Source of the DNA: Isurus oxyrinchus
Taxonomy: Eukaryota
Length of the DNA: 64,000 bases
Assembly (NCBI GenBank): GCA_026770705.1
Contig: JANJGN010000001.1
Span: forward strand, 128,588,001-128,652,000
Reading direction: 5' to 3'
Both the position numbers and the translations under genes were made by a program. The notes under the pieces are model-generated. The model was not told the origin of the DNA. It worked only from the letters and a program-made list of their open reading frames with translations, and made no database searches. Shown here in pieces: positions 1-64,000 of the stretch (position 1 is the first letter of the stretch; the number at the start of each line of letters is the position of its first letter).

Positions 1-194
1 TGGGGAAAGCTTGGGGGGAATAGGATTTAAAAGCTGTATGGCCTCCTTCTGTGCTGCAGCCGTTTTATGATTCTTCGATGTGAGACCTTAAATATTCGGG
101 GAACAATAAGACTTTGGCTATAGCAGACAGTTGATGATGATTGGACATCTGGCTTACACACATTTAATTTCCCGAAAGGGATATTGGGCATTAA

Positions 195-228
195 ATATTA
201 TAATATATATACACACATACATATATGT

Positions 229-264
<36 letters not shown>

Positions 265-265
265 T
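195..265. repeat. (AT)n/(AC)n microsatellite
   Basis: Directly visible. Confidence 0.9.
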
Positions 266-569
266 ATTATATCACCCATTGTCTGCTATTGTCCAAGACC
301 AATTTCACCTCCTTAGGATTACTGATGGATTAAATGAGAACCAAATAATTTGTGGATTATATTCAGAGAAGGATATGGGAATAATCCTTTCTCCTCCCAA
401 GTGTACAGCCGCATAGAGAAGGCAGTGAAATTATTGTTGACTGGTTGTTCTGAAATACACTATTCACTTATACATCCAGCTAGCATGAAGAAATGATTGG
501 AGGGTGAAACACTATGCCCTTCTATACTGCTAATATCAAACCGATGAACTTCATCATTAATACATTCGA

Positions 570-1240
570 ACAGAGGGACAGGAGAAGGCCGTTAAGCCCC
601 TTGAGTCCCCATTCATTTCAGTCGTCATTTTTTTTATTCATTCATGAGATGTGCCAGCATTTATTGCTCATCCCTAATTGTCCTTGAGAAGTTGCTGGTG
701 GTGAGCTGCCTCCTTGAACCACTGCAGTCCATATGGTGTAGGTGTGCCCACAGTGCTGTTCCCCATTCACTTCAGTCATGGCTGACCGGTGACTCAGCTC
801 CATTTTCCTGCCCTTGCTCCCTATCCCTTGACACCTTTACCCTAAATATTCCATCGCAGTCCTAAAAGCTCTCTTTGTTCTGAAATCTCCAACATTTTTT
901 TGGGAGGACGGAGGGGGTGGGGCGGAGGGCGGATGGAGGCGGAGGTGCGGTTAAGGTGGGTGAGGAGAGAGATTTTGAGATTTCTAGTATCTTTAGCATT
1001 AAGAGGTGCTTCCTGCTTTCACTCTGAATGGCCTGGCTTCAATATGAAGATGATATCCTCTTTTCTTGGAATCCCCCAGCAGAGGAAATCAGTCTGCTGT
1101 ATCTGCTCTAGCAAACCATGTTAATATTTTAAACACCTCGATCAGATCACCAGTCAACCTTCTATACTCAAGAGAGTACAAGTCATGTTTATGCAACCTG
1201 TCCTCATAATGTAACCTTTGAAGCCCAATGTCCCAGTCAG
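570..1240 (-). mobile_element. Degraded CR1 LINE fragment with a nested SINE piece (630-760) and a G-rich insert
   Basis: Minus strand translates as LYSLEYRRLTGDLIEVFKIL. Confidence 0.7.
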
Positions 1241-1301
1241 TGCTGAAGATAGTTTCCACAATAATCATTTCTAATACATCCCAGAGCACTAATTTTATAA
1301 T

Positions 1302-2167
1302 GGGCTGGATTTAAATCCACTGGGGTCCTGGTGCCCCCACTGAAAAAGTCAAGGGTGAGCCTGCCCCCACCAACTCCCTCCACTGCGTTGCCCCACAGCC
1401 AATTAATGGCCATCGGGCTGCTATTTGGTTTTAAGCGAGACTTCTTTCCCACCCCCCCCACCCCCACCACCTACAGCCCCAATCTGGGGAGGAAGTCCTG
1501 CCTCCAAGAGCTGCCCAGCCAATCAAATGGCCAACCTTGCTCTCGTCCCAGCAGTGCCACGGGAAACAGTGGCCACTGTTACGACTGCATCCAGTTCCCA
1601 ATGGAGGGGCCATGGAGCTGGAGTTAAAGGTAAGCTGGGGGAGGAGGTTTTGGAGGAGTCAAGCTAGCAGGCCCAAGTGAGGGAGCTGGGAGGGGGCTTG
1701 GGGTTGGGGGTGGGGGCGCTGGGGGTTGCTGGGGGGACAGGGTGGACAGTGCAGGGGTTGAAGGGGAAAGGTAAGGGAGTGGGAAGACTTTGGGCAGAGT
1801 CTCCAACAGCCTCAGGTGGACTGGTTAAGGAGGAACACCTCCAGCCCACACAGCCCACACAGTGAAAGCTACCATCTTGGATGTTTGGCGTGGGCTTCTC
1901 CTACTGTTGGTTAAATCCCAGCAGCAGGATGAGGCCCTAAGTGGCCATTAATTGGCCACTTAAGGGCCTGAATTGGCCCATGGTTGGGGGAGGCTCTTGA
2001 CACCTCCCTCACCTTCCACCCCACCCCTGCCTGCTGGTAAATAACAGGCAGGGGCAACAGCAGGTGTATAGGCAGCAGGCACAGTACCCATGGCATGGCA
2101 GCCAATTTTACAGGCCCCCCCCCCATACATGCCAACCAATCCCAATGCGGCTTATAGAACCTAGCCC
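1302..2167. mobile_element. GC-rich non-autonomous TIR element (Harbinger/MITE-like)
   Basis: Ends gggctggattt...gaacctagccc, flanked by a 3-bp AAT/AAT duplication. Confidence 0.6.
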
Positions 2168-2619
2168 AATGAAACTAAATGTGAATTTATCGTCTGTGTA
2201 AAGGAACTGACCAAATTTTATTTGAGTAAATGAGTATCCCTCAGGAACAGTGCAAATCTGAACGATAGAGTTTCTTTAGTTAGCCATTAGAGAGCAGCAG
2301 AATGGACTGAGAGATGAATGGAAAACTGCTCTATGAAGTTCCTATTTTCTTGCACATTAAAAGAAACAATCATTCCAGTGATGCTGCAGGAAGGGGCCAA
2401 TTTCAGGTTAGGGAAGCTGTTTTGAAAGTGTTTGCCTTGAAAGAATCGTAATCTTGAAATTGATGGTTTTACGCATTCGAATTTTGTTTTCTTGGTTCCA
2501 ACTGAACCGTCTCATTATTAAGGGTTGAGAACTCCCTGATGTGATGTCCTGACTTTGAGTCTCGGTGTCAGTTTGAGGTAGCACACTCACCGGTGGGTCA
2601 AATGGCTTATGTGGTCAAG

Positions 2620-3010
2620 ACCAACTTCATGACTTGAGCATAGGCTAACACTCTAGTGCACTGAGGGAGGGCTGCACCTTTGGGGGTGCTGTCTTTTGGA
2701 TCAGATATTAAGCCAAGGCTGCAAATGTCCTCTCAGGTGGGCATAAACGAGACCACAGAACTATTCTGAAGAACAGCATGGGACATTTCCCTGGCCAATA
2801 TTTATCCATCAATCGCCATTACACACACACACACGAAAATCTGGTCAGTATCACACTGCTGCTTGTGGGATCTTGCTGTGTGCAAATTGCCTGCCATGTC
2901 CCCTACACGACAACAGTGATGACGCTTCGAAAAGTACTTCATTGGGTGTAAAGTGCTTCGGGACATCCTGTGTTCACAAAAGTCTCTACTATATGAATGC
3001 AAATCTCGCT
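2620..3010 (+). mobile_element. Deu-domain SINE
   Basis: Colinear with 58280-58670. Confidence 0.7.
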
Positions 3011-3114
3011 TTCTCGTCAAATAAGATGCCAGGATTGTGATGCAAACTATTTTGTGCATTTTACAAAGCTAAGAAAATTAGCGAAACACAAAGGCTTCCT
3101 GCAAGATGAGTTTA

Positions 3115-3160
3115 GATAAAGAAACACATCATGTCTGTGTCTGATATGAAATGGTTTAAT
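3115..3160 (-). terminator. Candidate distal polyadenylation signal ATTAAA with downstream GU-rich element
   Basis: Minus strand reads acATTAAAccatttcatatcagacacagacatgatGTGTTTCTTT. SINE repeats resume just beyond it (below ~3010). Confidence 0.5.
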
Positions 3161-6100
3161 GTTTTCTTTTTTTAAAAAAAAAGTAACTTCACAAATGAAA
3201 ATCATAATGGAATATTTGAACTTGTGTTAAGTACATTCTTGCTCCTGGTCCACTGATTGCCGATGCAGCCTCCAGCTGAAGCTAGATATAACTTGCAGTT
3301 TTTTTTTCAATGTTGTTTAAAGAAAGCCACATCAAGATTAAAAATGAAAATGCATCAAGATGTTTTTTTGCAATTTGCATATACTGGATTTGCAGCATCT
3401 AACAATTAGATGCAGATTATATTCTTTTCACAAGAAAGATATAGATAGCCTTTATACTTGACAATAAATTATTTTTTATACTTTTTTAATTTTTTTAAAA
3501 AAACAAAAAATTCAGGAAAAAAATGAAACATAGAACATATATTTTTCAGAGGTTATTTTACAAACAACATGAAACTAAATTCACTGAATGTCAGAAAGCT
3601 GTGATATAAATAATAAAAGTACTGCCATGATATTCACAGAGCGACATTGGAGAGTTTTCACAGGAACGCTCATTAATAATAACAGTTACAAGACAAATAA
3701 AGATCGCCAATACCGAAGCAAGTTTGCTTTGGTTCCGTACATAGCTCTATCTCTCTCTCTCCCCACACTCGCACAAAAAATCAAAGTAAAGGAGAACCAA
3801 AAAAAAAATGCAGACAAATTGATGCGAACATGAAGCATTGTTTGAATGCAAAGTCTCACCTTACTCTTGTAACATAGCTGCAGCAGGTTTATGATTTGTA
3901 AACCAATCTGTCGCAAAAGACCAATCAACAATAATAAGATGCAATTGGATCAGAATACATTTTCTTTCTATATAAGTCTGCTCCCATTTCCCACCCACTC
4001 CCCACTCCCCCCACCCCCCCACCCAACCTCCCCCCCCCCCACCCCCCCAATACCCTGCAACCTTTTATATTTCCCTCACTGCTTTTTGTTCTAAGTCAGA
4101 TCGAGTGATTGTTTTAAAGGGGCCTTTTACCCTGTCTAACTCAAAACGGTCTGTCTGTTTAAACACCACCTGTTTAAAACAGTCTGTCCACAGTATCAGC
4201 ACTTTTATATGTCCTGGTGCCCTAACTGAAAATATCACTGTGCGGTATGTGTGCCTCTAAATAATATAGAATGTAACTAACCAGTAGATACAATATTTTA
4301 AGGATATTATGTTTTCTTTAAATAAGTAAATCAGTTATTAAGAAATATTAGAATACTGCTGAAAACTGTAGGGGTGTAGTCAAAAGGTGTAAACAGTGTT
4401 TGTCTGAACCACCAGCTGATTACTGCTCATTGTTTACATCTCATGCACATTTAAAAAGGACAATTATAACGTCACATGCATGTTTTCCTGGTAGATTAGG
4501 ACATATACCATGCTCATTGTATGCCGTTACAGTTAATACTTATGGCAATCATTTATACCTCAGTGGTGCTTCAACATTAGCAGATTGCAAACAGCGTAAA
4601 CGTGTGATGAGAAGCACCTCAACAAAACTGTCAACTAATTTCACAGCAGACTGTCGCACCCCACCCCAGCCCCCCAAAAAAACGGTATTTGAATGTACCC
4701 CTACTGTTTTCAGTTTGTGTAACCTGTTGCCTGTGTAGGACCTCAAAGGGGAAAAGTCTGTTTCATAATGTCAGCTAAGAAAGGAAGAGAATGGATTCAG
4801 CAATGAAAGAAATTAAAATCATTTTCATCTCTCCGGAAGCTGTTGGAACTCTTGCTCGACTGGGACGGTCAGTTTCCTGTTAAGTGCTGGGCATTTTGTT
4901 TGCCCAGTTTGGGGTTTAGGACAAATTGGAAATGAGAGAATCAGATTCCTTATATCAATTGTCCATTTTAACCAATTTCTGACACCTCTTTCCTCAGTGT
5001 AACCCCCCCCTCAAGAACCAAATAATCTCTGCCGCTTGCAAAATGCATCAAATATGTCATCAGCTGAAGTTTCAAAAGGTTTTTTTTTATCACCCTTGAT
5101 GTGATCAGATTTATTAGAAGTGGGGATCAGGAATGAAAAGAATGTTTAGTTCTACCAGATGCTTGAAATAGCTGTCAGATATGTCCACCCTGCTCATTAC
5201 AAAACTGCAGAAATTCCATCGGAGTCACAAGAGAGTTGTTAACATTGCACAATCCTTCTGTATTATTAACATGCACACACAATGATGTAAAAAGACACAG
5301 CATTCAAAGTAATGAAAACACAGGGTTGACAACCTGAAGTGAGAAGACACTTGAAGTTTCTGACACATCACTGTTGTAGTGACAGAATGAACTAGCGCTG
5401 ATTATAAACATTCTATCGCAATTTTGAATAATTCAAATTTTCGGCATGTTCAAAGAACCGGTTTGATCACTTTTGACAGCCATATGACCCTCTGGGTTTC
5501 CTTGATTTTAACAGTAGAACTTACGATGTCTTAAAAAGCAGAGGGTTAGGATTGAGAGTTCAGATGGCACTCAGCTTTTTTTTATTGCGAAAGAGGAACT
5601 GAAATTGTTGCAGCTACATTGATTGGATTGATAATGAAGTACACGATTAAACAGAAAAAAAAGTTTATTTGAAAGAGGCTTTAAATGCGTCTGTTTCACA
5701 AACACAGGAAGATATCAGAAACTTTGTCCTTTTGCTGAATGCAGGTTCAATGCTGTGTATTTTGAATATGTATGGACTGTAATCTGCATCTCCAACAGTT
5801 TTAATTGTTGTCACCCCAAAGGATTGATGCTGCCGCATCCCATCATCATTTCAATACCTGTGTCAGTTCAATGAAAGTAAAAGTTATATGACACAGAAGC
5901 CTGCTTTCACCGCAGCTGATGCCACTAATTAAGATGATGGCAACAAGAATGTATAACAGGCTGTTCCAAATTGTCAGAAACCATTACAGGATCCCAACAG
6001 AATCCTTCCATCAAAGGTTCTCGGCCTCCTCCGGTCTGCCTGCCATCAGCCAGTATCCTATGTCCTGTGATTTGCAAAGGAAAGACACTGAGTCAAGGCG

Positions 6101-7127
6101 AGTGACTCCCTCACCTTTCCTTACCAAGACCTACCAATTTAGTTCCAAGCAGTGACTCCTCCAACTGTGTAGCTGAAAATTGACCCAAAACTCCTCCAAG
6201 TGAGGCAGAAAGATGCAGATGGGAGCTATACTGAGTCTAATGCCTGATGCCTGGTTCCAAGGGGGAACACAATGTTGGTTTCTCAAAGAGGTTGTAGTAT
6301 TTACAGGGTACAAAATGGCCCTACAAAAATGCCAAGAGAACTGATATTGCTCTTTTAAAGCAAACAGTTTCATTGAACTAATTTGACCAAACTCAGTGAA
6401 TAACCTTACTGTTCAAACACCCATATGTAAAACACACCCTTTCGAAGCATCCTGAGAAAGCTTCACCTTCAAAATCAGCTAATCATGAAGTAGTAACGTG
6501 CTTGTTACTGATTTTCTTGATAACAGCGCTCACAGATTCCAGTGTCCCTCGTGTTAAGCCCTACTTTTGGTCTCTTTTTATAGGAAGATTTGTTTAATCT
6601 TATAAACCATCAGGTCCCATCAGAAGCCACAGCAGTGAAACATTACTGAACAAGCAGATCAAAGTGATACACCTCCTTCATTCCCACATGCGTGTGGGTT
6701 TCTTTTTCCCACCTCCTGTTGTCGACAATGGACTCGGAACTCTGCCGGAATCCAAACTCCATCCCCCAGGAAAAATACCCTAATTTCTTGGACATTCTAA
6801 AGGAAATTCTTTTTCTTATCAGAAGGTTTGGTAGCAGGTACCACGGCAACCGATGTACTAACTCCGTTTTCAGCATAAAGTAACATAAAGGCACCATTGA
6901 TATCTTTCTGTGTTGAAATACTGTAAAAACGCTACATATGGCACATTAGTATTGTGAATGCTAACATTTTTTTTTACATATATATATTTAAATCTATAAA
7001 AACTTGTAGACTTTCTACTAGCTGCAAGGTTCTTCTGCTAAAATAAAATAAAATGTTTAATTTAAAGTAAAGTATCCGGAGTACTTCATTATATAAAATA
7101 AAGTTTTACTGGTGCATCTATGTGTTT
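3130..7127 (-). other. NRG1: Probable long NRG1 3'UTR (~4 kb)
   Basis: AU-rich and free of recognisable transposons, unlike both flanks. Ends near ATTAAA (3155-3160) followed by a GU/U-rich element. Confidence 0.6.
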
Positions 7128-7767
7128 TTAGACAGCAATTGGGTCCTGATTAGCAATTACATTGGACAGCCTGACTTGCAACTCTTCCTGTGTCGAGTAC
7201 CTATTGGTGGAGTTAGTCCTGTTTTCAGCCAATCGGTATGCAGGGGCTGATTCTACACTCGTTGCCATGGGGTTCTGTATGCTCAGAAAGGGTGTCTCTT
7301 CCCCTATTCGTTCATCTTCAGTTTCACTGTCAGAGCTACTGCTCTCCGAGCTTGGATTACCCTCGCTCTCCATTCTGTGTGAAATGTGGCCATTAGCCTT
7401 TGTTCTTTTCCCTCTCCTGTTGCTGGTCCCTTTCTTGGGGGACTCGAGCGTTGGCTCATACTCTTGCGTGGTCTCATATTCATCGTCCTCGACCACCCTT
7501 AGCGGGCTGGCCGGGATGCTGCCACTGTCCTTGGCGGAGTTGCGGTACTGCTTGTAAGGGTCTTGCCTCTTCTCCCGCTGTCGAGGTGGGGTCACCAGAA
7601 GCAGAGGCCTCTCCTCCTCGATTAAAGGGCTTATGGCCACTGATGGCATGGATATAGTCAGGCTAGAGACTGGCGGCGACACCTCTGAATCAGGCGACTT
7701 TGGGGACATTGGGGTTCTGAAGTCCACTGGCGACATTCTGGCTGGAGTGGTCATGGCAGAGACGAAC
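7128..7767 (-). CDS. NRG1: NRG1 a-tail terminal coding exon: (R)FVSAMTTPARMSPVDF...YETTQEYEP...RLSNVIANQDPIAV*
   Basis: ORF-track 208-aa ORF extended to acceptor ttacag. The C-terminus ANQDPIAV is diagnostic of the NRG1 a-tail. Confidence 0.98.
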
Positions 7768-7897
7768 CTGTAATGTAATTAACAGCACCAATGAGGGTGA
7801 CAGCAAAAAAAAAGACATTCCTTCACAGATAGAGTCCACTGTTCCTTTACAGGAGATAAGATCCATTCTAGTGGTGAACATAAGACATACAGTCAAA

Positions 7898-8340
7898 GGC
7901 CTGAATTTTCATGGAGTTGCAGAGCCATTTAAAGAAGCAGCCAGGACCTGATTCTGGGTTTGCCACCCCCATTCCTGGCGCCCCCAATTTTTGCTGGCAG
8001 GGTGGGAGGGGTGGCCGTGGGGGAAGAGAGTTCCTGCACCCTGCTCCCCCAACCTGGCTGGCTCCATTGCAGGAGTAGGCATCTGCTAGCTCCCCACAAT
8101 TTTGACAGAGTGGGACCAGCTTCTACATGACTCATGGTTCATGGCTCCTCAGAGTGGAGTCGTGAACCATAGTCTGGATTCGGGAACCTTTTGAAAGGAA
8201 TGTTTAAAAAGTCTTACCCGTGACCCCCATGCCCCTTCCATGTCTCCCATGCATCCTCCATTCCAAATCATGCCAAGCCATGCCCCCCACCCACCTCCCA
8301 TATCACCTTATAGGCCCCATGCCAATGCATACATGAAATT
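7898..8340. mobile_element. Truncated GC-rich TIR element
   Basis: Starts ggcctgaattttc like the 11886 element. No clear second TIR. Confidence 0.4.
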
Positions 8341-8913
8341 GCTCAGGAAAGAAACAAATCTTCCTTTGAAAAACAAAACTTCTGCTCTTACAACTGTATA
8401 AAAGTGTCAGTCAGACAAAACATTAAAGTATCAATAACAGGCTTCAAACAGTTCACACCGCTTAATCTCGAGCAAATGAACATTTGGACTTTAACAAAAG
8501 AGATCACAGAGTTGGATTATTATAACCACTTAAAGTAGGCAATCAAACAACAACAGTTCTCTCCAGTTGTCAAACCAGTATCCCCTAGTGAGATAATGCT
8601 TTTATGAGTCTGGGTTCTCAACTTAGCACACATAATAAGGAGTGGTGTAAGAACTGGATGGTTCTCTCCTCAAAACTCCCCTCAATCTTTTTTAATCCAA
8701 GGAGAATAAGCTTTTCCAAGCTTTTCCCAACCTAACCTTGTAGATAACATCCTTCATCCTTGGAACCATTCGAGTTATCTCCTCCGCACCCTCTTAAAGT
8801 CACTCACATCCTTCCTAAAATCCAAATTGTTGGATCAGAAATCAAGCCTTCAGTTAGTTCTTTCTTGATCAGTTAACAGCTTTTGGGAATGAGTGGCACT
8901 GCAAGTTGGCTTA

Positions 8914-9013
8914 TCATCCTTTTGAATTTGGGTTCACTGGTGCATCCATGTTTCCTTGGACAGCAATTGAATCCTGATTAGCAACAACATTGGTCAACTT
9001 AGGAGAGGTTTTT
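8914..9013 (-). CDS. NRG1: Candidate alternative terminal (b-position) exon: (R)KTSPKLTNVVANQDSIAVQGNMDAPVNPNSKG*
   Basis: Acceptor ctgtctcatctgttcttacag is in the correct phase (2) for the 9672 donor. 32 codons follow, then TGA TAA. Paralogous to the a-tail C-terminus. Confidence 0.6.
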
Positions 9014-9264
9014 CTGTAAGAACAGATGAGACAGCTCAGACTGTGTTCAAACGGAATGAAAGCCTTTGCAACTCATTTCATGATTATGGAGTGAATTTTC
9101 AGTCCAATTTCTGATATGTGCAACAGATCTTTAATTTAGTGCCTCATAATTGAACTCAGAGAGGTCAGAGGGCTTGCTAGTGTGAAACGTGTTACACTGG
9201 GCTTTGTGCTCTTCTGAGATTGCAGAAGAGTACATGGAGAATTTGGGTGCAATTATATCTCTCA

Positions 9265-9430
9265 CATATACCCAAGGGACAGTTGAACATCTCATCCAGA
9301 AAACAGCACCTCCTTCAGCAATGCACTGAAGAAGTGTCAGCCTGGAAAATGAGTACAAACCTCTGGAATAATGCTTCAACCCACGATCTGTGACTTAGAG
9401 ACAAGTGACCTACCAACTGAGCCAAGGCTA
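9265..9430 (-). mobile_element. Deu-domain SINE 5' fragment
   Basis: catctcatccagaaaacagcacctcc...ccaactgagccaaggct. Confidence 0.55.
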
Positions 9431-9449
9431 GCACATCTCAGAACTGCAC

Positions 9450-9645
9450 AGGTTACAGCCGTGCCCTAAGTTCCCACAGTTACAGTCAGACCTCTGCCTG
9501 CAGTCAGGGCTATGACCTCACTCCCTACAGTCTAAGCTGTGCCCTCCGTTTCTCTTTACAGTCAAACTTCTCCTTACAGTCAAAGCTTTGCCCTCTGTTC
9601 CCGTTACACCTGTGCATTCAGTTCCTATAGCTACAGTAAACTCTA
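9450..9645. repeat. Degenerate tandem repeat with recurrent tacagtca / gtgccct units
   Basis: About 8 recurrences of (t)acagt at 18-30 nt spacing. Confidence 0.55.
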
Positions 9646-9671
9646 TGTATATAAATAGCCGCAGGCCCTAC

Positions 9672-9875
9672 CTTTCACTATGCGGTGAATCTCGGAGAGA
9701 GTCCGGAGTGTCTCTTGAGTTCCTCACACAGATAAGCATCTCTCGCCGACCTGCCACACCATTGAGTCGACCTCGGTGATTGATTGGACTGGTGTGCCTG
9801 CTGGTTTCTATTGATGACGTTACAAGCACAGAAGGGCTATCTGAGATGACACTTTCTGTTTGGCCTGTACTCCAA
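9672..9875 (-). CDS. NRG1: NRG1 cytoplasmic exon 3: WSTGQTESVISDSPSVLVTSSIETSRHTSPINHRGRLNG...DSLRDSPHSE(R)
   Basis: 204 nt, acceptor gaccacag, donor gtaggg. Ends in the conserved RDSPHSER. Confidence 0.96.
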
Positions 9876-10074
9876 CTGTGGTCAACACAAAGAGAAACAT
9901 CTTTAAATCCCTTTGTCAGACTATCCAACATCACACTGCCAACATCATTGTTTGCACAGAGGGAGATCTTCAGCTACTTCCCAGTTGCAATTGGCACCAG
10001 ACATTTATTTTTCAGTGAATAAATGTCCTTATTGAGACAGTGTTGTGCCAGAAGTAAGGGGATTCAGCAATTTT

Positions 10075-10420
10075 TCTTTATTTTTTTCATGGGATGTAGG
10101 TGTCACTGACAAGTCCAGCATTTGTTGCTCAACCCTAATTGCTCTTGAACAGAGTGGCTTGTTAGGCCATTTCAGAGGGCAGTTAGGAATCAACCACATT
10201 GCTGTGGGTCTGGAGTCATATATAGGCCACACCAGATAAGGATGGCAGATTTCCTTCCCCTTAAGGACATTAGTGAACCAGATGGGATTTCTTTTTTTAC
10301 AATTGACTAGATTTATTAATTGAATTTAAATTCCACCAGCTGCCGTGGTGGGATTTGAACCCACTTGAGCCTCTGGGTTACTAGCCCATGGGCATTACCA
10401 CTGTGCCACCATCTCCCCCA
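10075..10420 (-). mobile_element. tRNA-derived shark SINE (family with core ccatctggttcactaatgtcc...ggaaggaaatctg)
   Basis: Homologous to 40095-40490 (-), 17160-17470 (+), 49660-50010 (+) and 14110-14230 (+). Confidence 0.75.
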
Positions 10421-10524
10421 ATTCCTCACTGTGGGTAACAGGAAGTTGTCTCTGTAATGACGCTGCTCACAGAATTGTGTAGTTATGCTCAGTGCAATAG
10501 AATGGGAAGCGAAAAGGAAAACAG

Positions 10525-10920
10525 AAAGGAAAACTTGCATTTATGCAACATCTTAGATGGCCTCAGAACATCCCAAGATGCTTTATACCCAATGAGCTAC
10601 CTTTTGAAGTGCAGTCACTGTTGTAATGATGGAAATTTGGCAGCCAATTTGCACACAATGATGTTGTGTGAGGGATAAAAATTGGCCAGGACCCCCATGA
10701 TTTTTTTAAAATATTGCCATGGGACATTTTTTATGTCCACCTGAGAGGCTAGATGTCTCGTATGAAGGAAGGGGGAAGGTACTTCTAACAATGCAGCATT
10801 CCCTCAGTGCCACATTGGAGCATCGGCCCAGGTTTTACTCAACACTCTGACTTGGGGTTTGAACCCACAACTTTCTGACTTGGAGATTGGATCATTACTC
10901 ATTCAGCCATGGCTGACACT
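10525..10920 (-). mobile_element. Deu-domain SINE
   Basis: Reverse complement colinear with 58215-58670. Confidence 0.65.
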
Positions 10921-11885
10921 ACAGAGCTGATAATGCAATCCTGGCACAGCAATAATGACACTGAAGTGACCTGACATTGTGACACTGTGTGCAGCCTGTT
11001 CATTTACACATTTTACTAGGGCATAGAATATGGTGTACTGGAGCACTGCAGTGCTGGAATGTTAATCAGACAGCAGCCATGCATGTAGAGTGTGCACACT
11101 TCTATGTACCAATCTGCAGGCAGTAGGGGAGTGGGCAGACGACAACAGGGGTACAGAGTGCCCCTTGAAGAATTGACTGTTGAAGTCATCCTGGGAATTG
11201 GGGCTAGTCTTATAATGGGAAAGGAGCAATACATTACACTATAGAGTGACCGTACTTCAAATGCCCACTCAGGGGTGAAGCAGTACCCAGGCACTCTGCT
11301 TTAGTTAAGGGGAGGTTAATACAATTTGCATTACTGAAGGCATTCATTGAGCCTTCTGTGTGCAGCTCACCCACTACTACGTGCCTGCAGTTTGTCAAGC
11401 TGGGATCATGTTGGGTGCATCATGGCTTCAGACCTCTGTGTCGAACAACAAAGAGCCAAATGTAACATGGCACTCCAATAGAGTGTGTAGCACAATCGTC
11501 TAAAAATGGGCTACAATCGATGCCAGGTCACATCATGAAGTGTTGCACGTTAAAGAAAGTGACTGGGTTAATTTCATATTCACCCCTGAACCATTCTTCC
11601 CCTCCTTGGCCCGTTGGCAGATGAAATTAAAGCATGAAGTAGCGTCTTCAATGGAAGTGAAAATGGGGAAAGTTGGTTATTGGGAGGCCAAGCCAATGTC
11701 ACGTGGCTTGCATTTTTGTCAAAGTTAAAACTCCGTTCAGGGTAACTAAGCATCGCCTTCAAGTGAAGTGGGGTTAGAGGACAGGAACAATTGGATGCAG
11801 ACCCGCATTTTAAACTCACACAGTCCGATCTTATTTTTTGCGTCCTGTTATAAATTTCCGTGCTCACATTTAGAATGGAAATCAC

Positions 11886-12526
11886 GGCCTGAATTTTACC
11901 TTTGGCGGGCGCGCCCGATCGATGGGCCTGGGAGTGGTCAGGAAACGGACCACGATTTCACACTGGCCAGCCAGCGTGAGAGAGGCGCACTGAATCGCTC
12001 AGCGCCGCTGGGGTGGGGGGCGGGAAGAGGGTGGGCGATGACATTTCCGTGGGCGCGGGTGAGCGCTGAGAGAAACCCTCCCCGAAGGCAGACGGCTGCC
12101 TCAGGGAGCTGGAGGATCTGAAAATGCTGAAATAAAAGGTTTTTAAAAGCTGAATAACTGTCCATGCATCACAAACAGCCACCTGAAAATATAGCTGATA
12201 AAAACGCTGCCCCACAGAAATTTGTTTCAATTTTATTTCCATCACGGACGCTTCATCCCCGCCTTGGTTGAGGTTTGATGAAAAATGCAAAGGCCACTCG
12301 CCCGTCCGCCAAACATAAAGTCGGAAGGGCAACGAAAAACCGGAGTCAATTGCGCCGTTAATGGGCTTAACTGTCCTCTTAATCGTCGACGGGCGCGCTT
12401 CCGACTCTTGCGCGCGCCCCGCCCAGCGAAATATCGCTCGAGTGCGTGATGACGCGGGACGCTCGCCCGATTTTACACCCAGTCGGGTTGGACGCCCACC
12501 TGCCCGCGGGGTGTACAATTCTGCCC
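11886..12526 (+). mobile_element. CpG-rich non-autonomous TIR element (Harbinger/MITE-like)
   Basis: TIRs ggcctgaatttta / tacaattctgccc, CAC/CAC target duplication. Reverse-complement homolog at 18033-18657. Confidence 0.75.
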
Positions 12527-13334
12527 CACCCGTCAGAACGCGTCACACTGCAATTTAACCACTTTGCGTGCACCCCCACCCGCAGCCCCCCCCCACCCCC
12601 CCCCCCACCAACAACGCAACCATTACTTGTCCAGCACCTTTATAGGAGGAGGGAGGAGAGTGCGTGGCTTATATAGACAGCTTTCAAATACATTGACATG
12701 AAAGTGGCAACTTATAATGGTAAACAACAAGAGGAATTTCGCTGAGGCATAACAGATTGTTAATATTAATAAATGCTACTTTCAGTATTTTATGATCGCT
12801 CTCTGTCAGTATTTACCTACTGGCAGCTTGTTATAATGGCACTGAGACAATTGACTTTGATAGTGGGTAGGGTTTAGCTGGGGCTGTGGGCGGAGGGGTG
12901 GATTTCGGGTCTTCCAGTTTGGTGTCTGAGGTGATGAGCGGCAATGAACCACAATGTGGCATTAATTGAGCTCAACTTCAATTTCTGAACATTATCACAT
13001 CTTCGAAGTAGATACATGAGGTAGACTTTTCACCAGATGTAAAAATATGAAAATATAACTGGGGGCAACTGTAGCTTCAACTCTTGTCCAGGGTGTAAAT
13101 TTGGTAATGTTCTAGTAATCTGCTTTTCAGGTTCAAATCTTCTGTGTTATTTGACGTATCTTTGGCTAAAGCTGAAGGAAATGGGACACGACAGTAAAAA
13201 GACTTTGTTTTTTAATTTAGCACCCTTGCCCACAGCCAGTAAAAGATCATCACCATGTAGCTCATCTCAAAGATTAAAACATGTTGACCATGAGAATTCT
13301 CAGCTGTTCTGTGGACTCCCAACATAAACTTATA

Positions 13335-13790
13335 CAGAATTACATTGAAATTACAGCCCTGAAACAGGCCATTCGGTCCAACGGGTCTATGCTTATGTTT
13401 GTGCTTCACATAAGCCTTTTCCCTCTCTACTTCATCTAATCCTATCAAAATACTCTCATATTCCTTTCTCCCTCATGTATTAATCTAGCTTCCCATTAAA
13501 TGGCTTTTTGCTATTATCCTCAGCCACTCCATGTGTTAGTGGGTTGTTCATTCTCACCACTCTGAGTAAAGATGTTTCTCCTGAAATCCTTATTGGATTT
13601 ATTAGTCTATTTTATATTTATGACCTTTAGTTTTGAACTCCTCCACAAATGGAAGCATATTTTCTGCATCTACCCTATTAAACCCCTGCACAAAATTTAA
13701 AAATCACTATCCGATCTCCAATTTTGGCCTAACCAAGGTTCTGTATAAATCTAAAACAGCTTCTCTGGTTTTCAATACTCTCCCTCTAGA
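13335..13790 (-). mobile_element. Degraded CR1 LINE 3' fragment
   Basis: aacaggccattcggtcc tail and tttctcctgaa...ttattggattt. Homologous to 20455-20950. Confidence 0.65.
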
Positions 13791-14654
13791 AGTTGATCTT
13801 TGAAAGGAATCCACAAGAACACCTGCATCTCCTGGCCCAGCCTTGTGCTCAAGTCTCCAGGATGGCCATGTCTGACTGAGCCTCCATCACTCCTTCAAAG
13901 GCAACCGATATCAAGCGAGGAGGTGAGACTGTAGGCGGGTGCTCTGAACATCAGAGCATCGGAGTTCCTTGTTAATACTGAGATTGTGCTGCAATAGAAT
14001 ACGTGCTTTAAGTTGGTAATCAAACACAGCTGACCCCAATTGGGGAAGGAGTCGGGAATCATTGCAAGAGTAAATAAACTAGTTCACTCTAGGAGGAACC
14101 AGGATTAGAGGAGGTGATGACGTAGTGGTATTGTCACTGGACTAGTAATCTAGAGACCCAGAGTAATGCTCTGGGGACCGGGGTTCAAATCCCACCACGG
14201 CAGATGATGGAATTTGAATTAAATAAAAATCTAGGAGGAACCGGGGAGAGTCTGTGATTTTGCTTTGCTGTATTGGAAATGAGCCTGGATTCAGGTACAG
14301 GCTAGCTTCAGACTTATTCTTCCTCAACATACAATAATTGGATTTAACATTCTTATGCTTGGATTTTCTTTGGGACTTGGCACAATGCCAGTCCCTGAGA
14401 GGGACCAAATGAGGGTCCACTGGGCAGGGGAGGGCAGGGCTTTAGTTCAGATCATGGATTGGACTCTCTGGAAATTTGACCAGAAGCATTTCTTTTTTTT
14501 GATTGACATTCCCTGAGAGGATTTTCAAGGCTGTTGTCTACAACTGATAGAGGTCCCTTTGTATGATATGTGCTTCCCCGTTTATTGCAGACCTCTGTTA
14601 GATGATTCTTGTTCTTTGCTACTTGATCAAAAAAATGCTGTTTAGTCCAGATAC

Positions 14655-14785
14655 CTGTGGCTGGGTGTGTGAGTAACTGTCGTAGAGTGATGGGTTGTCG
14701 ATGTGTAGTGACTTGTTGAGAACGAGGTTTCTGTTTCCCGCTCAATGACATGCTCAGTGGATCCAGGGTTTTTCATTATATATTG
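14655..14785 (-). CDS. NRG1: NRG1 cytoplasmic exon 2: QYIMKNPGSTEHVIERETETSFSTSHYTSTTHHSTTVTHTPSH(S)
   Basis: 131 nt, acceptor tttcttttcag, donor gtatct, in frame with both neighbours. Confidence 0.96.
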
Positions 14786-16309
14786 CTGAAAAGAAATAGT
14801 GCAAGTTTAGAAAACAAAGTGCATCACAATAAAAGGTCATCAAACAGGCCCATTAAACCCACTCTTTCCACTGGCTGTTTATGACTTATCACCATCATAG
14901 ACGTTATCCTCCACTCAAGATCTCCTCCTTTTCCTAATCCTTATGAAATCTATTGGAATGGCAACAAATGGCAGGAGTCCACAGTTGGCGGAATGTTAAA
15001 GACAAAATTAAAGCTTATCTGCACTTTTTAAAAACTGTGTCTTTCTTTATTAAGATGTACCAACCAGTTTAGTGTTCTGATTGACATGTTGGCTGGTTAT
15101 TAATACGCTGCAGGCATAAAAGAAAATCAGACACACAAAAACCACTTGTTTAAAAAAATTAAGAAATGTTATCTTTTTTGCTACATCCTATTTCATTGTT
15201 AAAACCCCAGGCAGGTTCTTGAATGAATACAGAACATGGAAGGACGCAATTGCTAATTGCACATCTCAGTAGAGAAAGGCTCACAACAAAGGAGATTCTG
15301 TTTTCAGTGTGAATTGTATAACGTTCAATATTTTGGCAAAAGTATTAATACAGGAATAATGAACGACTTGGCATTCATGCTGCTAGGCATGCTGAGAAAA
15401 CATTTTCAATGGTATAAGGCCTGATTTTATAGGCACATCATTGTGAGTGTCTAATTAAGTAACTTGTGCCTAATGAACCATTTGGATTGTCATAACCTTG
15501 GCCATATTATCACCAGTGTTATTACTGACGTTCGTGGCCAATTATTTAACAACTCTACCCTACAATATTATCTCAAGCTAAACAGTGCTGCACATTAATT
15601 TCATACCCAGTAGAATCATGTGGCATCAACTGACATACTTTATACCAAGTCCTGGACTCTTACTGAGGGCTCAGTATTCGAAGTTGCCATTAAATTACTG
15701 ATTCCGATTGGAAAACAGCTCCACTATCTCGGAGAAGAGCTGCACGTGATGGCATCCGTCAAGAAGAGGTAGGAAATTTTGATTGGCTCCATGTTACATT
15801 AAGGGACCTCAGAATAAAGCGGGCATAAATCTGGTGCTGAAAAATCATCACACTGGCTGAAAATAAATGAGTTACAGCTACTTGGAAATCAGGTAATGGA
15901 AGATGCTGCTGCACTCCAATCTTCAATAAATGGAGCACTCCAAACTTCTGTTCCAATGTACTAGAATGATGCCAGAATTACCTACTGCAGTGGCACACTT
16001 TGCCAGAAATGTTAAAGGAAAAGAGGCATGACCGACCAAATTAGTCATGATAAAAATTTGTTGTTGTTTTTGTGTTTGTCCATTTACTTGTTGTGTTTAC
16101 AATGTAGTGCTTGCTAAAGAGTAAAAATATGGAAATGCAATAAAACACATTTAAATTAGGTTGAGTAGCAGTAACGGGATACATTTGCAATGTCTTACCA
16201 AATTGAGGACAGGCTGGAAATTGTTCGACTCAATATTCCAATTTGACCTACTGCCATACAGATAATTTCCAATTTGTAAAGGTTGTCTGTGTGTATTTCT
16301 GTTATTGGA

Positions 16310-16935
16310 GTCATAGAGATATTAATGGCACAGGAGGCGGCCATTCAACTTATTAAGCCCATGCCGGCTCCCTGCGGAGCAATCCATCAGTCCAACTCCC
16401 CCACTTACTTCCTGTGGCCCTGCAAATGTTTACTTCCTTCAAGTGCCCATTCAAATTCCTTCTGCAATCACTGATTGCTTCCGTATCCACCACTCTCATG
16501 GGCAGCGAGTTCCAGGTCATTATCATTCGCTGCATAAAACATTCCCCCTGAATCTCTCGCTCAAAATCTTAAATCTGTCCCCCACCCTGGTCCTTGTACA
16601 GTCAGCTAACGGGAAGCGTTTTGTCTGCCTACCTTATCTGAGCCTGTCAATAACTTGTAAACCTCTATCAAATCCGCCCTTAAATCTCCTTTGCTCCAAG
16701 GAGAATGAATTCAGCCTTTCCAACCTCACCTCGTAACTAAACTATCACCACCATCCCCAGCAACACCCCCCGCGCACCCCCCCCAACCCCACAACACCCC
16801 CCCCACCCCCACCCCCCCCAACCCCCATCCCTGGAACTATTCTTGTAAATCTCTGCATCCTCTCAAGGACCTCCACATCCTTCCTAAAGTGTGGTGACCG
16901 GAACCGGACGCAATACTCAAGTTGGGGTTCCTCCA
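16310..16935 (-). mobile_element. CR1 LINE 3' fragment with an internal C-rich tract (16745-16830)
   Basis: Minus strand translates as QLEYCVRFRSPHFRKDVEVLERMQR and WNSLP. Confidence 0.85.
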
Positions 16936-17159
16936 GTTGCATTCCCAGAGGATATGGTAGTTTAGCTTCAATTCCACCTCATGTATCCACCAGTTTAATC
17001 ATTCCACTATTGGTGGCCATGCCTTCAGCTGTCTAGGTTCCAAGCTCTGGAATTGTCTTCCAAAAAACAACCCTCTGCCTCCATACCTCTCCCCTCCTTT
17101 TAAGGCGCTCCTTAAAATCCACTACTTTGATAAAGCTTTTGCCCATCTTTTCCTAATAG

Positions 17160-17470
17160 TGGGGGAGACAGTGGCACAGTGGTATTGTCACTAGACCAGT
17201 ATGCCAGAGACCCAGTGTAATCCACCACAGCAGATGGCGAAATTTGAATTCAATAAAAATTTGGAATTAAGAGTCTACTGGTGACCCTGAAACTATTGTT
17301 GTAAAAGTCCATCTGGTTCACCAATGCCCTTTAGGGAAGGAAATCTGCAGTCCTTACCTGGCCTACATGTGACTCCAGACCCACAGCAATGTGGTTGACT
17401 CTTAAAAAATGCCCTCTGCACAAGGGCAATGAATGCTGGCCCACCAGCAATGCCCACATCCAGTAAATTT
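17160..17470 (+). mobile_element. tRNA-derived shark SINE, same family as 10075-10420
   Basis: gtggcacagtggtattgtcact head and catctggttcaccaatgccctttagggaagg core. Confidence 0.7.
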
Positions 17471-18032
17471 TTAAAAATCTTCTTGTTTGATTGACGAAGA
17501 GCCATGGGATGTCTTACTATGTTGAAAAGCTTCAACCTCAATGAACTGGTGATATTATATTGACACACTCATAAAATGCCATTAGTTCTATATTGTATCT
17601 TAAAAATTCATCAATTTATGGTGAAGAGATGCACCAGGAGTTCAAATTCTCCACAAATTGTTGGATGATTAAGTTTTACTTTAATTTTAATTTTGGTCTT
17701 TATTCTCTCAATTCTCATCCAATTTCTCTTTCCATCTCCAATTTGACTATAATTTATCCCATTTCCTTCCCCGTTGTTCTCTGTTTCTTTCACTATTCTT
17801 TTGCTTCATTGGCTAAGGAGATAGACCACTGGGCCCAGCTTGCATGAGGTTCCTGTTATCAAACATATTTTCAGTAATCTGCAGTGCACAAATAATACAA
17901 CCAGAGGGGTGAGGCAAAAAAATCAAGGCATTTGCCATGATATGCCCCATCCAGGCAATTTCTGGGCCACTATCACAATGCTATTAATCCTATATCGTAG
18001 CTACTGACACAATATTGCTAAATCTACATAAT

Positions 18033-18657
18033 GGGCAGAATATTGCGCTCGTCGGGTGGGTGTGCGCCTGACCGAAATGAGCATAAAGTGCCGCACAATG
18101 GCGTCGGGCGAACGTCCAGACGTTATCGCGCACTCGCGCGATATTTCGGTCGACGGGCGCGCGCAGGAGTCGGCAGCGCGCCCGTCGACAATTAAGCGGC
18201 CTATTAAGGCCCGTAATCAATTAATCGACTCAAATCTTCCGCTGCCAGTCCAACTGTTCGGCCGGCGGAAAGACCAAACGGCCTGCGCATTTTTGGCGAA
18301 ACTTCATCCACGGGGCGAGGTGAGGTTTCAACCAGCGATTTAAAAATCATTTAAAACTTTTAACATGTCCTTGCTCATGATAGTCATGAGGGGGTCATGC
18401 GTTCATTATTTTTAATATCTTTATTTTTAGCGTTAAAAATCTTCAGCTCTCGGAGGTAGATCTGTGCTTTAACTGCGTGCACCCGCACACTTCAGCGCTC
18501 CTCCCAACCCCCCACTCTGGCAGCGCTGTCGCGCACGTTTCATGCTGGCTGGCTGGCTGTTAATTGGCCAGCCAGTGTGAAATCCATGTTAGGGCCTGAT
18601 AGCTTCTAGGCTTTGCAACCGCTCCTAGGCCCGTCCGCCGAGGGCAAAATTCTGCCC
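18033..18657 (-). mobile_element. Inverted copy of the 11886-12526 TIR element
   Basis: Ends gggcagaatatt / aaaattctgccc. Internal gcgcgcaggagtcggcagcgcgcccgtcgac matches the reverse complement of about 12385-12415. Confidence 0.75.
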
Positions 18658-19199
18658 TATATCTACTGACGCACTAACGTAATGCTCTTAATCCGATATT
18701 GTACTACACTAACACACCTACACAGGCTGTTAATTCTGTATTCTATCTATCCACACACTAACACAGTGCTATTAATCTTACATTATATTATTCTGGCACA
18801 TTAACACAACGCTGTTAGTCCTGTACTGTATTTCATGATATATTGCCATTAAACAGATATTGCACTGACTTTTCCTAACATAATTCTAAATTGCATCTGG
18901 TGTTTTTGCCAACTCAACTGTTAAATCTGCTGTACATCTACTAGTGACTTTGATGGCCTCTGCCTATTACAATGATGACACTGATGATATAGCCAGACTT
19001 CAGCTGTTGTACAGCAAACCCCAGAGGTGTTGCAGCACACCCATAGAGATTAATTGTTCTTCGAATCTTTGTAGTCAGCAACCATTTCTTCTGGCCAAGA
19101 GCACTCGCTCTGCTGCATACAGGCTGGTGAAGGGGTTGCTGCATCATCATACCCTATGGCCTATCTGAAGAAACTGGGGAAGGTGTAGATTCACTCGAC

Positions 19200-19655
19200 T
19201 GATATCTGGGATTGAGGGGGCCGTGGGTTACCTTATGAGGAAAAGTTGGACAGGCTGGGTCTGTATCCACTGGCATTCAGGCGAATAAGATGTGATCTTA
19301 TTGAAACATGAGAGGACCTGATAGGGTGGATGCTGAAAGGGCGTTTCCCCTTGCAGGAGAGACCAGAACTCGGGGACACAGTTTAAAAATAAGAGGTCAT
19401 CCATTTAAATCGGAGATGAGGAGAAATCTTTTCTATCAGAGGGACTCTTGCCCAGAGACCAGTGGAGGCAGGGTAACTGAATATTTCTAAGGCAGGGTTA
19501 GATAGATTCTTGACTAACCAGGGAGTCAAAGATTATCAGGGGTGGGTGGGAAAATGGAGTTGAGGCCACAATCAGATCAGCCATGATCTTATTGAATGGT
19601 GGAGCGGGCTCAAGGGGCTGAATGGCCTACTCCTGCTCCTGCTCCTAATTCATAT
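19200..19655 (+). mobile_element. CR1 LINE 3' fragment
   Basis: Translates as ETRTRGHSLKIRGHPFKSEMRRN. Tail gatcagccatgatcttattgaatgg...tggcctactcctgctcct. Confidence 0.85.
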
Positions 19656-19958
19656 GCTCATAGGTGTAATCGTCAGAAGTTGAAGTGCCAAACGTGGCTT
19701 CCAGTGACTGTGTGAGTGCGAACTTTGATCAGGCAGAAGCGCCTGTGGTTTGAAATCTGCTGGACAATTTCGCAGCACAGACAGGAACACTACAGCAGAG
19801 TCGCCTCAATTTGGAGCAGTTCTGTAATGCACAGGAGGCATCACTCAGATAAAACCCCAGTGACACTGGCTGAATGCTGGTAAACCTATATTACAACTCA
19901 GTCACACTGATACAATACAGTTAATGCTCGATTGGGCAAGAATACCAACTCAACTTAC

Positions 19959-20085
19959 ATTTGCCAATTGAACATTGTCTGCCGGAGGGTTTGTGTGGTG
20001 GGGTCCATTTACAAGGTTCACCATGTTGTTGCGCTCGGAGCGGAGACTCTGTCTAAGCCGGTCATGCAGCTTTTTTCGCTGTTTT
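19959..20085 (-). CDS. NRG1: NRG1 cytoplasmic exon 1: KQRKKLHDRLRQSLRSERNNMVNLVNGPHHTNPPADNVQLAN
   Basis: 127 nt, acceptor tacag, donor gtaagt. Contains the basic NLS-like KQRKKLHDRLRQSLRSERNNM typical of NRG1. Confidence 0.97.
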
Positions 20086-20454
20086 CTGTATTGGGTGGCA
20101 GAAGCAATGCAATCAGAGACAAAAATAAACATCAATTAAGTGACATGGATTTCTTTATATTAGAAGGATTAAAACTCCAGCTACGAAGTTGTGACACCTC
20201 ATTTTTTGCAGTGCCAGCATAGCATTCACCCTTAATTCCCAGCCCTTTAAACATGGCTCCTTGTTGAATCCTTCCTCTGCTTCCTGTCCAAACCGAGTGT
20301 TTCTCAAAATAAATATAGGAAAGAACCAACTGAATGGAGGGTTGTATACTGACTGAAGCATACTGCCGTTTGCAGCCAGTGCTACATGGCACAGGCTGTG
20401 GGATACATTTGTAAAAGAAAGTGTCCAAAAGCAATTTCAACCCAAATACTTTAG

Positions 20455-20950
20455 ATAGAAGTACAAAGAATTACAGAAAACCTACAACAGACACAGGCCC
20501 AACTGGTCTAGACTGGTGTTTATGCTCCACACAAGGTAGCTCCTACCCTACTTCATCTCAGCCCATCAACGTATCTTTCTCTGTCTCCTCCCTCATGTGC
20601 TTCCCCAGCTGCCCCTTAAACAGTTAGATTTTTGATCGACTAGGGAATCAAGGGTTATGAGGGGCAGACAGGAAAGCGGAGTTGAGGCCACAGTCAGATC
20701 AGCCATGATCTTATTGAATGGCGGAGCAGGCTCGATGGGTCAAATGCCCCCTGTCCTGATCTTATTTCTAATGTTCTTAAAGGCATCCACCCTATTTTTC
20801 CCTCAACCACTCCACGTGATAGTAAGTTCCAACTACTCTCTGGGTCAAGAGGTTACTCCTGAATTATTTATTGGATCAGTTGTGACGGCCTTATATTTGT
20901 GTCATCTAGTTTTGGAATCCCCCACAAGTGGAAACATCTTCTATTTACTT
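20455..20950 (-). mobile_element. CR1 fragment interrupted by an opposite-strand CR1 tail (20625-20775)
   Basis: The outer parts resemble 13335-13790. The inner part resembles 19500-19650. Confidence 0.6.
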
Positions 20951-22126
20951 AAAAGCTTTCTTTTTCTCCCCTTAAGTAAATATACTGTGCCTTGAATTCA
21001 AATATGAATATTCAGCATCAGAACTTTGCAGAAATACGCTCCTTTTCAGTCCTGTGCTCTAGAGCGGAGTGTGGCCTCTGCATCAAGCCTCTCAAAGTTT
21101 GGGGATGAGATTGGAAACTTGTTGAGGTGAGCGAAAGGTTTCAATAAAATAATATATCTGATGGGGACTATCATTACTTTTAATAATGAGGCTTAATTCA
21201 TTTGTTGGTCTTTACATTTAGAACACTGTAAAACCTCATCCCCTTTGATGCTGATTCACACACCCTTACAGGTAAAATTTAACTTTGGTGGAAACAGCGC
21301 AATCATGGGTTGGCTGCCCATTATGTAACCTGAACAATATTCCTTTCTGTGGACTTTAATGGATGGCTGATCCACTACTGCCCACCTTGTGCCCTCACTA
21401 ATAATTCCCCCCTCATCATTCCAAAACAACTTATAACCAACTTTTCAAACCGCGTTAATCTAAAGGACAAAGAACATGCTCATTATTGACCTGCACATCT
21501 TTTTCAAAAATATTCTCCCCTCAACCCTATGAAGCCCTTGCGACTACAGATCATTTACTGGGGAGAGGAAAGGGACTGGGTGCACCGAACAGGTCACCTG
21601 CTCCCAGGTTTCTGCCAATGTCATTCTTAAAGTCTGCCTCCTTTCGTAAACCTCAAATTTATATCATTCAGTCCCAGTTTCCCTTTCTTTAAGGAAACAG
21701 ATAGAATCATTTAATTTTGTGCTCATCCAGAGGAATCATGCTAAAATTAGGGTATGAAGCACATTCTCACTTGTAGCACCAAAGCTTGAAGCTCCCAGTT
21801 AGGCTACATCATAATTAGTTGCACAGTAGAACTCGCTCCACTTTCCAATTGATGCTTCAGCCCAACCTCAGAAAATCCTACAAAGTAGTTTTTTTGTTAA
21901 TATTTCATTTCCCACACTGGTTATCCTTTCTGAATCACCCTATCAATTAATACCAGGTCATAGAATATCTCGAGCTCGTGGTTCATGGTCACTTGGAACT
22001 GAACTGAAACGGTCCAAAGTCCCTTCACATTAGGCCTTTTCAGTTAACAAAGAGAGCGTTTGGGTTAGGTTTCAACCTCAGTCCCTTCAACAGAGGGTTT
22101 GTTGTGATGTTGGACTTCATCACTAA

Positions 22127-22253
22127 GGGTGGAATTTTCCAGCCCTGTTGCAGCAGGGGAGGGGCAGGGAAATGTGGAGAGGCGTCCATAGGTCCATTCA
22201 CTTCCGCAGGATCGGAAGATCCCACCAGCTGGAGGGGCCAGAAAATTCCGGCC
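22127..22253. mobile_element. 127-bp MITE
   Basis: TIRs gggtggaattttc / gaaaattccggcc, flanks taa/caa. Confidence 0.6.
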
Positions 22254-22541
22254 CAAGCCTCCTATTTGCTGTGCAATTATATATTAAATTTTATCCTTAG
22301 ACTTTAACAAGAGACTCCATCCAAATAGCAGTGAAGTACTTATTTAACAGCTTGAGGCACAGTTAATTTGCTGAGCGCTTTATTATTCTTAAAAATCACT
22401 TTATGGGAAGGCTGACTTTTAAAGAAAACCAATTTTTCCAAGTGCAAAGTCAATTCACTGGGAGGGAGGCAAGGACAGAGCAGTTGAGTTAGTGTCAATT
22501 AGGTTCTTTCTTGGATTTGAAATAATGAAACTTTGGATTAC

Positions 22542-22644
22542 TTTGTTTTGCAGTAAGCCACAACACACATGATGCCAACCACCAGGAGGGCGATACAGAT
22601 CCCTGTTATCGTCAGCACTCGCTTCTGGTACAGCTCCTCAGCTT
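22542..22644 (-). CDS. NRG1: NRG1 transmembrane exon: AEELYQKRVLTITGICIALLVVGIMCVVAYCKT(K)
   Basis: 103 nt, acceptor ttctctcttcag, donor gtaatc. Hydrophobic helix is NRG1-type (ICIALLVVGIMC). Confidence 0.98.
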
Positions 22645-25600
22645 CTGAAGAGAGAAGCAGAAAACAGCAGGTTACAGCCTGAGGTTTGCTATGGAGCCAA
22701 GATGTCATGAAAGTGTAATCATTTCGCTCTGCTGATGAGGAGTAATTGCTCGTACAGCTTCCATTTTCCTCCTGCTTTGTGCTCTCAAAGGCAATTAAAA
22801 CACACAAAATGGAAGCTCACGGCAATTTTTTTTAAAAAAAAGGCAATTCCCAGCTTAGATGAAGCTTTCTGTTTCATTTATGTTTGTTTGGATTCGTGCT
22901 GTGCCTAGGCAGAAATGCAGAACGGACACAGTTTTACACTTAAAATTAGTCTTGTAATTGCAGTTGTGGTATCAGCACTGATGACCACCGGCACTGATGG
23001 CCAGAAAGGCACATGTGAAGACACATGTTGAGTTCTGTCAAGCAGACAAACCAGCCGACAAGAGTGTAATCTGTTGCTAGATTTGTCTGTCTTTTGAAAA
23101 TGAGCACAGCTCTATACATTTAAATACATGCCAATATTCTCAACCATAAATGTCATTCCAAGCATTTCCTTGTCACAATTATGCGTACCATTTCCAATCA
23201 AGAACGTGTCCGTGTTTCAAGTCTTCTACCGAGGCACATGATTAAATTAATCAACTGAAAAAGCAATATATAAGCCAGACAATGCCTTTTTGAACTCCTG
23301 CAGTCCAACTTTAAAAAGTACAGTTCTTGACAATTATACATAAAACTGGAGTTAAATTGTTATTGGGTTTTCACTCATTGATGTTTCCTGCAGCATTTAT
23401 AAGATGCCATATTAGATATTTTTACAGTCGATTCGTTGATTGATTTTCTGTGCAATAGGTCAATGTTTGAAAAGATTTACCTATAATTTTTGAGCATTTT
23501 ATTCATACTTCCTCACCTTCCCCTTGGAGCCGGCTTCATCACCCTTGGATTAACCAAGAGGGATGGGGAAGCAATTGTTAAAGAAACAGTCTTCTTAGAC
23601 ATTGTTCAGTGCAAACTTTTCCCACCTTTCCCCTACCCATATCCACTGACAGAGAAACATCACTGAGTAAAGCACCTTTGAGGTAAATGTCAGAATAGAG
23701 ACCAGCTGATATGACCAGGAACGCTTTTGTTACATTTGAAATAGAATTGACTAATTTTTAAATAAATGTCTGTTATTAAAATGATTTATTATGGGAAAAT
23801 CAGTGCAAAAATCTGAAGTTTCTCACAAGCCAGATTGATGTCCTCTTTAAAAAAAAAGATATCTGTAGGACATACTGGAGAATAAGATGCATGACATTCA
23901 GGGAAGCGAAAGCATCAATCACGGTTCGAGGTAGATTGTGGAACAAAATGGTGATGATTGGCAGGCATTTTGGACCTTAAGGCACACAGACCTGTGCCTG
24001 TTGCAAGGCAAGTCTTCAGATTCTCAGCTAACAGTTCATCTTTGCAGCTTGTTGTTCAGGTGACATGAACTCTTCTGACTTGGCCAGATCTGTTCTGCAT
24101 TTATTATTTCTTTCTGACGCTATAATTTGGTCAATTCGGAAAAAAAAGGGGTAGAGAATTGGACTGGGAAGTAAATTGCAAAGGAGGACCGACTAAAATC
24201 TACAGCATAAATATGCAGGACCATTTAACGGGTGCAGGAACTTTGCAAATACTTCAAATTCTTCCTGATTCTCATTTGTGCAAAAGAGTAACGTTTTCTC
24301 TGGCTGTGTTTTTTTGTTGATATTATTAGCATGGCTTGTCTCTTTTCCTGTACAGCTGGCCAATAGCCATCCTGCTATTTACAACAACAACATGGGACGT
24401 CACGACAGATAGGTCAACACCAAGTCCATACAAGACCGAACATCAATTCAACTGGAATTATTCTGGAAAACTAGTTCGCCAAAGCAGCGAGTGATATATA
24501 AATATATATTCTTTTAAAAAAAGGAAAAGAAAAAAAGATGCCAGAAAGGTAGAGGTTTTGATTTTAAAAAGTAGTTTCAGGTTAAGGAGTCAACTGTAGA
24601 CCTGGCATAGCATGCTTGATAGTGGAAAATAAAATACAGAAACACTTGGAAGAGAGTGATTGAAGCAAAATGCGAAGGGATGCCCCACACAACATAACCA
24701 CCGACTGACTGAACCAGCACAAAAATGAATCACAAGTTACTTGGGTACTTTTAAAAGGGTAAAAATGTAACAATAACGATAAAAATGAAGGTGATTTCAA
24801 TCAAATTAGAATTCAGATCACTTCAAGCATTTGTTTGCTTCCCTCACCAGCAATCACGGACAGGCATATAAACGTCTTCAATTAAAACAGAACTTTTTAA
24901 TCAATGTCTCGCACAATTTCCTGAGGCCTTCTGGACCCGAAGGCTTCTGTGCAAAAGAGGAAGGAATCTGTATCATTTAATCTGTTGTTTCTCCATTGTC
25001 CGCAGTTCCAGATCTTTGGGAATTACTGGAAGGACGTGTGCTGATGGCCTTGTCCTGTGCATCAACACTAATCAGCTAAAAATGCTCAAGGCCGGTTCAT
25101 CTGGGAACACCGTGTTCCTCCCTTGACAGCAAAATGGGAATCCAGAAGAGGATTTGCCATCGTGCACTGGGGGCTTGCTACAGCCCTGAAAGGGATAATA
25201 TATTACCAGACATTAGGCTCTGGAGTCATGTGCTGATCAATGAGACTACAAGTCATTTAATTGCAAGATGCTTTTATTTCCAAAGTGGGTTCAAATTGGC
25301 CCAAATAAGTGGCAGTAAACGTTTTGGCTTATAGTTAAATTAAACAAGGGAGGGAGGTGTGGAGGGGGGTGGATGGTTTGGTGGAAAGATCTTTTGAACT
25401 CTCCAGAGAATCAGTCATTAAAGATTCGAATATAGAATCTGGCCAGTCAGTAAAGATCGCTTTGTATTATTGCAATCTTCAGCCAGAAATATCATTTGCT
25501 TTTTACAAGTGTATTTGTTATCCTTATAAATAGACTCAATTTCCATTTGTGGCATTGTTAGACCACTCTCACTGCGGATCACAAGCTTGTACTCTTCAAT

Positions 25601-26547
25601 TTTGAGGCCTTTATCATCTAACTAGTTTGTTTTAGATTCAAGTGGCTTGAATTACCAGTTAAATTGCAAAAGGTTTACAAAACGCCAGAAACATTTAACC
25701 AAAGGGGAAAGGAGAGGTTCAAAATTCAATGGCACATCGTTGAGTGCTTTCAGCATTTTGTCTAATCTCTTTGGGAGCTGGTATTGTGACTGCAAACTGG
25801 AATGAAAGGCTGCCAAGTTTTGTATTTTGGACATGAGATCCATCTTTAAATTATTTTTTGTATCACAGCATCTGCTATTTTAGAAACCACACCTTTAAAG
25901 CTTATTCCTCGTTTTGTGATGCTGAAAAATGGGACGAGGAAATGGCAGAAATATTTATGCTGACTCCAAGAAAGAGAGCCTTGTTAGGATTTTACAGTAA
26001 CCCACTCAGGAGAAGTTGCTCCCTTGATAACTGTGCTGGCTCTTGCTTTTTCACACATTCAATGTGTCCTTACATTTAGTAAGAGAATGCATTGTGCCTA
26101 ATCAACCTATGTAACAAAGCTAGCATAGCACTTAAACAATCAGCAGACTATTTCTGGGACAGTCTTTTAAAAGTTACTTATTTCGAATTCGTCAAAAAAA
26201 ATACTCTAAGGAGGTCAAAGTCAAATCCAGATCTAGACTAATAGAGCGGATGTACAGATCAGCCATGATCTAAATGAATGGCGGAGCAGGTTTGAGGGGA
26301 TTGAATGGCTTGCTCCCTTTCTACAAATCAAGTTTCCAGGGCTGACGTGAAAAGAGCAGTTCCCTTTTTATGTCCTACATGCTACCCACAAAAAGTGCGG
26401 CCAAGTGCTAGACAGGCTGTTATGGCTGGATCATCCCTTCCAAAAGCAACAGGGGAGGGGAGGGGAGAGAAACGGAGTTAGGAATTGAAGGCAGGTCATA
26501 GCTGTCAGGTTTTATTCTGCAGATTAAAAGGAATGATTTGTCCATAC

Positions 26548-26571
26548 CCATAAATTCAATTCCAAGATGCT
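26548..26571 (-). CDS. NRG1: NRG1 linker-1 microexon: (K)HLGIEFM(E)
   Basis: 24 nt, cattggcag|AGCATCTTGGAATTGAATTTATGG|gtatgg. Matches the NRG1 beta1 linker KHLGIEFME. Confidence 0.96.
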
Positions 26572-28111
26572 CTGCCAATGCAGAAAGTTGACAATAAAAA
26601 GAAAGGAAAAAAACAAGGGAAAAAAAGTTTCAGAAAAGAGCAGTACAACATACTGGGGGAAAAAATTCACACGAGTAACATGATTAGCCTGCACACGAGA
26701 GACAAAGATGAGTGGCAACATTCCGGAGGAGACTGTGCTCATATAAGCTGCTTTATCCTGGTGCAAAGTACATGCTTTTCAAAGAAAGAGAACACGAGCG
26801 CTGGGGGGCGGGTGGGGGTGGTGGGGGAAAGAGAAAAAAAACACACTGGAGGTTTGAAAATATAATCGGCAATCCATTTGTCTGGAGGAATAAAATATAA
26901 GAAAACTTTCTGGTAATGATGCAAGGACATTTTGGGGAGATTCAGCTGATTTTCCTTTTTTTGCTCCCTTTTGTTTCACGAGGTAGAACGATGCCTTTCA
27001 TAGTTTATCTGAACTTGACAAAATGGTTTACTGGCTGGTTTGTTTAGATGGGTTCAGGCCCAGTAAAATAATATTTTTTTAAAAATTACATTTATGTCCA
27101 AGGCACCTAATGGTCAATAGCAGTGAAATTTTAAGGAGTGAGGTTTATGTTCAGGAAAAATGTGCAGTGCGGCCGGATATTTATTTTCACTGAATTACAC
27201 CTAAAGATGTTGCATTCTTTTTTTATTTGCCCCAGGTCGGAGGGAGCCATCTGCCCCAGCCTAAATGATGGATGTTTGCTCGAAGGATGTCAAATGGAGT
27301 TCGAAATTCAGTGTGCTTGAATATTTTGACACACAGCCAACACATCGTTTAAATATCCTGAAAATCCTGCTTGGTTGTTGGGTTGCGAGGGAGTGAAACT
27401 ATCAGCCTGACCTGAAGTGTATTTTCAAACCCACCAAGTTCAGATAACTTCAAAAAGGCACCGTGTAAAGGCGTAGAGCATTATTATTTTAAAAATTCAA
27501 GTTGATGATCGTGATAATAATTGCCCTTCAAAACAAATATTATGTTGAGGAAAAAAAAAACAAATTATTGCACAAAAATGGTGATTTCAAAATGCTCGCT
27601 TAATTTTTGCCTTAAATGATCTGAAGGATTAAACTTTAGTTTCCTTAGATGGTCCTGCAGTCCTGCATGAGCACCGCTAACAATACACATTAGTTACGTT
27701 AGAAAAGAGAAACAAAGCAAGGGTTAAATAGCGGGCATGCTGCAGCATGCATATTGGTACACTAATATCGCTGATTTACACTTAGACAAATGTTAGGCGG
27801 AACTACAATCACGGGAGAGGAAAATTCATTCAGATCAGGGGTCAGGAGAGGGTCATCAAAAATGGGTAAAACATAATAATTGCATGAACGTTAGAATGGA
27901 TAATACAATATTAAGGATGCATGCTCATGGCACAGGGACTTGTTGATTCAGCATGCATCACTCATTCCACAGACATCTGAACCCTTCACTGAACCCCGCC
28001 AAGCTATGCCATTCAACTAACTAAAGGATACAGACAGTTGCATTAAAGAACTGGCTACAGCAATTAAAACTATCTGGTTACTGTCAGGCTACCACTTAAA
28101 ATATTTTCTAC

Positions 28112-28141
28112 CTTGTAAACTCCTATAAATTGGCTTTCCAT
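28112..28141 (-). CDS. NRG1: Candidate 30-nt juxtamembrane linker microexon (N)GKPIYRSLQ(E)
   Basis: gttgcattcctgtttgag|ATGGAAAGCCAATTTATAGGAGTTTACAAG|gtaga. Symmetric phase 1-1 and stop-free, but the GAG acceptor is weak. Confidence 0.4.
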
Positions 28142-28799
28142 CTCAAACAGGAATGCAACACGACAGTAACAATGCCAGTAAATAAGGAACAACTTAGTTC
28201 GGTTTCAATTTTTTTCCACCTAATCTTAAAAATTAAGAACAGCAAAACATTGAATTCTCTATTTCTACATCAGCTGAGCCAACAGGGCAATTCAGTAATG
28301 ACAAAAGGATGCAACACATTTGCTGAAATGGACATGCCAAAGGATAATTTTACTTCCGGGTAGCTACTGTCTAAAACTACATTGACCTGGGAAGCAGATT
28401 GACACTAAAATTTAGGCCGAGTACAATTTAACAAAACCATTTCTGTCAGCTATTTGCAAAACATCAACAGACAACATCATTGTGTGAAACCTTACGTGCA
28501 GAATGTGGAGGTATTAAATGGTATGGTAATGTTAAAAGGGGGGGGCGTGGCGTGCTGATATTCAGTGCAATGGCTTCCACACAGGCAGCCCAAATCATGT
28601 GTAATCTTCAGGTGAAAGGAGGTTAAAGGCTGGGGAATAATTGGACTGGCAACAAAATTGCGTCCTTATATTTTATTGTGAGATCCCATACCCACATTTA
28701 CAGAAGGAACAGTCCATGGAAAATTTGTTGCACAGTAATGAAGCCCTCCCACCAGTTGGTGGTGCTAATACAGTCTGTCTCGGCAGGAAACATGGCATC

Positions 28800-29520
28800 T
28801 GGGCCCACTTAATCATGGAAGGGGCCCTACTTCCCTCGCCCGGCGTGGTAAGGCCTCCCCCAATTAAGTTGGAGGGTGGAAGGGGCTGACGTGGGATTCT
28901 CAGCCGCTGGAGCCGGGATGTCAATTAGGCTCATTAATGAGCTAATTGACACATATAATCTCGAGCCCACCGCAATTTAGCTCAGGGATTAAATGGAGGC
29001 TGCATGGCTTTCTCTCACTGCTGCCTCCGCCCCCACCCCCCGGAGGTCCATCTAGTGAACCCAAGGTTTGTCAGCGGCGTTTCAAGGTGGGGGGAGGGGG
29101 GTGGGGGGGGATTGCCTTGTAATCAGGCACTCCGTGCCCAATCAAGGGACCCAGCATCTGGAAGGAGGGTGCGCTGAAAGCCACCCACTTCCCTTTAATT
29201 TTCCTCCTACCACCCTTCCCTCCTCTCGCAACCCTCAACCCAATATCACTCTCCTGTGGCCTGGGCTCCCTTGGCAATTCTGGGCCTCTGGTGGGTGTGC
29301 TGTCACTGCTCCCACTGCTGCTGGCCGCATGAGGCGGTGCCGGGCTCTGACTGGCTGGACTTCCGAGCTCAGTAGCAAGGGGAAGGCATGGTAGCGGCCA
29401 GTTAAGTGCCTGAGGGGCAACTGATTCCATCGGGCCTCCCCCACGGAACTTACAGGGGTTCCAACGCCTGTTCACCGGTCAGTGGGTGAGACCCCCTTTG
29501 GCCTGACCGAATCCTGGCTA
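28800..29520. mobile_element. Degenerate GC-rich TIR-family element
   Basis: GC-rich island with aattagg/cagttaagtgcc motifs shared with 1302-2167, ending aatcctggc. Boundaries approximate. Confidence 0.45.
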
Positions 29521-32500
29521 TAGCGTCTACACTGGCCGGAGGATATCATTACTGTGCAACAGATTTACATAAGCTGTCCTCATTGTAAATGTAAGAATTT
29601 ATAACAGCATAAGTTGATAGGTACATGCAGATACCAAGACATTTAAAATATTAACAGATAAATGGCTTAATGGGAGCTCCGCTGGGTCAGAATAAAGTTA
29701 AATAATAAAATGTGGGTGAAAAAGTGCTATCAAAACGAACAGTGGAATAAATGGTCATTCATGACCATCCTGTCTACGGCTATCATGTACATTGGACCCA
29801 AGCCTTATCTGTCCAATAGTTTTGTTTGGAAAAATAAATAAATAGAGGTTTGGAGCTCTGGAATGCGCAATTGAGGAATTATCAGCTGCATTTGGCTGGA
29901 ACTAGTGGACCCTTATCATATCCTTTTCCCTTTGTTTTTTTGTAATAACACAATCATTGGGCACTCATTGGAATGCATATTGCCTGAGGCTGGTCAGAGC
30001 AACATTCTGTCTGAGGCTACAGGAAGGTTGGAGTTACAGTATCGTGCTTTTGGAAGGCAAGACGTCTGAGCTGTTGTTTCCTTCATAACGCTATCAGCAT
30101 TCCTTAATGTTTCCTCAGTATGTTATTCAGATAGCAGACCCATCCTCAGCACTGGGCCTGATATACAGCTTCTTGCAGCCAATGAGCCTTTTCATATTTG
30201 TTATGCTGAAGCTCCCTACCTGACACTATTGTGGAGACAACATCACCGCAAGGGATTGCGGTGGTTCGAGGAGTAGGTCCACCACCATCACCTTCTCAGG
30301 GCAACTAGAGATGTCAGCCTTGTCAAAACTGCTTACATAAATAAATAAAAATAATCTTTTCCAACGAAGCAGGGTGTGGGAGAGATTTAAAGATATTTCA
30401 GTAATGTAAAGTTTCACACTGATATATTAATTTACCAATAGCGGAGAGACCAAATATGAAAAATATTCTCCCTCTGTTTTTTTTTATTGCAAAAAATGAT
30501 AAACCAGCGTAATATATGCCAATCACTTTTTAACCATCAATTACTTTCCTGTTTTTGATCTCGCTAATAACTAAATGGGTGATGGAGGATCTCAAGTATA
30601 ATGGGAAGTTGGAAATGTTATTGCAAAAGAGCCATACTGACCTTTCCAATTATTCTCGCATAGAGGGCACAATCTTTTGCTCAAGGTAGTCTAATAGATT
30701 TGGAATACTGCATTGGCCCAGTGATAGTGTGGGGTAAAATTCTTCAGTTCACTCCTATGCTGATGGCTATCACTGAATTTTTAAACAATGTATTTCTGTC
30801 AATTTTGCCTCTGCTTCATGCTAGAATATTTGGACTTCATTTATTGACAGTCTGCTTGTGAGGCTCATCTTGAGCAGTTTTCACTCTCCCTCTTCCATTA
30901 CCCCTTCCCTCAACATCTTGGTTTCCTTCACTGTCTTTTTCACTCTCCCTCTCCCTTTTTTGGTACTCTTCATCCTTTCCCTTCCTCGCCTGGTCTTCTT
31001 CTTCTACTCTCTCTTCCTACCCCCCACCCCACCCAAGTGCTTTTATTGCTGTCCATTTCCCTCTGGTTCTTCACTCTGTGCCCCGACACGCCTCTGCCTA
31101 CCCTCATCTCATGTCACATGCACAGCAAGAACTCCTCCACAGGAAAACCTCTGCCCCTGAAGCTTTATCTTGTACATATGCCTCCTTCCTATAGACTACA
31201 CAGGGTCCATAATATAAAATGGATTGAGCGTTAAGAGCATAAATGATTCAGTTGTAAGTTGGTAAGTGAATCCCTTTAAGTGACATCCCTCTCCAATTCC
31301 AGGTGGCATCCGCATATCAGACAAGGATCATCAGCCTGGATCAGTGGGAGCCATTTGCCAGTCCTGATAAGGATTCCTGTGTCCATTATTTCACAATCTT
31401 GCTATCTATTCTGCTAATGTAAACACCAAAATATCACTGCAATACATTGTGGCATGAGGGAGCCTGTTTTTCTTTAAACTGTCAAAGCTCCTGTCTCGCT
31501 TGTGTTTCACAGTTACTGGAGGTCCCAATTATGCTTTTAAGATTGCTACTGTTAGAGCCAAGCTGCAAACGTTTGTACTGTTCATTGGACATTGATTACA
31601 GAAAGGATCAGATCTGTCCATTCGGAGACCCACTTGCAAGGTTATATGAATGGTGGGCTGTGCGAGTATCTAGGCGCACTCTGCAATGAGAGTTACACAC
31701 CTACGCTGTGAAATCTGCAAGTTCACAATCTGCCTTGTTTGCCTCTCTGCACACATCAGTAAGAAATCCCTGACACAGGAGTGGCTGCTCTGCAGAATCG
31801 GTGGATGCCCAGATTCCTTCTTACAATTGCCCCCACAGTATAAAAAGGTGCTGCCTGGAATGGATATTTTTTTGCCCTTTTCCTGGACTCCTCAGATTGT
31901 TACCAAAGGGCTGTGGCAGGAAATGGGTTGTAGAGGGTTGACTGCAGGTTAGACACCCCGGACAACTGTCCTTTCAATTGGGCAGCCAATCTGCTCCCAT
32001 CCATTTTGCCCTTCTGCTGCAGTTGAATTTCACCCTGTGACTTCATTACATCGGTGAAATTAATGCTTCTTTGGGTCAGACGAAAGTGGGCTGGGTGTTG
32101 TGTTAATTGTGTTAATGAGAAAACTGCAAAACTATGAGTTACTAATATGGAATATTTGCATAAAATTGGTGTTGTCCATTCCACTTCCCCAAGAACCACA
32201 GTCCCTGCTTCTGAATATTTCTTTAATACAGTGCATCAACCCAGCATAGCCCCACTTCCTCGTGTCTTCCAAGATTGTCCCTCTCTGAGGTGAGAAAATA
32301 CTATTCTTCATTGAATCATAGAATATTACAGCTCAAAAAGAGACTATTCTGCCCATAAACTCCACCCTAGTGTTTTTCTCAACCTAGCCTAGTGCCATTC
32401 TCCCACTTATAGTCTTAACGTCAGACCCAGTCTAATCTCATATTCTTCCTCACTCTCCATTCACTTTAAAATTCTACATGATCTAATCCAATCCTTCTGC

Positions 32501-32899
32501 TTGCTCCATGCCCTGGTAACACTCCTGTTTTTAAAACTATCCAGCTCACTCTTAAAATGACTTATGACTCTGCTGTGACACCAGTTTGAGACAGAGAATT
32601 CCATATTCTCCCCCACTCTTCCCATAAAGACTCATTTTCTAACCTCACCTTCAATTCTTTTTGTGATTATTTTCAAGTTGTGTCCTCGTTATTATTTTGT
32701 CAATCTAGCAGAAACAATCTATCACTGTGCACTTTATTCTAAGTTGTCACTTGATAGTACAGAACTTGAGTATTGCTAAAAATAGAGACATGCTGTTAAA
32801 CCTTTTCACCTTGCAATCATTAGCACAGGTTCACAAGAATACCAAATCCAAAGGGGCCAACAATTTATACTGCATGAGAAGAGGGTGCTGTTTAGTATT

Positions 32900-33030
32900 C
32901 TTACCAACTAATAAGCACACTCTTCTCATACAGCATGAATTGTTGTTCCTTTTAGATTTGGTATTCTTGCGAATCTGTCCTGATGAGTGCAAGGTGAAAA
33001 GCTTTGACAGAATGTCTCTTTTTGCAGCAA
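32900..33030 (+). mobile_element. Penelope-like retroelement terminal fragment
   Basis: Homologous to about 54150-54270 (ctcttctcatacag...ggtattcttgcgaat...atgtctctttt) and carries the hammerhead core. Confidence 0.55.
32974..33011 (+). ncRNA. Minimal type I hammerhead ribozyme fold (Penelope-like remnant)
   Basis: TCTGTC CTGATGA GTGCAAGGT GAAA AGCTT T GACAGA: conserved core boxes, 6-bp stem I, palindromic stem III. Confidence 0.65.
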
Positions 33031-35074
33031 TTTATTATAAGTCTTCATAATCTCACAGGCCTTTCACAAATTGTCACTTACTCAGCTGTTAAAAAAGCCC
33101 CGATTTCTCATGGCTCTCTCTAGACTGTAGCTTTATCCCTTTTTCCATTGATTTTATACCCTTCCTTATGTGGGGGCAGCCAGAATGGGGTTTCCAATTC
33201 CTTTGACATCAATTATGTCACTCCATACCTGCAAAGTTTTGAACTTTGGGAAATGCCCACTTTTCTAATGGCCTGTATATGCGCCCAATTTTTCTTCTTG
33301 TACACTTCCTCAGCATATCATTATTGACACCTCACATCTCTTCCTCTGGCCAAGGGATGGGACAGGTGGGCTGAAGGATGCTTTGTGCCTTCTTGCTCAG
33401 TAGACTGATTGATACAGGTCAAAAGGAGCATAGGCAATGGAACGAGTTGGATAAGGTGTTGGGGGTACCTAACGCACAAGGGAAACACTCAGTAAAGAGC
33501 CCAGCGGAGAACTAAAGAAATTCACCACCCACTGTGAGAGTTGTGATGGATTCCTTTAGCATGTTTCCTTGGGCCATTGGAACTCTGACCTCTGGCATTC
33601 TCCCCTCATGTGTTCCTATTTTCTTTCCTTACTGGTCCTTTGATAAGGAAACATAGGGAAGGCAACAATCACTGTGCATCCTTTGTTTCCCTGAGGGAAT
33701 TAAGAATGAACCATGTGGTGTGAGACTGGGATCACATGATAGCTATATCAGGTAGGGGGTGGCAGATTCCTTTCTTGTTATATATTAGTGAACCATTTGG
33801 GTTTTTTCTGTAGTTTTGGTGCTTCCACAATCACTTTCTGGTGCTAGTCCACAAATAGCCATATATCAGACTGATATCATGAATGGCGTATTGCTTCACA
33901 AGAAGAGTACACTTGTTTAACATCAATCTTGGTACTCAAAGAGTTAACCATGTCCCTGTTGTTTCCCTGACACTCTCATATTTAAAGTTGTGCCCTTGCT
34001 TTAACTCTTGTCTGTTCACCTTATAATGATTCACAGTTCCAACAATAACTTGAAAGAATAGGATCCTTGCTTTCTCTTGCAATCTCCTTCTTTGGTTTTT
34101 CCCTTTGTATCTTTGCTCTGTAGGACTCCAACACTCAACTGCAGAATGTGACGGTGACAAACGTGTACTGTTGCTAACATACTATCTTTCTTTGATCCCT
34201 ACAGTTCCCCACCTTGCTTTATTCTTCATTCCTCTTGAACGCATCCTTGGCTTTTATTGATTAAGCTAGCACTAAGCAAGAGGCCCGGGGTGATTTATAA
34301 TGCCACAGAAAATAGTCATTCCCTCTTCCATCAGTCACCATTGTGTTTGTTTCATGTAGAGTCACAGATCCTTAGCTAAGCTGCTGTGTAGACGTTACAG
34401 AGCATGGCATCATCATTTATCTTGCCATCAATATCTAACAGCTATTGTACTTGTATTCATTTTTGTCTGTGCCTTTGCTGTGGTTTTATATTCCTTGTGG
34501 GTCTTCAATGCTACAGTTCCTCACTGTACATTACAATTTAATGACCATACAGTAAATCCCCCTCATTTTGCCCCAATCCCTTCCTTCCAAATAATACTGA
34601 TCACTGGAGCCCTACAAAACTGATAGCAGGAGCGTCAATATGGGTTCTCTATCTGTGAAAAAATCATGAAGTGACTTACTTTTAAAGCTGTGATATTTTA
34701 CAAGTTGGTAAAAGGGTTATACGTCTGGATCAGTACATAAAATCTCAGCTTTCTGCAATGAATTTGCTTTCGTGCTTTCTCCACAGTTGTCTCCTCCTGT
34801 CCTGAAAGGATCAACTCCTTGCTTGGGTCTGGGTTCCAAATGGACAAAGAACCCCTCCAGTGCCTCACCCAAGGGACAATTAGGATCGTGTATTGAGCTG
34901 TGGAAAGAAGCTGTGCCCAGTCACCAAGATTCACTATCGACGGAGTTTTTCTCACTATCTAGCCAAGGGATACTGGGGGCTAAATATCGTGCTCCTACTT
35001 AAATGCTGATTGAAGTCAGTGGACTCGGCACAGACCGGGGTTTGAGTACACGACCTTACTGGATAAAGTCATTG

Positions 35075-35204
35075 GGGATTCATTTTTAACTTTTGGCAAT
35101 GGTATAAAATGGTAACTCGAATGGAAGGGCAAACTGGGCTTGAGTTCAGTGTCCAGCCAATTAGATATGCCAATTTACACTGTCACCGAAAGTTAAAATT
35201 CCCC
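35075..35204. mobile_element. Short degenerate MITE
   Basis: Inverted ends ggggattcatttttaactttt / aaagttaaaattcccc. Confidence 0.45.
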
Positions 35205-35985
35205 TCCAAGGAGGCATTAGGTGAACACTAAATCAATTCTTTACCAAGGTGTATGCTACAATGAACCTTTATATGCTGAGGTCAGTTCTCAAATAATATT
35301 TTTTGTTCTAATAGTTACATACTGCCTGATTTCCTATCATTTTTGTCTCTAACTATTTTGTATTTGTTGTTAATTAGTGAAGCCATCTCCCAGTTATCTT
35401 TCTCTCATCTCCAATCCTTTTGAACATCAACATCTCTGCCAGACATCACCCCCTGGGAATGATTGCAAATCTGTAGTGCTTATTGTTAAAACACTGTCAT
35501 CTTTCTCCTTGTCATCTTTCTGTGACCCTTCTGAATCTACAGTCCTTATTACCGAGCAGAATTAACTTTCATCCCATGATATTCTGCATAAATCTGCAAT
35601 CCTTATTATTGAACATCATCATCTTGGAACCTTCACTTTTTACTTGCAATCTGTTGGTCTATCTTCCTCTTACCTTGCCCCTTCTAGTGAACACATTCAT
35701 TCACACCCCCTACCCCTTCATCTCCCTTTCACCTCCAAATCTGCTATCCTGATCAACAAATGCAACATTAAACACTGCTCTGCAAGTCCTGCTATTGATT
35801 GCATGCTGCAGGCAGGTGCAATGGCTTCAGTCCGCCTGCTTTTTGTTCTCTTCTCGGGGAAGGGGTACCGTCTGAGTGAAGATAGAAATTTGAGGTCGAG
35901 GTGAAACAGCGGTAGCAGCAATAACAACAACACTGGCAGCAGCAGCAGGAGCAGGAATCAACAGTGTGACAAAGCATGCTTCAAT

Positions 35986-36014
35986 TCAGGGGGAGACAGA
36001 AGAAGTGGACGTAC
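35986..36014 (-). CDS. NRG1: Beta3-type read-through extension STSTSSVSP* (isoform without a transmembrane domain)
   Basis: Reading through the beta donor gives AGT ACG TCC ACT TCT TCT GTC TCC CCC TGA, which starts like mammalian beta3 STST. Confidence 0.65.
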
Positions 36015-36073
36015 TGTAGAAACTGGCCATTACGTAGTTTTGGCAGCGGTCACCAGTAAATTCATTTGGACAC
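36015..36073 (-). CDS. NRG1: NRG1 EGF beta exon: CPNEFTGDRCQNYVMASFY
   Basis: Peptide matches mammalian NRG1-beta as recalled. 59 nt, long CT-rich tract then ttgtcag acceptor, donor gtacgt. Confidence 0.97.
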
Positions 36074-36903
36074 CTGACAAGACAAATAAAATGAGAGAGA
36101 AAGAGAGGAGAGAGAAGATAAGTAACTGTCAGGATAGAGTCACCTTCAGCACCAGGTCTCATTACCTTGATGTGGTCACCGTTTAATCCATTTTACCTGG
36201 AAATCAACATCTCCGCAACGCTCAATAATTGCTGGTTTAACACAGCAAAAAAAAAAGATTTTTTTTTATTATTCAGCAGGTGCATTTACAAGCCATGAAA
36301 ATTCAACTCCTTCAAGTGAGTCTGGAACTGTACATCTGAACCAAATTAAAGTTAAGGGAGAAAGAGCATTAGAGAGAGTACATATTTACAAATTTAGATG
36401 AAGCAAAATTTAATCCTCGATTTTAGAATTGCCTTATTGGAAGTGCCAAATTTCTATCAATTTATCAGTACTGTTGACCAAGTCCTTTTCTAAGTGATCA
36501 CTTGTGTATATGAGAGGAGATTGTTCATGATCTACTTCCTCGGAAAAGACCCTCTCCAATTCCTGTCCCAAAACAATTTGGGACCATTGAACTATACGAC
36601 TGGGGAATGAAAAGGATGGAGAAGATTTTGATAGCTGTAAGCACATCCTACAATGGTGAGGAACTGAATCTGTACTGTACTGTTTCTCAAAGTAATAATA
36701 CAAAAGAACGATAAGAACAGCAAACAGTACGAGATTACTGAGGGGCCTGGTTACAGTATCAGAAATTGCCCAAATCAAAAAATAATTCACATTTTAAAAG
36801 TATCTTTCTTTCTGAGCAGTGACAACACCAAGGACTATTTCTGTTGAGCTGCAGGGGAGAGAGAGAAAAAAAAAACCACAGGCATGATTATATCTTCACA
36901 TAC

Positions 36904-36971
36904 GTTCAGGTGTAAAGACTCTCATGGGTACAGTCTCTGTACATCTTTCTCCGGTGAATCCGGGATCACAC
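36904..36971 (-). CDS. NRG1: NRG1 EGF alpha exon: CDPGFTGERCTETVPMRVFTPE
   Basis: Acceptor ttctaccctccag, donor gtatgt, 68 nt. Resembles mammalian NRG1-alpha CQPGFTGARCTENVPMKV. Confidence 0.93.
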
Positions 36972-39584
36972 CTGGAGGGTAGAAATCGGACATAAACAAA
37001 CAGAACAAAAGGAACTCAAACGGTCTTAGGCATGACGCTTAAAGGAAACTAAGGTGTTGGAAATCACGGGTGAATTCACGTCGAGGAGGGCTGCTTGTTG
37101 CAACTGGGCAGCTTGGCTGCCTGAATTTAATGGCCAACTATTATTCCTTTTGTGTGGTTGCCTCTCCTTTGAGGATAATAATTTTTTGCAGGATTACTTA
37201 TAGGTTTACAAGCGACAGCGCAAGCAAATTGCCACTTGGGTTTCACATATGCTCATGTCTCTAGTGTGGGACTTCAGGGTAATAATACCAGTCATTAGGA
37301 ACCATTCAATATCCAACCCTTTTCAAGAAAGCTTTTAGACGTAAATGACACACTGAATAAAGGTGTGTGTAATGTACCATTACCTGGTTTGTTGGTTTTA
37401 AATTTCCTTGGTAATATAACAGTTACTGGTCCAAACACGAATTAAATTTTTTAGAATCTTTTTGCGAAAAGATTGCAGCATAGTTTGTAAAGTTAAAGAA
37501 AGGGGTATTCCATTGTGTGCCTGCAGTTTTACACATTATTTACAGGCACATTGAGCCTGTAGCTCCAATTCTAACTGTTGTCACAACCACTATGGCCAAT
37601 TTATCAGTTTGGTCTGACAAGCCATTAAATCAAAAAGCATCAGCCACCAATCTGCGTAGCAAAATGCCCAATAAAACAAAGATAGCAACCCACTTAGTGT
37701 GAATCAGACACTTTGAGGTAGGAAGTTTTAGCCTCTATGATCTGCCAACCCAAATACCTTTTTTCATATATATATTGAAGGAAACACAGCAGTATGGAAT
37801 TTTATTAATTAAGAGATTATTGGAATGCTCGTTTTGTCAGCCTCTGACATTACTTGAGCTGCTTAAATGGCTAATGAGTCACAGGGTGCAAATTTTCAGC
37901 TCGAGTCCAGAAGCAATTGAGCTCCTAACAGCATACATAATTACTTTCTGTGATCAGCAGACAGAGCAGGCTTGATGTCCTGTCTGGCCTTTTCTCTTTC
38001 CATCTTTTATGTCCCACATTTTTATTACTGAATATCTTTTTGAAAGGACTCAGTTAGATCATTGAGATTGTTTTCGTGCCTTTATCTTTGGAATAAAGCT
38101 CCTTGCGAGACCAAAACCTACTGCGGTCGAGTCTAGAAAAGTGCACTTCTGCTCCAAGCAGAATCTCAATCCAAGCATAACATTTCTTGGCAACGCATTT
38201 GTATATTTATCAGGATCCAACTGCATTACAAGATGTGTCAATGTGACAGAAACACCCCATTCCACTACACCGGTGATAAGATTATGTCACTGTGCGTTTT
38301 TTTTTAATCTGAGGAACCGAACATTTTTCTGTTTCCCCTTCTGAAAGCAGTGTTGGGTTCACAACTTTCTGATTCAGGTAGAGGGCAGTTTCAACACACT
38401 GGAATGGCCTCTCCCTACACTACCCCAACAAATGTGGCTGGATCTCTTGCATTTGCCTTTTTCTTTCAAATCAATGGCTGTGGCCTTAATGAGGGAGCTG
38501 ATCCAACGCTCATTCATACTTAAGACCCTCAGACCTTAAGCGTGGCAAATGACCAAACTATTATTAACTCCCCTGTCACCACCAAAAAGCACTCTATTTA
38601 ACGGATAACTAATGAAACATCATCCTTAGGCTGGAGGATCTTACAGGGCACTGTGTTTTGGGCATGCTCATGAATATTTAAACCCTCTCTATCTAGTCAC
38701 AACTCAGCTTCCTGAAATCAGGGTAGGGAAGGGCTGTTTAGATTGCCAGTGTTATTACATTTTTACCCATTATTATTGTGATCATGGCCAGTTGCTATGC
38801 TTTGTCAATATAACACATTAATTATGATTTGGTAAAGCCCAAGCTGATTGATGGAGGTCCCTGTGGATATTGCTTCATCAGAGCTTTAAGCCAAACAGTA
38901 CATCCGTATCCGATTTTATTTCAGATGCTTGTACCATGGAGGTTAACTGCTGTTGTACAAATGTGTTAAGTAGGGTAACTGGACATGCATTGTTTGAGAA
39001 AACTATTGAATGGTGCCCCTTCAAAATCTGGTTATAGTTCCAATTTCAATTATTCTTGAAATATATTTACTATACATTTCAAATATTCCACTCGACTGAA
39101 AAGGAATCGAATAGCAATAGTAAATGTGAAGGCCCTTTGTCAAATAATCATTGATCTAGTAAGCAGCCCATCCCAAAACACATTCCCTCTCATTCACTGC
39201 TCAGTTACACACGAGTTGTACCATTTACTTTTAAATAGCCTCATTGTTTTTTCATAGTTCTATTGGAATTTCCAATTTATTTCAGGTAATAACGCACTGA
39301 CTTCAATTAGTCTTGGAGACATCGCCAATGCGATGAGAATTTGAGGGTGAGCATTGTAGGGAAGCTCTGAAATAGAAAGCAGGACCTAATGTGGGGAAGG
39401 AGCTTTCAGAAGTCTTCTGACTGCAGAGCATGTGACAGGAAGGTTATTTTATTCACACTATTTCTTTATCCTCCTCCTTGTACAGACAAGTGTGCGCATC
39501 TGTGTCTGTGTCCAATTATGTGTGTGCATGTCTCAGTGTGTGTGCATGTTTGTTTTTATGTTTGCATGTCAGTCTGTCAGGCAT

Positions 39585-39740
39585 GTCAGAGTGTGCGTGC
39601 ATGCGTGTCAGAGTGTGCGTGCATGTGTGTCAGAGTGTGCGCGCATGCGTGTCAGAGTGCGCACGCATGCGTGTCAGAGTGTGCGCGCATGCTTGTCAGA
39701 GTGTGCGCGCATGCGTGTCAGAGTGTGCGCGTGTGTGTGT
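39585..39740. repeat. 22-bp minisatellite (gtcagagtgtgcgcgcatgcgt) x ~7
   Basis: Units start at 39585, 39607, 39629, 39651, 39673, 39695 and 39717. Confidence 0.95.
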
Positions 39741-40094
39741 CTGTGTATGTTGGAGAGTTAGGGTGTGTGGGGGTTTTGCGGTGTGCGTGTGTGCCAGTGC
39801 AGGGTGGACCATATGCTTATTACATTAAAAGTAAATAGCAAGGCTGATGAAAATTTATAGTCTGCAGTACCACTCTTTTCATAACAGTCAGTAACAATAT
39901 GTGCAATCCAATTCCATATTATTCTTTAAGGCTGGAGGTCTTTAATACTGCACAGAAATGCAACTTACAACCTGCTTTTGAATCTAAAAAGGCTGAAAAG
40001 CAGAGTAGTTTTTAAGTTAACATGAATGGTTAGAATTAACCTACATCATATGGGCTTCACTGTTGAGCAAATTAGCAGAAATTTGTTTTGCTCC

Positions 40095-40490
40095 TTATTC
40101 TTTCATGGGATGTGGGCATCACTGACAAGGCCAGCATTTATTGGCCATCTCCAATTTCCCTTCAACGGAATCTCTTGCTGGGCCATTTCAGAGGGGAGTT
40201 AAGAATCAACCACATTGCTGTGGGTCTGGAGTCACATGTAGGCCAGACCAGGTAAAGACAGCAGATTTCCTTCCCTAAAGCACATTCATGAACCAGATGG
40301 TTTTTATTTTAAACAATAATTAAATGATAGTTTCATGGTCACCATTACTCAGACTAGCTTTATATTCCAGATTCATTAATTGAATTTAAATGCCACTAGA
40401 TGCCATGGTAGGATTTGGATACATGTCCTCACAGCATTAGCCTGGGCTTCTGGATTAATAGTTTAGGGATATTACCACTATGCCGCCATC
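40095..40490 (-). mobile_element. tRNA-derived shark SINE, same family as 10075-10420
   Basis: Colinear with 10075-10420. Confidence 0.75.
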
Positions 40491-42256
40491 ATATAATAGA
40501 CATAATTGACTTCCTATTAAAGCATTAGAAATTGTATATTAATATCAAGCTAGAAATAGTCAATCTCCAGCTACTTTTATATTTAGCTTTAGGTTAAGCA
40601 CCATGATAGTATTGACTGCTCTTTCTGTCCCATATTTGGTGGAAACCTTACATTGAACTAGACTGATTCAATGGGGTCAGATGCCAGGAAGACCTGGTGG
40701 GTAAGGAGGACTTGCAAAGGAAAGGTATAGCTACCAGCTTGTTACATGGCAGCAGATCCAACATTAAATTTGTTGCATTATCTGCAAGCCTGCCCCTTTC
40801 ATGGCCTGCATCAGAGATAAGTGCAAGTTTTTGTTTATGCAGAAAAAGACCCCAGGCTCGGTCTTCAGCACTTCCGAGCTGCTGAGCTAAGAACTAAGAT
40901 CTGCCCAGAGCCTAACAGGGAAGCTATTCTCACTGTTGTCGTGGAATAACTGAGCATTCCTAAAATAAGTGCTTTTAAAGTTGTGCTCAGGGTTTAATTT
41001 GCTCCTACCTTGACAGAATAGTATGGACAATATGCTACTTCAGTGCTGTGCACTGCTATATTCTATCAGTCCAAAATCCTGCTTCTTCCCTCTGCATGAC
41101 CCAGGTGTTCCTGAGAGTGCGAGACCCTCACTTGCGCGCACCCACATACCCATACCCACTTACTTAAATTTCAAAATTATTTAAGGATCAGGATCAGGAT
41201 CAGGTCAGCCTAAAATTGCCTCTACACAAATGGATTGACTGGTAAGCGAGCCCTTCCAATCTCAAAGTTTAACCTTGGCAATGTGAGACCTTTAGGAGCC
41301 TGTTTATTTTTAGCATCATGGCTGATTTAGACCTGATTTTGTATGTAATGCATATGCTGCAAACTGGCTGGATTACACTGATTATAGTGCAGAGACAGAT
41401 GGGCGAAAGTAGAAAGAGCCACACTGGCAATGGAAGACGCCATCTCGTAGCAGCAGATCTGCATGGAGCAGTCATGAAATTAGGGCTTCCCTTCTAGTGG
41501 AAACTGCTTACAGCATACACAAGGTCCACATGCAAGAGATGCCAGCTGCATTGACTGGGGTTACTTTGAACACCATCGTATTTACACTGGTCTTTGGCGA
41601 CAGCGTCAAATTGATGGCAGTGAATCAGCAACCCAAATACACTCCGCCCAATGTTCTTTTCCACTACAGGAGATATAAGGAGCTACCCATTCACTAGCGC
41701 CCATTTTTCTGGTGTCCCATGTGTCAGCTGTACAAAATAACCTGCCACTTGCAGAGCGATAGCATCTATCTGAGACGGTGGGCAGATACAGGTTTTACAG
41801 TGCTGTTCCTAACAAAGCTCATCTCTCTCTCACATAGCAGCTTCTTTGCTGCACTAGGTATCTAGCTCACCCATTCATGAGCATTAATGCACGGAGTCAG
41901 GGGAATGACGCAAAATACACAATTAATGTGCTTTGCACAGATACATGATGTGTTCCTCGTCTGGATTTCATGTACACATTATCAGATGGCACAGTTAGAA
42001 CTCATGTTCACTGCTCCTTCTCTAGCCCAGGCTGGGTGAGGTAAATTATGGGGCACCCAACTACTGATGTACCCAAGATCAGCTACCTCAGTACAGCCCA
42101 AGAATGGAACAATGCTCTTTGGGCTGAGCTGTGTTTCGATGGGAATGGGGGGATGAGGGACGTCAGAGTTAATTCATAACCAAACTAGGTTTCTATGCAC
42201 TAAAGTCTACTCTTACAGGCAGGTTTTGGGGCTAATCTTATGACAAACTAAATAAA

Positions 42257-42296
42257 GTGTGTGTGTGTGCGTGTGAGAGAGAAAGAAAGAGAGAGA
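42257..42296. repeat. (GT)n(GA)n microsatellite
   Basis: Directly visible. Confidence 0.85.
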
Positions 42297-43644
42297 TTAT
42301 GCATGTGCATGTGTGAGTATATGTATTTTGTGGTGGATGTGAGAGATTGTGGGTGCTACATGTAAGTTTGCATGTGTGTATACACAATAATGTGTGCGTG
42401 TGGGTGAAGGGAGCCTTTCAAAATTATGCCATTTACAGCAGGCAGCTGTGGATCAGTTGAACAAAATGCTGATGGGCGTTTTGAGTGGGACAGGGAAGCA
42501 CTTAGTAAAGCAAGGCTCAAAGGCTCCTTTAAAACCAGAAATAACAACTCTCTATTTCATCTGTTAGTATTATAGTCAAAAATGGTTTAAGACAGTGCCC
42601 CAGGGGAGGTACATTGTATTTCAGTAGAGAAAGCTCCAATGTTTTTCAAGTGGATGCTTCAGATGTAAGTAACAAGACAATCAGAAGGGTTCAAAGGGCA
42701 GATGCATGGGCCACGCAGCTTTTGGACAACAAATCAGTTAATTAGAGCCTGAATAACAAAAGAACCAGTTAGGATTTGGATTTGGCAATTGGTCGAACAC
42801 GCACTTTAATCTTGAGCCAGTGGACAGGCACCGCTCTCTACCATCACTATCAGTTTTACTTTGAAAACAGTAGTAGTAAAACAGAACTTGCTTTCAGCTT
42901 AAAACATTCTCGTTATGAAAGATTTTAGTCAACGGATGATTTTAGCAAATTAAGATCTATTCACAGGACTTAGAGTTACAATATGGTGTTGAAAGTAAAA
43001 GAGATAGCTTGTAAGTATTGCTATATAACTAACATAATGTTGTGTGATTCAAGCGGAGGATGGATGCTGAGGTAATTCGGTATTTTCTTTTAAAGAGAGA
43101 ATGATGGTTTTTGAAGAACAGCCTCAAGAACTCTTCAAATGCAGTATCTTTATGTTAAACCTGAAGTTGTGGTGACAATCCAGTTGTGTATAATGGCCAG
43201 GTTCCAGTGATAAGTAACTTGAGACTTGACGTGTGGTAAGTGTTGCATATGTTTGGGAGAGAACAGGTGAGTTTGGGTGCTTAAGCTTTCCACCATTGGA
43301 GTTTTTCCTCACTTCGTGTCTGGGTCTATTGCAGACTAATTGATGGAGATTGATTGCCACGAGCTGTCAACAACTCATTACTGTTGTATCATGTGACTGC
43401 TGGGATGGTAGAAAGTGAATTATTTGGATCTTTTGTCTAGCAGTTCCAACATTTAAAGCTCTCTAGCGATTGGGGTACAAGAGCTGGCTTCCAGTGACAA
43501 TCTTAAACTGCAGTTCAACATGGATCATTAACAGCTGACCAGCATCACTGGTAATAAATCACAAAGTCATAAAACCCTCTATATGGTGACATTAGAGCAG
43601 ACATGCTGAAAGAAGAGCGTGAAGGAAAGGTTGGATTCACTTAC

Positions 43645-43765
43645 TGACAGGAGAGTTTATTAATACCATTGATAACGAAACACTGTCCTCCATTCACACA
43701 ATAGTGCCGATCGCTCTCGTTACATGGCCTTGCGTGGCCTGACCAAGGCGTAGGTGAAGTGGTAG
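43645..43765 (-). CDS. NRG1: Neuregulin-1 EGF-common exon (Cys1-Cys4 of the EGF-like domain): xTTSPTPWSGHARPCNESDRHYCVNGGQCFVINGINKLSC(Q)
   Basis: Hand translation of the minus strand shows the CVNGG neuregulin EGF motif. Acceptor tcttcccgtctgcag, donor gtaagt, 121 nt, phase 1 in and phase 2 out, in frame with the alpha and beta exons. Not in the ORF track. Confidence 0.95.
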
Positions 43766-43949
43766 CTGCAGACGGGAAGAACAGCAACATTAAAGAGATA
43801 ATTATTACCAATTTTAACTACAGCACATCAACAAGGCATGGTGCCCAGTGGCTTCAGTGCTAGTCCAGTGAAAAATGCCAAACTATTTTTTTTAGCTATA
43901 ATTGTTAAAATACCATTGGAAGAATGAGGTGCATCCATAACTTAACACT

Positions 43950-44310
43950 CCAACCTCGTGCTCAGTTCCCTCTGTGGCTTTGTTCCTCCCTATCTCTGTG
44001 ATCTCCTGCTTCCGTACAACTATGAGAACCCTCCTCCAAACCTGGCTTCTCACGCCCATCCTGTTTTCCTCACCATTAGTGGCTGTGCCATTTGGGTCGT
44101 GAACTCTGGAACTACCTCCCTAAACCTCTCTGCTTCTCCCAGTTTTTCTCCTCATTTTAGACGAAAATCTGCATCTTGGACCAAGCTGTTGTTTTAGTTC
44201 TAATATCTCCTTCTTTGGCTCAGTGTCAGTATTTATCTGGTTACACTCCTCTAACAGGCCTCGGGATGTTTTACAATATTAAAGGAGCTATATAAACGCA
44301 AGTACCTTCT
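43950..44310 (+). mobile_element. L2-like LINE 3' fragment (related copy at 16975-17155)
   Basis: caccattagtggctgtgcc...ctctggaactacctccctaaacc, tail tataaacgcaagt like that of the Deu SINEs. Confidence 0.5.
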
Positions 44311-47300
44311 TCCCTCAGTCACATCAGGGAAAGCACAATTTTACACACTATTTCTAGGCCTTTGACTTGTGGTGACATTTCACTTGAGAGAGGAACGGGT
44401 AGGATAGTCAGCTCTTGCCCACCATTCGGGTCAGTTCGCTGCCTGAACTCAAAGCTTAAAGTGAGAACTTGCACCCTCTGTGTTGGGGTGAATCATTGTG
44501 CCACAGAGCCACCTCATCCAGATTTGGTACCAATTATATGGTTCAAATAATCATCCCATACCAATATAAAACATGTAGTCACAATGATGCAATGGAAAAT
44601 ATGACCCGAGGTGGGATATAAACATATCAGGGAGTATTGTGCACCCAGTCCATATGTTTTCCTATCCACTAAAAGTGATGGCTTGGAAATTTTGTCCAAT
44701 TGGGTGCACTGACTTCTCCACCTCAATTTCCGATATCCACTCTCACCTCATGAGCTTCCAAACATGGAGCAGCCAATCATACAATTGACCTTTGCCCGGA
44801 TGGCCTTTTACACTTTAAAAATTGTACTATTTGACCATGAAATGCAATGACAGAACAGGACATCTGATGCATCACAATTGGGTTAAAATGATTCTGCACA
44901 ATGTCATCAGCATTCACTTCCAAAGAACACAACATCTTATCAGGACCCCAGTGGAATTCTGAACGCCAGCGAACATTTTGTTGCTAGTAGCAGGACAATT
45001 GCTGGTTGGTATTTTGTCTGTACCATATTTTGCTTTTAAATGCAACAGCCAGTTTAAGTTACAAAACCATAAGAACGCTTGTGATTTACTGTTATCAGAA
45101 ATAGTTTACATCACTGAGTAGATGTCTTTTGTTTTTAAGTCCTGTTGGTACAACCTCTTGGTGTGGGGCAGGCTGGCTAGCTAAAGCAAAGAGGGATGTC
45201 AGAATTGAACCAGAGGCTGGATCGATATAGGGAAAGGGTTCTACATGCAACTCGTCTTTCCCATCTGGTGTTGACTGATTTTCTGAGAGGTTCCTGCATT
45301 TTCACTTTTTTAAAATAATACAGATTTCCAGAATTTGTTTTTTTTTGGAAGGGGAACAGTTTATTTAGTTTGTTTGAATAGTCTTTATTACGGATTTTTA
45401 ATTTAAAATTAATTATTGTCGACAATTTAACATCATGCGCACAGCTGAGCAAAGAAGAATATCCTCTGTTGGCAAATCAGAACAAAAATCCCCTCCACCA
45501 ACAAACTTTGAGGTTCCTCTCCATCAGCCCTTACCATAAATTGGCAATTTTAATCAGCTTAAAAACTCAATCCTGTTCCTCGTCCCACTGTCTCGATGTT
45601 CTTAAACCCCCTTCCGTTCTGTGCTAGAGACTCCCTTCATTTTCCTAATGGAACAGGCGCCTCAGATCTTCTGAGCTCTGAAATACTCCTGTCAGCCACT
45701 GTAGCCTTGATAAGTGGACTTCCAGCTTATGTGAAATATTAACAAAAGAGAAGCAAACCAAGCATTGACGTTCTTTATTGGGCTGAGAGATATAAAGAGT
45801 AAGAAGTTATATGAAAGCAGTATAATTGCCTTTCACAACATCTTGTATTCCCCAACTCACCCTTCCTGCCCCCCGCCCAACATATGTAGCACACATACAC
45901 ATTCATCTCATCTCATGCAAGAACATGTAATGTATAAAAGCTTCAGAACTGGCTACAAATATTGACAGCCTCAGCTTAACTCTCCATAAAGGATTAACTC
46001 TTTGACCCACTGAAAATAAAAGCTTTCCATTTGAACAGCCAATGTTGAGAGGGAAGGGAGAGTGGAGCATAGAGAAAGCTTGAAAATAGAGGTTTACAGA
46101 GAAGAGCACATAGATTACACACACTCCAGACCATAGGCTGTAAAAGAAGCATTGTAACATCAGCTCATAATACTTCACATCAGTGTGTGAACTGCAATGT
46201 TGTACAGGAGCAATAGCACAAAACAAAGTCCATAAGCAGAAGTTTATGACATTCATTTTTTGTTTTGGTTCTTTCATTATGAAATTCTGATACCGAAACA
46301 AAGAGAAATAATTGAAAAAACTTGAGATTTGAAATCCTTGTTTTTTTTCTTCTTCTTTTTCCAAATCTGTACAAATATTGATTTTCAAGCTCCTTGTGGG
46401 AAAGGAACCCAAACATTGTGAAAAGTGACTAATATTCCATCATGGCAAAACATGAGGGATGGAAGGCGAGAGTCTGATTTCTGGACCTGGAATGATGGCT
46501 GCATTTCAGGAACAGCCGAACATTACAACAACAACAACTACTTGCATTTATGCAATACCCTTAACGGAGTAAAATGTCATAAGGTGCTTTGTGATATCAA
46601 ACATAATTTCATGACTGCTACTGATGAGCCTCATACAGGTCACTGTAACCTGCTTCATAACAACCCCCTAGTAAAGTGCAGTGACATGTGTTGCTAGTAT
46701 TAGACAGGATGTTGTTCAAATCAAAGACCAAACCCACTAAGTTAACTGTTTAGTTTATAATTGTAATTCACTCATGGATGTACAAAGGATTTGAATGAAT
46801 AGGTCTTCAGGCATTTTTAAAGGAATATGCTAATGCTCCATCGTACGTGAGCACTATGCTCTAACAAAAGACTTTTTATTATTTTCACTTTCATGGTTCA
46901 GAGACGTCAACCTTTGTGCTTCTACTCTCAGAAGCCTTCATTTAAAGAAATTAAAATCCACAATATAAAATACCCGCTACTGTATCGCACAAATCCTTCA
47001 AATCGCTGGAGGTAAAACAAAAACCATCTAGTTTGAAGTATAAAACCAGCTTCTCAGCTTGTGTTCAGAAAGCTCTTTGCAAGGCAGCTTATTATCTAAC
47101 CAGCTGGCTGCTTCACAAGCAGCAGTTTAACCCTCGTACTGCCAAAAGATGGACCTCCACAGATTTACACAGGATGGCTTCAAGTCAATGCAAATCCAAC
47201 TGAAGCCTTAGCGTTCTTATCTTTTTTTTAAAACTGAACGCACAGTATGAGTGTCCTAGGCACGGTGCAGGTAATTAATGAGGAGAGGGACCGCAAAACC

Positions 47301-47576
47301 AACACATTTTAACCGTCAAGCAAGAATGCAGACTCTCCCATAACAATCAGTTTAGAGAGTTGAGGCTGTGGATTGACTAGAAATTGTGGTTATAAAAAGG
47401 CACTCACTGGAGATCAGGTCAGCAAGGAGAAAAGAATAAACTTAGTAAAGTGCACCCTGCTGTTTGGAGACACGTCAGACAAACAGCACTGTAGTAAAGA
47501 TAAATAATTTACCCCCAAATTATGAGAGATTCTGGAGTGACAACTGACTTGCACGTTACTTGAGGTACATACTTAC

Positions 47577-48700
47577 CCTTGTGCATGTTGACATGACCAG
47601 GGCTCAAAAAATACTTGGGAGGACTCCAGAAATAAAATACTCCCTTCAAAAAAACTGAAAATCAAAAGCCTGAAAGCCTAGGTTAGTCAGCGCGAATCAG
47701 AGACTCATTTCTCAGGCAGCATCAGCAGTAGACCAGCTCTAGGATGTCCCAACAAAGTCACAACTTGTTCACAGTGAGAGCCATTAAAATGTTACCTCTT
47801 TTGAGTTGATGATGAGCTGACCACCCAGGACCCCCACCCCCTACTTTAACCTTCTCACCTGGGAGAAAACGCATCTTTAAAAGCCTCGACACATGAAGAT
47901 GTCTTGCCCCAAGATTGGTAGACCTTGTCCCAACTTTTACTGCAATCAGCGTAAGCTAGCGGTTGCTCCTGTGGACCCCGAAACAGTCTCAGGACTCCTG
48001 TCCTCTTCTTTGGTTTAAGTATACTTCCTCAGCCACGTCACTGCACCGTCAAATGTCTGATTCACAGTGCTGATGGTCGGCAAGCAAGACGTCAGCCACA
48101 GTGACTGTAGTGCCCAGCTCCAGAGGCAAAGGGGAGCGCCACTCAAAGAAAAAATAATGTCTGTGCCTTCAAATGAATCTTCGGCCAATAAACGCATCAG
48201 CTGCATTAAATCGCTTGTCCAATCATTGCTCCTGGGAGGAATCCGGGTTTTACGAATGAAAGTCAGCTCGCGCAAAATATTATCACAATGAATCAATACA
48301 GTCATCAAATCGAGCCACCAAACCCTTCAACTCAAATGAAAGAATGCAAAGTGTGATTGTCCATACTAATTGCTCCACTTTCTGCAAGTAGCAATAAAGA
48401 CAAACGTAATCAGCTCTGAGCCAACTATCCCCCCCGCGAAGCCACCTCACTTGCACACATACTGCGACGCACAATTTATGTACAGGTACTTTTAACCCCA
48501 CGTTAGCCACGACTGGCAACAATGACGCTTTTGAATTCTCACTCTCGCGATGCACTTCTTGGCAACCTGTGTGTCATGTCAGACGAGGGCAAACTAGCTT
48601 TCTCCTCACACCCACTGTTTAAAAAGTGGCACATGGTCCAGAGGCTCGGTCAACTTAACAGCATCCCGTGGTAAGGCGAGATAATTTATCATCGATCCTT
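47577..48700 (-). promoter_or_regulatory. CpG-enriched, repeat-free candidate internal promoter / alternative first exon region
   Basis: Local CpG excess, CRE/ATF-like TGACGT at 48033-48040 and 48088-48094, and strong minus-strand donors at 47858 and 47576, each preceded by an ATG in phase 1. Confidence 0.35.
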
Positions 48701-49344
48701 AGATCGGGACGTTTCTCTGTTGAAAAGAAGCCAGGTGGGAAGTTTGATGGGGGAGGTGAGGTGATGGCGACCTTCCTGGATACTGTACTTTTCATTATTC
48801 CAACCTTCATTATAGTCTAGACCAAAAGCATTTAGTCCCCATAACCAGAGTCCTTGTGTGATGACCACGTTGTTATGGGGTGAAGTAACACAGAGTATAA
48901 ATTCCAATTAACGTGAGACCAAGCCTGCATGATTCTGCATACCTGCAACAGCTTGACATGCATTGCACAGCACCTGCTGTGCTCAAAAAGCATGTTACAT
49001 AACGACAAGATTACTTTCGCAAAGATAAACAAATAAAAACATGGATTAAGGGGGAAGAGCTCGATCTTCACACTTGCTTCACATTCTGTATTGCAAACCT
49101 AATCATGATGCATGCAAATAATGAACTCAAGCTGGCAATTAATCATAAGGAGGAGGTATCATAGTCGAGAAAGTAATTATTAACATGCTGATATCAACAT
49201 TACTCTAATGGCCACTGGGGGCTGCACTGAACAGGTTGTTTGTTTGACCAAACAGGAATGACAGAAAAATGATGCAAAATGACAAAGGGGTGTTGTTTTT
49301 AAATTAACAATTTTCTCGTAAACTTACATTTCAATCACCTCTTT

Positions 49345-49660
49345 CCACAGAAGGCGTAACAATAATCCGGAACTCTCCCCTGCTAAAGGCGGCGGATGCT
49401 GGGACAATTGAAGCTGAATCCAAAACAGACATGGATAGATTCTTTGTTCAGGAATTTGCAGGTTCTTGGGAAAAACCAGGAAAAGAGACTAAATTGGGCT
49501 GCTCTCTCATAAGGTCCGAATAGGCCGAATGGCATCTTTCTGTGCCGTAAAATTTTATGATTCTATGAAAGAGCGACAAGGGATAAGGATCAAAGGCAGA
49601 AAAAAGTAGCTGAGGTGTGAACAGCCATAATCAAACTGCATGGTGGAGAAGTCTTGAAGG
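49345..49660 (+). mobile_element. CR1 3' tail fragments
   Basis: ggaactctccc...aggccgaatggcatctttctgtgccgtaaaattttatgattctatga. Confidence 0.6.
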
Positions 49661-50010
49661 GGGAGGTGGTGGTAATGTCATTGGGCTAGTAATCCAGAGG
49701 GCCGGGCTAAGGTCCCGATGGCAAGGGTTCAAATCCCACCTTGGCAGCTGGTGGAATTTAAATTTAATCAATAACCTGGAATTGAGAACCAACTGTTGTA
49801 AAAACCCATCTGGTTCACTGATGTCCTTTGGAGGGGGGGATATCTGCCATCCTTACCTCGTCTGGCCTATATGTAACTGCAGCAATGCCATTAACTCTTA
49901 ACTGCCCTCTAAAAAGGTGTGGCAAGCCACTCAGTTCACGGGCAATTAGGGACGGGCAACAAACGCTGGCCCTGCCAGTGATGCCCACATCCCATGAAGG
50001 AATAGATTTA
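49660..50010 (+). mobile_element. tRNA-derived shark SINE, same family as 10075-10420
   Basis: ggttcaaatcccacc B-box and ccatctggttcactgatgtcc core. Confidence 0.7.
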
Positions 50011-51329
50011 TAAAAAATGGCCTACTCTTGTTCCTAATGCCGCCATGTTCAACAGGTTTATGCGTCCTGAATCACTCTGATGCTCTTTTAACCTTAATTC
50101 TGGCTCCCATACACCAAAGCTAAAGAGGGTCAACAGCCTCTTGATTGCCTTGTGTGGCTACTACTTCCCCATCATCCTCACATAATCCAAAAAAAAAGGG
50201 CTGGCAGAAAAATCCATAGAACACGAAGTACGATGGAGGTTGATTCAAACAGTTCCAGGAACACTGAACTCAGCAGAGCAAGAACATGCCAAACAAAATG
50301 CCTCCTTGACACAACCGGTGGAGTCAGCATTGAGGCACTAAACAGAATGGTGCCTTGTCCATCACACGGAATAAAAAAAATTGCTGGCATGGGAAGCTCA
50401 GTCTCTGAATTCTGCTGACATTCCACAAGCTTTGTCTTTGAGCTTTCATGACTCGATTAAATTATGGCCTGTATTTCACTTCAGCCGTTTATTAAACCAG
50501 ACTGCACTTCTGCTGAATCATTGCTGATGTTACCACAAGGAAATTGCATTGGTAACAGAAACGTGTAAAATCTTCAACAGAACATCAAAGCAACCTTAAA
50601 TTATTTCAACCTCCCTTAATGCTGAACAAGCCATTTAGCATCATTTGCCGATTATTTTATGCCAAAGGGTTGAAATGTTTCTATGTTGACTGTAAATATA
50701 ACTGAATATGTCTTGCACTCGTATGCACATGCAATATTCATAGAAAACAACTTTCTGGTAGTCAAATTTAGATTATTTGAAAAAAATAATTAAATAGGCC
50801 TCAACAAAATCCTGACTCCTTCCTAATCTAGTTCTCATGTATCAGGCTTGGGCCAAGTTCCTTTCTGGAACTTGGTTTTGTATAGTTAATTAAACTTATT
50901 TTAGAGTTGAAATACTATGGCTGCCTTCTGCATTTATTGTGGAATGTGATTCTGACTCACCACTTCTATACCACGTGACTGGGAAGTAGGAAATAAACAG
51001 GGGCTCGAACAGTAAAAGCTCGCATATGCTCAAAATTGTAAATACCTAATAATATGCCTGCCCTTAAATATACATGTCTAATATTGGATTCCATTTAGTG
51101 AGCATGGATTTGAACTGAATTAATTTGCAGTGATTTATCATATTTACCAAAACTTGAATTGTAGGCAAATGAAGAATAATGGGGCCAAAGGTGAACTCCT
51201 TATAAAACAAAATATCCTGAAATAATTTTACTTATAACCTTTTCTTGAGATTTTGGTGACAATTCACAATCACAGTTCATTATAATCATCTGAGGCTCTC
51301 AGTGAAGTAATATACTCGTAAGACATGAT

Positions 51330-51750
51330 CAGGTCTCAGGTACCCAGTTCTGGTAGTCAAGTCGACACTCAAGCACTGGAGGCTATGCAGAGAAGAGCCA
51401 TGAGCCTCACCCCCCAGAGATCAGAGTTATGAAGAAAGGAAACTTAAAGGAGACAATCTGAGAGGTGATTTTACCACAGTGTACAAGGGTGTTCAGAGAG
51501 TGGAGCTCATAATCCAAGAGTATCATTTTAAATTTAACTGCAAGGCCTGTAAAAAAGGGACAAAGGTGGTTCAAACTTGCATAAAGCCATTTGAGGACAT
51601 AGCAAGAAACTTTTCTTCAATCAAAAAGTATGGAATAAGCTTCTAGATCAGGTAGTGGAGGCATTTAAGAAAGAATTGGACTGCAATTGGATCACTTCAG
51701 AACCTTTCAGAATGGATGAATTAAGCTGGGCTGATCATTCATAATTACCT
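51330..51750 (+). mobile_element. Old CR1 fragment
   Basis: cagttctgg...ctggaggctatgcagagaagagcc...tggaataagcttc. Confidence 0.5.
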
Positions 51751-52435
51751 TTCAATTCAGTAGTTACTTCAAGATACCCATGATTCTCTATGTACAATAT
51801 GAAGGCATAAATGGTATGCACTGACGATATATAATCTAAGCATACATATTATACATGCAATTTGTCAAGTATACATATTACCAGGTAAGGTTGAGTGTGA
51901 ATATTATTGTTGACAAAATACTTTAACCATCTTCATGTTTGGATAATATTACTCTTGTAGATATTACTTGTTTGTGAGAGGGGCTGAGTATAATGGCTGT
52001 CCTTCTCACTTTTGATGAGTAAAAACACATGTGATTGACCAGTGGCATTACAGATACGATCATGTCTACCATTGTATTCTGAGTGATTTAATTCCTGGCC
52101 ATAGCCAGTGAATACCTCTTTTTCAGAAGAAGATGTAAAATGGAGGATGGGAGGCGGAAGAATAAAACACGTAAACCATTTATTTCAAGAGTGAGAAAAT
52201 GTTAGAAAAGATCGGGTGTTTTACATTTGACAGGTAGTAAACCACAGTAAAGCTACAAAAACATTGAAGAAACAGGGAAGAGAGAACCAGGGACAAAATG
52301 GAAAGAAAGGCAAACACAGTTAATTCTTAAATCTTTATGTAAAATTATACTTTAAGGGTTCAATTCAGTTGGGTAATAACATTATTCCTGATTATTACTA
52401 CAATACCGGTATTAGGTTTCTGGAATTGAATGTTC

Positions 52436-52545
52436 CTTGGCCTGAAACATTAACTCTGTTTTTCTTTCCCTGGGTGCTGACAGATCTGCTGAGTATTTCC
52501 AGCATTTCCCGTTTTAATTTAAGATTTAAGCAGTGTTTTGCTTTT
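52436..52545 (+). mobile_element. Remnant of a second Penelope-type tail family
   Basis: cctgaaacattaactctgtttttct...gctgacagatctgctgagtatttccagcattt resembles a common shark retroelement tail. The 5' half of any hammerhead is missing. Confidence 0.4.
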
Positions 52546-54019
52546 GAAAACTTATAACCTTGGTTGGCTCAGCAAGGAAGGGGTTTCCCTGGGCAGTCTA
52601 AGGGTTAACTAAATTTCAATTACATCAGTGATATGCTCTAAACGATTAAACAAATGTAAGCTTCATTTTCACCTGTGACTGGGCCAAACGCTAATTGTGA
52701 AGTGGCCCATATTTCAGCGCAAAAGGCCTGATCATTTAGTTTGAGATTTCAGCACCAAGGACAACTCTTGCTTTTTATTTGGACCTGTCACCAAGCTCTG
52801 CTCTCCCAGGGGTCTCCTTTCACCGTCAAACGAGCCAATATTTGGATGTCGCTTTGAAGTACGAAGCAGTGATGGGGCTGCCAGCTGATCGTTTCTGGAA
52901 ATGCCATCTCTGTAAACTGTGCCTCCTCCTGAGCCCTGGGAGGCAGCCTCACTGACATAATCGTACAAAGCGTGTTAAACACAGTCAAGTGGCCACGAAG
53001 CGTATTTTCTGGTGGTTGAATGTCAAAGTGAATGAAGCAATCCCCTTTCGGGAGGGGAGGGAAAGTGGGGGCGATGATAAGGCTGGTGTGAAATATTTCC
53101 CAACTTTTTGCCACAGGAAACTTTCTTGCCTCTGCTGGTGATATGGAACTGTTTTCCAGTTACACTAAATACTCATCCAGCACAAAGGCAAAAGGTCCAA
53201 CCTTCTCTCATTGATGTTGCAACAGAAAGATGGACAGACTGATAAAAAAAAAGCACAAACAACAGATGGATTTATACTTTGTAAGTGCTGGTGTCTTTAT
53301 CCGCCAGGAAAATATCTATGTAGGATGAGCAGATGGTGAGGTTTAATTGGGAGTTATGGATAATTAAAATTATACAATTCCTCTTTATCACATACTGACC
53401 TAGTTCCAATTGAAATTTGAAAAGGAAACGTCAGTCTTTAAGACCATGTGCCATGCTGGATCGGTGCTACTAAAGTGTACTAGCTATACATAAAAATAAC
53501 ACACACACATTGTGACACTGCTGGTAAGAAACAGCACACTAGGGAGTTGCAGGCTGCAGATCCTTCACAAGGGCGACACATTTACTAGGAAGTCATTAGA
53601 ATCTATTACCCAAATGAGATATCAGCTGCACTGAATCATGAACAATAGGATTACATACGTGGTATCAATAATTGGATACATAAAGAAGCCATGTAAGGTA
53701 ACATAAGGAACAGGAGCCAGCCATTCAGCAATGGGCAAGAAGCAGACAGTACCTAACCAGTCTGCGCTTGCAAAACTCAAAACACAATGTCCCACATTAG
53801 GTGCAATTTCGTGATTGGACAACATTTGCTAAATAATTTTCAGTGTGTTAAGAATTACACTGACAAGTAATCTAAGATTGTCAGTCAGGCTCACAGTGTG
53901 GCTATGTATATTAAAAGACAAGACCCTGTTCTTTGCAGATAGAAAGAACATGTACACACATTGCACATGTTTCAGCTAAACAAAATAGGTAACAGCTGTT
54001 TGCTGACTCATTCCTCAGG

Positions 54020-54290
54020 GCAATGCCTTGACCAATGAGAGTTAAACTGTCTGATTTAAATTTCAAACAAAGCTTGGCAGTTAACTGTCAGCCACCTTCA
54101 ACTGTTGCAGTCTCAATGGTGATGCCTCTGCCAGTGTCCACATGCCAACCAATCAGCATTCTCTTCTCATACAGTATAAATTTGTTGGTTTCCCTTACAT
54201 TGGTATTCTTGCGAATTGTCCTGATGAGTGCAAGACGAAAAGCTTTAACAAAATGTCTCTTTTATCAGCAATATTCAAGTTCTGTACTTG
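54020..54290 (+). mobile_element. Penelope-like retroelement terminal fragment (longer copy)
   Basis: CCAAT-like (ccaatcagc) and TATA-like (gtataaat) boxes precede the hammerhead core. Shared with 32900-33030. Confidence 0.55.
54216..54251 (+). ncRNA. Minimal type I hammerhead ribozyme fold, second copy
   Basis: TTGTC CTGATGA GTGCAAGAC GAAA AGCTT T AACAA. One stem I mismatch next to the cleavage site. Confidence 0.6.
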
Positions 54291-54944
54291 ACTATCAGGT
54301 GCTTATAGTAAACTGGACCAAAAGGCTGAAAACAACAATATTCACTGTGATCATTGTAATTCAAATCTTTGCTATTCTTTATTTTACTTTATATTACTTT
54401 CACTCATATCCACTCCATGGAATTTTCTTCTTCCCTGCTTTGTGCATTATTGCCTGGCTGAAAGTGGGTTGCGGGGTGGAGGGGAGCAACTGCTCTCTGT
54501 CTAGTCCCCTGCCAACCACCAACAATTGCACAAAGCTTCAGATTTGACTTTCCCCATCACCCAGGAACTGCCTCTGTCTATCACATCCTCAGGCAATGGT
54601 TCAATGGATAAACTCAACTCCTTTCACTCTGGGTTTGGGCAGAGAGAAGTTATCAGAGCTCTCCATAGTGTTGGCCTCTTCCCAGGGCACTGCAGCTGAG
54701 ACAATACATCAACAGCCTACTTTCACCTGCTCATGGCTGGCAACTAGTGAATACAAATGATGGTCTGCAGCCTATACCAACAATCTCGCCCCTTTGTAGG
54801 GAGATGCCCCTCCTTCCCACAGCAGCACAGCCAAGATAAAGAACTCAGAATGTAGATGATGAGACTTGCAACCATGGCAACATATCACTGTTCTGATATA
54901 GGTTGGAAATGTTGTCAACTGTGATGGGGATAGCCTTGAACTTC

Positions 54945-55790
54945 AAAAGGACACAGGCATGTTGGTGGATTGGGCAGACAAGTGGCAGATGAAGTTCAAT
55001 GCAGAAAGTGTAAGGTGATTCATTTTGGCAGGAAAGATATGGCAAGACAGTATAAAATAAAGGGAGAATCTTTAAAGGGGGTGCAGGAACAAAGAGACCT
55101 CGGTGTGTATGTACTTAGGTCATTGAAGATGGCAGGGCATGTTGAAAGAGCAGTTAATAAAGCATACAGTATCTTAGACTTTATTAATAGGGGCATTGCG
55201 TACAAGAGTAAGGAGGTCATATTAAACTTGTATAATACACTAGTGAGGCCTCATCTGGAGTACTGCGTTCAGTTCTGGGCACCATACTTGAGGAAGGATG
55301 TGAAGGCATTGGAGAGAATACAGAGGAGATTGCCAAGAATGGGATGAAGTGCTGTAACTATGAGGATAGTTTGGAGAGGTTGGGACTGTTTTCCTCGGAG
55401 AAAAGAGGGCTGAGAGGAGACTTTGTAGAGATATTCAAGATCCTGAGGGGTATGGACAGGGTAAATAATGAGAAACTATTTCCACTCAAGGGAACATCAA
55501 GGACTAAAGGGTACAGATTCAAAATAATTGGCAAAAGCAGTAAGTGGGAAGAATGGAAATCAAATTTCACCCAAAGGGTAGTTGGAGTCTAGAACAAACT
55601 TCCTGAAAAGGTGGTGGAGGCAGGTTCAATCAAGGTATTCAAAAGGGAATTAGATTACTACCTGGAAAGAGAGAATGTGCAGGGTTACTGGGATAAGGCA
55701 GCTGAGTGGGACTAGGTGGAATGCTCTTTCAAAGAGCCAGTGCAGACTCGAAGGGCCAAATGGCCTCGTTCTGCACTGTTCGGACATTGT
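54945..55790 (+). mobile_element. CR1 LINE 3' fragment (RT C-terminus and 3'UTR), frameshifted
   Basis: Encodes WADKWQMKFNA / CKVIHFG / RDLGV / LVRPHLEYCVQFWAPYLRKD, which are CR1 ORF2 motifs. Confidence 0.9.
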
Positions 55791-55934
55791 GATATAAGGG
55801 TACCAATGCATCATAATTGGAAGCATAAAACAGGTACAGTAGTGAATCCGAAGCCCATTTTGAACTGCATTGCAATTTTTTATCCATTCACTTCAATGAA
55901 CTTCTCTGGACTTCCTCTGCTTAAACATCAAGAA

Positions 55935-56335
55935 ATGCGTTTCACAACCTTGGAACTTCCCCCAAGCTTTTTACAGCTAATTAAGTTCTTTTTATGTTCT
56001 TTTTCGGAGGTCACTGTTGTTATATAAGAAACACGACAGCCAAGTCGCACACAGCAAGATCCCACAAAGGTCATTGAAATGATGTCTGGTTAGTCTGCTG
56101 TAAATATTGGCATTTCAGAGCTCCCCTGCTCTTCTTCGAATACTGCTATGGGATCTTTTAGCTCCACTTGTGAGGGCAGATGGGGTCTCAGTTTAAGGTC
56201 TCATCTGGAAGGCGGTACCTCTCTCTCAGTACTGCACTGAAGTGTCAGTGATAATTTTGCACTCAAGTCTCTGGAGTGGGACTTGGATGCACAAGCTTCT
56301 AACTGCAGGTGTGACCACTAAGCCAGGGCTGACTC
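55935..56335 (-). mobile_element. Deu-domain SINE
   Basis: cacacagcaagatcccacaa...ctcagtactgcactgaagtgtcag...ggagtgggacttg. Confidence 0.65.
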
Positions 56336-58214
56336 CATAATCTAGTCCTCACATTTGCAGCATCAGTGGATCTCTCCTTTCATGATTTATTGTGGTTCCC
56401 TGGCCTCAAAGAGTTGTATCCTCCAGTCAGTTTCTCCCTACAGGCCCTGCTGCTTCTTTAAGGTCCAACACTCTTATCTCATTTCCAATAGGCTCGATCA
56501 TACTTCTTGCCATCACAGGTCTTGAAAGCAGCCTTTTCTAGTGTAAAACAGCTCTATATTGTGCTCTACAATCAGAATGGGGCAGCATAGAACTCCTTCA
56601 TTAGAAGACTGATGCAGTGCCCACACATCATTCAGAGCCAAATGCATCTTTCTTTGTAGTTATTAACTAATTGGTAGCTATTCTTTACAGTCCATTTTGA
56701 AGCATTCATTCCATCCCTTGTCATGAGGCTTCAATCTGAACACACCGAGGTAGAGCAAGCGCCAGTATGAAACTCTGAAATATTGTCGTAACAAAACTTT
56801 TTTTTTAAAAGGCCATTCACTGCTTAGCCACGGCTTTATCTCCCGGTATGCATGTTGCTATCTAAAGAAATTGCTGATGACAGAGAAAGATTATCTCTAA
56901 TCTGTCTCAAACTGCTGTGCAGCTTCTCTGAGGTAACATTTTAACTCGCATAATAGCCACATCAGAGGGGCAGTGAACTGAAGGCACCTTTCAGACTCGG
57001 TAACCGATTGCAACTCTCCACCGAAACACCATGATTCGATTCAAAGCAGAATCCGATGGCTCTGGTTCAAAGTCAATGTTTATGGATTGCCTGCAAAGCT
57101 GCCTCAGCTTGGGTTAGCCCACTGAATACCAATGGAGCCAGTTGGAACCAAATCTATTCAAATCACATTGAAAAAAGGAGTTATCTCAGCCTTTTTAGTG
57201 TTAAAACACAAACCGTACATCAATAGGTCTATTGATGGATTAAAACTTGAAGAGGTAAGTCTTATCGCCATTGCAGGACTGGCTTTGATGATGTCTGGTA
57301 TATAAGATAGCCTATAATTACTCATATCCTTTGGGCCCGAAACATTATCTAATTTTAAGACTTCATGTAGCTTTCAAATTGTAAAGCAAAAGAAAATCAC
57401 TCATGACATAGTCAAGCCTGTGAATTATGGCGAGCCAATGCCGATCGGTTGATGTTGGTAGGGTGTCTGCTCAGTTAAGTCAACATTGCCTAAACCTTAA
57501 ACTAAGTCAGCTTCATGTTAAACCATCAAACAATAAATATGGAACACTCTCTACTTGCTGCACAAATTAAACAACACAATGTCCTGGAGATACTGCAGCC
57601 TTGGACAGTCGTGCCAAGCGAGTGATGGTGAATTGCCATCAACTGGAAAAGAAACAAAATGGGGTGGGGTTGTAAAGTGGGCAGCCGTTCCTCATTCCTG
57701 TGTGAAATGAGTTTGACCCTCACTAACTCCAGCAGTAAAAAAGAGCAAACAAAGCAGTGACTATATTGACCCCGAGAAGCAAGTGCTCATGCCTGTTAAA
57801 AGATCATATCCCTTCCCTAATGATAACTGACAAATAATTGCACAAATGGATGTTCCAATGTTTTAAGGGCTGGAATCAGAGTTAATAGAAACTATCAGCA
57901 TCTCTCTCCTGTCCCTTCCTCCACACAAACACTGGAGCAGTTAATCTTTAGGCCACATGCGATCAAAGTTGAGTCAAGCTCAATTTAATATATAGGACAC
58001 TGAGTATATAATTGTCTATTAGATCAAGCACTCTACCTTGGGCCTCAATATTATGCTTCATGCACAGCACATGTTAAACACTAAAAGGATTCCCTAGGCA
58101 CACAGTATTGCACCAACACTGCCATTTTTGAAATGGGAGTGGTGGATGAAGGCCCGTTACCCGCATTTTTGCTGGAAAATGTTTTCAAGATCGGGTTCCA
58201 CGTCACTTAGCATG

Positions 58215-58670
58215 TCAGCCGTGGCTGAGCTGGCAGAACGCTTGCCTCAGGGTCAGAAGGTTCAAGTCTCACTCCAGCGCTTGAGTGCAAAATTCAAGGC
58301 TGACACTCCACGGCAGTATTGAGGGTGTGCTGCACTGTTGGAGGTGCTGGCTTTTGCATGAGGCATTAAACCGAGTTCCCATCTGCCCTCAGAGGTTGAT
58401 ACAAAAGATCCCAAGGCGCTATTTCGAAGAAGAACAGGGGAGCGAGTTCTCCCCCCGTATCCTGGTCAATATTTGTCCCTCAATGAACATTGTAAGAGCA
58501 GATTATCTGGTCATTTATCATATTGCTATTTGTGGGAGCTTGCTATGCACAAACTGGCTGCCGTGTTTCCTACATTATAACATGGACTAGACTTCAAAAG
58601 TGCTCCATTGGCTGCAAAGTGCTTTCAGACGTGCAATGGTCGTGAAGGGCGACATATAAATGCAAGTTCC
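58215..58670 (+). mobile_element. Deu-domain SINE (SacSINE1/AmnSINE1-like), near full length
   Basis: tRNA-like head (ggttcaagtctcactcc), Deu core gctgcactgttggaggtgc...ttaaaccgag, tail tataaatgcaagt. Confidence 0.75.
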
Positions 58671-60129
58671 TTCTCTACAGTGAAGGCAAGATCAGTGTTT
58701 AAAAAAATGTGCTGCATGTGACTGGAAGGGTTATTGTCTAAATGTGCCACATATGGAGACGCAAGATCAGCTCCGTTTAACTAATATGGTTAATTTGCTG
58801 AGCTGCACAGTAATCTATTACAGTAGGTGAGATCGTCCTTCTGATAGCGGACCACAGAGTCAGCAAGGTCGCAGCTATTTCCTTTACCCAGCTCCCCCTC
58901 CACCCACCCCTGCAACCCAGCACCCACCACCCTCCCCCCACCATAAACCGCAAATGATCTTGAGAAGGGACTGGCTTCCAGATTTCTGACTGCAGCAGAC
59001 TATTATATTACTGCTTAGATAAGCTGACGTTGACCTTTCCAGTTCTGTTTTTGGAATAAAGTAAATACGAATCAATAGATGGAGAATAGAAAACGTATCC
59101 AGGAAAAGTAACGAGGCCTGTCGTGACACTGCAGATATCCTTCTGCAGTAAGACGAGACACCCATCGAAACAGAATTGAGATTGGTCACTTGCAACAGAC
59201 TGGGGAATGGGGGAAGGTGCCTCTGAGGACACCGGTAGCAGAATTCAAAGAAAATGAGGATCTAGGCAGTTTACTGACTAGCTTAACCAGTTGAATCAGA
59301 CCAAGTCAATTCCGAGATTTCCCTGGTTAAAAGTTGACTCATTTAAACCTAAGTCCGATGTCTATACTTTACAGAACTCTGATATATAACTCATAAAAGA
59401 AGCCAATATTCCTAAGTCCGATGCTGCTCCCGAACATACAATGGTGGAGAGAAGCCAGTGTACACTTCACCATTCTGGCCAACAATTAAACTGATTCAGT
59501 CAAGTGTATCCATTACTGTTGGCTTTTGCAGATCTGTTTTTCAACCGTTAAACAGGATCGTGACGGAAATAAGGAGGAGGAAAGCAGGAAGAGAGGAAGG
59601 CTATGAGTAGATTTTAAAGATAATTAATTAGTAATGGATCTGCACAGTCATCTGATTAATGTTTCCCAGCTCCGAGCATTGAAAAATCAGTCTGAATGAA
59701 GTTAATGAAAGAGCAAGAGGAACGGAGAACAAAACACACAAGCATAGTGCATGAATGGGCCATTTACTTAAGACTACATGTTCTGGTACAAATAACTCTA
59801 CTAAGACAGTTTCATGTTTTAAAATTGATTTGTTGCTCCGAAATTACCTGCCTAGCATTCAACCCCAGGCTGGGAGTGCAATTAAAAAAGAAGGAATAAA
59901 ATAAGAGACAAGAGTGTCCTTTCCTCCACCCCTGAGTATAATAAAAGCATCATTAGTTTGAACGCTTTGATAGCAATTTTCACACATATATTGCAATATC
60001 ATAGGTTTCCTGCAGGGCCTTGGGAAATGAGCAGTTATTTCCATTACGTATTTAGCACCACTGTTAGGAGAGCTCTGGTGACTGAAAGAGTTGCTGCCTT
60101 CCACAATAGAAAATAAATAAACTAGAAGC

Positions 60130-60350
60130 ATACAACCATTCGGCCCATTGTGCCTGTGCTGGCTCTTTGAAAGAACTATCCAATCAGTCCCATTGCCCTA
60201 CTACTTCTCTGCAGCCCAGCAGATCTTTCATTTTTAAGCAAAGATCCAATTTGCTTTTGGAAGTTACTGTTGGATCTGTCACCACTCCACCCCTCTCCTT
60301 GTGGGCATTCCAGATCATAATAACTTGCTGCATAAAAACAATGTTCCTTT
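60130..60350 (-). mobile_element. CR1 3' fragment
   Basis: Reverse complement resembles 55560-55780 (ctctttgaaagaac, ccattcggccc). Confidence 0.6.
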
Positions 60351-61264
60351 TGTCTCCTGTTTGGCTAATAACACAAATTATTTTCACTATCATCCTCTAA
60401 ACATTGGCATCCATTTTCCATTTCCAGGAAGCAATGTATTGCACAGTTAATCTCCTTAATGGGTGTTTTTGCTACATTTTGTGCTCATTAAAGTTAATAC
60501 TGGCAAATTGAACATTTCCTATTTCAGGCACCCAGAGACAGCATCAAAGGCTCTCAGGTCATTTAATAGCACAGTTAGATGTAGAATAAGGCGCTGTCTA
60601 CTCTGTCCCAATAAGGTACCTCAATTCCAATCTCAGTAAAGCATCCCTGATTCACCAATGTAGCATTTTTACCCCTTTTACCCGGTGTCCCGTGTCACAA
60701 TGCAAATTTTTGGATAGCGCTGTTCCATCGGCCCCTCCCTCACAAAGAATTGGGATCAGGAAGAAAGGTTCAATTTAAAAAATATATTTTTAGGATGTGA
60801 GCAATACTGGCAAAGCAACATTTATTAGTCATCCCCATAGCCCTGAGAGCATTATGAATCAACTATAATCTGTTGGAATAGAGTCACGTGTGTTCATTAT
60901 ATATTAATTGAGTGCTTATTGTATTCAGGTGGTGGAAATTAACTGGGGATTCGTTTGGACTCCTAACAATAGAAGCAGACCAAAATTGTGGTTATCGAGT
61001 TAGGAGGTGCATGTTTGGAACATGTGTTTCTGCAATAAAAGCTTGTAAGTATGTAAAGGTTAGGCTCCAGTTCTATCCTTCATCGCCTTACTATCCAGAA
61101 TGGAACAACATGTAGGGGAGGGAAGGGGAGGGGAGGGAGGCTCCCTTCCCTGAAGTTGGCTTGACAATAAAGCAACTCTTAGAGCCATTTATTGGTGTCA
61201 ACCCACACCTCATCTGATCTTTGAGCTCAATCTCACAAACAGCTAATCCAGAATTAGAAGTCCG

Positions 61265-62370
61265 CTAGGAGAACTGTATACACCAGTTAGACGGCAGCTG
61301 CAGTACTACATTCACTTCTGGTCACCGCTTTACAGGAGGTATGGGATTGCACTAGAGAGAGGGTATTTATGAGGGTATTTCAGATGGCGTGATTTCCTGC
61401 CCCATCACCTGAAGAGTCGGCGGGAACACACCCCGATGAACACAATAGCCCCACAGCCAGTTAGCACTCCAAAGAGCGTTAATTTTCCAGCAACGGGACT
61501 TCTGCCCCTCGCTCCGATGGAATTCCCACCTCAGGGAGCTACTGGCCAATCCGACTGGCTGGCAGCTCTGTAGTCCCAGCAGGACAAGGGGCAGGAGTGG
61601 CCAGGACTGGGACGACAAGCAGTCCCCAGATTCTACATCCCTGAGTTCAGGACCAGCTAAGTGTGGAGGCTCTCACAGAGGGGAAGGGAGAGAGAGGGTG
61701 GGGGTCTTGGTGGAGGAAGGGGCAAGAGACCACCGGCGGGGAACAGACCTGGGGTGTTCTGCCAGAATTCCCCTGTCATTAAAATCCTCCCGACAGCCTC
61801 AAAATTGAGGCCGGATGGGAAGTGGCTGTGTGAAGGGCACCTGGGAATTTTACGGGCTCCCCCCACCTGCAAACTTACTGGCGGGAGACTACAAAGTTCT
61901 GCTTTAGCAATGGAGAATTGTATCTACGAGGACGAGTCGATCGGCTGGGGTATCAAACGCAGACAGCTAGAAAGAGAATTAACTGAGGTGCATAAAATTA
62001 TTAAGGGCCTAGATAACTTGGATAGTGGGGCCTGTTTCTGTTTGCAGAGAGGTCAATAACTAGGGTCAGGGGCAATGGGGAGGATAGATATAAAGTAAAT
62101 TGGTAGAAGGATTAGCAGGAGAGTTAAGGAGAATCTTTTACACCCCAGGGTGTATAGGAATCTGGAACTTACTGCCTGATAGGGTGGTAGAGGCAGAAAT
62201 GCTCACCACATTTAAAGAAAATACTTGCGTGTGCACTTAAAATGCTGTAACCTAAAGGACCAAGGACCAAGAGCTGGAAAGTGTGATTCGGCTCAATAGC
62301 TCATTTTTGGCTGGCACAGACATGATGGGCTGGAAGGTCTCCCTCTGTGCTGCAAAATTTTACATGTTTC
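61265..62370 (+). mobile_element. Degraded CR1 LINE 3' fragment split by an insertion
   Basis: gcagtactacattcacttctggtcacc...tctggaacttactgcctgatagggtggtagaggca, CR1-type 3' end. Confidence 0.7.
61372..61902. mobile_element. GC-rich TIR-family element nested in a CR1 LINE
   Basis: GC-rich block that interrupts otherwise colinear CR1 RT sequence. Confidence 0.5.
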
Positions 62371-64000
62371 TACATAAAATACAGAAAGTGATCATTTATG
62401 TTGATTTATATTTTGATTCAGCTGTTGTACAATTTGCTTACACTGTACAGGAGGACACACAGATGCAGTAACATTGAGGACATGGTTGCACCTATTGATA
62501 CAATGGAGAGAAATCAGGTGGCATCTTTGCCAACATGCTAAATGATGTGACTGATTTCCTAATATTTGCTGTGCTCTGGTATGCCTGGGCAAAATCTCCC
62601 ATCAGATTCAGTCCTCTGCAGCTTAGACTCTGCTTACCCATTTCACTTCTAGTATTAATCTTTATTGTAAAAGCATAAAGGGAAATAGAACCTTATTTTT
62701 TAAATAACAGCCCAGAAATAAGTTCTTAATCAGATATGTGACTCATTCAAGTTCATGCAGCCTGTAGACTTCTTGCAGAACTCTAAGATTCAGAAGGCTA
62801 CAGCACATATCATGTTGGCTGCAGGAGGGATTTTTCATTGTCACTCATCCAGAGACTCATCTAACTGATATGAAAGGTTATAGTCAGCTTCTTATGTGCG
62901 CTCTCTTAACCCTAAGCAACAGAACACAGAGGGACCCATCATCTCTAAACGTCTTTAACTGATTGTAGCCCTGGCACTGTGTCAGCCCTCTGTTGGTGAG
63001 GTGGAGACAGGCTAGTTAATCTACTGCTTGGGTTAGGAAAATCTAATATCTTTGTTTCCCTCTCTTCCAAGCCTAGGGACACGAGGCAAGCTACCTCTTC
63101 TACTGTTTTACATTCAGCAGGTTGGGTTCTGGTTCATCTCTGTCATAAAATCATTTATTGTGTGGCAGGTTGTTAGTCTGATCCTTTACTCTGAACCAGG
63201 AGAACTGGCTTGATATGAAGGGGCTGGAGGTGGGGAGGGGTACATAAATACCTCACTGGATGTTAGCCTAATATTCAGAAACCAGAACTCTTACTTCTGC
63301 TCACTGGACTACCAGGTGTGGGCTTCGAACCCATAACCTTCCAACTCAGAGGTGTGCATGCCAGCACTGAGCCAAGGCTCATCTCATTGCTCCTAATTTA
63401 TGAGATTATCTTAAAACAACAGAGAGACTGATTTATATGTGCCTTTGTTTGTAAAAACTTCCAGTAATACCTGTTTCTGTCTTCAGGACAAAATGACGAA
63501 AGGCTTCAAATTGTCCCTCATTATTTATCTCTCCTTTCCTGGCATCTGTAAATAGTCCAAAATCAAATGCATTTGGCTGATTGTCATCCAGTTCCAACAA
63601 CTGAAGTTAACAAAAGCCTCACTTGGCATTCCCAGTGCACCAGAATATGCCTAGCTAGTAATTTCTCCATCCCTTCATTTCAATAAGACAGAGAATTGTG
63701 GGCTGTGACAGTATAATTTTGTGATCTTCATGTCATTTAGGAAGGAGAATACCCCACTGAAAGAAGGGGAAACAGAATTTTTACTCCTGAACTAACACTG
63801 ACTCAGAGAGGCTGTGAGGAAACTTAGAAGATTCACTCACTTTATTGGGTACAGGCATTTACCAATTGGAAAATCTACTTTCATTATACTGGCAATGCCA
63901 GTTCAATAGCATTACCAGGCTTTAATTCTCAATAAGCAGGGATAACAGTTTTTACTTTTAATAGGCGTTCCCACTGGTATCAGTCTCTCACAGAATTTTA

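What the first reader, a model, noticed from the sequence alone, without database searches (positions are those of the whole stretch)
8911..9035. Alternative NRG1 tail exon apparently built from a duplicate of the gene's own C-terminus, with the stop codon erased
Seen: minus-strand 9000-8936 aligns without gaps to 7172-7108 (last 14 codons, stop codon and first UTR bases of the a-tail) at 53/65 identities by hand count. RLSNVIANQDPIAV* has become KLTNVVANQDSIAV-Q because TAA changed to CAA. The former 3'UTR (..catagatgcaccagt) is now translated as GNMDAPVNPNSKG before TGA TAA. A strong acceptor (ctgtctcatctgttcttacag at 9014) puts it exactly in phase with the RDSPHSE|R donor. Three of the seven coding-part substitutions are synonymous and three more are conservative. 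Known: mammalian NRG1 has an alternative b-tail exon at this position, but as I recall its sequence is unrelated. Inference: a lineage-specific short-tail isoform that drops about 200 aa of the intracellular domain, keeps the ANQD motif, and buries the terminal Val implicated in trafficking.
Basis: partly seen in the sequence, partly recalled or inferred. Interest (0 to 1): 0.85.

Follow-up and report, generated by a model that had tools for sequence, protein, structure and literature searches.

The report
Exon-like self-copy in NRG1 intron
A short copy of the very end of the neuregulin-1 gene sits in the gene's last intron and looks like an alternative final exon, but no RNA or other-species data could be had to show that it is used.

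Summary
On the minus strand, 9000-8936 matches 7172-7108 at 53 of 65 bases without gaps. The next best 65-mer match in the window is 33 of 65. BLAST extends the match to 83 nt at 76% identity, E 6.5e-15, and it is the only similarity between this intron and the a-tail exon plus 3'UTR. The parent is the last exon of an NRG1-type gene (Pfam Neuregulin, E 3e-70). In the copy the TAA stop has become CAA, so 13 codons of former 3'UTR are read before TGA TAA.

The copy is single-copy and also present in independent low-coverage DNA contigs. An acceptor in the top 2-3% of the window's AGs lies 13 nt upstream, in phase with the c3 donor. Only 1.4% of window positions have this arrangement. The four amino-acid changes are conservative (P 0.03-0.09). 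The synonymous share and within-species variation show no constraint.

Expression and conservation in other species could not be tested.

Verdict: the duplicate is real, the exon anatomy is better than chance, and its use is unproven.

The parts
9672..9875 (-). NRG1 cytoplasmic exon c3 (…RDSPHSE, ending with the first two bases AG of an Arg codon). Acceptor AG at 9877-9876, donor GT at 9671-9670.
   Evidence: Read. tblastn of gecko, amphibian-like and mammalian NRG1 proteins aligns here at 51-63% identity.
9014..9034 (-). Candidate 3' splice site: pyrimidine tract ctgtctcatctgttcttac plus AG (9015-9014).
   Evidence: 14 of 18 pyrimidines at -20..-3, C at -3, no AG in the last 12 nt. This is the top 3% (2.1% by the strict criteria) of 4302 minus-strand AGs, and stronger on this measure than the real a-tail acceptor at 11/18.
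8911..9013 (-). Candidate alternative tail exon, coding part: one base completing Arg, then 32 codons KTSPKLTNVVANQDSIAVQGNMDAPVNPNSKG, then TGA (8916-8914) and TAA (8913-8911).
   Evidence: No Pfam match for the 32 aa.
8914..9000 (-). The duplicated block itself: 9000-8959 comes from the last 14 a-tail codons, 8958-8956 is the former stop (TAA to CAA), and 8955-8914 comes from the first bases of the a-tail 3'UTR.
   Evidence: 53/65 ungapped. 83 nt at 76%. The last 22 nt (8935-8914) match only about 50% in A+T-rich sequence and are the least certain part.
7086..7172 (-). Parental segment: last 14 codons of the a-tail exon, stop TAA (7130-7128) and first 42 nt of the 3'UTR.
7128..7767 (-). a-tail exon, coding part (212 full codons 7766-7131 plus stop). 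Acceptor AG at 7769-7768.
   Evidence: Pfam PF02158 Neuregulin intracellular region, E 3e-70. 72% identical to tetrapod NRG1 a-tail ORFs, and ends in NQDPIAV as 30 of 69 retrieved relatives do.
8802..8807 (-). Possible 5' splice site GTGAGT (GAT|GTGAGT). It would make a 206-nt cassette exon 9013-8808.
   Evidence: Read. Sequence only, not tested.
8691..8696 (-). Possible poly(A) signal ATTAAA about 220 nt after the stop, followed by a G/U-rich stretch.
   Evidence: Such hexamers occur about once per 600 nt in this stretch (6 between 5500 and 9100), so it is weak evidence.

Best explanation
About 85 bases from the 3' end of the NRG1 a-tail exon (14 codons, the stop and the start of the 3'UTR) were copied into the intron 1.8 kb upstream, between exon c3 and the a-tail exon. 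The copy lost its stop (TAA to CAA). It lies 13 nt behind a strong 3' splice site that is in phase with the c3 donor. The most likely reading is that it serves as an alternative last coding exon. Splicing c3 to 9013 would replace the 212-residue a-tail by a 32-residue tail, KTSPKLTNVVANQDSIAVQGNMDAPVNPNSKG. The juxtamembrane part c1-c3 would be kept. The ANQD-x-IAV motif would become internal rather than C-terminal. The transcript would end at a downstream poly(A) site, possibly ATTAAA at 8696. Shown: the duplication, the stop loss, the open frame, the splice-site anatomy and phase, single-copy status, and presence in a second set of individuals. Inferred: that the site is spliced, where the transcript ends, and any effect on the protein.
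For: The duplicate is far beyond chance. The acceptor is in the top 2-3% of 4302 AGs. Only 879 of 63800 minus-strand positions (1.4%) have an equally strong, in-phase acceptor within 40 nt upstream with the frame open. There is no indel over 83 nt at 24% divergence. All four replacements are on the copy's side, because the parent keeps the vertebrate consensus R, S, I, P. They are conservative, with mean BLOSUM62 +1.25 against a null of -0.4 to 0; P is 0.03-0.09 depending on transition bias. The detectable homology (9000-8914) lies almost exactly inside the proposed coding exon (9013-8914), and nothing else in the 1.9-kb intron resembles the a-tail exon or its UTR. Mammalian NRG1 uses an alternative tail exon spliced to the same SPHSER donor: 9 of 127 retrieved proteins with that junction carry the b-tail. 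'Alternate a or b cytoplasmic tails' appears in passages of PMC11360300. Read depth over the copy equals that of its neighbours (about 5), so it is not part of a repeat family.
Against: There is no RNA evidence. The six holders of the stretch are low-coverage DNA whose contigs run through the introns. The one RNA-labelled run laid (X9, 155 million letters) held nothing of this gene, not even the a-tail exon. No protein carrying this tail was seen in any search, but no shark NRG1 isoform surfaced at all, so that is a blank and not a negative. Three synonymous of seven changes fits neutrality (P 0.22-0.42). An open frame through the old stop is expected in 30% of neutral simulations. Within-species divergence is not reduced: there is 1 difference (Met to Val, 8949) in the 103-nt coding part, against 19 in 1305 nt of surrounding intron. 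The thresholds of the acceptor test were set at the observed values, so 1.4% is somewhat optimistic. The finding was also picked because it looks like an exon.
Confidence: 0.45

Rival explanations
1. Dead duplicate. A small intragenic duplication landed by chance behind a pyrimidine-rich stretch and is decaying neutrally. It is not spliced at any meaningful level, and the open frame and tidy substitutions are luck.
For: Nothing from RNA or other species supports use. The synonymous share is neutral. Stop loss with an open frame is expected in 30% of neutral runs. Pairwise dN/dS near 0.44 is what one constrained and one free copy give (inference). The nearly invariant Pro of NQDPIAV is changed to Ser in the copy. 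A non-synonymous variant segregates in the copy. Intronic pseudo-exons are common (established knowledge, recalled).
Against: The in-phase strong acceptor next to the block occurs at only 1.4% of positions. The replacements are conservative (P 0.03-0.09). There is no indel in 83 nt at 24% divergence. The homology is confined to the would-be coding part.
Confidence: 0.3
2. Cassette (poison) exon. The acceptor at 9014 is paired with the GTGAGT donor at 8807, so a 206-nt exon is inserted between c3 and the a-tail exon. Its stop at 8916 would then lie 108 nt before the last exon junction. The transcript would be a target of nonsense-mediated decay, and inclusion would lower a-tail NRG1 output rather than make a stable short-tail protein.
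For: The acceptor is strong. A donor with a perfect +1..+6 GTGAGT follows at a typical exon length. The only poly(A) hexamer nearby is the weaker ATTAAA, and such hexamers are frequent here. NMD-sensitive NRG1 transcripts are reported in human monocytes (passage of PMC11360300).
Against: The donor has T instead of G at -1. There are no RNA data. The conservative replacements would not be expected if only the stop mattered.
Confidence: 0.15

Closest known systems
Mammalian NRG1 b-tail exon (alternative cytoplasmic tail)
   Same: It has the same genomic slot, between exon c3 and the a-tail exon. It uses the same SPHSE|R donor and phase. It has the same consequence, a short tail of 32 aa here against 39 aa that replaces the roughly 210-residue a-tail ('alternate a or b cytoplasmic tails' in passages of PMC11360300).
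   Different: There is no sequence relation. The b-tail found in 9 retrieved mammalian proteins (HNLIAELRR…) has no tblastn match anywhere in the window, and the shark tail derives from the a-tail's own end. The b-tail is a documented transcript isoform, whereas this one has no RNA support yet.
Alternative exons born by tandem exon duplication (mutually exclusive homologous exons)
   Same: The new alternative exon is homologous to a neighbouring exon of the same gene, and the two would be used alternatively (abstracts of PMC9013439 and PMC9741552 in the listing).
   Different: Only the last 14 codons plus stop and UTR start were copied, not a whole exon with its splice sites. The acceptor is not homologous to the a-tail acceptor. 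The products differ by about 180 residues rather than being swaps of equal length. Part of the new coding sequence was 3'UTR.
Stop-loss C-terminal extension of the NRG1 a-tail
   Same: One retrieved predicted protein, P0064 (215 aa), also reads past …QDPIAV into 11 further residues. It is the only one of 188 held proteins with that motif internal.
   Different: In P0064 it appears to be the a-tail exon itself. Its organism and reliability are unknown and its DNA was not seen. Here the parent exon keeps its stop and only the intronic copy lost it.
Poison (NMD-coupled) cassette exons
   Same: An intronic exon with an in-frame stop lies more than 50 nt upstream of the last junction, if the 8807 donor is used (the NMD rule is recalled).
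   Different: Poison exons are usually highly conserved and are defined by RNA evidence. Neither could be tested here.

Membership tests
[quoted passage not shown] | Neuregulin intracellular region domain in the last exon | tested here: met
   PF02158, E 3e-70, 237.8 bits against a cut-off of 25.
[quoted passage not shown] | Exon order EGF - TM - c1 - c2 - c3 - a-tail, and a C-terminus …NQDPIAV (NRG1-type rather than the …KQDSAPL-type ends seen in more distant hits) | tested here: met
   tblastn of five NRG1 proteins places the EGF exons near 43.7 and 36.0 kb, TM at 22.6 kb, c1 at 20.1 kb, c2 at 14.8 kb, c3 at 9.9 kb and the a-tail at 7.8 kb, all on the minus strand. 30 of 69 relatives end in NQDPIAV.
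NRG1 alternative cytoplasmic tail exon (b-tail class) | Lies between c3 and the a-tail exon and is spliced in phase to the SPHSE|R donor | tested here: met
   Position and phase were read from the sequence. The acceptor is strong. Splicing itself was not observed.
NRG1 alternative cytoplasmic tail exon (b-tail class) | Sequence homology to the mammalian b-tail | tested here: not met
   The b-tail of P0117 has no tblastn match in the window at E up to 1. The 32-aa tail is instead homologous to the a-tail end (P0015 residues 347-360 against 9000-8959).
NRG1 alternative cytoplasmic tail exon (b-tail class) | Present in mature transcripts | not testable with these tools
   No RNA run holding the gene was offered. 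Read laying and the look-up of sequencing runs are capped at one call each.
Tandem-exon-duplication-derived alternative exon | Significant sequence similarity to an adjacent exon of the same gene | tested here: met
   83 nt, 76%, E 6.5e-15.
Tandem-exon-duplication-derived alternative exon | Whole exon, including splice sites, duplicated, giving an isoform of like length | tested here: not met
   Homology covers only 8914-9000. No similarity lies upstream of 9000 or to the other 600 nt of the a-tail exon. The tail would be 32 aa against 212 aa.
Poison cassette exon | Both splice sites used, with a premature stop more than 50-55 nt before the last junction | not testable with these tools
   A donor-like GTGAGT lies at 8807-8802, and the stop at 8916 is 108 nt upstream of it. 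There are no RNA data.

The most novel reading that the evidence does not exclude
The block is a selected 'self-derived' NRG1 tail shared among sharks, rays or both. A partial copy of the terminal exon recruited a new acceptor and turned former 3'UTR into coding sequence. It yields a short intracellular domain in which the otherwise invariant C-terminal …NQDPIAV signal is kept but masked by a 14-residue cap. That would be a splice-controlled switch of whatever the free C-terminus does, such as sorting, partner binding or processing.
Probability: 0.2. Interest if true: 0.6.

Novelty: new variant of a known kind. Interest (0 to 1): 0.4.

Why it matters
NRG1 signalling depends strongly on which cytoplasmic tail a proform carries. 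The short tails are known from mammals, and their origin is obscure. If this exon is used, it would be a clean and datable example of three things. First, a new alternative tail arising from a partial copy of the gene's own last exon. Second, 3'UTR sequence being recruited into coding sequence through loss of a stop. Third, a short-tail NRG1 isoform arising independently at the same intron in cartilaginous fish and in mammals. It would also give a natural construct in which the conserved C-terminal motif is present but no longer terminal. If it is not used, it is an ordinary small intragenic duplicate.

Tried and rejected
RNA test. The look-up of sequencing runs on 8600-9100 listed 14 runs: six holders (share 0.60, three data sets filed twice) and eight small runs guessed to be RNA that held none of the words. 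Read laying on 5200-10200 with X1, X2, X3 and X9 showed that X1-X3 are low-coverage DNA, with contigs continuous through the introns and about 1.4% different from the window. X9 touched only a high-copy repeat at 10081-10198. So there was no test of expression.

Other species. Four searches were made:
- The search for homologous proteins with the a-tail exon gave 24 hits. The best were tetrapod ORFs at 72%, plus one 149-aa EukProt model at 91% (P0008).
- The search of protein representatives gave 49 hits and no shark-specific full-length protein.
- The search for homologous proteins with gecko P0015, region 32-186, gave 469 hits. Only the best 120 were listed, all tetrapods, so any shark isoform lies below the listing.
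- The c3 ORF from its first ATG (87 aa) gave no candidates.

I weighed using a cyclostome-like or divergent fish query to lift sharks into the listed 120. A local score comparison placed the window's exons about 122nd among the 144-169 proteins held, so I dropped that idea.

The 32-aa tail itself was searched only against Pfam (no match).

I considered fetching tetrapod and fish contigs around the a-tail exon, to see whether a similar copy exists elsewhere.

I considered and did not run a metagenome scan for host contamination. A hit would most likely be the same species or unrelated vertebrate DNA.

Rejected readings:
- Assembly artefact: independent contigs span the copy.
- Member of a repeat family: depth equals that of the neighbours, and there is no third copy in the window.
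- Homologue of the mammalian b-tail.
- Larger decayed duplication of the whole a-tail exon: there is no further similarity.

Literature searches that gave nothing useful: (0 papers each). Supplementary files were not opened, and no claim here depends on them.

Full report
WHAT IS THERE. The minus strand of the window carries the 3' half of an NRG1-type gene. tblastn with five retrieved NRG1 proteins places the following exons:
- the EGF exons near 43.7 and 36.0 kb;
- the transmembrane exon at 22645-22541;
- c1 near 20.1 kb;
- c2 at about 14788-14651;
- c3 at 9875-9672;
- the a-tail exon at 7767-7128.

The a-tail exon translation (212 aa) matches Pfam PF02158, 'Neuregulin intracellular region', at E 3e-70. 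It is 72% identical to tetrapod a-tail ORFs. It ends in NQDPIAV, as 30 of the 69 relatives held at that point do. I did not verify it. The closest database protein is a 149-aa EukProt model at 91% identity (P0008).

THE OBSERVATION. Minus strand 9000-8936 aligns without gaps to 7172-7108 at 53 of 65 bases. All other placements of that 65-mer on either strand reach at most 33 of 65 (mean 16.7, sd 3.6). The repeat finder and blastn extend the match to 83 nt at 76% (8996-8914 against 7168-7086; E 6.5e-15). A 24-nt core pattern occurs exactly twice in the window, with none expected.

Codon by codon, the parent RLSNVIANQDPIAV-stop has become KLTNVVANQDSIAV-Q. There are three synonymous changes, four replacements (R>K, S>T, I>V, P>S), and TAA has become CAA. 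The former 3'UTR is then read as GNMDAPVNPNSKG up to TGA TAA (8916-8911). The last 22 nt of the block match only about half their bases in A+T-rich sequence and are the least secure part.

IT IS REAL DNA AND SINGLE-COPY. Three independent low-coverage DNA data sets, labelled as the same organism, have contigs that run straight through the region (X3 8164-10113, X1 8292-9597, X2 8866-9615). They differ from the window at about 1.4% of sites (19 of 1305 in the X1 contig). Depth over 8874-9040 is 4.8-6.0, like its neighbours. By contrast, 8039-8205 (87-170) and 10043-10200 (over 22000) are repeats.

In those contigs the frame, the acceptor and the stops of the copy are unchanged. One difference falls in the coding part: 8949, which turns ATG into GTG (Met to Val). 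Two more fall just after the stops: 8909, and a 1-nt deletion at 8881. One difference in 103 nt is what the intronic rate predicts, so there is no sign of constraint at this shallow depth.

EXTENT OF THE DUPLICATION. A sensitive blastn of the whole c3 to a-tail intron (9671-7770) against the a-tail exon and 2.5 kb of 3' sequence finds only this block. Every other hit has E of 0.013 or more and is 24 nt or shorter. So either only about 85 nt were copied, or only these have stayed recognisable. The recognisable part (9000-8914) sits almost exactly within the proposed coding exon (9013-8914).

EXON ANATOMY. Exon c3 ends …CAT AGT GAA AG | gtaggg (last base 9672). The a-tail exon begins cag | G TTC GTC at 7767, and the copy is preceded by ctgtctcatctgttcttacag | A AAA ACC at 9013. 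Both complete the same split Arg codon.

The candidate acceptor has 14 of 18 pyrimidines at -20..-3, C at -3, and no upstream AG within 12 nt. That ranks in the top 3% of the 4302 AG dinucleotides on this strand (2.1% with all three criteria). It is stronger on this simple measure than the genuine a-tail acceptor, which has 11 of 18.

As a null, I asked at how many minus-strand positions an equally good acceptor lies within 40 nt upstream, in the required phase, with the frame open. The answer is 879 of 63800, or 1.4%. The thresholds were set at the observed values, so the true chance is somewhat higher, but it remains small.

Downstream there is a donor-like GAT|GTGAGT at 8807 and an ATTAAA at 8696-8691 followed by G/U-rich sequence. 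Such hexamers occur six times between 5500 and 9100, so the ATTAAA adds little.

IS THE COPY UNDER SELECTION? The evidence is mixed.
- Three synonymous of seven coding changes is not more than neutrality gives (P 0.22-0.42 for expected synonymous fractions of 0.24-0.33).
- An open frame through the old stop arises in 30% of neutral simulations with 8 substitutions in 45 nt.
- A pairwise dN/dS near 0.44 is what one free copy and one constrained copy would show (my inference).
- On the other side, all four replacements are on the copy's side, because the parent keeps the residues shared by other vertebrates. They are conservative: mean BLOSUM62 is +1.25 against a null mean of -0.4 to 0. P falls from 0.09 to 0.03 as the assumed transition bias goes from 8 to 1 (0.026 in the whole-segment simulation).
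- There is no indel over 83 nt at 24% divergence.
Together with the acceptor, this makes chance a poor explanation of the whole picture, but none of it proves use.

EXPRESSION AND CONSERVATION COULD NOT BE TESTED. The run search returned no holder on record as RNA. The one RNA-guessed run I laid (155 million letters) held nothing of the gene, not even the a-tail exon.

No shark NRG1 isoform surfaced in the protein searches:
- The a-tail query sees only proteins of 117-373 aa.
- The full-length-range query returned 469 hits, of which only the best 120 were listed, all tetrapods.
- The c3 ORF found no candidate.
- The 50% representatives hold no shark-specific entry.

The claims 'lineage-specific' and 'expressed' therefore stay open.

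COMPARISON WITH KNOWN TAILS. Among the 188 proteins held, 127 contain the SPHS[ED]R junction. Of these, 117 continue directly into the a-tail. Nine mammalian proteins continue into the 39-residue b-tail (HNLIAELRR…). One lizard isoform continues into a 12-residue end.

The b-tail has no match in the window. So the shark candidate occupies the same slot and phase as the mammalian b-tail exon but is unrelated to it. Passages of PMC11360300 speak of 'alternate a or b cytoplasmic tails' and of a further 3' end in exon c3. PMC3692042 (passages) calls the a-tail isoforms the most abundant.

Alternative exons born from tandem exon duplication are a known class (abstracts of PMC9013439 and PMC9741552 in the listing). 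This case departs from that class because only the exon's last 14 codons plus non-coding sequence were copied, the acceptor is new, and the products differ greatly in length.

'Neuregulin' plus 'C-terminal valine' gave 0 papers, so I treat it as recall.

VERDICT. The duplication, the stop loss and the in-phase strong acceptor are facts. My estimates are:
- 0.45 that the block is used as an alternative last coding exon giving a 32-residue tail;
- 0.15 that it is a cassette exon whose stop would trigger decay (donor at 8807);
- 0.30 that it is an unused, decaying copy.
It is a new variant of known kinds (alternative NRG1 tails; duplication-derived alternative exons) and of moderate interest. It is easily settled by junction reads and by the orthologous intron of other cartilaginous fishes.

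Noticed in passing
window 10043-10200 and 8039-8205: These are interspersed repeats in the NRG1 introns. Summed contig depth is above 22000 at 10043-10200 and 87-170 at 8039-8205, against about 5 elsewhere. The RNA-guessed run X9 also matches the first one. The family was not identified.
   Followed up: no
window 9480-9595: A short direct repeat lies in the c3-to-copy intron (40 nt, 78%, spacing 76; family D2), within a stretch of reiterated 'gactgta' units visible.
   Followed up: no
protein P0064 (215 aa): This is a predicted fish-like NRG1 a-tail fragment that reads through …QDPIAV into 11 more residues. It is the only one of 188 held proteins with that motif internal. It may be a natural stop loss or an error. 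Its DNA was not seen.
   Followed up: partly
protein P0008 (149 aa, EukProt) against window about 7200: This is the closest database relative of the a-tail exon (91% identity). It stops at …RTNSTN, where the window has AATAG|GTACTC. It also starts at an internal Met of the exon. This suggests an ab initio model that split the gene around this region. The upstream partner model, which might end in the copy, could not be retrieved.
   Followed up: no
window 5200-10200: The DNA runs labelled as the same organism differ from the window at about 1.4% of intronic sites, but at only 1 listed site (7427) within the 640-nt a-tail coding part. That is a sizeable within-label divergence, pointing to a different population or a close relative.
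   Followed up: no
window 9672-7767 (whole intron): No counterpart of the mammalian b-tail exon is detectable in this intron or anywhere in the window by tblastn.
   Followed up: yes

Follow-up and report, generated by a model that had tools for sequence, protein, structure and literature searches.

An EGF-common exon of shark NRG1 that probably keeps the state of the NRG1/NRG2 ancestor

The EGF-common exon of NRG1 in the shark Isurus oxyrinchus very probably keeps the state of the ancestor of NRG1 and NRG2, and bony-vertebrate NRG1 appears to have changed fast and to have gained a three-residue loop insertion after the split from sharks. The exon lies within the 64,000-nucleotide stretch of DNA that was analyzed (the window). 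The original prediction offered two explanations for its likeness to NRG2, retention of an ancestral ligand loop and gene conversion. The first is supported for the loop, in that site patterns and tree tests, along with branch lengths and comparison to a hagfish outgroup, point to a retained ancestral loop and to a longer loop that arose in bony vertebrates, but not for the S-H-L motif, which did not arise as a unit.

In the literature searched, which was largely without subscription journals, figures, and supplements, no description of this exon in cartilaginous fish was found. Chou and Ozaki reportedly made an in-silico study of vertebrate NRG1 evolution in about 2010, which could bear on novelty. 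The available portions of PMC2834686, PMC4914847, PMC7468296, PMC8672417, PMC4494069, PMC11360300, and PMC1618406 do not treat the shark common exon. Within those portions, the alternative exons of NRG1 and NRG2 are dated from jawed vertebrates (PMC4494069), and NRG1 to NRG3 are placed in related ancestral chromosome regions (PMC2834686).

Structure of the exon and its gene

The exon occupies positions 43645..43765 on the minus strand (read 43765->43645) and spans 121 nt between a ctgcag acceptor and a gtaagt donor. It encodes the end of a Thr/Ser/Pro stalk, the conserved His, and Cys1 to Cys4 with the spacing C-x7-C-x5-C-x10-C, in which the Cys3-Cys4 loop has 10 residues; an N-E-S sequon directly follows Cys1. 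The exon, its peptide, the loop length, and the sequon are as originally read, with the strand being minus, and the human NRG1 and NRG2 peptides given in the original prediction agree with records P0418 and P0273. The human NRG1 common exon is presumably 130 nt long, consistent with the three-residue difference from the 121 nt found here. Pfam assigned no family to the common exon alone, because the exon is only part of an EGF domain. A search of PDB sequences gave human NRG1 as the best matches (E ~2e-4) and no NRG2 entry among 12 matches, a result that is uninformative on origin, and an atlas look-up gave a top score of 0.86 (NRG4 fragments), which is under the 0.9 mark and serves as a lead only.

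In the gene model, the common exon joins in frame to an alpha exon (36904..36971, minus strand, read 36971-36904) and to a beta exon (36015..36073, minus strand, read 36073-36015), and both joins are open. The alpha exon (68 nt) encodes Cys5-Cys6 of the alpha type, has ag/gt flanks, and is in frame with the common and transmembrane (TM) exons; the beta exon (59 nt) encodes Cys5-Cys6 of the beta type. The six-cysteine EGF module is thus built, as in NRG1, from a common exon and alternative alpha and beta exons. A juxtamembrane linker exon of the beta-1 type (26548..26571, minus strand, 24 nt) was placed by a peptide match to P0004, with its ends hand-counted from the flanks. The TM exon (22542..22644, 103 nt) is followed by cytoplasmic exons 1 (19959..20085, 127 nt), 2 (14655..14785, 131 nt), and 3 (9672..9875, 204 nt) and by the last coding exon, or a-tail, which runs to the stop (7128..7767) and carries the neuregulin intracellular region (Pfam PF02158; E 3.9e-71), so that a TM segment precedes PF02158 as in NRG1. 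All of these are minus-strand exons. Shark proteins used as tblastn queries located the alpha, beta, and TM exons and the four cytoplasmic ones.

A bony-type second exon in the window was considered and rejected, as eight NRG1, NRG2, or hagfish queries found no other EGF-common exon in the 64 kb. Neither Ig nor cysteine-rich (type III) N-terminal exons were found in the window; near-identical shark records show both forms.

Several other features were seen along the window. In the last intron, positions 8914-9013 (minus strand) repeat part of the a-tail exon's end, with 64 nt at 82.8% identity to 7105-7168. An AG acceptor puts this copy in frame with cytoplasmic exon 3, after which it adds 32 more codons, passing the position of the original stop. 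The copy might serve as an alternative short tail, retaining a motif like that of the C terminus; its ending is absent from the shark proteins collected. The intron between the common and alpha exons contains a GT/CA-rich simple-repeat tract with spurious open frames (39371-39838), and two overlapping frames at 54940-55592 (plus strand) resemble what we take to be the 3' end of a degenerate reverse transcriptase of a CR1/L2-type LINE.

Assignment of the gene to NRG1

By its sequence, the gene in the window is assigned to NRG1. The TM and cytoplasmic part has a mean identity of 73% to bony NRG1, 53% to shark NRG2, and 48% to bony NRG2, and in a tree of the TM segment and tail, with cyclostomes as the chosen outgroup rooting, the window falls with bony NRG1 (support of 90.5/91). 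Tests on the tail put the NRG1 grouping best (AU P of 0.887), with two alternative rootings not rejected. For the common exon itself, mean identity is highest with shark NRG2 (66%), followed by bony NRG2 (61%) and hagfish (60%), and falls to 41% with bony NRG1. The Ig domain of the shark NRG1 orthologues has a similar skew in raw identity, being 51-52% identical to NRG2 and 46% identical to bony NRG1, yet the orthology tree is clear (AU P of 0.967, versus 0.0005 for the conversion tree). That the NRG2-ward skew recurs in the neighboring domain, whose tree is clear, speaks for rapid change in bony NRG1.

The window's beta exon is identical to that of the bony NRG1 records compared at 19 of 19 residues. 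However, the shark NRG2 beta exon is itself identical to the NRG1 beta exon at 18/19 residues, so this exon does not assign the gene; the cytoplasmic exons do. The claim that every downstream exon is clearly NRG1 consequently holds for the cytoplasmic exons and fails for the beta exon. EGF-domain similarity misassigns shark neuregulins.

Retention of the ancestral exon versus gene conversion

Gene conversion should leave the exon nearer to shark NRG2 than shark NRG2 is to bony NRG2. Instead, 13 of 40 sites differ between the window exon and shark NRG2, against 5 of 40 between shark NRG2 and lungfish or sturgeon NRG2, which disfavors conversion. A recent conversion was rejected. What could still be proposed is that NRG2 overwrote all or part of the NRG1 common exon early in the cartilaginous-fish lineage and that the exon then diverged, and we regard this as quite unlikely. 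By identity, the closest match of the window exon is indeed shark NRG2, and the end of the loop is identical in shark NRG1 and several shark NRG2 sequences, including a Lys where bony NRG2 and hagfish have Gln; of 14 bony NRG1 sequences, however, 13 likewise carry Lys or Arg at this position. The near identity of the shark NRG2 beta exon to that of NRG1 is compatible with an exchange between the genes, but the Ig domain has the same identity skew with a clear NRG1 tree.

Tree tests on the common exon used 24 rows and 43 columns, a subset of a 42-row alignment, of which only 40 to 43 columns are usable. The orthology tree was best or tied best (AU P of 0.63 and 0.59), and the conversion tree was rejected by the AU test on the whole exon (P of 0.028 and 0.025) and after removal of gapped columns (P of 0.031). 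On a 33-column core, the AU test gave a P of 0.066, and the SH test gave P values of 0.057 and 0.054 for the conversion tree; neither of these rejects conversion. Trees with shark NRG1 as sister to all NRG2 (P of 0.17-0.19) or as basal (P of 0.56-0.61) were not rejected either. In the free exon tree, shark NRG1 is basal and does not fall with bony NRG1, and the NRG2 exons group without shark NRG1 (support of 86.3/69). The window exon does not nest in the NRG2 clade as sister to shark NRG2, with the core columns being borderline. The label "NRG2-type exon" under which it was first described is therefore misleading, and the conversion that had been offered as one of two explanations is disfavored.

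Site patterns point the same way. There are 12 columns at which the window matches shark NRG2 against the majority of bony NRG1, and the hagfish record P0177 agrees with them at 9; the remaining 3 are not common to hagfish, as conversion would allow. At 4 columns, the window matches hagfish and not shark NRG2, and at 3 (one of them also among the 4), it matches bony NRG1 against NRG2. Out of 40 sites, hagfish differs from the window at 16, from shark NRG2 at 18, and from four bony NRG1 sequences at 21-27, so that the window and shark NRG2 are about equally close to it. Polarity in these comparisons comes from this single hagfish record, in which the loop is 12 rather than 10 residues long. The 10-residue loop and the N-x-S/T sequon, both traits of NRG2, are present in the window exon; the sequon is shared with hagfish and so is not diagnostic.

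A separate observation concerns the NRG2 genes of sharks and rays. In P0187, P0188, and P0206, the beta exon is identical to that of NRG1 at 18/19 residues and the linker is nearly so, while tetrapod NRG2 has 10-12/19. The likeness may reflect either strong conservation or conversion in the other direction.

Loop length and the His motif

The ancestral loop probably had 10 residues, as far as the present alignments indicate. All 142 NRG2 records with an EGF exon have a 10-residue Cys3-Cys4 loop; among 125 bony NRG1 records, from bichir to human, the loop has 13 residues in 101, 15 in 24, and 10 in none. The 15-residue loops include those of many frogs (P0384-P0403, P0451, and similar records), with a second insertion at the same site. 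In caecilian and clawed-frog NRG1, the N-G-I of the shark still stands directly ahead of the extra residues, so the insertion lies after this motif.

The opposite polarity, with a long ancestral loop (12-13 residues) shortened independently in shark NRG1 and in NRG2, is very improbable, and the other residues of the shark exon may be ancestral even then. In its favor, the sole jawless-fish common exon retrieved has a 12-residue loop. However, the two extra residues of hagfish align before a conserved Gly and the three of bony NRG1 after it, so that they look like separate insertions, and two deletions would be needed to yield the same loop. Most EGFR ligands, moreover, have 10 residues between Cys3 and Cys4.

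At the N-terminal end, the residue after the conserved His is Ala in 9/9 shark rows and Leu, Val, or Phe in 13/14 bony rows; the window exon has neither a large hydrophobic residue there nor a loop of at least 13 residues. The N-x-S sequon occurs in 88/88 chondrichthyan and 2/125 bony NRG1 records. The first explanation in the original prediction made S-H-L a bony-vertebrate innovation, which, for the motif as a unit, the bony NRG1 records contradict: 56 of the 125 have Gly-His, 68 have Ser-His, and 1 has Asp-His. Gly-His persists in many amphibians as well as in bichir and sturgeon; among the groups sampled, S-H-L is fixed in amniotes alone, and some frogs have it too. Ser-His is thus later than the bony stem and patchy.

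The standard exon of shark and ray NRG1

Of the 28 candidates from the exon search, 24 passed at E values of 1e-22 to 2e-19, well past what chance would give, and 23 of these are named NRG1 of sharks and rays. Among 96 chondrichthyan NRG1 records, 88 contain the EGF exon and 8 do not; all 88 combine the 10-residue loop with the sequon, although these records are isoforms from 22 named species (hand count) and not independent samples. A distinct NRG2 gene, with a common exon of its own, is present in sharks and rays as well. Four NRG1 records (P0024, P0506, P0507, and P0508), each 594 aa long, come from contigs of 2.4-2.8 kb, have the same exon type as the window, and continue through to the NRG1 C terminus. 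Since the same span covers ~36 kb in the window, these contigs indicate spliced RNA in a relative.

An assembly chimera, which had been raised as a case against the original prediction, or a minor alternative exon with the true bony-type exon elsewhere, is scarcely credible: the gene's 5' part falls outside the window and the evidence comes from records of relatives rather than RNA of I. oxyrinchus, but this exon type in 88/88 EGF-bearing chondrichthyan records, the short full-length contigs, and the lack of another common exon in the window rule out the chimera and speak against the alternative exon.

No holocephalan, lamprey, coelacanth, or lungfish NRG1 was among the best 120 of 3187 in the profile search. 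Callorhinchus is represented only by P0138, a fragment of NRG2 that lacks the EGF exon, and lamprey P0070 is without a common exon. In P0003, a Heterodontus RefSeq isoform, the common exon is joined directly to cytoplasmic exon 1, without the alpha or beta and TM exons, which may be a prediction artifact.

Timing and direction of the change

The change is likely to have occurred on the stem of bony-vertebrate NRG1, after the shark split. With the gene tree fixed, the stem lengths in the common exon are 0.579 substitutions/site for bony NRG1, 0.115 for shark NRG1, and 0.027 and 0.021 for the NRG2 stems, and the bony NRG1 stem is 0.055 in the tail. The bony stem exceeds the shark stem in 288 of 300 bootstraps. 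None of 200 random 43-column draws from the tail reaches 0.579, and the maximum bony stem among 22 tail windows used as a control is 0.23. Relative-rate tests have P < 0.05 for five of nine bony NRG1 sequences, and all nine lean the same way. However, in paddlefish (P0370 and P0371), one NRG1 copy is shark-like in having Ala after the His and an N-x-S sequon, and the other copy is not, so some of the changes may post-date the bony stem or have reverted.

Divergence of the two ligands looks reciprocal. NRG1-beta agrees with NRG2-beta at 42 of 52 positions in catshark versus 24 of 55 in human; in these alignments, bony NRG1 would have rebuilt its common exon and bony NRG2 drifted in its beta exon, with the shark ligands staying near twins. 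From retention of the ancestral exon in sharks come a direction and a rough date for the parting of the NRG1 ligand domain from that of NRG2; the human-type form of the NRG1 ligand, a signal to nerves and heart, is likely younger than the shark split. Such uneven divergence after duplication is an ordinary process.

Implications for receptor binding

The EGF module of NRG1, made from the common exon and an alpha or beta exon, is shed or presented at the membrane and binds ErbB3 or ErbB4 by wedging between their domains I and III. In the shark, the common exon with either the alpha or the beta exon would likewise encode the three-disulfide EGF module of a membrane pro-NRG1, and this protein, as elsewhere among vertebrates, would act on ErbB4 and ErbB3 (with ErbB2) either after shedding or through contact between cells. 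The available part of PMC10948148 describes HER4 salt bridges with R207, E215, D219, and R220 of NRG1-beta. Mapped onto these contacts, R207 becomes Lys in the shark, and E215, D219, and R220 are identical. Given the conserved His and the equivalents of these four residues, as far as that source describes them, shark NRG1 is likely to be an active ligand.

The change in ErbB3/ErbB4 binding that the original prediction considered is plausible. According to the accessible part of PMC7566517, changing His2 or Leu3 to Ala weakens binding to both receptors, more so for HER3 and only mildly in the soluble form, and HER4-biased variants combine changes at His2, Lys24, and Pro29; PMC10374477, in the part available, adds Lys35 to such positions, citing the same alanine scan. 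At the human NRG1-beta positions, His2 is kept in the shark, but position 3 is Ala, position 24 is Asn, position 35 is Gln, and position 29 has no counterpart. Read against those partial accounts, shark NRG1 may possibly lean mildly toward ErbB4 and is perhaps less tuned to ErbB3 than human NRG1-beta. In any case, sharks supply a conserved ligand variant from nature, which departs from human NRG1-beta at Leu3, Lys24, Pro29, and Lys35; mutagenesis has linked these positions to HER3 binding or HER3/HER4 bias, and the variant suits a simple binding assay on the evolution of receptor preference.

The burst on the bony stem would have struck the end of the ligand that biases HER3 versus HER4 in human mutagenesis. 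A bolder reading, for which we see some room but which is doubtful, is that strong ErbB3 tuning of NRG1 was a bony-vertebrate invention and that sharks myelinate their nerves and trabeculate their hearts by means of an NRG1 that is ancestral, leans toward ErbB4, and is almost a twin of their NRG2. Paralogue specificity in sharks would then come from expression and N termini, not from the ligand domain. If so, the burst would have comprised replacement of the Ala after the His by a large hydrophobic residue, disappearance of the glycan site, and the three-residue insertion.

Comparison with known neuregulins

The gene is already annotated as RefSeq pro-neuregulin-1 in elasmobranchs, where its NRG2-like exon goes unremarked. 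The exon peptides of Carcharodon carcharias XP_041051521.1 and Scyliorhinus torazame XP_072351512.1 are identical to that of the window, and the best whole match is the Carcharodon NRG1 record (97.65% over 468 aa, with a gene model in which one small exon is mis-set).

Bony NRG1, known from structures of the human EGF domain (PDB 1HAE, 3U7U, 7MN5, and 8U4I), has the same common and alpha/beta exons, linker, TM segment, and PF02158 tail as the window gene; the beta exon is identical, the conserved His and the C-V-N-G-G core are shared, and the tail and Ig trees group shark NRG1 with it. It differs in having a loop of 13-15 residues rather than 10 and mostly a large hydrophobic residue rather than Ala after the His, and the mean identity of the common exon is only 41%.

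NRG2 of sharks and bony vertebrates resembles the window exon in the 10-residue loop, the S-G-H-A-R start, the N-x-S/T sequon, and an exon identity of 61-66%. However, it is a separate gene in sharks, has Tyr-Tyr or Tyr-Phe after Cys3 where the window has Phe-Val, and has a tail identity of 48-53%.

The neuregulin-1/2-like record of the hagfish Myxine glutinosa (P0177) combines a TM segment of the NRG1 type and a single alpha-like 3' EGF part with a type II-like N terminus and an Ig domain. It differs from the window gene in its 12-residue loop and in falling outside jawed-vertebrate NRG1 and NRG2 in the tail tree, in which the cyclostome rooting was set by choice. Nevertheless, it shares with the window exon the Gly-His-x-Arg-x-Cys-Asn-x-Ser start, the Gly-x-x-x-Leu-Ser-Cys-Gln end of the loop, and an exon identity of 60%.
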